Positions 1-36,763 of a stretch of DNA of 36,763 nucleotides are shown here, one piece after another. The stretch comes from Chloroflexota bacterium (GTDB lineage: Bacteria > Chloroflexota > Dehalococcoidia > Lucifugimonadales > UBA3495), in assembly GCA_027623675.1 (NCBI GenBank), contig JAQBVF010000033.1, forward strand, positions 1-36,763. The letters run 5' to 3'. A program made the translations under genes and the position numbers. The notes under the pieces are model-generated. The model had not been told where the DNA came from, did no database searches, and worked only from the letters and a program-made list of their open reading frames with translations. Every line of letters begins with the position of its first letter. Position 1 is the stretch's first letter.

Positions 1-54
1 CGGCTTAAAGCCGGATGGGTCGAGGACTACCTCCTCAAGGTGCTACTTGGTTAA
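1..54 (+). CDS. 3' end of an upstream gene (partial, ...RLKAGWVEDYLLKVLLG*)
   Basis: Frame 1 is open from the window edge to TAA 52-54 with GC3-rich codons. Product not identifiable. Confidence 0.4.
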   Translation, partial: RLKAGWVEDYLLKVLLG

Positions 55-139
55 GACGCGATTGCCCTGCCGAAGACTCCGGTTGCCATTAGAATTGCCG
101 CAACTTGCCCCAGCCGACCCACGATTTAAGGTGATTGCT

Positions 140-1294
140 TTGAAATTTTCATTGGCCTACGAGATGCAACGGCCCATGCTGGACGACCACGCGGTCATCG
201 AGGAGACCATCGAACAGTGCGTATTCGCGGACGAGATGGGATTCGACGCGGTGTGGTTCGTGGAACACCATTTCCTGACCACCTTCTCGGGGTCACCCTG
301 CCCCGAGGTCATCTTCGGGGCGCTCAGCAGGCTGACCAAGAACATCCGCTTGGGGTTCGGCGTGTCGGTCCTGCCCTACCACCACCCCGTGCGCGTTGCC
401 GAGCGCGTGGCCATGGTGGACCAGTTGTCTCATGGCCGAGTTGAATTCGGCACCGGCCGCTCGGCACCCTACGAGCAGATCGGGATGGGCATCGACACCC
501 GCGACACCCGCGAGATGTGGGACGAGTCGCTGGGCATGATTCCCAAGATCTGGGAGGCGGACTATTTCGAGCACGAGGGCAGGTTCTGGAACGTGCCGCC
601 AAGGCAGGTGCTGCCCAAGCCCTACCAGAAGCCCCATCCGCCCATCTGGGTTGCGGCGCTGCAGCCGGCTACCTACGAGATTGCCGCCCAGAAGGGTATC
701 GGGGTCATGGCGCTGGGCGTGAACGCTCCGGCGGTCTTGGAGCCGGAGATCAAGAAGTACAAGGCATCGGTCAAAGACGCCAAGCCGGTTGGAGCATTCA
801 TCAACGACCAGTGGCTGAGCTCCGTTTTCGGCCTCTGCGGCGAGGACACAAAGGCCACCCGAGAGCTGTCGGCCCAATCGCTCAAGACCTTCTTCGGTCC
901 GGGCCGGCCCTACGTGCAAGACCAGAAAGATGTCTACGAGAAGCTGCTGGAGCAGTGGGGCGGCATCCCCGAGCATCTGGTCTCCAACTTCGCCCGCTAC
1001 ATCGACGTGGAGAAACAGCCTGCGGGAACCAACGGCAACTCGTCCATATCCTTCGACCTGTCGGGCGGGGCGCTGGCCCAGAAGATCTGGGAGCAGTTCG
1101 ACGCCGAGACCATGGCCGAGCGTGGCGTGATCGTCGCCGGAGACCCGGAAGCCTGCATCAAAGGCGCCAAGCTCCACGAGTCCACCGGCGTCGACGAGCT
1201 ACAATTCCTGATGGCCACCGAGACGGTGGGTCACGACGAAGTGATGAAGTCCATCGAGATGTTCGGCAAGCACGTCATTCCCGCGTTCCGGTAA
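140..1294 (+). CDS. LLM class flavin-dependent oxidoreductase (luciferase-like monooxygenase)
   Basis: Motifs ADEMGFDAVWFVEHH, HPVRVAERVAMVDQLSHGRVEFGTGRS, PKPYQKPHPPIWVAA. Start moved to TTG 140 (MKFSLAYE) behind AAGGTGA SD. Confidence 0.92.
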   Translation: MKFSLAYEMQRPMLDDHAVIEETIEQCVFADEMGFDAVWFVEHHFLTTFSGSPCPEVIFGALSRLTKNIRLGFGVSVLPYHHPVRVAERVAMVDQLSHGRVEFGTGRSAPYEQIGMGIDTRDTREMWDESLGMIPKIWEADYFEHEGRFWNVPPRQVLPKPYQKPHPPIWVAALQPATYEIAAQKGIGVMALGVNAPAVLEPEIKKYKASVKDAKPVGAFINDQWLSSVFGLCGEDTKATRELSAQSLKTFFGPGRPYVQDQKDVYEKLLEQWGGIPEHLVSNFARYIDVEKQPAGTNGNSSISFDLSGGALAQKIWEQFDAETMAERGVIVAGDPEACIKGAKLHESTGVDELQFLMATETVGHDEVMKSIEMFGKHVIPAFR

Positions 1295-1316
1295 GGGATT
1301 GGCTGGCCGAGAGCAA

Positions 1317-1346
1317 CGAGACCCCTCGCTCCACTCGGGGTGACAG
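1317..1346. repeat. Short palindromic REP-like element (GAGACCCCTCGCTCCACTCGGGGTGACAG)
   Basis: ACCCC/GGGGT arms. From memory it resembles the widespread GAGATTCTTCGCTxCGCTCAGAATGAC intergenic repeat with compensatory arm changes. Confidence 0.45.
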
Positions 1347-1347
1347 A

Positions 1348-1412
1348 CTGAGTGACAAGGCTGGGTGACAAGGCTGAGTGACAAGGCTGGGTGACATGGC
1401 TGGGCGACGAGG
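1348..1412. repeat. 13-bp tandem repeat x5 (CTGRGTGACAAGG)
   Basis: ctgagtgacaagg ctgggtgacaagg ctgagtgacaagg ctgggtgacatgg ctgggcgacgagg. Confidence 0.92.
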
Positions 1413-1439
1413 ACCCACCAGATGTCGAAGCTAACGTAA

Positions 1440-1471
1440 AGGCCCCGTCCTTAATCTGAAGGGCGGGGCCT
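1440..1471. terminator. Hairpin terminator between convergent LLM genes
   Basis: AGGCCCCGTCCTT-aatctg-AAGGGCGGGGCCT. A-run on the 5' side gives a U-tail on the minus strand. Confidence 0.7.
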
Positions 1472-1496
1472 ATCTGGGTCAAGTTGTACCGGCTCG

Positions 1497-2576
1497 CTAA
1501 CCCAGGTCGGCGATCCTGGGGCCGACATCGTTCTTGAGCAGTTCCAGGCATTCTTGCTGCCACTCGTGATTGTCGGGGTCCTGGGTAACGGTCAGCAGGG
1601 TGCCGAATCCGCCCACCTGACCGTAGATCTTGCGGATCTGGTCGGCGCACTGCTGGGGGTCGCCCACGATCCAGACGTTGTCCATCAGGTACTCAACATC
1701 CACGGCGTCGTCGGGCATGTCAGGATCGTTCTTGGAACCGGCCAACAAGCCGGCCTGGCGATTGGGCTGCTGGTGTATATGGTAGTTATTCACCAAGACT
1801 TCGTTGGCCCGCTCCTTGGCTTCCTGCGCCGTGGGCGCCACCAACACGTCACGGGCGATGTGCCACTGGCTTCGGTTGACCGAGCGTCCGACGCTGGCCG
1901 CCCCGGCTTCAAATTCCTCCCAGTGACCGGTCAGGTTGGGCACGGAGAGGGTAGGGCTGCTCATGGGGATCCAGCCTTTGACCCCGGCGTTCCTGATGGA
2001 GTCGGACCGGATGGTGGTGGCGGCGGCGCTGATCGGCGGATGGGGCTTCTGGAAGGGCTTCATGTGCAGGCCCCGTTCCTTCACCGAGTCCAACTCCGGC
2101 GCCGAGATGTCGAAATACTTGCCGTGGTGCTCGAATTTACCCTCGTTCTGCCAGATCTTCAGAACTACTTCCAAGACTTCCTGGGAACGCTCGCCCACGC
2201 CCTTCCGGTCGCTGGAGTCCAGACCGTATAACTCCAGGTCGGTGGGGATGGCGCGGGTGCCGATGCCCCAGTAGAACCGGCCGCGGCACAGATGGTCCAG
2301 CATGGCCAAGCGGTGGGCCAGGTCAACCGGGTTGTGGATGGCCAGCAGGGTGACGCCGGTGCCGAAGATTATGTTCTCGGTCATGCCGGACGCTTTAGCG
2401 ATGAGCAGGTCTGGCGCGGGGGCGTTCTCCCAGCGCTCGGTGATATGTTCGCCGATCCAGGCTTCGGTGTAGCCAAGTTGGTCGGCCTTCTTGATCAGTT
2501 CCAGGTCACGGTCATAAGAGTCGGCGTAGGTGCGGCGCGGCGGATGCAGCGGCATCATGAATAGACCGAATTCCAT
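1497..2576 (-). CDS. LLM class flavin-dependent oxidoreductase
   Basis: MEFGLFMMPLHPP, ADQLGYTEAWIGEH, LAMLDHLCRGRFYWGIG, KPFQKPHPPI. ATG 2576 with GAAGGAG SD. Confidence 0.93.
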   Translation of the reverse strand: MEFGLFMMPLHPPRRTYADSYDRDLELIKKADQLGYTEAWIGEHITERWENAPAPDLLIAKASGMTENIIFGTGVTLLAIHNPVDLAHRLAMLDHLCRGRFYWGIGTRAIPTDLELYGLDSSDRKGVGERSQEVLEVVLKIWQNEGKFEHHGKYFDISAPELDSVKERGLHMKPFQKPHPPISAAATTIRSDSIRNAGVKGWIPMSSPTLSVPNLTGHWEEFEAGAASVGRSVNRSQWHIARDVLVAPTAQEAKERANEVLVNNYHIHQQPNRQAGLLAGSKNDPDMPDDAVDVEYLMDNVWIVGDPQQCADQIRKIYGQVGGFGTLLTVTQDPDNHEWQQECLELLKNDVGPRIADLG

Positions 2577-2713
2577 GGTGGCTCCTTCAGGTGGGCCGCT
2601 CGCGCAGGTAACGGGGCCGCGGCCAGATGGTTTCAAGATTAGGCTGATACTAAGTCAGCCCTCAAACACTGTCAAGGTAAATAACCAAGCCGCATAACTA
2701 TTGCGGTCACAGA

Positions 2714-2749
2714 TATTAGACCTGCTATTAGACCGACAGCAGACCCTGC
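2714..2749. repeat. Degenerate 12-bp direct repeats (TATTAGACC...) in the divergent promoter region
   Basis: tattagacctgc tattagaccgac agcagaccctgc, plus another TTAGACC at 2755-2761. Confidence 0.55.
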
Positions 2750-2755
2750 CGGCGT

Positions 2756-2784
2756 TAGACCGCGTTCCGGGGTCATGGTAAACT
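2756..2784 (+). promoter_or_regulatory. Putative sigma70 promoter of the candidate selenoprotein gene
   Basis: TAGACC (2756-2761), 17-nt spacer, TAAACT (2779-2784), with extended -10 TG at 2776-2777. Confidence 0.5.
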
Positions 2785-2829
2785 CGGCGAACACTTCCGA
2801 TAATCATTATGGGGGAGAGTAGAACTTCT

Positions 2830-3750
2830 ATGAAGAAAGTAGTAAGCGAAACCAGCGGCGCAGTTTTCAGCCTTCCTTGGCTGGTCGCCAAAGACGAGGG
2901 CTTTTTCATCGAAGAGGGCATCAACATGGAGTTCGTGGAGTCCAACTCGGTGAAGGTGGACCAGCACACCTCCGATCCGGAAGAGGTTGATCCGATCCTG
3001 GGTCACAAGCCCTTCGAGGACCAGCAGGTGGCCATCTACCGCGCTTGAGAAGAGGGTCAGGTCCGTCGGGCCTACGAGAGCAAACAGGGAGCCAAAGTCA
3101 TCGGACTGCGCTCCGCGGTGGCCAATCAAGCGTTGATGGTCAGGGGCGATTCCGCCCATTACTACCCCAGTTCATTGGCCAACAAACCCATCGCCGTGCA
3201 GTTTCACGCCGGGTCTCACTACACCACTCTGCGGCTGATCGAGGGGTACATCCCCGCCGAGAAGATCAACCTGCTGCACTACGGTAGCCCCCGCTACCGG
3301 TTCGAGGCCCTGATGAGCGGCGAGGTGGACGCCGCCATGCTCATGGAACCGTGGCTAACCCTGGCCGAGAAGAATGGCTGCCGGTCGGTCTGCGAAGGCC
3401 ACTACCTGGGCGCCGAGAACGCCAGCGACAACATGGACGAAGAGACATTCGCCGCCATCAACCGGGCCGTGGTCAAAGCGGTGGACCTGATCAACTCCGA
3501 CAAGAAGCGGTTTCTGCACTACCTGATCGATTCACCCAAATTCGCTCCGGTCGCCGCCGAGTGGGGCGGTCTGACACCCGACGACTTTCATCTGCCGCGC
3601 CTGCGCTACGCCCACCCCATGCCCTACACCGACGAACAGGTGGAGGACACCTACAACTGGATGGTCCGGTGGGGACTGCTGAACGCGTCGGTATGCGCCA
3701 CCGACTTCGTGGACAACCGGGCAACGGAGCCTGCCGCAGCCGACGATTAG
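2830..3750 (+). CDS. SsuA/NMT1-THI5-like substrate-binding-fold protein, candidate selenoprotein (in-frame TGA 3046-3048), no signal peptide
   Basis: ATG 2830 with GGGGAG SD. One frame to TAG 3750 apart from TGA (...VAIYRA-U-EEGQVRR...). Family motifs LPWLVAKDEGFFIEEGINMEFV and ALMSGEVDAAMLMEPWLTLAEKNG. SECIS-like hairpin after the TGA. Confidence 0.8.
3056..3075 (+). promoter_or_regulatory. Putative bacterial SECIS element
   Basis: GU-C(bulge)-AGGUCC-[GUC]-GGGCCU-AC hairpin. The loop starts with G and lies 16 nt after the UGA. Confidence 0.6.
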
Positions 3751-3754
3751 TCGG

Positions 3755-3804
3755 AACCATTCCGTTCAAACCATTCCGTTCAAACCATTCCGTTCAAACC
3801 ATTC
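3755..3804. repeat. 14-bp tandem repeat x3.5 (AACCATTCCGTTCA)
   Basis: Three perfect copies plus a partial copy right after the stop codon. Confidence 0.93.
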
Positions 3805-3809
3805 TTTGG

Positions 3810-3860
3810 AAACCCTCAGGGCAAGCTCTTAAGGCAAACCCTTAAGGCAACTCTTCATGG
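3810..3860. repeat. Degenerate 13-bp tandem repeat x4
   Basis: aaaccctcagggc aagctcttaaggc aaacccttaaggc aactcttcatgg. Confidence 0.65.
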
Positions 3861-3892
3861 ACCGGCCTCGATCATGATCGAGGCCGGTTTTT
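3861..3892 (+). terminator. Intrinsic terminator
   Basis: Perfect 28-bp palindrome ACCGGCCTCGATCATGATCGAGGCCGGT followed by a T-run. Confidence 0.85.
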
Positions 3893-3958
3893 CATCTGGT
3901 CCTCTAGGATAACCGGATGACGTACAATTGTGGTGACTGGTTCTAAGGAGCTTAAATC

Positions 3959-4804
3959 ATGCCTTTCGGATTGGGACGGCGCTCGGGCGTTGCGGTGGTC
4001 GAGATTCATGGAGCCATCGGGAATCAGGTTAAGATTTCGGCTTATTCGCGGATATTCGACGCCGTGGCGCAAGACAAGCGGCACAGCGCATTGTTGTTGG
4101 ACATCGATTCCCCGGGTGGGTCCGCCAGCGGCTCCGAGGTGTTGCACCGCAGCATCCAAAGGGTGGCCGAGAACAAGCCCGTCTACGCCTACGTGCGGGG
4201 CCTGGGGGCGTCGGGCGGCTACTATCTGGCCTGCGCCGCCACCAAGATCTACGCCCTGCCAACCGCCATGGTCGGCTCCATCGGCGTGATCTACTTTCGT
4301 CCGGCGCTCGAGCAACTGCTATCTAAGATCGGCGTGGAATTCTCGGTGTACAAGAGCGGCGAGTTCAAAGACATGACCGGCTTCTGGCGCGGTCCGACCG
4401 ACCGGGAATCTGAGAAGTTCCAGGAGCTGATCAACGAGGTCTTCGACAACTTCGTAGCCGTGGTGGCCCAGGGCCGGTCGCTTGAAGAAGCCAAGGTCCG
4501 GGAGATCGCCACCGGCGAGTTGATGACCGCCCAGCGGGGCATCGGCCTGGGGATGGTGGACCAGATCGGCGACTTCAAAGACACCCTGGACGCCGTGGCC
4601 GAAGCCGGGGGCTGCAAGCCCCTCGCCCGGTTCCTACGGCCCGGACGCAGCCTGTCACAGCGGGTGTTTGGCCGGTCCAACATGGCCCGATCGGGAGGCC
4701 TCGAACTTATCAACAGCCTACAAAGACTGATGGCCGGGGGCATCTATTACCTTGAACCAGGGCACCTAACCGGGGGAGAGTACGGTCTGAACGGTTCGGA
4801 ATAG
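3959..4804 (+). CDS. sppA: Signal peptide peptidase SppA (S49 family, short form)
   Basis: DSPGGS, ASGGYYLA, GSIGVI, YKSGEFKD motifs. AAGGAG SD. Confidence 0.92.
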   Translation: MPFGLGRRSGVAVVEIHGAIGNQVKISAYSRIFDAVAQDKRHSALLLDIDSPGGSASGSEVLHRSIQRVAENKPVYAYVRGLGASGGYYLACAATKIYALPTAMVGSIGVIYFRPALEQLLSKIGVEFSVYKSGEFKDMTGFWRGPTDRESEKFQELINEVFDNFVAVVAQGRSLEEAKVREIATGELMTAQRGIGLGMVDQIGDFKDTLDAVAEAGGCKPLARFLRPGRSLSQRVFGRSNMARSGGLELINSLQRLMAGGIYYLEPGHLTGGEYGLNGSE

Positions 4805-4985
4805 ACCGGACAGACCGTATCGGCCGGAGAAAGAGGGTCATCGACGGCACGTTCGACGACCGGAGTGGCTCCGGTGGTTCTTGTGGCTATCCCCAGCCGG
4901 GGTCTTGAACCTCCACCGATTCCATTAAATGGCCCGCAGGATCGCTGGGCCGCCCGCGCTGGCAGCGCGGGTTTGGAGAGAGGGT

Positions 4986-6176
4986 ATGTTGGGTCGAAAA
5001 CGGGCCATCATCTCGGGATTATTGCTGCTGGCCGTGGCCTTGACTGCCTGCGGGGGCAGTGACGGACCGGTTTCACCCGCTGGGGCCGAACCCGGATACA
5101 CTACAATCTCACTCTTCGAAGAACTGCTGTTCGCGGTCCCCGATACCCCGGACACCCGCAAGTTTGTCATGATCAACGACTATGCGGCGGCCCGAGAGAT
5201 ACTCGGAGTTCCGGAAACCGGCCCCGATGCCGAACTACCGGCTCTCATGCAACACATAATCGATAGCGTGGGACAGGATTCCGCAAATAACACGGTGTAT
5301 ATGGCCCCAGGCACTCTCATCTCAGGCATGGGACAGGGCATGTGGGACCGTCCTTTGAGGCCGTATCTCGCTTTCGACGTTAGGAACGTTGACCAAAGCG
5401 TGGAAGCCGGCGCCGTCCCATTCGTCTTGGAGCTGTTGCGAGGACGGTTCGACCCAGAGGCAACCGCCCAGGCGTTGGCAGCCTGCTCCGAATGCCCGCC
5501 GCCCGACATGAAGACCCACAACGGCGTCTCATTTTACTCTTGGGGAGAGGACGGTCAGGGTAGTCTGCAGGGGCGCTACGGCCCGCCGGCTTTCGATCAC
5601 CTGGGACGGGGCGGCCGGATCGCGGTTTCCAGCGATTACGTCTACCGGACCGTGGAGACTCCGGGGATGCAGGCGTTGATAGATGCCAACATTGGCCTCG
5701 CGCCGACGCTGGCAGAGGTGGAAGAGATACGTCTTTTGAGCCGGGCCATGTCCGGCCTCGGGGCCTATTCCGCCTTCCTCAGCCACGAGACCCACCGAAT
5801 CAGCAGGACCCCGAACGACACATCCACCTTCGGCCCTTTGCCGGGAACCCACGACAAGCTGATCGCCGAGATCGGGAGATCGACACTGTTGCTGCCCTAC
5901 CTGTCGTTCGCCACTGGCGCCGGCAAAGACGAGACCGGACCATACATGGCGTTGGCGCTGGTGCACGGCGATGCGGGATCGGCGGAAGAGAATGCCCGGC
6001 GGCTGGAGCGGCGCATCGCCGAAAACGAGGAGCTTCAGCCCTGGATGGAAGGTCTAGAAGGGGTTGAGATCAAGGTGGAAGGACGTTTGCTGTCCGCGAA
6101 GCTGCGTGGGGACCGTCCGGCTTCAGGTTGGAGATCGCTGGTCTTCTTCATCACCCCGCTGATCCCCCACGAGTAG
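4986..6176 (+). CDS. Hypothetical lipoprotein
   Basis: MLGRKRAIISGLLLLAVALTAC: basic N-terminus, hydrophobic core, lipobox LTA-C. GGAGAGAGG SD before ATG 4986. Confidence 0.8.
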   Translation: MLGRKRAIISGLLLLAVALTACGGSDGPVSPAGAEPGYTTISLFEELLFAVPDTPDTRKFVMINDYAAAREILGVPETGPDAELPALMQHIIDSVGQDSANNTVYMAPGTLISGMGQGMWDRPLRPYLAFDVRNVDQSVEAGAVPFVLELLRGRFDPEATAQALAACSECPPPDMKTHNGVSFYSWGEDGQGSLQGRYGPPAFDHLGRGGRIAVSSDYVYRTVETPGMQALIDANIGLAPTLAEVEEIRLLSRAMSGLGAYSAFLSHETHRISRTPNDTSTFGPLPGTHDKLIAEIGRSTLLLPYLSFATGAGKDETGPYMALALVHGDAGSAEENARRLERRIAENEELQPWMEGLEGVEIKVEGRLLSAKLRGDRPASGWRSLVFFITPLIPHE

Positions 6177-6182
6177 ACCCGG

Positions 6183-7007
6183 CTAGCCGACCAGCCGCTT
6201 GGACTGCTGCCAGAGTTCTTCTTTCTGGGCCAGGGAGATGGCGGCGAAGTCCAGGCCACCGTCGGCGGCCAGTTCTTCCATCTTGACGTAGCGGCGTCCG
6301 AAACGCTGGTTGGCCTGGCGCAAGACATCTTCGGCGTGGGCGCCGGCCCACCTGGTCAGGTTGACCATGGAGAATAGCAGGTCGCCCAGTTCGTGGACCT
6401 TTTCCTCTGATGTGGACGCCGATTTGAACTCGGCCACTTCCTCCACTATCTTGTCCAGCACGCCCGAGATGTCGTCCCACTCGAAACCCGCTTTGCCCAC
6501 CCGCTCCTGCATCAGCTGGGCGTAGGCCAGGGCTGGCAAACCGCTGGGAATGCCTTCAACGGGAGACTTGCGTTCCCCCTTGGCCTCTCGCTCCTCGGCT
6601 TTGATCTTCTCCCAGTTTCGCTCAACCTCTCGGGCGTCTTCCGCGTGCCCGTCCGCGAAAACGTGGGGGTGACGGCGCACCAGTTTGCTGTTGATCTTCC
6701 GCAGCACGTCCTCAAGCTGGAAGTCGCCAGCCTCTTTGGCGATGTCGGCGTGGAAAGCCACCTGCACCAATAGGTCGCCCAATTCCTCGGATAGGACCGC
6801 CGGGTTCCCGCTGTCGATGGCCTCGATAACCTCGTAGGATTCTTCCAGCAGGTTGCGCTTCAGCGAACTGTGGGTCTGCTCCCGGTCCCAGGGGCAGCCA
6901 CCGGGCGCGCGCAACAGCGCCACGATGTCCAGCAACGTCTGGAAAGTGCCCATTTCTTGATTGGAATAAGGCGGGCGGTTATTGGGGGCGCGGTCATCTG
7001 GCGGCAT
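6183..7007 (-). CDS. mazG: Nucleoside triphosphate pyrophosphohydrolase MazG
   Basis: LRAPGGCPWDREQTH, EELGDLL, KLVRRHPHVF and a second MazG domain (HELGDLLF). Start could instead be ATG 6953. Confidence 0.95.
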   Translation of the reverse strand: MPPDDRAPNNRPPYSNQEMGTFQTLLDIVALLRAPGGCPWDREQTHSSLKRNLLEESYEVIEAIDSGNPAVLSEELGDLLVQVAFHADIAKEAGDFQLEDVLRKINSKLVRRHPHVFADGHAEDAREVERNWEKIKAEEREAKGERKSPVEGIPSGLPALAYAQLMQERVGKAGFEWDDISGVLDKIVEEVAEFKSASTSEEKVHELGDLLFSMVNLTRWAGAHAEDVLRQANQRFGRRYVKMEELAADGGLDFAAISLAQKEELWQQSKRLVG

Positions 7008-7152
7008 GGGCGGATTATAGTTTGACTGCCGGTTGCTTCACAAGCTGGCCGGTGCTAAGTTAGATTGGCTAGATCGCCGGAACGGTGTTTGTCGATGTGC
7101 TGCGAATCAGGTTGGCCTCCGGCATAGATCAGGCTGACAAAACGGAGAATAC

Positions 7153-7878
7153 ATGGGCCGCCTAGCCTGGGCGCTATTCATAATCGCCGTGCCGATGTTT
7201 CTGGTCACCGGCAGCGTCACCTGGGCGTTCAATAGTCCCGGCCTGTACAACAACGGGTTCGAGAAGTATTCCATCTCCCGGGTCTCCGGCATCACCGACC
7301 CCGATCTGCGTCAGGTTGGCGCCGATTTACGCAGCTTCTTCAACAGCCGGGACAACGAACCGCTCAGCGTCCAAACCAGGATATTCGGACGGGAACAAGA
7401 GCTGTTCAATGACCGGGAAGTGGCCCACATGAAGGACGTTCGGCAGTTGGTGCGGGGTGTCTATGTGCTGCTTTTGGTCTCGGGAGCGTACCTGGCCGCG
7501 ATGATTGCGGCCGGGTTCATCAGGCAACGCCGGCGGTTCGTGGAGCCACTGGCCAGGCAGGCGCTCCGGGGCGGGGGGCTGACCCTGGTGCTGCTGTTGG
7601 CCTTTGGGGTCGTGGCCTTGACCGGCTTCGACAGCGCCTTTTTGCTATTCCATAAATTGAGTTTCGCCAACAACTTCTGGCAATTGGACCCGCGGACGGA
7701 CTACCTGGTGCTCATCTTCCCCCAGGACTTCTGGTTCGACACCACCTTGTGGGTGGCGGTCAGGGCCATCGGCGGGGCTTTGGCATTGACGGTGTCGGGG
7801 AGCGCCTATCTGGTCTACAGGCGTTACGATGGATGGCAGAACGCTTTGAATAGCCTGAAAGGGGCCGGTGGGGCCTGA
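7153..7878 (+). CDS. TIGR01906/DUF1461 family membrane protein
   Basis: FNDREVAHMKDVR and FDSAFLLFHKLSFANNFWQLDPRTDYLVLIFPQDFW motifs, with TM segments. Confidence 0.85.
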   Translation: MGRLAWALFIIAVPMFLVTGSVTWAFNSPGLYNNGFEKYSISRVSGITDPDLRQVGADLRSFFNSRDNEPLSVQTRIFGREQELFNDREVAHMKDVRQLVRGVYVLLLVSGAYLAAMIAAGFIRQRRRFVEPLARQALRGGGLTLVLLLAFGVVALTGFDSAFLLFHKLSFANNFWQLDPRTDYLVLIFPQDFWFDTTLWVAVRAIGGALALTVSGSAYLVYRRYDGWQNALNSLKGAGGA

Positions 7879-7955
7879 TTCATCGAATCTGAATCGGGAC
7901 CGGTCAGGCTTCTATCCGTTAGAAAACGCAGGTAGAGGCCACGGAAAACAAATAT

Positions 7956-7978
7956 AGGGGCAAGTTGTACTTGCCCCT
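7956..7978. terminator. Hairpin terminator between convergent genes
   Basis: AGGGGCAAGT-tgt-ACTTGCCCCT with A/T-rich flanks. Confidence 0.65.
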
Positions 7979-8020
7979 GTTTCATGCGAGTTATGATTGC
8001 CGGCGGCCTTTGGTAGTTTG

Positions 8021-8254
8021 CTAGCCGCAGGCACATCCTCCGCCGCAGCAGCCGCCCCCGCCCAACGGAGGCAGCGGGCCGCCCATGGAACCGGGCATCT
8101 CGCTGCTGCCACCCTTGGTTACGGCCGCGAAAACCGAGATGGCCCGCTTGGCGGGCTGTTCGCAGTTGGGGCAATCGGCGCCGGTGGCGCTCATGGATTG
8201 GAGTTTCTCGAACTTGTGGTCACAGGTGGGACAGAGATATTCGTATAGAGGCAT
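8021..8254 (-). CDS. FmdB-family zinc-ribbon protein
   Basis: MPLYEYLCPTCDHKFE...CPNC and a Gly/Cys-rich tail GCCGGGCACG. GGAGAAGG SD. Confidence 0.9.
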   Translation of the reverse strand: MPLYEYLCPTCDHKFEKLQSMSATGADCPNCEQPAKRAISVFAAVTKGGSSEMPGSMGGPLPPLGGGGCCGGGCACG

Positions 8255-8379
8255 GTTGGCCTTCTCCCAATGGTCTGTCTTAGCGCCGGTTATCGCCGGC
8301 AGATTCCCTGCACCGTCTATCACGGTAGGACTTAATCTGAATTTAACCGAACCAAATATCAAGCGTCAAGAGCGCCGCC

Positions 8380-9672
8380 ATCGCTAAGCAAGAGCCAGAA
8401 CAACAGCAAGAACAACCACCTAGGGTCCGGCCCGCCCGCCGGCGTCTGCAAACATTGGACTCATGGAAGGCTTACCGCGACTTCCGATTCCTCTGGGTCG
8501 GCAACTTCTTCGCCAACACCGCTCAATGGCTGCAACTTCTTTCCGTCGGCTGGCTGGTGCGCGACCTAACCGACTCATTCGCGGCCTCCGGACTGCTGGT
8601 GGTGACCGTTGGCGGCATGACCACCCTGCCGACCCTGATCGTTGGTCCCTGGGCAGGAGTGTTGGGCGACCGCGTCGATCGCAGGAAGCTGGTCATGCGC
8701 GTGCAAACATTCATGGCCGTCGCCGCGATCACCTTTGCCCTGGTGGTGCAGTCGGGACGGGTGGAGTGGTGGCACGCCTACATCTACGTCCTGGTCTCAG
8801 GGGTTTGCTGGTCAACCACCCTTACCATGCGCCAGACGCTGGTGGCCAACACCGTGCCCAGAGAATCACTGGTCAACGCCTACGCATCCAACACACTGAC
8901 CATCACCGGCACCCGGATGATTGGCCCCTTCATCGGCGGCATCCTGATCACCACGGTGGGTTTCACCTGGAACTTCGCCATTGAGGCCTGTCTGTACGCG
9001 GCAACGGTGCTGGCCTTCCTGCGCATGAAGACGCCTTATTACCTGGAGCGGGCGGCGGACTCTAACGGCTCGCCCTGGGCCAACTTTGTGGAGGGCATCC
9101 AGTACATCCGTAAGCAAGAGCGGGTGATTCTGAACCTGATCCTGCTGGGCCTCATACCCAACGTTCTGTTGCATCCGGTATGGTTCATGCTGCCGGTTTT
9201 CACCGTTGACGTCCTGCACCGGAACGCCGATGTGGGCGGCTATCTGTTGGCCGTTACCGGGTTCGGCGGCCTCATATCGGCGTTGACCATCGCTTCGCTG
9301 GGGTTCGGCGCCAACCGCGGCTTGATCTGCCTCTGGGCCGTGCTGGCCAGCTCTGTCGCGGTCATATTGTTCGCCTATTCGCAGTGGCTGGTCCTGGCGA
9401 TGGTCCTGATCGGGTTGATGTCGATGGCCCAGGCGACGTTCCGAACGTCGTCCAGCACCCTGATACAATCTTTGGTGCCCGATCAACTGCGCGGCCGCAT
9501 CACCAGCCTGCACATGTATAGCCAGGGGTTCGTGTTCATGTCCAGCTTGGCGGTGGGATGGCTGGTCGACCTTACGACAGTCGTGGTGGCCCTGACCGTG
9601 GTCGGGGTGACCGGAACGGTATTGGGACTGGTTTCGTACCTGGTTCTCTCCAGGGTGCGGGAGGCGCGTTAG
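8380..9672 (+). CDS. MFS transporter (start probably ATC 8380; first canonical start is TTG 8455)
   Basis: RDFRFLW, motif A GVLGDRVDRRKL, VPDQLRGRI, ~12 hydrophobic segments. Confidence 0.88.
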   Translation: MAKQEPEQQQEQPPRVRPARRRLQTLDSWKAYRDFRFLWVGNFFANTAQWLQLLSVGWLVRDLTDSFAASGLLVVTVGGMTTLPTLIVGPWAGVLGDRVDRRKLVMRVQTFMAVAAITFALVVQSGRVEWWHAYIYVLVSGVCWSTTLTMRQTLVANTVPRESLVNAYASNTLTITGTRMIGPFIGGILITTVGFTWNFAIEACLYAATVLAFLRMKTPYYLERAADSNGSPWANFVEGIQYIRKQERVILNLILLGLIPNVLLHPVWFMLPVFTVDVLHRNADVGGYLLAVTGFGGLISALTIASLGFGANRGLICLWAVLASSVAVILFAYSQWLVLAMVLIGLMSMAQATFRTSSSTLIQSLVPDQLRGRITSLHMYSQGFVFMSSLAVGWLVDLTTVVVALTVVGVTGTVLGLVSYLVLSRVREAR

Positions 9673-9807
9673 ACCCGCGTCTCCCGAAACATCGGTATGG
9701 CCATCCTGAGACCGGGCGGTCGAATAGCGTTGAAAAGCAAAAGAATCTGGCTACCCTCAAGCTCCGGGGAGGTCTTGAGCAAGCTGCGGCCCAATCGAGG
9801 TTGAGAT

Positions 9808-10206
9808 TTGTTCTGGTTATATCTGGCGGTTGCCATAGTCGCGGCTGTAGCCGCCCTGGCGCTGGTCCTAACTTGGTACATACGCTGGTTGGGGAGGCGC
9901 GAACCCTACGGGGCCTTTCTGCGGCTCAACACCCGACGGAAGATCACCTTCTTCCGGTTGCTGCTGTTTGATAAAGAGAAACGCGTTCCCTTTTACATCA
10001 AGTTTATCCCGGTCGCGTTGGTGATATACCTGTCGGTCCCCTTCGACATAATTCCTGATTTCGTGCCTGTGCTGGGCTACTTGGACGATGTCGCGATCGC
10101 TCTTTTGGCTTTGGTCCTAATCATTAAACTATTGCCTCAAGGCGTGGCCCAGGAGCTGATCGACCAAGCGGCGGGCGTCGATGAGCCCCGTCCATCGGCC
10201 GAATAG
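9808..10206 (+). CDS. DUF1232 (YkvA-like) membrane protein
   Basis: YLSVPFDIIPDFVPVLGYLDD signature. Confidence 0.88.
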   Translation: MFWLYLAVAIVAAVAALALVLTWYIRWLGRREPYGAFLRLNTRRKITFFRLLLFDKEKRVPFYIKFIPVALVIYLSVPFDIIPDFVPVLGYLDDVAIALLALVLIIKLLPQGVAQELIDQAAGVDEPRPSAE

Positions 10207-10378
10207 AGCTGAATCCCTAAGAGTTACGCCGACCGGCACGGCCTGCCGATCGGTCGGCACGTCCTCCGACTGAAGTTCACCGACCGATTGTCCGCGGAAG
10301 CCACGACAGTGATGCGCCGTGATGCGCTATGAAGAATTTCCGGTGCGAGGCCCGTTCGATTTGGAGTAACATCGCTTA

Positions 10379-11869
10379 GTGATTTCCCGCATCAAGAACA
10401 GTTCCGACTACAAGTGGTGGGTGTTTGGCGCCATCGCCATTGGCACGTTTCTGTCAGTGGTCGACCACGGCAGCGTATTGGTGGCCTTGCCCAGCATCGA
10501 GCGTCACTTCGGATCCGACCTGCCAACGGTCCAGTGGATCGTGGTGGGTTACGCCCTCGCCATCAGCGTTTTGATCCTGCCCATGGGCCGGTTGGGCGAC
10601 ATGATTGGGCGGCGTCACGTGTACGTGGGCGGGATGGTCATCTTCGTGGTGGCCGCCGCCCTAGCCGGAGCGTCGCCCAACCTGGGCTCGTTGATCGCGT
10701 CCAAGATATTCCAGGGCGTTGGCTCGGCCATGGTGCAGGGTTCGGGCATGGCCATGATCATCTCAACCTTCCCCGGCTCTGAGCGGGGCAAGGCACTGGG
10801 CACCCATCTGAGCGTGGTTGGCACGGGCGCCATCGCCGGGCCGGCCATCGGTGGTCTCTTGGTCAGCGCCTTCGATTGGCGGTCGGTCTTCTTCGCCAAC
10901 GTGCCGGTGGGGCTATTCACCATCGTCATCTCGTTGCTGATCCTACCCCTGAGCAAGCCGGACGCCCCGCCGGAAGGCCAGCGGTTCGACTGGGGTGGCG
11001 CGGTGCTATCGGGCTTGGCGTTGATGGGATTCCTGCTGGTGGTGGGGAACGGAGACCGTTTCGGCTGGACATCCCCTGCCATCTATATCGGAGCGGCAGC
11101 CACCCTCTTGGCCATCGTAGCGTTCATCAAGTGGGAGCTGCGGACGCCGTCTCCCATGCTCGAACTGCGCCTCTTCAAAAGGAAGCTGGTCAGCCTGGGC
11201 GTGGCGGCCGGCTGGTTGGCCTTCCTTGGCACCTCGGCCTCCCGGTTCATGATGCCCTTCTACTTGCAGCGCGTGCTGGAGTTCGGTCCAAGGGATGTGG
11301 GACTGCTGCTGATCCCGCCGGCGCTCTGCATGGTGGTGATCGGCCCCATCAGCGGCCGGCTCTCGGACCGGTTTGGCTGGCGGGGACTTACGGTCGGCGG
11401 ACTGGCCCTATCGGTCGTTGCATGGGCCGTGCTTGCCATCACCCTCACCGAGTCCTCCCCGGTGTTGCTGATAATAATCATGTTGATGTTCCAAAGCGCC
11501 GGCACCGCCCTGTTTAACTCGCCCAACAACAGCTCGATCCTGAGCGCGGTTGAGCGGTCGCAATACGGCGTGGTATCGGCGTTGACCCAGTTGGTACGGA
11601 ACTCGGCCAACGTGACCAGCATCGCCGTCGCCACCACCGTGATCGTGGCGACCATGGGGTCCAGGGGCGTGGAGCCAAGCCTGGACGCCGTATCGCCGGC
11701 CGTAGCCGAGGCCTTTGTGGCGGGACTCCGTTGGGCCTTCTTGATGTTGGGCGGGTTGTTGATGGTGGGCATCGCCATCGCCCTGCTGCGGGGAGAGCGT
11801 CCCGATCCGGTCCAGCCTGTGAAGTCAGAACCGGCCGAATCCATAAAGGTCAGCCCTGCATCTGAATAG
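10379..11869 (+). CDS. MFS transporter, DHA2/EmrB-QacA-like
   Basis: VALPSI, GRLGDMIGRR, ERGKALG, WRSVFFANVPVG, FDWGGA motifs. GTG start with GGAG SD. Confidence 0.92.
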   Translation: MISRIKNSSDYKWWVFGAIAIGTFLSVVDHGSVLVALPSIERHFGSDLPTVQWIVVGYALAISVLILPMGRLGDMIGRRHVYVGGMVIFVVAAALAGASPNLGSLIASKIFQGVGSAMVQGSGMAMIISTFPGSERGKALGTHLSVVGTGAIAGPAIGGLLVSAFDWRSVFFANVPVGLFTIVISLLILPLSKPDAPPEGQRFDWGGAVLSGLALMGFLLVVGNGDRFGWTSPAIYIGAAATLLAIVAFIKWELRTPSPMLELRLFKRKLVSLGVAAGWLAFLGTSASRFMMPFYLQRVLEFGPRDVGLLLIPPALCMVVIGPISGRLSDRFGWRGLTVGGLALSVVAWAVLAITLTESSPVLLIIIMLMFQSAGTALFNSPNNSSILSAVERSQYGVVSALTQLVRNSANVTSIAVATTVIVATMGSRGVEPSLDAVSPAVAEAFVAGLRWAFLMLGGLLMVGIAIALLRGERPDPVQPVKSEPAESIKVSPASE

Positions 11870-11897
11870 GTGAGGGGCTCGGTCAAACTTCGCCAGC

Positions 11898-11926
11898 TTG
11901 ACACCCCTAGTTTTCGATGCCAGACT
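11898..11926 (+). promoter_or_regulatory. Putative sigma70 promoter of the CDGSH gene
   Basis: TTGACA, 17-nt spacer, (TGC)CAGACT. Confidence 0.5.
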
Positions 11927-12023
11927 TATTTTTCATTCCTGATAGCTGGCGAAACGCTGCGTGCGGCCTGCCCATCTATCCCGATTCCGAGACCAGAAAC
12001 AAAGTAATGATGGAGGAATTTAA

Positions 12024-12230
12024 ATGGCAGATGTGAACATCGAGATTCGAGAGAACGGCCCCATGCGCGTTACCGGCCCCATTTCAATCACCGACAAAGA
12101 CGGCAAATCCTACAGCATCCCCGAGGGACAATGGGTCAGCCTCTGCCGCTGCGGTCACTCCGCGAAGAAGCCTTTCTGCGACTCCGCCCACCGGAACGCG
12201 GGGTTCGTCGGCGAATCCGCAGCTTTCTAA
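12024..12230 (+). CDS. CDGSH iron-sulfur domain protein
   Basis: ENGP...LCRCGHSAKKPFCDSAH. GGAGG SD. Confidence 0.93.
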   Translation: MADVNIEIRENGPMRVTGPISITDKDGKSYSIPEGQWVSLCRCGHSAKKPFCDSAHRNAGFVGESAAF

Positions 12231-12252
12231 AGTCCGATAACGACCTGGCAAC

Positions 12253-12286
12253 AAAAAGGGGTTCCGATCATTCGGGACCCCTTTTT
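12253..12286. terminator. Bidirectional intrinsic terminator
   Basis: AAAAAGGGGTTCCGA-tcat-TCGGGACCCCTTTTT between convergent genes. Confidence 0.85.
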
Positions 12287-12324
12287 ATATCCGGTTTTAT
12301 ATCCGGGCCTGTTCGGGCCAGATG

Positions 12325-13395
12325 CTAGTTCGACCGGTAGAGCCGCCGGATCTTGCGCACCGCTTCCAGCCTCGACTCGGCCAGGTGGTCCGCCGCCTTG
12401 GCCGTGGGGATCTCGTCACGCTTGGAGACGGCGATAACCCGCTCCATGATCTCGTAGATCCGCTCGGTCTTTTCTCTGGCCCGGTCGGCGTTATAAGCGC
12501 CGCTCACCTCGGACTCCACGTTGATTATCCCGCCGCTGTTCAATATGTAGTCGGGGCCATAGATGATGCCTCTAGTGTGAAGCGACGCGCCATCAGATTC
12601 TGAGAGAAGTTGGTTGTTGGCGCCGCCGGCCACCACTTTGCAGGTCAACTGGGGGATCGTTTCCGGGCTGATCACGCCGCCGAGGGCGCAGGGCGCGAAG
12701 ATATCGCAGTCTTGGCTATAGATATCGTCGGGCTTCACCACCGCCAACCCCAGGTCGCGCGCCCGGTCCAACGCCCCTTCATAAACGTCGGTCACCACGA
12801 TCTTGGCATCCTCTTTCATCAGGTGGTGGGCGGCGTAGGTCGCCACCTTGCCAAACCCCTGCATCGCAACCTTCTTGCCGGCCAGCGAATCGCTGCCCCA
12901 GACCTCTTTGGCGCAGGCTTTCATTCCCATGTAGATGCCCAGTCCGGTCATGATGGAGGTGTCGCCGCTGCCGCCGGAGGTTAAGGGCAAGCCGACCACA
13001 TAGTCGGTTTCCTGTTTGATAGCTTCCAGATCGCGGCCGGTGGTGCCAACATCGGTGGTGGTCAGGTAGCGGCCGCCCAGCGTGTCCACGAACCGGCCGT
13101 AGGCCCGGATCAGGGCCTCAGTCTTGTCCTTGTGGGAGTCGGCGATGATCACCCCTTTGCCGCCGCCCAGGGGCAGGTCCGCCGCCGAGGATTTATAGGT
13201 CATGGCCCGGGATAGCCGCATGGCGTCCGAGAGCGCTTCCTGCTCCGAGTGGTAGGGCCAGATGCGGGTGCCGCCGCAAGCGGGCCCCAGGGTGGTGTCG
13301 TGTATCGCGATGATTGCCCTAAGTCCTGAACCGGCGTCAGATACCATCACCACTTGTTCGTGACCCTCGGCGCCCATCTGTTCAAGAATCTCCAA
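12325..13395 (-). CDS. Leucine dehydrogenase (Glu/Leu/Phe/Val dehydrogenase family)
   Basis: IAIHDTTLGPACGGTR, MTYKS, LGGGKGVI, QGFGKV, DIFAPCALGG, GGANNQL. Confidence 0.93.
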   Translation of the reverse strand: MEILEQMGAEGHEQVVMVSDAGSGLRAIIAIHDTTLGPACGGTRIWPYHSEQEALSDAMRLSRAMTYKSSAADLPLGGGKGVIIADSHKDKTEALIRAYGRFVDTLGGRYLTTTDVGTTGRDLEAIKQETDYVVGLPLTSGGSGDTSIMTGLGIYMGMKACAKEVWGSDSLAGKKVAMQGFGKVATYAAHHLMKEDAKIVVTDVYEGALDRARDLGLAVVKPDDIYSQDCDIFAPCALGGVISPETIPQLTCKVVAGGANNQLLSESDGASLHTRGIIYGPDYILNSGGIINVESEVSGAYNADRAREKTERIYEIMERVIAVSKRDEIPTAKAADHLAESRLEAVRKIRRLYRSN

Positions 13396-13653
13396 GATCT
13401 GCCACCCCCTTTATCTCTGCCGGAATGACCCGCGTTCTCCGCCGGCCGAAGCAACACGCGCTTGATGTTTAAGATGCGGCGCGAACACCGCGCGGTCCCG
13501 TGCCTACCCTTTAATTATAGCCCAAAGCAGGCCCAACTCCTCCCACGGGCGATCTATCTTTGGGGCGCGACAGGTTAGGGCGTATAATCCCAGGCATCGG
13601 CGGGAGGCCCATGCCTAGCCTCCCGGCCCTAGGCTATCAGAAGGAGAAGCGAC

Positions 13654-14094
13654 ATGGCACAACAGACGATGCATGCGCGGATGGGCGGCGAGACGGGCGG
13701 ACCGGAAGAACTGATCCAAGCGGGAGCGGTCACCTTTGGCCTGGAATACCGAACGCTCCACGAAGGCGCCGAAGATGGCGTCTGTATCCACGTCTATGGC
13801 AACAATCTGGAAGGTGAAGACAAGGAACTGCTGCGGTTCGACTGCTTCCGGGTCGCGCCTCACTACCACTACCGGAACGCCACCGTGAAGAAGAATGAGC
13901 GGCTGATGCTGGACTTCACGGCGGAGGGCGATTCCCTGGCCTGGACCCTGGACAAGATCAAGAACCGGCTGCCGATCATGTTGATCCGCTGCCAGGCCGA
14001 GGACATCGCCAGGCAGGTGGACCAGCGCGACATCGACGCCGCGCTGCCCAAGATCGCGGCCTGGGCCGAGACCAAAACCCACAACCGCGCCTAG
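13654..14094 (+). CDS. Hypothetical protein (LLRFDCF...PHYHY motif)
   Basis: AAGGAG SD, typical codon usage, upstream TATAAT, downstream terminator. Confidence 0.8.
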   Translation: MAQQTMHARMGGETGGPEELIQAGAVTFGLEYRTLHEGAEDGVCIHVYGNNLEGEDKELLRFDCFRVAPHYHYRNATVKKNERLMLDFTAEGDSLAWTLDKIKNRLPIMLIRCQAEDIARQVDQRDIDAALPKIAAWAETKTHNRA

Positions 14095-14141
14095 CCGCCA
14101 CCGGCATTGCCCGGTTTCGTTGGGCGGCGAATGGCTGCTAC

Positions 14142-14172
14142 AAGGCCCGTGTTTTACGCGGGCCTTTTGTTT
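14142..14172 (+). terminator. Intrinsic terminator
   Basis: AAGGCCCG...CGGGCCTT followed by TTGTTT. Confidence 0.65.
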
Positions 14173-14290
14173 GGTTGCGGCTCAACTGTCGCCCCCTCCG
14201 GCGTAGATGCTACAATCCCAACTCGGTCCGAACTTAGAAAGCCCAGCAAGCCCGAACGGGAACTCAACCTGAACGAACCGGAGGAAACAG

Positions 14291-14815
14291 ATGGCACAGC
14301 AGTATTCAGCGCCGCCGGCGATGACAATCGATGAGTCCAAAACCTACACCGCCACGGTCAAGACCAACCACGGCAACATCACCTTGGAATTATTAGCGGC
14401 CGATGCCCCGGTGACGGTGAATAATTTCGTGTTCCTGGCCAGGGACGGCTTCTACAAGGGAGGCAAGTTCCACCGGGTGATCAAAGACTTCATGATCCAG
14501 GGCGGCTGCCCCACCGGAGACGGCACCGGCGGACCCGGCTACCGCTTCCAAGACGAGCCGGTCACCCGCAGCTATGTGAAGGGCACCCTGGCCATGGCCA
14601 ACGCGGGTCCCAACACCAACGGCAGCCAGTTCTTCATCGTCCACGGCGCGGATGTGGGACTGCCCCCCAACTACACCATCTTCGGCAGCATGACCGGCGG
14701 GGAAGATGTGCTGGACACGATCGCCACATCCCCGGTGGCGGCCAACAGAGGCGGCGAACCCTCCAGCCCAACCACGCCCCTAGAGATCAGCGACATCGAG
14801 ATCCAGGAGTCGTAG
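14291..14815 (+). CDS. Cyclophilin-type peptidyl-prolyl cis-trans isomerase
   Basis: FHRVIKDFMIQGG, GTLAMANAGPNTNGSQFFI. Confidence 0.96.
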   Translation: MAQQYSAPPAMTIDESKTYTATVKTNHGNITLELLAADAPVTVNNFVFLARDGFYKGGKFHRVIKDFMIQGGCPTGDGTGGPGYRFQDEPVTRSYVKGTLAMANAGPNTNGSQFFIVHGADVGLPPNYTIFGSMTGGEDVLDTIATSPVAANRGGEPSSPTTPLEISDIEIQES

Positions 14816-14892
14816 GGGTTTAATCGATCCCTACCCCAAGCACGGTCCTGTCTCTAGAGGCGGGGCCAACATAGGCGAAACCTTCCGGCGCT

Positions 14893-16221
14893 TTAGTCCG
14901 CTTCCGCGGGCTCGAGCGCCGGTTTTCTTACGGGCCGCTTGGCCAAGACGAAACATACCGCGCCCGCAATGTTTGTCAGGACCATCACGATGAACGCGTC
15001 GGTATACGAACCCTGGATATCGCGCATCCAGCCGACCAACGGGGCCGCGATGAGCAGCAGCAGGTTCATGGGCACGGTCGAAAGGCCCAATATCTTCCCG
15101 AAAGACGCCGAGCCGAAATAATCGCCACGGATGGCCACGGTCAACGGGTTACGCCCGCCGAAGCCCGCCCCGAACAACGCCGCAAAGACATAGAACGTGG
15201 CTAGGGAGTCGGCGGTCACCAGAACAATCACGCCCAGCGCTTGCAGGCTGGTGAAGAAAGCCAGGGCCAGCCTGATGGGGATCTTTCCACCCAGATAGCC
15301 GCCCACCAACTGGAATCCCATGGCCACGGCGGTGTAGACCGAGACCACGAAGGCCGCGTCCTGAAGGTGATAGCCCTTGTCCACCATCAGCAACCCCAGG
15401 TGGGCCATGATGGCCAGGATCACCATGGAAGTGAACCCGTGACCGAAGGCGATCAGCCAGAACGCTGGAGTGCGGATGGCCTCGGACGCGGTGAAGTTAA
15501 TTTCCACCGGACGGGGCGGAGTGGACCTGCCGGCCGCCACGTTCTCAGCCTCATTGGAGGAGACCGGTTTGTCACCATCGGGCAGCAGCCCCATATCCTC
15601 CGGCCGGTTGCGGATGAGTCTGGAGATTGGCCCGGCGACCAGAATCATGAATATGCCCAAGACGGTGGCGGTCATGCGCCAGCCCAGGCGGTCTTGGTCG
15701 GGGTCGATGGACCAGGCGATCACCGGCACCAGGACCAGCGCGCCCGCCCGGCTGGCCATGTTGGACCAACCCAGAGCCATGGACCGGCGACGGTGGAACC
15801 ACCGGTTGATCATGGTCATCAGGGGTATCCAACTGCCCAGACCCTGGCCCACGGCCATCAAGACGTAGGCTAGGTAGAACATCCACAGGTTCTGCACCTG
15901 GCCCAGGAAGACGAAAGCCCCGCCCAGGATGGTGAGCCCGATGAACACCATCCGGCGGGTGCCGACCTTGTCGGTGAGATAACCTTCGATGGGTCCCATC
16001 AAGCCACCCTCAACCCTGGTAAAGGTGAGGGCAAACCCAAGTTGGGTCCGGTTCCAGCCGAACTCGCGCTCCAATGCCACGGCCCAAACGCTCATGGCGT
16101 GGAAAAGCGGAACGGTGGATACAACCATTACAAACCCGCTGATCCCAACCAGCCACCAGCCGTAAAACACGTTGCCGAACCGGTTGGGACCGCGGGTCCT
16201 AGGGGGCGGTGAAGCAGAAAT
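14893..16221 (-). CDS. MFS transporter (OFA-like; start probably ATT 16221, first canonical start is GTG 16170)
   Basis: FYGWW, GYLTDKVGTRR, RWFHRRRSMALG, PEDMGLLPDGD, DYFG motifs. Confidence 0.88.
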   Translation of the reverse strand: MSASPPPRTRGPNRFGNVFYGWWLVGISGFVMVVSTVPLFHAMSVWAVALEREFGWNRTQLGFALTFTRVEGGLMGPIEGYLTDKVGTRRMVFIGLTILGGAFVFLGQVQNLWMFYLAYVLMAVGQGLGSWIPLMTMINRWFHRRRSMALGWSNMASRAGALVLVPVIAWSIDPDQDRLGWRMTATVLGIFMILVAGPISRLIRNRPEDMGLLPDGDKPVSSNEAENVAAGRSTPPRPVEINFTASEAIRTPAFWLIAFGHGFTSMVILAIMAHLGLLMVDKGYHLQDAAFVVSVYTAVAMGFQLVGGYLGGKIPIRLALAFFTSLQALGVIVLVTADSLATFYVFAALFGAGFGGRNPLTVAIRGDYFGSASFGKILGLSTVPMNLLLLIAAPLVGWMRDIQGSYTDAFIVMVLTNIAGAVCFVLAKRPVRKPALEPAEAD

Positions 16222-16327
16222 GGCCTCTAATCTCCCAGGCCAGACGGTCCGGTCCGGCCTCGCCGAAACAGGATATCACAGTGCCGAATATCTGCTACGA
16301 GGCATCATCGGCGAGGCGAGCCTAACC

Positions 16328-17188
16328 TTACTCCCGGCCCATCTCCACCCAGACCCGGTAGACCCGGTTCTTGGCCAACCCCGAGGAACTCGCCACCCGC
16401 GCCACCGCGTCCTTGGCCCGCACCCCGTCCTGCCGAAGCTGAGCCAGGCTTAACCGCAGGCCAGCGTCGACCTCGGCCTCGTCATTGGCATCTGAGTCTG
16501 GGTCAGCTCCAACTTGAGCCTCCTCGGCGGGCCGGCCCTGCACCACAACCACCACCTCGCCCCGGGGCGAACCGAAATATTCCAACGCCTCGGCGGCGGT
16601 CCCCCGGAAGACTTCTTCATGCAGCTTGGTCAATTCCCGGCACACGGCCATCGGCCGGCCGCCCAACGTGGCATCAAGGTCGGTCAGTGTGGCCCGGAGC
16701 CGGTGGGGCGCCTCGAACAGCACCAACGGCGCCGCCGACAGACCCGCTTGGCGCAGCGCCGCCTGCCGGTCCTTCTTACGCCTCGGCAGGAACCCCAGAA
16801 ACAAGAAACCGTCACCAGGGAATCCGGACAGGGCCAGGGCCGCCGTGACCGCCGATGGACCTGGAACGACCTCCACCTTGAATCCCGCTTGTGCCGCGGC
16901 GGCAACCAGTTCCGCGCCCGGGTCGCTGACTCCCGGCATCCCGGCGTCGGTGACCAATGCCACGTCGCCTTGGGCCAGCTCGGCCAGCACGCCATCCAGC
17001 TTGGCCCGCCAATTGTGCTGGTGGAAGCTGGTGGTCCGGGGCCGGATGCCAAGGTGGTTCAAAAGGCGGCGAGACACCCGGGTGTCTTCGGCCGCAACCA
17101 ATGACACTTCTCCCAGCACCCGGGCCGCCCGTGGGGTGAGGTCGCCCAGGTTCCCGATGGGCGTGCCTACTATATATAAGGTTCCCAA
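16328..17188 (-). CDS. rsmI: 16S rRNA (cytidine1402-2'-O)-methyltransferase
   Basis: GTLYIVGTPIGNLGD, AAEDTR, DAGMPGVSDPG, FLGFLP, RELTKLHEE. Start set at TTG 17188. Confidence 0.95.
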   Translation of the reverse strand: MGTLYIVGTPIGNLGDLTPRAARVLGEVSLVAAEDTRVSRRLLNHLGIRPRTTSFHQHNWRAKLDGVLAELAQGDVALVTDAGMPGVSDPGAELVAAAAQAGFKVEVVPGPSAVTAALALSGFPGDGFLFLGFLPRRKKDRQAALRQAGLSAAPLVLFEAPHRLRATLTDLDATLGGRPMAVCRELTKLHEEVFRGTAAEALEYFGSPRGEVVVVVQGRPAEEAQVGADPDSDANDEAEVDAGLRLSLAQLRQDGVRAKDAVARVASSSGLAKNRVYRVWVEMGRE

Positions 17189-17382
17189 TCTAAAATCCCG
17201 GCCGCGATTTACTGGTCCAGAACCAGCAGGCAAACAGGCCGTTACCTATTATATGTATTTGGCTGCGTTGCTTGCCGGGCGGGCGGCCATAGCCCTTGCC
17301 GTATGGCAAGTCCGCAAGTAAGCTCTCTTAGGCTGGCCGACACGGTCGGCCAGATCTCAAACACCGATCAACCGGAGGAACC

Positions 17383-19056
17383 ATGGCCAAGTTAACTGGA
17401 GCCCATCTCTTCATCCGCTGCCTCAAGATGGAAGGCATCGAGAAGGTGTTCACCATAGTCGGCGACACGATCCTGCCGCTGGTGGATGCGGCGGAAGACG
17501 AGGGCATCCAGTTCATCGACGCCCGCCACGAAGGCGCCGCCCTGCACATGGCCGACGGCTACGCCCGAATCACGGGCCGGCCGGCCGTGGGCATGTTCAC
17601 CGGCGGCCCCGGTTTCTCCAACGCCATATCGGCCCTCCCCGCCATCTACACGTCCGAGAGTCCGGTCATCTTCATCGCCGGGGCCGCCGAACTGCCGCAG
17701 AAGGGGATGACGGCCTTCCAAGAGATCGACCAGATCGGCATGACCACCCCGGTGACCAAGGGCTCGTGGATGATTCACGACAAGACCCGGATCCCCGAGT
17801 TCGTGGCCACCGCCTTCCGCACCGCCACCACCGGACGGCCCGGCCCGGTGCACCTGACCCTGCCCATCGACCTGCAAGAGGTTGAGATCTCGGAAGACGA
17901 CCTGCCTCGGTACATGCCCCAAGAGTACCGTCCAATGGGACGGCCTCAGGGTGACCCCACGTTGATCGAACAGGCCGCGACTCTATTGAAGGGCGCCAAG
18001 AAACCGGTGATCATCGCCGGCAACCCCGCGCGCTACTCGGTAGACCCGGCCCAGCTGCAGGAATTGGCCGAGTCCACCGGCATACCCGTGTTCACCGTGG
18101 AACAGGCCCGGGGTCTGCTGGACGACGAACACCCGCTGTGCTTCGGGTACGCCGACGGGGCACTGAACCCCACCGCCAGACGCTTCCGCGAGGCCGACGT
18201 TGTGCTGCTCTTGGGCAAACGGCTGGACCACCGGTACCGCTACGGAGGCGTGTTCGCAGACTCGGCCAAACTGGTCCAAGCCGACCCCTCCGCCGCTGAG
18301 ATCGGCCGCAACCGGGGCGTTGCCGTGGGGATCGAGGGCGACCTGGGCGCGGTGGTGGAGCAGATCACCGCCGCCTGCAAAGCCGTGAGCACCAAGGAGA
18401 ACATCGCACCTTGGGTGGCGACGCTGACGAGCGACGCCGCGGCATGGGACGCGGAGCTCAGGGCCAAGGCCGACGGCCAAGAGCCGATGCACCCCCTGGA
18501 CGTGTACACCAACCTGGAACAGCATCTGGACGAAGACACAGTCCTGGTGATGGACGGCGGCGACTACGTGCAGTGGGGCCGGTCGTTCTTGAAGGCCCGC
18601 AAACCCGGCCGGTTCCAGAGGCTGGGCCCGCTCAGCCACCTGGGGGCGGCGGTTCCCTACGCCATGGCGGCCAAGCTGGCGTATCCGGAGAGCAAGGTCC
18701 TGGCCTTCTCGGGTGACGGGGCCTTCGGGTTTTATTCCATGGAATACGACACCTGCATCCGGCACAACATCAACATCACCACCGTGCTGGGCAACGACCA
18801 CACGTGGGGCATCGACAAGACATTCCAGATGGCCTACTACAACCGCGCGGTGGGGACCGACCTGCGGCCCATACGCTACGACAAGGTGGTGGAGGCCATC
18901 GGCGCCTACACCGAGCACGTGGACAAACCCGCGGACGTCGGCCCGGCGGTGGGAAGAGCCCTCGATTCGGGCCGTCCTGCCTTGGTTGACGTTGCGATCA
19001 GATCTGGGGCAAGTCCGCTGGCCGATGCGATGATCGCCCGGAGGACCGGCGGATAG
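17383..19056 (+). CDS. Thiamine pyrophosphate-binding enzyme (acetolactate synthase-like / 2-hydroxyacyl-CoA lyase-like)
   Basis: RHEGAALHMADGYAR, GRPGPVHL, TPP motif GDGAFGF...GND. GGAGG SD. Confidence 0.9.
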   Translation: MAKLTGAHLFIRCLKMEGIEKVFTIVGDTILPLVDAAEDEGIQFIDARHEGAALHMADGYARITGRPAVGMFTGGPGFSNAISALPAIYTSESPVIFIAGAAELPQKGMTAFQEIDQIGMTTPVTKGSWMIHDKTRIPEFVATAFRTATTGRPGPVHLTLPIDLQEVEISEDDLPRYMPQEYRPMGRPQGDPTLIEQAATLLKGAKKPVIIAGNPARYSVDPAQLQELAESTGIPVFTVEQARGLLDDEHPLCFGYADGALNPTARRFREADVVLLLGKRLDHRYRYGGVFADSAKLVQADPSAAEIGRNRGVAVGIEGDLGAVVEQITAACKAVSTKENIAPWVATLTSDAAAWDAELRAKADGQEPMHPLDVYTNLEQHLDEDTVLVMDGGDYVQWGRSFLKARKPGRFQRLGPLSHLGAAVPYAMAAKLAYPESKVLAFSGDGAFGFYSMEYDTCIRHNINITTVLGNDHTWGIDKTFQMAYYNRAVGTDLRPIRYDKVVEAIGAYTEHVDKPADVGPAVGRALDSGRPALVDVAIRSGASPLADAMIARRTGG

Positions 19057-19194
19057 TACTTGGGTTACGTAATCCGTCGCAATTAAGTGCATCGACATCA
19101 TTTAATCGCTGAAATATTTACGACACCCACAAATATCACTTAAAGCATTGAAGTTTATCTGGTAGACGAATACACTTAGACCCAGGAAATAGTC

Positions 19195-19223
19195 TTGACA
19201 AATAAATAGCTCGCCGCTATTGT
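19195..19223 (+). promoter_or_regulatory. Near-consensus sigma70 promoter
   Basis: TTGACA, 17-nt spacer, TATTGT, within an AT-rich intergenic region. Confidence 0.7.
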
Positions 19224-19278
19224 TTGGGACAAGGCTAAGAACCCAAGCCCAGCTATATATATTTTGGGAGGGACAGGC

Positions 19279-20553
19279 ATGTTAAAGATCGGCCACAAGG
19301 TCGTTAGGCCTGGAATGTACGTTGGTGACGAGCCCGTCACGATTCCGGTTCCCGAGGAACTGGAAACGGTGCCAGGCATCCCACTGAACCGCCGCGAGAT
19401 TGACTGGTACGCCAGGGAGTATCCCCTGGAAACCATGAACATCACCGAGAGGGCCTCTCGCGACTGGGCCAACACAATACGCGACACACACGTAGAGATG
19501 CGTGAGATCCGCAAAGAACACGACAACCTCAACCGGCCATTGATCATGGCCGCCCGCATGACCGGCGACCAAGAGCCGACAGCGGAAGCCACTGGTGAGG
19601 ACGTAACTGAAGTCATCAAGGCCAAGTGCCGCGAGCTGGGTTACATCGAAGTGGGCTTCACCGCCTACGACCACCACTATACCTATCAGTCGAAGAAGGA
19701 CTGGGTGAAATTCCCCCACGCCCTCTGCTTGGCCTACGAGCAGGACTTCGAACCGACCCAGACGATTCCCAGCGTTGACGCCGAGATCGTCCACTCCAGC
19801 ACCTACCGCACCGAAGGCGCGGCCGGTCTGGAAGTTGCCAAGTTCATCCAGAGCTTGGGCTACCGCGCCCAGGTTCACAGCCCGAATGACAACACCGGCC
19901 CCTACATCCCCATGTTTGTAGCAGCCGGTCTTGGTTCCTTGGGCGCTTGCGGCTACCTGCTGACACCCCATGTCGGCTCCCGCTGCCGCATCATGATCAT
20001 CACCACCGACGCCAACGTAACCCATGACGAGCCGGTAGACTATGGCATCCACGCCTTCTGCCAGGTCTGTCAGGTTTGCGTGAACCGCTGCCCCGGCCGC
20101 GCCCTGATGCGCGACAAGGTGTGGTGGAGAGGCATCGAGAAGAACAAGCTCTACTTCAAGCGCTGCCGCCCCGTGATGGCCCGCTATCTCGGCTGTGGTA
20201 TCTGCATGAAGGTATGCCCCATCCAGAAGTATGGAATGGGCACAGTGATGGAGCACTACGCAGCCACCGGTCAGGTGCTCGGTAAGGGTACGCACGACCT
20301 GGAAGGCTACGAGATTGAGGGCAAGGGCTACTTCGGACCTGGCGAACTGCCGGTGTTCGAGCGCGAGTTCTTCAACTCCATGCCCAACGGAGACACCGAG
20401 AACTGGGCATTCGAGAACCTCAAGAAGCAGGCCGTGGAAGCTGGCGGCGAAGTCAGCGACGCGATGCTGGAAGAGTTCCGGCAGACCCTGCAGGTCGGTC
20501 TCGGCCAGAGCCGTGACAACCTCGCCATGATGGAGATGGAAGACTACATCTAG
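19279..20553 (+). CDS. Reductive dehalogenase/QueG-like cobalamin- and 2x[4Fe-4S]-binding protein
   Basis: AAGLGSLG...LLTPHVGSRCRIMIITTD, then FCQVCQVCVNRCP and C-x9-CGICMKVCP. GGGAGG SD. No TAT leader. Confidence 0.82.
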   Translation: MLKIGHKVVRPGMYVGDEPVTIPVPEELETVPGIPLNRREIDWYAREYPLETMNITERASRDWANTIRDTHVEMREIRKEHDNLNRPLIMAARMTGDQEPTAEATGEDVTEVIKAKCRELGYIEVGFTAYDHHYTYQSKKDWVKFPHALCLAYEQDFEPTQTIPSVDAEIVHSSTYRTEGAAGLEVAKFIQSLGYRAQVHSPNDNTGPYIPMFVAAGLGSLGACGYLLTPHVGSRCRIMIITTDANVTHDEPVDYGIHAFCQVCQVCVNRCPGRALMRDKVWWRGIEKNKLYFKRCRPVMARYLGCGICMKVCPIQKYGMGTVMEHYAATGQVLGKGTHDLEGYEIEGKGYFGPGELPVFEREFFNSMPNGDTENWAFENLKKQAVEAGGEVSDAMLEEFRQTLQVGLGQSRDNLAMMEMEDYI

Positions 20554-20587
20554 AGTAGCCAACCTGACCCACCTAAACGTAGGTAAC

Positions 20588-20624
20588 AAAAAGAGGCCGG
20601 CGAGTATTCGCCGGCCTCTTTTTT
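20588..20624. terminator. Bidirectional intrinsic terminator
   Basis: AAAAAGAGGCCGGCGA-gtat-TCGCCGGCCTCTTTTTT. Confidence 0.9.
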
Positions 20625-20656
20625 ATGCCCGGTTCCCGAGAGCCACAACCAGAATC

Positions 20657-20930
20657 TTAAACCCGGCCGTCCCCGGTCCGCCCGCACTGTCCATCCTCCG
20701 AAGCATATCGAACGTCCCTGCACAGCCCTACCCTATTCCCCTCAGTCGCCAAATCGGAGCCGTCGGACCGTCGCTCCCCCGATACATCGAAGAGCCTCTG
20801 GGCTCTGTCCAGACCTCTTCATCGGCGGTTGTGATCCGCGCATCTCATGGGCCATCAGGGCTTTTCGCTGCCGAACAGGACCCAACGCAAACTGGACCGG
20901 TGATGAACCGGCGCCCCGTCGACCGTCCAA
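20657..20930 (-). ncRNA. Candidate structured RNA (long imperfect rod), family unknown
   Basis: About ten nested short helices centred near 20805, with G-U pairs favouring the minus strand. Lies between two terminators. Confidence 0.35.
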
Positions 20931-20954
20931 GGGATACCAAAGAAGGGCACAACG

Positions 20955-20984
20955 AAAAGGGCCGGAGCATCGCGCTCCGGCCCT
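20955..20984 (-). terminator. Intrinsic terminator of the pentapeptide-TIR gene
   Basis: 11-bp stem AGGGCCGGAGC/GCTCCGGCCCT followed by UUU on the minus strand. Confidence 0.75.
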
Positions 20985-21018
20985 AAGCATCCATCGCTTT
21001 GGCTTGTGTTGCGGCCCC

Positions 21019-22293
21019 TTAGAGTTGGTCGGCGCTCATCTCGGAGACTGGGATGCCGGCGCTGGCCGGCTGGTCCTGCTTGAGGGCCTCGGCCAGGCGG
21101 GCAACCTCTTTCTGGTAGGTCTCTCGGTCGCTTTGTTGGCCGCTCAGGTCGAAGATGACGTGCTCGGCGGCCAGGTTCCGGGCGAACCGGGCCTTTGGCT
21201 CCTTGAGCGTGTCGTCGGTCGCCGCCAAGAAAAGGCTCCACGTCTCCGTGGCGAGCTGCATCTGCTTGGCGGCGGTGATATCGTTCAAAACTGTTTCCAC
21301 TTCCAGCGAAGCGGCCGACCCCAGCACCACCATCTTGTCGTACGCCCGGAGCCAGCGCTCGACCTCCTCCTGCTCCGAGGCGCTATGCCGGTCCACCAAC
21401 GCGTTGCCGCGCACCTCCTGAGAGAACACCCAACAGCGAACACCCTGTGCCCGCAGGTCGTCCCGCAGCGCTTTGGCTATCTCCTGGTCCTCATCGATAC
21501 ATGAGATGAAGCACTCCCGCAAGCTGGTGGTGTCCGCCTCGGCGGCCGCCAAGAACCCGTTGGCCGCGGCGGGCAGACCGACCCCGACCAAGAACGATTC
21601 GGGGATCTGCCCGTGGGAGCGGAATAACGTGTCCAAGCCCAGGGTGCTGGGGCAGTCGTGGCGGATCTGATCCAGGCCTTTCACGCCGCTTAGGTCGCAG
21701 TCTTGGAAGATGGAGTAACCCAGCAGACTGCCGGTCAGGTCCGTGCCGGTCATCTCGACGCTCCAGAACTGGGTCTGGAAAAAGTCGCTGTTGGCGCAGA
21801 TGGCATTGGTCATATTGGCCCGGACCAGCGACGCACCGGCGAAACTGGCGCCGGTCAGATCGGCGTCGGTCAGGTTGGCCCCGGCAAAGCTGACCCGGGA
21901 GAGGTTGGCGTTAACCAGCTTGGCGCCGGTGAGGTTGGCCTCGGACAAGACAGCCCGGTCCAGGTCGGCGCCGGTGAGGTCGGCCCCCCGCAGGTCGGCG
22001 CCGCGCAGGTTGGCCCCGTTCAGCCTGGCGCGGGTCATGTTGGTCTCTCTTAGATTAGCGTGGTACAGGTGGCAGGGGTTCATGTAGCAGCCTGAGAGGT
22101 TGGCTCGCTGCAATACCGCGCCCATCAGGTCAGAATTTCTGACATCGGCGCCGCTGATGTTCACCTGGGGCGCCCGAACGTAGCTCATGTAGGCTGCGTT
22201 CAGGTCAAGATTGTCTTCGGGGTTCGCCTCCCGCCAGCGGGCAACGTGGTCGCGGCCCCGCTTAACGAGTTGAACGTGCTCCATATTAGCCAT
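21019..22293 (-). CDS. Pentapeptide-repeat protein with C-terminal TIR-like domain
   Basis: Long A(D/N)LxG repeats, then CFISC...AKALRDDLRAQGVRCW...YDKMVVLGS. ATG 22293 with GGAG SD. Confidence 0.88.
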   Translation of the reverse strand: MANMEHVQLVKRGRDHVARWREANPEDNLDLNAAYMSYVRAPQVNISGADVRNSDLMGAVLQRANLSGCYMNPCHLYHANLRETNMTRARLNGANLRGADLRGADLTGADLDRAVLSEANLTGAKLVNANLSRVSFAGANLTDADLTGASFAGASLVRANMTNAICANSDFFQTQFWSVEMTGTDLTGSLLGYSIFQDCDLSGVKGLDQIRHDCPSTLGLDTLFRSHGQIPESFLVGVGLPAAANGFLAAAEADTTSLRECFISCIDEDQEIAKALRDDLRAQGVRCWVFSQEVRGNALVDRHSASEQEEVERWLRAYDKMVVLGSAASLEVETVLNDITAAKQMQLATETWSLFLAATDDTLKEPKARFARNLAAEHVIFDLSGQQSDRETYQKEVARLAEALKQDQPASAGIPVSEMSADQL

Positions 22294-22356
22294 GGTATTC
22301 GCTCCAGACCAGATTCGGATTCGGGCCATGGTTGGCCCGTGGACCGGCGGGGTGTA

Positions 22357-22710
22357 TTAGCCGCCGGGTTTAATGATCGCCCGTTTGTGGGTGCCTTCGC
22401 CGATCTTCCGGTCGGCGTCGTAAGCCTCCACCTTGAAGGTCAGACGATTGCGGTCAATCTCGACCAACTCGGCATGGGCCACGATGGTCGCGCCGATGTC
22501 GGCCGCTGCCAGATGCCGCACGTTGACTTCGATTCCAACCGAGACCTCGCCTTCTTGCAGGTGGTCGGCGACCCCAGCCGAGGCCGCCTGCTCCATGAGT
22601 GAGATCATGGAGGGAGTGCTGAATTTGCCGACGTGACTCGCCACGTTGTGCTCGCAGACCAGCGTCTGCTTCTGCCCTTTTAAACCTGGATCTATCCCGG
22701 GGCTAGCCAT
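22357..22710 (-). CDS. Hotdog-fold thioesterase (fluoroacetyl-CoA thioesterase FlK-like)
   Basis: STPSMISLMEQAA, SVGIEVNVRHLAA, IGEGTHKRAII (Thr/Glu/His triad pattern). Confidence 0.85.
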   Translation of the reverse strand: MASPGIDPGLKGQKQTLVCEHNVASHVGKFSTPSMISLMEQAASAGVADHLQEGEVSVGIEVNVRHLAAADIGATIVAHAELVEIDRNRLTFKVEAYDADRKIGEGTHKRAIIKPGG

Positions 22711-22922
22711 GCCGTTCACTCTCCTGGCCGATCGGGCCGGTTCTCGCTTTGGCCGTGCGCCCACCCATAATAGCAGATAGTCCGCCAGGCGCAATCCACG
22801 CCTTTGGCAATGGCGGAATCCCGCCCCGGCAGATCGGGCCGGTGTTAACCGGAACCAACAACGCCTATAATGTAAGTTGCGTCATTTCAAAGCGCGCACA
22901 GAACGCCTTAAGGGACCCCTAG

Positions 22923-23849
22923 ATGCCAACCAAGAGAGATTTTTTATCCGTAACCGGCCTCAGTCCGGACGAGACGCTGGCCCTGCTCCAGCGCGCCCGC
23001 GACACCAAGTTGGCAGAACCGGAAAACCTGGGCAAGCCTCTGTCCGGCAAATCGGTGGCCATCTTGTTCGATAAGCCGTCACTGCGCACGCGGGTCAGCT
23101 TCCAGGTGGGTATCCAGGAGTTGGGCGGCTACTCGGTGTTCCTGGGCCAGCAGGAAGTTGGGCTGGGCAACCGGGAACCGGTGTCGGATGTTGCCAAAGT
23201 CCTATCCGGCTATGTGGACTGCATCGTGGCCCGCATCTCCGACCACGGCTTGATCGCCGGGCTGGCCGAACATGCTAGCGTGCCGGTGGTGAATGCCCTC
23301 TCCGACGTGGAACACCCATGCCAGATCATGGCCGACCTGCTGACCATCTACGAGCACAAAAGCAAGTTAGAAGGCCTCACGCTGGCCTACGTGGGTGACG
23401 GGAATAACGTTGCTCGAAGTTTGTGTTTGGCGCTGCCGGCCATGGGGATGAATTTCAACATTGCCTCACCCCAGGGCTATAATCTAGATGAGGACTCTGT
23501 TGCAACCGCCCGGTCACGGGCCAACGGCGGAGGCCAAGTCCGGACCATGACCGAGCCGGAAGACGCGGTGGCCGGCGCCGATGTGGTGTACACCGACGTT
23601 TGGGCCAGCATGGGCCAGGAGGCGGAGACCCAGGTCCGCCAGTCGGCATTTGACGGCTACACCGTGGACCCCGAGTTAATGACCAAAGCCAACGCCGGCG
23701 CGCTGTTCATGCACGACATGCCCGCCCATTACGGTGAAGAAGTAACACCAGGCATGTTGGAGCATCCGCAGTCGGTGGCCTTTCCGCAGGCCCACAACCG
23801 GTTGCACGCCCAAAAAGCCATATTGGAATTCTTCCTCGCCGGGAAATAG
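22923..23849 (+). CDS. argF: Ornithine carbamoyltransferase
   Basis: KPSLRTRVSF, HPCQIMAD, GDGNNVA, YTDVWASMGQE, MHDMPAH. Confidence 0.95.
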   Translation: MPTKRDFLSVTGLSPDETLALLQRARDTKLAEPENLGKPLSGKSVAILFDKPSLRTRVSFQVGIQELGGYSVFLGQQEVGLGNREPVSDVAKVLSGYVDCIVARISDHGLIAGLAEHASVPVVNALSDVEHPCQIMADLLTIYEHKSKLEGLTLAYVGDGNNVARSLCLALPAMGMNFNIASPQGYNLDEDSVATARSRANGGGQVRTMTEPEDAVAGADVVYTDVWASMGQEAETQVRQSAFDGYTVDPELMTKANAGALFMHDMPAHYGEEVTPGMLEHPQSVAFPQAHNRLHAQKAILEFFLAGK

Positions 23850-23921
23850 TCCCGGCCGCGGGTTTGGCGGCCCCGCAGATCCCCAGATCCTCCCGGAAAC
23901 CGACCGGAAATTGGTGTTGAA

Positions 23922-25283
23922 TTGTCCCTTCCCATAGTCGCAATCATAGGCCGCCCCAACGTGGGCAAATCGTCTCTGTTCAACCGTATCGTTGGCCGTA
24001 GACAGGCGATCGTCAGCGATGTGGCGGGCACGACCCGCGACCGCCTGATGGCCGACGCCTGGTGGGACGACTACCATTTCATCCTGCTGGATACCGGCGG
24101 CCTGGAGCCCCACCCCGAGGGCGTGATCAGGCAGTTGGTCCAAGAGCAGGCGGCGATGGCTGTGGCCGATGCCGATGTGATTATCTTTGTGACCGACGTT
24201 GTTGAAGGCATGACCCCCGCCGACATGGACGCCGCCGAGATGCTGCGGTACACCAAGAAGCCGGTGGTGCTGGCCGCCAACAAGGTGGACAACGACACGC
24301 GTGAGTTCGGCACTCCCGAGTTCTACAGCCTGGGCATGGGCGACCCTGAACCCATCAGCGCCTTTCACAACTACGGCATCCACGGACTTATGGAGCGGGT
24401 CACTTCGTATCTGGAGCCGGACCCCACTACGCTGGACGACAGCATGGAGCAGCTGGATGACGCGGCGCCAGTCTTCCAGCACGGCGCCCTCAACCTGGCC
24501 ATCGTCGGTCGTACCAACGTGGGCAAGTCCAGCCTGCTGAACGCCATCCTGGGGGAGGAACGGTCCATCGTTAGCGAGGTTGCCGGCACGACCAGAGACG
24601 CCCTGGACACCGAGATCACCTACAACGGCCGCGACGTGGTGGTCATCGACACCGCCGGTATACGGCGGCCCGGCCAGGTGGAGAAGGGCATCGAGAAGTA
24701 CAGCGTGATCCGGGCCGTGAACGCCGTGAACCGCAGCGACATTACCCTGCTGGTGACCGACGCCTCGGAGCTGGCCACCGGCCAGGACGCCCATATAGCC
24801 GGGTTGGCCTGGGACATATGCCGGGGACTGATCATAGTCATCAACAAATGGGACCTGTTCGCCGACGAAGGCATGGGCGCCCGCTACCGCGCCGCCGCCA
24901 CCGTGCGCGACCGGCTGCATTTCATGCCCTATGTTCCCATCTGCTTCACCTCCGCGCTGGAGGGCGAGGGCATCAAAGCGGTGATGGACACGGCGCAAGA
25001 GCTATATGCCGAGCGCATGAGACTGGTTCGCGCCCGCGACCTGCAATTCATGTTGGCCGACGCCCTGGCGGCGCACCAACCTCCGGTGGTCCGGAAACAC
25101 CGGGGCCAGCGGGTCCTGATCAACCGCTTGCAGCAGGTCGGCGTAAACCCGCCCACCTTCCTTTTCACGGTCAACAACCCCGAACTGGTACACTTCACCT
25201 ACCAGCGGTATCTGGAAAATAAGATACGCGAGAGATTCGGCTTCGACCGCACCCACCTGAAACTGGTATTCAGGGCCAAATGA
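23922..25283 (+). CDS. der: Ribosome biogenesis GTPase Der (EngA)
   Basis: Two tandem GTPase domains (GRPNVGKS/DTGG/NKVD and GRTNVGKS/DTAG/NKWD) plus a C-terminal PPTF...YQRYLENKIR. Confidence 0.97.
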   Translation: MSLPIVAIIGRPNVGKSSLFNRIVGRRQAIVSDVAGTTRDRLMADAWWDDYHFILLDTGGLEPHPEGVIRQLVQEQAAMAVADADVIIFVTDVVEGMTPADMDAAEMLRYTKKPVVLAANKVDNDTREFGTPEFYSLGMGDPEPISAFHNYGIHGLMERVTSYLEPDPTTLDDSMEQLDDAAPVFQHGALNLAIVGRTNVGKSSLLNAILGEERSIVSEVAGTTRDALDTEITYNGRDVVVIDTAGIRRPGQVEKGIEKYSVIRAVNAVNRSDITLLVTDASELATGQDAHIAGLAWDICRGLIIVINKWDLFADEGMGARYRAAATVRDRLHFMPYVPICFTSALEGEGIKAVMDTAQELYAERMRLVRARDLQFMLADALAAHQPPVVRKHRGQRVLINRLQQVGVNPPTFLFTVNNPELVHFTYQRYLENKIRERFGFDRTHLKLVFRAK

Positions 25284-25322
25284 GCCTGAGCGCGATTCCC
25301 TTGCATCGATAACCCAACAGGC

Positions 25323-26036
25323 ATGAACAGACCACCCACATCAATCATCGTCCAGGCCGTGGCCATCCCTTTCATCATCGCCGGGGTGGTGGCCGTCCCG
25401 CTGATAATGGACAACCGCTCCGAAGCGGCCCAATACAGCGTCGTGCTGCCCTTGGTTTACCTGCTTGGGTCCATATCCTGGGGCTACATGCTGCTCCAAT
25501 GGAAGATGGGGGTGGACGTCCGTCAATACGGCAGCGGGCGCACCGGTATGTCCAATGTGCTCCGCACCGGTGGGGTAAAGTCCGCCGCCGTGGTGTTCGC
25601 CTTAGACATCGCGAAAGGGGTTGTCGCGGTTCTGATCGCCAGGACCGTGATCGGCACCCCCGCCGCCGAGGTGTCCGCGGCCTTGATCGCCATGGCCGGA
25701 CACAATTGGCCGGTTTTCCTCCAGTTCAAGGGAGGCCGGGGCATCCTGACCGCGCTGGGAGGTCTGGTGGTGATAGCCCCACTAGCCGCGTTGATCGCCA
25801 CCGCCACATTCTTGGCCGTTGCCGGGTTGAGCCGGTACATCTCTCTGGGTTCCGTTATCGGCGTGACCATCGGCGCCATTTCGGTGGTGGTCCTGGCCGA
25901 CGTGCGCTCAGACACCAACATAATCTACGGGGTGATCGCCACTGCCGTGATAATCTGGCAGCACCGCGACAACATCCACCGCATCCGCGACGGCAGCGAA
26001 CGCCGCATCGGCCAGAGCGCCACCAAGGTCGAGTAA
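25323..26036 (+). CDS. plsY: Glycerol-3-phosphate acyltransferase PlsY
   Basis: YLLGSI, GSGRTGMSNVLR, DIAKG, GHNWPVFLQFKGGRG, HRDNIHRI. Lies in der-plsY-gpsA context. Confidence 0.93.
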   Translation: MNRPPTSIIVQAVAIPFIIAGVVAVPLIMDNRSEAAQYSVVLPLVYLLGSISWGYMLLQWKMGVDVRQYGSGRTGMSNVLRTGGVKSAAVVFALDIAKGVVAVLIARTVIGTPAAEVSAALIAMAGHNWPVFLQFKGGRGILTALGGLVVIAPLAALIATATFLAVAGLSRYISLGSVIGVTIGAISVVVLADVRSDTNIIYGVIATAVIIWQHRDNIHRIRDGSERRIGQSATKVE

Positions 26037-26180
26037 CCCCCAACTCCCCTTTTTTATCCATTATTTCCGGTAAATCCCCTACTCCCAGGCTCTCTGAGCC
26101 TGGACTCCCCACCCATTTCTCAATAGACTAAACCTATCCAGGCTCGAGAAGGGCATACATGCCTGCTCCACGGTTGTTAA

Positions 26181-27185
26181 TTGAGTAAACAAGCGGCAAT
26201 CATCGGGACCACCACCTGGGGGACGACGCTGGCCATCCTATTGGCGCAGAACGACATTCCCGTGACCTTGCTGGCCCGCAGCGAGGCCGAAGCCCGGACG
26301 CTGTCATCGCAGCGGCGCAACGCCCGGTTCCTGCCCGACGCGCCCTTCCCCGGCCACCTAAGCGTCTCCAGCGAGCTTGAGTCCACCCTGAGGGACACGG
26401 ACTTGGTGGTAGTAGCCGTGCCCTCAGACCGCCTGCGGGCGAATGTGCAGCGGATAACGCCCCACCTCCAACCAGGCACGATCGTCCTCAGCGCCACCAA
26501 GGGCCTGGAACTGCCCACAGCCCGGCGCATGAGCCAGGTGTTGGAGGATGAACTGCCAGCCAGTCTCCACGCCGGAATCTGCGTGCTATCCGGGCCCAAC
26601 CTGGCCAAGGAGATCGTGCAGGGCAAACCGGCCTCCACGTTGATCGCCGGAAAAGACCCGGATGCCGCCGAAATAGCCCAGAACGCCCTGATGTCGGCGA
26701 ACTTCCGCGTTTACACCAGCGACGACGTACCCGGGGTTGAACTGGCTGGGGCTTTGAAGAACATAGTGGCCTTGGGCGCGGGCATCGGTGACGGCATGGA
26801 CGCGGGAGAGAACGCCAAAGCCGCCTTCATCACCCGCGGCCTGGCCGAGATGACCCGGCTGGGCGTCGCCGCCGGCGCCGATCCCATGACCTTCGCCGGG
26901 CTGGCGGGCCTGGGCGACGTGGTCGCCACCTGCTCCAGCCGCCTCAGCCGCAACCGGCACGTGGGCGAGCAACTGGCCAAAGGGAAGACCTGGCCGGAGA
27001 TTCGCAGTTCCATGGACAACGTGGCCGAGGGCGTAAACGCCACCCAAGCCGCTCTGGTCCTGGCCAAGAACCTGGGAGTTGAGATGCCCATCGCCGAGAT
27101 GGCGTCAAGGGTGCTGTTCGACGGCCTATCCCCCCGGAAGGCCATGACCGAGCTCATGAGCCGGCCCGCCCGCTCGGAACGCTAG
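26181..27185 (+). CDS. gpsA: NAD(P)H-dependent glycerol-3-phosphate dehydrogenase
   Basis: WGTTLA, ATKGLE, LSGPNLAKE, GALKN, GLAGLGD, SRNRHVG, VAEGV. Confidence 0.96.
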   Translation: MSKQAAIIGTTTWGTTLAILLAQNDIPVTLLARSEAEARTLSSQRRNARFLPDAPFPGHLSVSSELESTLRDTDLVVVAVPSDRLRANVQRITPHLQPGTIVLSATKGLELPTARRMSQVLEDELPASLHAGICVLSGPNLAKEIVQGKPASTLIAGKDPDAAEIAQNALMSANFRVYTSDDVPGVELAGALKNIVALGAGIGDGMDAGENAKAAFITRGLAEMTRLGVAAGADPMTFAGLAGLGDVVATCSSRLSRNRHVGEQLAKGKTWPEIRSSMDNVAEGVNATQAALVLAKNLGVEMPIAEMASRVLFDGLSPRKAMTELMSRPARSER

Positions 27186-27235
27186 GCGTGAAGAATACTG
27201 GCCTGACGCTCCCATCTAACCCACGGCATCCCAAC

Positions 27236-27637
27236 CTACCGCATCTGGCCTAGCTCCAGCTCGGGCAGCGTTTCCAGCAGCCACGCGGCAGCCACCCTTC
27301 GGTGGCATGGCTCTCCCTCTGGCTCGAAGCAGAGCAGGGTGAAATCCTCATCCGGTTGCAGCGAATGCAGCCAGTCTTGGAAATCTGCCTCCCAGTTGTA
27401 GTTGGTACGCAGCTCCTCCCGGTACCGCTCGGTCAGTCCGGCGAAGTCCAGTCTGCCGTCCCGGTAGTCGTCTAGCGTCTGGCGCGACGGATACAGGAAC
27501 GGCTGTACCTCCCAACGGGTGGTCTGGCCCCGTGGGTGGGCCCGAGAGATCCGGTAGGCCGTGCCCCGCCAATGGTCCGGTTGGTAGTAGCTTGCGGTAT
27601 ACAACATGCGGCTTTTCCTTGTGATCGGGTCACGCAT
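27236..27637 (-). CDS. DUF488-like protein
   Basis: YTASY, LYPS...L, ERYREEL, TLLCFE...CHR motifs. Confidence 0.75.
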   Translation of the reverse strand: MRDPITRKSRMLYTASYYQPDHWRGTAYRISRAHPRGQTTRWEVQPFLYPSRQTLDDYRDGRLDFAGLTERYREELRTNYNWEADFQDWLHSLQPDEDFTLLCFEPEGEPCHRRVAAAWLLETLPELELGQMR

Positions 27638-27700
27638 TCGGGCGGGGTGATTGGGCCAGGCGTTCGGGCCGGGGGATTAGGCGTGACCGAAGCCGGCAGC

Positions 27701-28765
27701 CTACCGGTCTTCCGTCCTAACTGGGCCGGCCGGTTGGGTGCGCCAAAAAGCCTGACGCGCTAGGAACAACCCTGCCCCAAGGATGATCACGCTGATATAG
27801 GTTATGGCCCGGTCGATCAGCACCAACGCGGCTGCGGCGCTGACGCTGATGCTGGATAGGCGCGCGGCCAGACCGCCGACCCCAGACTCAACGGCCCCGA
27901 CTCCGCCCGGCGTGGGCACCAGGGTGAGCAGGGAATTGGCCAGGGTCAAGAAAACCACCAAGGCGAAGCTGATATCGAAGCCCAACGCCTGCACCACCAG
28001 ATACATCCGCGCGATCTCCGCGCCCCAACCCAGCAGACCCCAGACCGTGGCCTCGGGCACCCGCTGGAAGCTGCCCATGGTGCCCTGGTGAAACCGCGCG
28101 TAGCGCACGCCCAGCCAGTCGGGCAACCGGCGCAGCAGCAGTCCCCTGGCCCAAGTCATGGACGCCAGCATAACGGCCAACCCCGCAACCAAGGCCACCG
28201 CCAGCCCCAGCACCACCCAGGTCACGCCGTCGCCGCTGTCCAACAGGAACGGCACCGCCGCCAGCAGCAACACCGCCACCAGCACCGTATCCAAAGCACG
28301 CTCGGCCAGGATCGTCCCGATGGTGCGCGAGAACGATCCGTTCTGCTCGTCGCGGTAGAGGTAGGCTCGGTAGGCATCACCCAAGCGGAGCCAACCCACT
28401 GAGTTGGCGAACCAGCCCAGCAGCACCAACTGGCTGCAATAGAACGCACCGGGCACGGGGATCCCAGGCGCAGCGGTGTTCTGCAGCAGCAACCGCCAGC
28501 GGATGCCCCGAAAGACGAATGTGGTGTAGTGGACCGCGAATGCCAGAAGCAGAAGCCAGGGATCGGCATTCTTGATCCGGTCCCAGGTGGCGCCCAGGTC
28601 AACATCGAACCGGGTGACCATGAAGACCAGGAAAACTGCGGCCAGTCCCAAGGCGATCAGCGCCGGAAGGGATAAGACTCGCCGCAGTAGTGGTTTGGGG
28701 ACGGAATCCTCGCTATCTTGACCGTGCGGTCCGGGGTCCGGCTGATGGCTTTGGTCCTCGGCCAT
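27701..28765 (-). CDS. Lysylphosphatidylglycerol synthase TM / flippase-like (UPF0104) membrane protein
   Basis: RGIRWRLLL, LGDAYRAY, ERALD, PTPGGVGAVE, DRAITY. Confidence 0.87.
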   Translation of the reverse strand: MAEDQSHQPDPGPHGQDSEDSVPKPLLRRVLSLPALIALGLAAVFLVFMVTRFDVDLGATWDRIKNADPWLLLLAFAVHYTTFVFRGIRWRLLLQNTAAPGIPVPGAFYCSQLVLLGWFANSVGWLRLGDAYRAYLYRDEQNGSFSRTIGTILAERALDTVLVAVLLLAAVPFLLDSGDGVTWVVLGLAVALVAGLAVMLASMTWARGLLLRRLPDWLGVRYARFHQGTMGSFQRVPEATVWGLLGWGAEIARMYLVVQALGFDISFALVVFLTLANSLLTLVPTPGGVGAVESGVGGLAARLSSISVSAAAALVLIDRAITYISVIILGAGLFLARQAFWRTQPAGPVRTEDR

Positions 28766-28802
28766 CAATCCCCGGCGCCGACCGGCCAAGACGCGGTCAT
28801 GG

Positions 28803-29702
28803 CTAGCGGAGTTCCCTGGGTAGACTGAAGGTGATGTCTTCTTCCACGCCGGTGATCATCGTCACCTTGTCGGGGGCCAGCCGCTCGATCACGCTTTCGA
28901 CCAACACTTCCGGGGTGGAAGCGCCGGAGGTTACGCCGACCTTCTGCTTGCCGTCCAGCCAGGCTGGGTCGATCTCTTCCGGCCCGTTGACCAGGTACGA
29001 CGGCACGCCCAGGGACTCGGCCACCTCTCTCAGGCGGTTGCAATTGGAGCTGTTCTGAGCGCCGATCACCAGCACCAGATCAACGCTGCTGGCCATCTTG
29101 GTGACAGCCTCCTGCCGGTTGGTGGTGGCATAGCAGATGTCGTTCCGGACCACGGCGTCGGGAAACTTGGCTTGGATGGCGTCGATGGCCTGAGCGGTGT
29201 CGCCCACCGACAGGGTGGTCTGGGTCAGCACCGCCACTTTCTCGTCGGCGGCGATCTCCGAAAGCTCGGTCTCGGAGGTGTCGTCAATCAGAATCATATC
29301 CACCTGCCCCATGGTGCCCACCACTTCCTGGTGGCCCCGGTGACCCACCAAGACTACCTTCTTGCCCTCGCGGTGGAACTTCTTGGCTTCGTTGTGGACC
29401 TTGGTAACCAAGGGACAGACGGCGTCGATGACCCTTAGCTTCCGGGCCTTGGCGTTCACAAAGTCTTCGGGCGCGGAGCCGTGGGCGGAGAAAACCACCA
29501 GGGAACCTTCTGGGATCTCCTCCACCGTGTCTACCGTAATGGCGCCTCGGCGCTCTAGATCGTTAACAACGTAGGGGTTATGGACTATCTGGTGCTTAAC
29601 GTAGACCGGCGGTCCATATTTCCTGAGACAGATATCGACCACGTCGATGGCCCGGACCACGCCGGCGCAGAATCCTCTGGGCGAACTGAGTAAGACCTCC
29701 AC
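28803..29702 (-). CDS. ispH: 4-hydroxy-3-methylbut-2-enyl diphosphate reductase
   Basis: PRGFCAGVVRAI, IVHN, FSAHG, DAVCPLVTKVH, DICYATTNRQ, SSNCNRL, SGASTP. Confidence 0.97.
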   Translation of the reverse strand: MEVLLSSPRGFCAGVVRAIDVVDICLRKYGPPVYVKHQIVHNPYVVNDLERRGAITVDTVEEIPEGSLVVFSAHGSAPEDFVNAKARKLRVIDAVCPLVTKVHNEAKKFHREGKKVVLVGHRGHQEVVGTMGQVDMILIDDTSETELSEIAADEKVAVLTQTTLSVGDTAQAIDAIQAKFPDAVVRNDICYATTNRQEAVTKMASSVDLVLVIGAQNSSNCNRLREVAESLGVPSYLVNGPEEIDPAWLDGKQKVGVTSGASTPEVLVESVIERLAPDKVTMITGVEEDITFSLPRELR

Positions 29703-29911
29703 GGTCTTTCCCTCCTATATCAGGCCCGGCGGGAATGGTTTCTCCACCCGGCATAAAAAGCATCGCAGCTTAAGCTAGCCAAAATCAAACTAATCATATC
29801 GTATGCGCTGGTCAATTTATATGCCGATGAACCCGGCTGACCTCACTTGCCGAGGCGATCTTAGGCCTGAATAAGAGACCTTGATTCCGGCTTTTCCAGT
29901 CTCAGACCCTA

Positions 29912-29920
29912 TGCTATAAT
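29912..29920 (+). promoter_or_regulatory. Extended -10 promoter element
   Basis: TGCTATAAT 33 nt upstream of the crotonase ATG. Confidence 0.6.
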
Positions 29921-29953
29921 CTGCCTTGCCGCAACCCAACATCCGGTACAACC

Positions 29954-30772
29954 ATGTCTGATTACAAATACGTTATCCTCGACAAAGACCCGGTGGAGCA
30001 CATCGCCAGGCTGACCATAAACCGGCCCGACCGCCGGAATGCCTTGGATGATGCGACCACCGACGAGATGGGCCTGGCCCTGGAAGAAGTAGCCGACGAC
30101 GACAATATCCGGGTATTGATTCTCACTGGGGCAGGCGGCTCATTCTGCGCCGGGGGCGACCTGAACACCCTAAAGGGCGGTAGCGACCCCGGAGTTCTGG
30201 TCTCCGACAATAGCGATGACATCCGCCGAGGCTTTCGCGGGCCCCACAAGATGATTTTGGGAGTGCAACGGATGGAGAAGCCGGTGATCGCCATGATCAG
30301 CGGCACGGCGGTGGGGGCCGGGTTCGACCTGGCCTGCGCCTGTGACATCCGCATCGCGTCGCACAGCGCCCGGTTCATGGTGGCCTACGTCCGTATCGGC
30401 CTATTCCCTGGTTTCGGCGGGACCTGGCTCTACCCCAGGACACTGGGCAGCATGGGCAAGGCGGCCGAATTGCTTTTCACCGGCGATTTCTTAGAGTCCG
30501 ACGAAGCCTACCGCTTGGGCTTCCTGAACCGCCTGGTTGAGGAAGAAGACCTGGAAGCGACCACGATGGAGATGGCGCGAAAGATCGCCGCCGGACCACC
30601 CATCGCCATCCGGCTGTCCAAGCTGATGCTCTACAAAGGGCTGGAGTTTGACCTGGAAACAGCCTTGAAGATGGCGGCGGCGGCGGAGACAATCACTCTA
30701 ACCTCCTATGACCACGGGGAGGGCACCCAGGCGATCCGCGAAAAGCGAAAACCCAATTACGAGGGCCGCTGA
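29954..30772 (+). CDS. Enoyl-CoA hydratase/isomerase (crotonase) family protein
   Basis: INRPDRRNAL, FCAGGDL, KPVIAMISGTAVGAG, LACACDIRIA, REKRKPNYEGR. Confidence 0.93.
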   Translation: MSDYKYVILDKDPVEHIARLTINRPDRRNALDDATTDEMGLALEEVADDDNIRVLILTGAGGSFCAGGDLNTLKGGSDPGVLVSDNSDDIRRGFRGPHKMILGVQRMEKPVIAMISGTAVGAGFDLACACDIRIASHSARFMVAYVRIGLFPGFGGTWLYPRTLGSMGKAAELLFTGDFLESDEAYRLGFLNRLVEEEDLEATTMEMARKIAAGPPIAIRLSKLMLYKGLEFDLETALKMAAAAETITLTSYDHGEGTQAIREKRKPNYEGR

Positions 30773-31722
30773 TGAACCCGATCCTCGACGAGCTCAAGAT
30801 ATTCACCGGCAACGGCCACCCCAACCTGGCCCAATCGGTCTGTGACTACCTTGAGATTCCCCTGGGCCAGGCCGAGGTTTTCAAGTTCGCCAACGATAAC
30901 TCCTTCGTCCGGATCAAAGAAAACATCCGCCAGCGCGACGTCTTCATAATTCAACCCACCTGCTTCCCGGTCAACGACAACCTGATGGAGCTGTTGATCA
31001 TGATTGACGCCTGTAAGAGGGCGTCGGCAGGCCGCATCACCGCCGTGGTGCCCTACTACGGCTACGGACGCACCGACAAGAAAGACCAGCCCCGCGTGCC
31101 CATCACCGCCCGTTTGGTGGCCGACCTGCTCACTGCCGCCGGGGCCGACCGTCTTTTGACCGTTGACCTACACGCCGGTCAGATACAGGGCTTCTTCAAC
31201 ATACCCGTGGATGAACTGACGACGTTGCCGCTCTTGGGCCAGTATTTCGCCGCGAAAAAGATACAGGACCTGGTTGTAGTGGCGGTCGACATCGGCATCA
31301 GCAAGAAGGCCCGCGATATCGCCGAACGCCTGGGCGCTCCCTTGGCGATCATTGAAAAACGGCGGATAAGCAACGACGACACCAGCGAGACCATGAATGT
31401 CATCGGCGAGGTCAAGGGCAAGGTTGCGCTGGTCTTCGATGACGAGATAGTCACCGGAGGCTCCATCGTCAACGCCGCCAAGGCGCTGTCCGAAAAGGGC
31501 GTGAAAGAAGTCTTTTGCTGCGTGACCCACCCGGTGCTGTCCCGAGACGGGTCTGAGGTCATGGCCAAAAGCAACTTCACCGAGGTGGTGGTGACCGACA
31601 CCATCCCCATTCCGACCGAGAAGCGGAACGGCAAATTCACCGTCCTCTCAGTTGCGCCGCTGTTGGGCGAGGCCATCTACCGCATCCACAAAGGCCAGTC
31701 CGTCGGCGACCTCTTCAACTAG
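30772..31722 (+). CDS. prs: Ribose-phosphate pyrophosphokinase
   Basis: VNDNLMELLIMIDACKRASAGRITAVVPYYGYGR, DLHAGQIQGFF, DDEIVTGGS. TGATG overlap with the upstream gene. Confidence 0.96.
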   Translation: MNPILDELKIFTGNGHPNLAQSVCDYLEIPLGQAEVFKFANDNSFVRIKENIRQRDVFIIQPTCFPVNDNLMELLIMIDACKRASAGRITAVVPYYGYGRTDKKDQPRVPITARLVADLLTAAGADRLLTVDLHAGQIQGFFNIPVDELTTLPLLGQYFAAKKIQDLVVVAVDIGISKKARDIAERLGAPLAIIEKRRISNDDTSETMNVIGEVKGKVALVFDDEIVTGGSIVNAAKALSEKGVKEVFCCVTHPVLSRDGSEVMAKSNFTEVVVTDTIPIPTEKRNGKFTVLSVAPLLGEAIYRIHKGQSVGDLFN

Positions 31723-31909
31723 AGCCTCCCGATAGAGCGGCCCAACCGGCCCCGGGCCGCCTTCAGGCCATGCCTGCCTCTTATCTCTTGCCTCTCTTTT
31801 CCTTGGGATTCGCGGTATAATTTGCCGTCTGGCCCAAGCAGGCCGGCGCGTTATGTCATCCGCACCGGCCAGAAGTGCGCTGATATCCCGAACACCCCAA
31901 GCCAACAAT

Positions 31910-31948
31910 CACCAAAAGTTAGCACCAAAAGTTAGCACCAAAAGTTAG
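31910..31948. repeat. 13-bp tandem repeat x3 (CACCAAAAGTTAG)
   Basis: Three perfect copies just upstream of the GGAGG SD of the amidohydrolase. Confidence 0.93.
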
Positions 31949-31969
31949 TTAGATGGAGGCCCATTCCCC

Positions 31970-33145
31970 ATGTATGACCTGATCGTAAAGGGCGGCACGG
32001 TGGTCGACCCTTCCCAGAAGATCCACGGCGTGAGCGACGTTGCCATCGAGAACGGCAAGATCGCCAAGATCGCCGCCGACATCCCCGCCGCGGAAGCCAA
32101 GCGGGTCGTCGAGGTTAAGGGCAAGGTAGTCACTCCCGGTCTGATCGACATCCACACCCACGTTTACTCCGGCGTCACGGACAACGGCGTCGATCCCGAC
32201 ATCGGCGGCGTTAGGGCCGGCGTTACGACCATGGTGGACGCGGGAAGCTCGGGCTGCGACACCTTCGCCGGGTTCCCGGCCCACATCATCCCCAACACGT
32301 CCACCGAGATCATCTGCTTCCTCCACATCTGCCGCACCGGACTGGCCACCAATCCCGACATCTTCAGTCCGGACAGCATCAACTTGGACAAGACCATCGA
32401 GACCATCAAGAACAGCAATGGGGTCATCACCGGCGTGAAAGCCCGCATGGTCTCTCCCGCCCTTGAGATCATGGGGATGGAGATGCCCAGGATGGCCAAG
32501 CGTGCGGCGGTTGAGGCCGGCGTTCCCTTGATGGTGCACATCGGCGACACCCTGAAGCGCTACGACGCCAATGTGATCCGGGAGCTTCTGCCCATCTTGG
32601 ACAAGGGCGATATCGTCACCCACTACTTCACCGGCAATCCCGGCGGAGTGCTGGACAGCGACGGGAAGCTGGTGCCCGAAGCCAAGGAGGCCCATGACCG
32701 GGGCGTGTGGCTGGACACGGCCCACGGCCGCATGAACTTCACCTTTGACGTTGCCCGCAAAGTCTTGGACCAGGGCGTGCTGCCCCACTGCATCAGCACC
32801 GACCTGACGGTGCCCGGCCGCCAGATAACGGTCCACAGCATGACCGAGATGATGACCCGCTTCCTGGCCATGGGCTTCACCTTCGACCAGGTGGTGACCA
32901 TGTGCACCGAGAACCCGGCCAAGGCCGTGGGCGTGGACGACCGCCTGGGCACCCTGGCCGTGGGCAAGCAGGCCGACCTTTCGGTGCTGGAGATCAAGGA
33001 CGGCAATTGGATGGTCTACGACATCCTGGGCGACGGCATGAAGAGCGACAAGGCAGTCATCCCGGTGATGGCGATCAAGAAAGGCGAGGTCTTCGAAGCC
33101 GGTTGGGGCCCCCGCCCCTGGGGCTGGGAGCCGGACCAAGCGTAG
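31970..33145 (+). CDS. Amidohydrolase/deacetylase family metallohydrolase (dihydroorotase-like)
   Basis: PGLIDIHTH, GVTTMVDAGS, GVKAR, MVHIG, GDIVTH, DTAHG, ISTD, GKQADL. Confidence 0.92.
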   Translation: MYDLIVKGGTVVDPSQKIHGVSDVAIENGKIAKIAADIPAAEAKRVVEVKGKVVTPGLIDIHTHVYSGVTDNGVDPDIGGVRAGVTTMVDAGSSGCDTFAGFPAHIIPNTSTEIICFLHICRTGLATNPDIFSPDSINLDKTIETIKNSNGVITGVKARMVSPALEIMGMEMPRMAKRAAVEAGVPLMVHIGDTLKRYDANVIRELLPILDKGDIVTHYFTGNPGGVLDSDGKLVPEAKEAHDRGVWLDTAHGRMNFTFDVARKVLDQGVLPHCISTDLTVPGRQITVHSMTEMMTRFLAMGFTFDQVVTMCTENPAKAVGVDDRLGTLAVGKQADLSVLEIKDGNWMVYDILGDGMKSDKAVIPVMAIKKGEVFEAGWGPRPWGWEPDQA

Positions 33146-33179
33146 AAGGCGCAACCCCTGGAATCATCGTAGTAAACGC

Positions 33180-33217
33180 TAGCAGGGGGGTACCGATGAC
33201 TCGGTACCCCCCTGCTA
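33180..33217. terminator. 17-bp perfect hairpin between convergent genes
   Basis: TAGCAGGGGGGTACCGA-tgac-TCGGTACCCCCCTGCTA. Confidence 0.75.
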
Positions 33218-33359
33218 CTTGTGCGCATGGCCCGCCGACATTCAGGCACACCGCGTCGCGTCGGCTAGCTGCTATCCAGTGGTATCCAATGCTCACCACG
33301 TTTGGCTCGAGCTATTCCCGCCGACCAGGCCGGTTATCTCAGTCTCCCGGCTTCGGCCC

Positions 33360-34418
33360 CTAAGTCTTGGGCGCTTCCTTAACATCCGCATCATCCGCGG
33401 GAACCCCAGGAACAACCGGAACCGTGGTGGGCTCCGGCTTCTGCTGGCGTTTGCGGCGGCGCAGGGGGCGGATCAACTTGCGGAATTGGGACGATAGGCT
33501 GAACCGGCGTTTCACGTTATCGGCGATCATGGGCGCCACTTTCCGGTTGCCGGCCACCAGCGGGGCCATCCAAGCTCGCAACTCCTTCATGGTGGGGGTT
33601 TTCTCTTCCCAGGTCGGCACCAGGCAGCCCATGGGGTGCCAGCGCTTCTCGCGCCGAAAGCGGGTCATCACCACGCCGCCCGCCTCTTCCACCGCCAACG
33701 CACCTCCGGCCATGTCCCAGAGCCTGGGAGCGCCAAACATGGCATACTGCAGCACGCCCCGGGCCGTCATCGCCAGTTCGTAGGCGATGCTGCCGGTTGT
33801 CCGCACCTCGCCGGCCTTGCCGGCCAGCTTGCCTGTGAAGCCCTGGCCCACGCCGAAGTATCCGGGCACGCCGATCAGCCGGCTGGGAACGGGTTCGTCT
33901 GATTGGTAGACCGAGACAGGCCGTCCGTCGGCGAAACAGCCGCCGCCCTTCCGGCAGTGGAGCACGAAACCGCCCACCGTCTTTTGGTCCGAACCTGAAT
34001 CCGGGTTGGGAGCGGGATCCGGCCACGGCACATACACGGCGGACGCCACCAGCCACCCCCGGTACATCACCCCGATCGATGACGCGAATGCGGGCAGTCC
34101 GTTCATGTAGTTGGTGGTGCCGTCCAGAGGGTCCAGAATCCAGAGGAAGTCCTTGGCCAGCTCCTCTGATTCCTTCTCTTCCTTGCTGCCCTCCTCACCC
34201 AGGATGCCATGGCTGGGAAACCGCTTGGTAATCTCGGCGGACAGGTACTCCTGTGTCTCTTTGTCCACGGCGGTCACCGGGTCGCGTTCGTGTTCGTCCT
34301 TGAACTCGATGGATATCTCGCGGCCAAAGTTCTCCGCCAAGATACGTCCCGCTCCCCTGGCGATCTCCACCGCATGTTGTTCGATCTCTTGGGCCAGTTG
34401 TTCGTCCCAAAGCTGCAC
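33360..34418 (-). CDS. Inositol monophosphatase family protein (SuhB-like)
   Basis: DPVTAVD, ILGEE, WILDPLDGTTNY, RTTGSIA, WDMAGG. Confidence 0.9.
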   Translation of the reverse strand: MQLWDEQLAQEIEQHAVEIARGAGRILAENFGREISIEFKDEHERDPVTAVDKETQEYLSAEITKRFPSHGILGEEGSKEEKESEELAKDFLWILDPLDGTTNYMNGLPAFASSIGVMYRGWLVASAVYVPWPDPAPNPDSGSDQKTVGGFVLHCRKGGGCFADGRPVSVYQSDEPVPSRLIGVPGYFGVGQGFTGKLAGKAGEVRTTGSIAYELAMTARGVLQYAMFGAPRLWDMAGGALAVEEAGGVVMTRFRREKRWHPMGCLVPTWEEKTPTMKELRAWMAPLVAGNRKVAPMIADNVKRRFSLSSQFRKLIRPLRRRKRQQKPEPTTVPVVPGVPADDADVKEAPKT

Positions 34419-34448
34419 AAGGCACCCCGCCAGTGGTTAAGATTCGCC

Positions 34449-34684
34449 CTAATCTTCGGGCAGACCCTCAAACGTTCTCCGCACCGATTCAAACCAGTCC
34501 GTCATCGCTTGGGGGTCGCCCATCAATTCTTTCATCTTTTCCATCCCTGGATGTGCGCCCAATCGTTCTGTTGCAGCATTTCCATCCCGTGCCGTTTCGA
34601 CATCTCCGCCATGTCATCAAACGTCTCAGCATGAAACTCCAGATCGCAGGCGCCGGCTAGGTCATTGCAGGTCATAGTTTTCAT
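34449..34684 (-). pseudogene. DUF1059-like small protein with a 1-nt frameshift near 34545
   Basis: MKTMTCNDLAGACDLEFHAETFDDMAEMSKRHGMEMLQQNDWAHIQ, then a shift into MEKMKELMGDPQAMTDWFESVRRTFEGLPED*. Length 236 nt, one short of 79 codons. GAGG SD. Confidence 0.75.
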
Positions 34685-34863
34685 CGATAAAGGCCTCTTC
34701 TCACGAACAATCGCCTAACGCATCTTCACCCGGCAACCGGGTTCCGAGTATAGCATGGGCCAGTTGCCGGTCCGCGCCTGCTATAATCTCCGTGACTGCC
34801 CGCCGCAGGCGGACTCACATCACAAAATCGGTCCCGGTTCACCGGGAGTAGAAAGGACGAAAC

Positions 34864-35655
34864 ATGGACTTGGGATTAAAGGGTAAAGTCGCCATAGTTG
34901 GCGGCGCCAGCAAGGGGCTGGGCCGGGCTTCCGCTCAGGTGTTGGCCGAAGAGGGCGCCAAGGTAACCATCTGCAGCCGCACCAGCGCCGACCTGGAGAC
35001 GGCCGCGGAGGAGATCCGCAGTTCCACCGGCGCCGAGGTCATGACCTACGCCGCCGACCTGGACAAGCTGGAGTCAATCACCGGGTTGATCGCCGCGACA
35101 GTGGAACAGTTCGGCGGTCTGGACATCCTGGTCAACAATTCGGGCGGACCGCCCCTGGCCCGGTCCGTTGACGCCACCGAAGAACAGTGGGAGACCGCCG
35201 TGCAACGGTCGCTGATCTTCTTTGGCCGCATGTGCCGCGAGAGCATCCCCCACCTCAGGCAGCGGGGCGGCGGGCGCATCATCAACATCCTGGCCAGCAC
35301 GGTCTACAACCCCATCCCCAACCTGGCGCTGTCGGGCGCGACCCGCATGGGCGTGGTTGCCTACTCCAAGAGCCTGGCCGACGAGGTGGGGCGGGACGGC
35401 ATCCTGGTGAACAACGTTTGCCCCGGCTCCATCCTGAGCGAGCGCATGCTCTCCAACGTGACCTCCCGCGCCAAGGAGTTGGGCATCACGGTGGAGGAGG
35501 GCCTGGCTCTCCGCGCCCAAGATACCGCCGTTGGCCGCGTGGGCGAGCCGGTGGAATTGGCCAACCTGGTGGCCTTCTTGGCTTCCGACAAGTCCACCTA
35601 CATAACCGGCACCACCATCTTGGTGGACGGAGGGCTGGTTAGGTCGGTGATGTAG
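34864..35655 (+). CDS. SDR family oxidoreductase
   Basis: [47 protein letters not shown]. Confidence 0.93.
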
Positions 35656-35687
35656 GTAACCTCTGGATCAAGCCTGACTTATGCGGT

Positions 35688-35754
35688 CCTTCGACAGGCC
35701 AAGGACGAGCGGTAGCAGCGGGATATTTTCGCTCATGGTGAGCCTGTCGAACCA
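35688..35754. repeat. Palindromic REP-like element (CCTTCGACAGGC...GCCTGTCGAACC)
   Basis: TTCGACAGGC/GCCTGTCGAA and GAGCG/CGCTC arms. From memory it resembles a widespread intergenic palindrome. Confidence 0.6.
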
Positions 35755-35802
35755 TCCCCATGTCCGCAGCCATCTCCGCATCCGTAACGCACGCTGGATA
35801 AC

Positions 35803-36150
35803 ATGACATTTCAACGCAGACATATCGAAGAGCCAGCCGACGCCGCCGGGTTCATTGACCGGGGGAACCGCTATGGCCGGAACGGCGTGTACCACCGGGC
35901 CATCGAGGATTACACCAAGGCCATCGAACTGGACCCAGGGTCGGTGGATGCCTACTACTGCCGGGGCTGCTCCTGGTACGAGGTCGGGAAGTACAACGAC
36001 GCCATCGCCGACCTGAGCCGGGCCATCGAGCTGGACCCAACGGCCGATTTCGCCTATGGCCAGCGCGCGGTGGTCTACCTATTCGACGACCAGCCGGAAT
36101 TGGCCCAGGCCGACCAGGACAGGTCCGACGAGTTGCGGGCCAACAAATAG
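35803..36150 (+). CDS. Tetratricopeptide repeat protein
   Basis: RG...AIEDYTKAIELDP and AYYCRG...AIADLSRAIELDP repeats. Confidence 0.9.
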   Translation: MTFQRRHIEEPADAAGFIDRGNRYGRNGVYHRAIEDYTKAIELDPGSVDAYYCRGCSWYEVGKYNDAIADLSRAIELDPTADFAYGQRAVVYLFDDQPELAQADQDRSDELRANK

Positions 36151-36172
36151 TCTCTTCAAGCTAACGGCGATC

Positions 36173-36215
36173 TGCTAAAGGCGGCCCCGACTAATCTTCG
36201 GGGCCGCCTTTAGCA
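36173..36215. terminator. 18-bp hairpin between convergent genes
   Basis: TGCTAAAGGCGGCCCCGA-ctaatct-TCGGGGCCGCCTTTAGCA. Confidence 0.75.
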
Positions 36216-36360
36216 ATCTCATCCATCCACTGACCCACCGCGGGCCCTTTCAGTCTCCACCGGATCGATTCACTGGAATCGACCCAGGCCCGCCGCGCCA
36301 GGTTGAGAGAGTCCCGCATCGAGGCCCAGACCGGCCACGCTCGCGGTTCTAGGATGCTCC

Positions 36361-36675
36361 CTATCCAGCATCCACCTTATCTTCCGCCAACGATCCGATA
36401 TTTATCTCTTTCATCACTCGCAGAAAATCCTTCACTGCCACGTCTTGCAACTCAGGGCGTCTCAGACTCAGACCGTGGTCAACCTCGTACACATTGCTCC
36501 GTCCGACACGTGAGCGGGTCAGATAGCCGCTTTTTGTTAGGTCCGAGATTATCCGGAACACCGACCACTCAGTGATCCCCAAAAGGGAGGCTATCTCCCG
36601 TGCCGTGAGTCTTGGATGGTGGGCCACCAGCGCCAACAGGGCTCCGTGATTTGTGATGAATGTCCAATTTGACAT
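36361..36675 (-). CDS. Winged helix-turn-helix DNA-binding protein
   Basis: WTFITNHG...LTAREIASLLGITEWSVFRIISDLTKSGYLTRSRVGRSNVY. Confidence 0.85.
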   Translation of the reverse strand: MSNWTFITNHGALLALVAHHPRLTAREIASLLGITEWSVFRIISDLTKSGYLTRSRVGRSNVYEVDHGLSLRRPELQDVAVKDFLRVMKEINIGSLAEDKVDAG

Positions 36676-36763
36676 ACAAGATCCTATTCGGCCATTGGCA
36701 TTAGAAAAAACCACTGTTAAAATTCTATTGTGTTTATTCTAATGAGTTAAAGAGCTAATATCA

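Follow-up and report, generated by a model that had tools for sequence, protein, structure and literature searches.

The bacterial SECIS (bSECIS) is described in a 2026 review (PMC13188914) as a hairpin with a stem of 4-16 bp and a loop of 3-9 nt that has a G in its first two positions, spaced 16-37 nt from the UGA and with a minimum free energy of -7.5 kcal/mol or lower. The binding-fold entries in Table 1 of that review are SaoB, SaoX, and BtuF. SaoX and SaoB (Haft and Gwadz; NF040735, NF040727) are exported proteins of a nine-gene ABC system of anaerobes with CC/CU motifs, the selenocysteine (Sec) of SaoX is placed at 191-192, and SaoX is reported to be similar to 4NMY and 2X26. Enzymes are known in the fold class as well, namely DszB, THI5, MqnA/MqnD, and a decarboxylase. 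DszB (2'-hydroxybiphenyl-2-sulfinate desulfinase, PDB code 2de3) has a Cys in the cleft and provides a precedent for Cys chemistry in the fold, with His60, Arg70, and Gly73 given as active-site residues in PMC12168087. In SsuA, Gly86 contributes one of the backbone NH groups that bind the sulfonate (PMC3839906).

The window analyzed here, the whole stretch of 36,763 nucleotides of a Chloroflexota contig (JAQBVF010000033.1, assembly GCA_027623675.1), carries a gene with an in-frame TGA and the following elements.

2811..2817, + strand: Shine-Dalgarno-like purine run ahead of ATG 2830
2830..3750, + strand: full gene, 306 codons in a single readthrough frame, with a class II substrate-binding-protein (SsuA/TauA/NMT1-THI5) fold and no signal peptide
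3046..3048, + strand: in-frame TGA, predicted selenocysteine, codon 73, aligned to a near-invariant Cys of the family

The first-pass annotation, made from the sequence alone, had proposed that the ORFs 2809-3048 and 3118-3750 form one frame interrupted only by TGA 3046-3048 and encode a 306-aa readthrough product, and the translation from ATG 2830 to TAG 3748-3750 bears this out, being free of stops apart from U73. The proposed start has a Shine-Dalgarno-like element, the purine-rich run 2811-2817, placed at a long spacing of 12 nt from an ATG that is kept as ATG in 58/59 orthologues; purine-rich runs are found upstream of the ATG in most of the 12 orthologues inspected as well. Just 24/60 orthologues have a start-type codon at position 97 (GTG 3118), which, judged from these sequences, is no conserved restart codon. 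Positions 2700-3784 show 0 differences to the assembled contigs of two runs, which may be the source of the DNA and so are not independent, and independent support comes from the orthologues. Gene callers split the gene as had been anticipated, giving the 3' part as a protein of 170-219 amino acids. Among the best 120 database matches, the closest (62-90% identity) are all N-terminally truncated, those of at least 62% identity cover at most 71% of the protein and have SAR202/Dehalococcoidia as the source names displayed, and the 44 full-length matches (46-51% identity) all have Cys at position 73.

Alternation between TGA and Cys at position 73 is seen across 147 distinct related genes, defined as matches over at least 230 profile positions with identical sequences merged and L186, L114, and L173 excluded. 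The codon is TGA in 74, TGC in 56, TGT in 9, and another in 8, with TAA or TAG in none; the eight genes with another codon have at most 22% identity and are assigned to a remoter family. The TGA is common to many genomes rather than unique to this assembly, and the expected Cys codon is present in the homologues (65/147). TGA occurs at every one of the 26 Chloroflexota loci retrieved from GTDB, which come from 25 genomes; locus 27 of that set is a Cys-type Bradyrhizobium gene of 27% identity. It is also found in 43 of the 44 metagenome loci that cover the site (53 loci altogether), although both scans used query-derived patterns and are biased to close relatives. In near-full-length database proteins the position is Cys in 95/100, with three gaps and two other residues. 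The Cys motif given in the first-pass annotation is found in the homologues, which read Y-R/N-A-C-E-W-G, though they are mostly Chloroflexota or unplaced metagenomic sequences and less often the proteobacteria named there. Selection is not relaxed beyond the TGA, with dN/dS against the window gene of 0.04-0.33 upstream and 0.04-0.26 downstream in 13/14 pairs, one pair being saturated.

These data bear on the reading of the locus as a pseudogene, two genes, an assembly error, or a product of a UGA-reassigned code, to which we give a negligible probability. It would agree with the short 3' proteins of the gene callers and with the further lesions of a few copies, namely a 1-nt deletion within the hairpin (L045/L129) and a TAG at codon 89 (L082), but the TGA persists in genes of as little as 42% protein identity, TAA or TAG never takes its place, dN/dS is low on both sides, no restart codon is conserved, and a break at this point would fall within the first lobe of the fold. 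L074 and L084 are two tandem copies of the gene; their products share ~77% and ~86% identity with the window protein, and both have the TGA and the hairpin. The TGA of L176 was considered as a Sec site and rejected, as it is the terminal stop there. Contigs of relatives, not of the window gene, span the TGA region in two marine metatranscriptome runs, this being evidence from contigs only and at low identity.

Around and downstream of the TGA, the following hairpin elements are predicted.

3059..3073, + strand: predicted bSECIS upper stem of 6 bp with the GUC triloop 3065-3067, placed 16 nt past the UGA; all bases unchanged across 71/71 genes
3043..3081, + strand: possible lower stem, 3043-3046 paired with 3078-3081

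The core of the hairpin that had been proposed is confirmed, whereas its GU/AC extension (3056-3057 with 3074-3075) is weak, with pair probabilities of 0.06-0.19 and a U-A pair kept in 52/71 genes. With a loop of three bases, G first, a 6-bp stem, and a spacing of 16 nt, the core agrees with the bacterial SECIS model as claimed; its energy (-6.8 kcal/mol alone and -7.6 with flanks, against the cut-off of -7.5) is borderline, and its pair probabilities are 0.5-0.9 depending on context. Hairpin stability was dropped as evidence, being no better than that of shuffled sequences (z +0.55, -0.35, -0.25, and +1.51) and equaled downstream of 10% among 3000 TGAs picked at random from the genome. By itself the predicted hairpin is unremarkable, and the case is carried by its conservation. 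Codons 77-81, which lie under the hairpin, are identical in 71/71 genes of the main TGA clade at 42-98% identity, and codons 74-76 and 82-85 vary in the same genes. A subset of 60 genes offers for comparison 74 further conserved sites of 4- to 6-fold degeneracy; the commonest codon there has a mean frequency of 58%, and codon 72 alone among them is as fixed. The invariance of the upper stem leaves no covariation to measure, and synonymous freezing is observed instead; on these codon frequencies the putative element is selected as a nucleotide sequence. Codon 72 is GCT in 69/71 TGA genes compared with 1/49 Ala codons in Cys genes, a bias that fits the putative lower stem and that avoidance of mispairing would explain too. 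Ten Cys genes with a similar peptide reach at best -5.0 over the same 18 nt compared with -7.6 for the window gene, none being as stable. In one of these ten, the Cys homologue of a Mesorhizobium plasmid (L162), codons 77-82 are two bases off the SECIS stretch, either by chance or as a relic. No Rfam family matched within the window.

The source genome has selA, selB, and selD above cut-offs together with tRNA-Sec, so that the Sec machinery is present, and its selD has its own in-frame TGA followed by a hairpin with the same GUC loop as the window gene. Among the 25 genomes of the GTDB TGA loci, selA is found in 24 and selB in the other one, and selA, selB, or tRNA-Sec occurs in all 28 TGA-bearing genomes tested besides the source genome. 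In the three genomes whose TGA genes are divergent, tRNA-Sec and selB are present, with no selA match in one of them (G106, 81% complete). As selA is also present in 6/6 tested Dehalococcoidia genomes with Cys-type genes, the machinery is a necessary condition that does not discriminate within the class. TGA terminates 306 of the 1383 long ORFs of the genome and is a normal stop there, which shows that the code is not reassigned and argues against that version of the pseudogene reading. Scanned blindly for TGAs whose flanks look coding, the genome yielded 24 sites, the window TGA included; six of the others have G-first triloops 17-20 nt downstream, and several of these six sit in what are presumably motifs of known selenoproteins. 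Examples from the full set of sites are C20:62203-, C5:142099+, C17:90927+, C35:86573+, C20:59470-, C39:57081+, C44:22246-, and C13:89464-. The source genome is selenoprotein-rich, and the BSepDB paper notes Dehalococcoidia with 46-49 selenoprotein genes. Taken together, the codon and hairpin data indicate that the TGA at codon 73 is very likely read as selenocysteine via the downstream hairpin, and we are close to certain that SelB would bind the GUC-loop hairpin and bring Sec-tRNA to this UGA.

A quick maximum-likelihood tree of 102 proteins needs four Sec/Cys changes, three of which are forced by well supported branches. The Sec proteins fall into a main U-E-E-G clade, a U-E-C-G pair (L056, L198) inside a Cys clade, and the long-branch U-E-C-G protein L052. 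Nested in the main Sec clade is a Cys-E-E-G protein that retains Glu75 (P0125, a cluster of 67 members), which is likely, from its position and sequence, a Sec-to-Cys reversion. A single Sec clade is rejected by an AU test on 45 rows (p 0.0007), P0125 having joined the group after the first tree, and on these trees Sec arose at least twice. The three U-E-C-G genes are without the main-clade hairpin and have other candidate hairpins downstream, which do not in every case form the minimum-free-energy fold. Position 75 is Trp in 65/65 Cys genes and in 0/74 TGA genes, where it is Glu in 71 and Cys in 3. This association of Sec gain with Trp75 loss corresponds to two or three events and not to 74, and may reflect chemistry or an RNA constraint. 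In L056/L153 (G030), a small ORF ending in Gly-Gly is placed directly upstream of the U-E-C-G gene and a luciferase-like monooxygenase (LLM) gene directly downstream, an arrangement that is not found at L198; the small ORF presumably encodes a MoaD/ThiS sulfur carrier-like protein.

The AlphaFold2 models (pLDDT 90.5 and 94.6) have the SsuA/THI5-like fold that had been suggested, as borne out by structure matches. The structure search gives SsuA with Z 24.4 (rmsd 2.8, 270 residues aligned), followed by TauA (21.7), THI5 (18.8), MqnD (17.4), and DszB (16.4), with Foldseek concordant, so that true binding proteins are placed ahead of THI5 and DszB. The profile score against the SsuA family is 25 with a cut-off of 163.5, and the Pfam NMT1/THI5 match covers residues 16-45 only. 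Sequence searches of the PDB returned nothing closer than SsuA-type proteins, and a query of the ESM Atlas with P0038, a Cys homologue, produced nothing beyond automatic names of the type "ABC substrate-binding protein". The part of the model with a predicted functional role is the following.

3043..3069, + strand: predicted active-site segment, U73-E74-E75-G76 to R80, at a strand/helix junction facing the interdomain cleft

In the model, strand 69-73 gives way to helix 74-83 at residue 73. A G-x-x-D motif occurs in the family consensus, followed by the Cys five residues past the Asp, and aligning this motif with Gly78 and Asp81 of SsuA sets residue 73 on SsuA Gly86, a correspondence of register and not of superposition. 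Across 100 near-full-length homologues the best kept polar positions are C73, W75, G76, R80, G128-S-H-Y131, R157, and E173; within a family whose mean column identity is 35%, no polar positions are more conserved than C73, W75, G76, and R80. The alignment of Sec73 with a ligand-binding position makes the protein likely to be a cytoplasmic enzyme with a selenolate nucleophile.

The cytoplasmic location is suggested by the lack of a recognizable signal peptide in 93 full-length homologues inspected for length and hydropathy, which have a median of 16 residues before Pro16 and include six with longer N termini that are not signal-peptide-like. No constant permease neighbor is found among the loci checked, nor a cognate permease or ATPase. 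Because of the missing signal peptide and conserved permease neighbor, the protein is probably not the substrate-binding subunit of a transporter. An orphan substrate-binding subunit of an ABC importer would match the public labels and the weak profile matches, and we nevertheless rate it as very improbable, as a signal or lipoprotein peptide is present in 0/93 homologues, the SsuA family score falls far below its cut-off, and neighboring transporters carry their own binding protein. In two of the six annotated plasmid loci a complete ABC system, equipped with a binding protein of its own, immediately follows the Cys homologue; in three, all haloarchaeal, the homologue heads a row of three binding-fold genes and no permease is present; and in one it stands alone. 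The haloarchaeal plasmids (L164, L165, L166) share a conserved cassette at ~7950-10810 composed of a cupin gene and the three binding-fold genes without permease; none of the binding-fold genes in L164 has a signal peptide, and the third is, by resemblance, presumably THI5-like.

The gene next to the Sec gene in the window is divergent from it.

1497..2576, - strand: luciferase-like monooxygenase (LLM) gene, a neighbor only in the closest clade

LLM monooxygenases adjoin the gene in the two largest clades, where they are not orthologous between clades, and are absent from most other loci checked. With different LLM genes in different clades and ~80 LLM loci in the genome, the neighbors do not point to a substrate, and a DszA/DszB-like pair, which was considered, is unsupported by the LLM neighborhood. 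Other neighbors are varied catabolic enzymes and family-5 ABC systems. The family comprises 649 clusters at E 1e-10 and occurs in 38/251 genomes of the SAR202-containing order, with up to nine copies, some in tandem. One genome of nine family matches (G360) has tandem arrays of three (L142:8323-11428) and five (L143:7057-12469) Cys-type paralogues beside family-5 ABC systems. Elsewhere in the window, the product of positions 19264-20553 (+ strand) has a Cys-rich motif of the iron-sulfur type, with a gene of similar appearance divergent to the Sec gene in L036 and L040-L043 (the L042 copy has no Pfam match at 1e-5), and positions 21019-22329 (+ strand) encode a pentapeptide-repeat protein with a homologue-like gene near the Sec gene in L036, L040, and L041. 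Intergenic tandem repeats of 13-14 bp are present at 3755-3804, 3810-3850, 1338-1412, and 31910-31948, the first two right behind the selenoprotein gene.

The reading that we favor, with fair confidence, is that of a predicted cytoplasmic substrate-binding-fold enzyme in which codon 73 is Sec-decoded and the selenolate is the likely catalytic nucleophile. The product would stay in the cytoplasm and its two lobes would close on a small organic anion, with Sec73 capping the helix where SsuA binds sulfonate oxygens. It is reasonably probable that the anion would be clamped by R80, H130/Y131, and E173 and attacked by the selenium, one of the residues acting as general acid/base; the Cys relatives would use a thiolate where the window protein uses a selenolate. 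For the substrate, an organosulfur compound by analogy with DszB is the leading guess, although a rather doubtful one. A broader proposal, which is tentative and a little better placed than that guess, is that the gene belongs to the selenium branch of a large unrecognized family of cytoplasmic Cys-nucleophile enzymes on the sulfonate-binding-protein fold, spread over bacteria and haloarchaea, in which two or three switches to Sec used separate hairpins and lost the Trp each time, and whose function would be non-redox and directed at deep-ocean organosulfur compounds or dissolved organic matter.

Two further selenoprotein readings rank below the favored enzyme. The first, which is unlikely but stands foremost among the rivals, is a cytoplasmic binder or sensor without catalytic activity, whose Sec73 would ligate a thiophilic metal, a metalloid, or a reactive sulfur species. 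Binding proteins and cytoplasmic regulatory domains head the list of structural matches, and SaoB and SaoX are binding-fold selenoproteins proposed as metal binders; the window family, however, has a single conserved Cys/Sec, as C184, C188, and C289 vary even in the Sec clade, a conserved regulator or partner gene is absent nearby, and the up to nine paralogues per genome, some tandem, fit substrate diversification at least as well. A resolving-Cys pair among C184, C188, and C289 was rejected on the same variability. The second, less probable still, is a thiol-type oxidoreductase resembling a peroxidase or sulfoxide reductase, with Sec73 oxidized in the cycle and then re-reduced by an outside thiol or by the neighboring Cys of U-E-C-G. 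That the majority of catalogued selenoproteins are redox proteins (PMC13188914) and that the three divergent TGA genes are all U-x-C would agree with such an enzyme, but where these have Cys, Glu is found in the 71 genes of the main clade and Trp in the 65 Cys genes, leaving no general resolving Cys, and no thiol oxidoreductase is known to have this fold. The metal or sulfur sensor is accordingly ranked first among the rivals, ahead of the thiol-type oxidoreductase, the orphan transporter subunit, and the pseudogene in that order.

The family would extend selenoproteins beyond the usual redox folds, in a marine lineage that is widespread (SAR202-type), and its recognition corrects a systematic annotation error by which the gene is cut in two and the closest database entries are N-terminally truncated. 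A broad family labeled "ABC substrate-binding protein" would consist of probable cytoplasmic enzymes, and Cys members in cultured Mesorhizobium (WP_199202450.1), Geminicoccaceae (WGF90899.1), and haloarchaea (Haloterrigena WP_339105983.1) can be assayed. The predicted Sec-spanning tryptic peptide, residues 72-79, is identical in 71 genes and is thereby a single target for mass spectrometry in metaproteomes from the ocean. Active-site adaptation to selenium can be tested directly through the coupled gain of Sec and loss of Trp75, and the proposal of a selenium branch would, if true, make the family a natural experiment on the active-site changes required for selenium use.

With respect to known systems, no description of the family was found in the literature searched, where Haft and Tolstoy 2025 is covered only through the table of the review, and where an entry for it could stand in Deng et al. 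2026 or in Table S2 of BSepDB. The family is absent from the 119 families of Table 1 of the review (PMC13188914), in agreement with the first-pass annotation, which did not recognize it as a classical selenoprotein family, and none of the binding-fold families in that table matches it. SaoX and SaoB are likewise selenoproteins on a substrate-binding-protein fold, and the two structures reported as similar to SaoX are also fold matches of the window protein, which differs from both in having no signal peptide, a single Sec at 73, no CC/CU motif, and no sao operon. The SaoX and SaoB profile models do not match the window protein at E 0.01, and 8/58 family members match the SaoX model weakly (best 8e-5). 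SsuA and TauA (PDB codes 3e4r, 2x26, and 6ssy) are the best fold matches, with residue 73 apparently in register with Gly86, and the window protein differs from them in the absence of an export signal and of a cognate permease or ATPase, in scoring below the family cut-off, and in placing a reactive side chain at the SsuA Gly.

THI5 carries a CCCxC motif. THI5 HMP-phosphate synthase (PDB code 4h65) is a cytoplasmic enzyme of the same fold, but its identity to the window protein is 12-13% and the CCCxC cluster is absent from the window protein and the family consensus. DszB is a fold match with an rmsd of 3.8 over 269 aligned residues, and the window protein is likewise cytoplasmic by prediction. 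The numbering of DszB His60, Arg70, and Gly73 is close to that of H59, R71, and U73, with a weak in-register match over 90-125 (E 2.1). The catalytic Cys27 of DszB, in contrast, lies near the first strand, a place without Cys in the window family, the window protein having none in its first 72 residues, the identity is 15-17%, and a dsz operon context is absent. With the DszB Cys placed elsewhere, the window protein would at most work like DszB and is not assigned to the DszB family. Compared with the catalogued bacterial selenoproteins, the window family is without a thioredoxin-type or CxxU/UxxC motif. In common with those that have an intragenic bSECIS, it has UGA at a Cys position, a G-first loop 16 nt downstream, and SelA/B/C/D in the genome, and it is very likely a real and new selenoprotein family of the known UGA/bSECIS type, with a predicted function.
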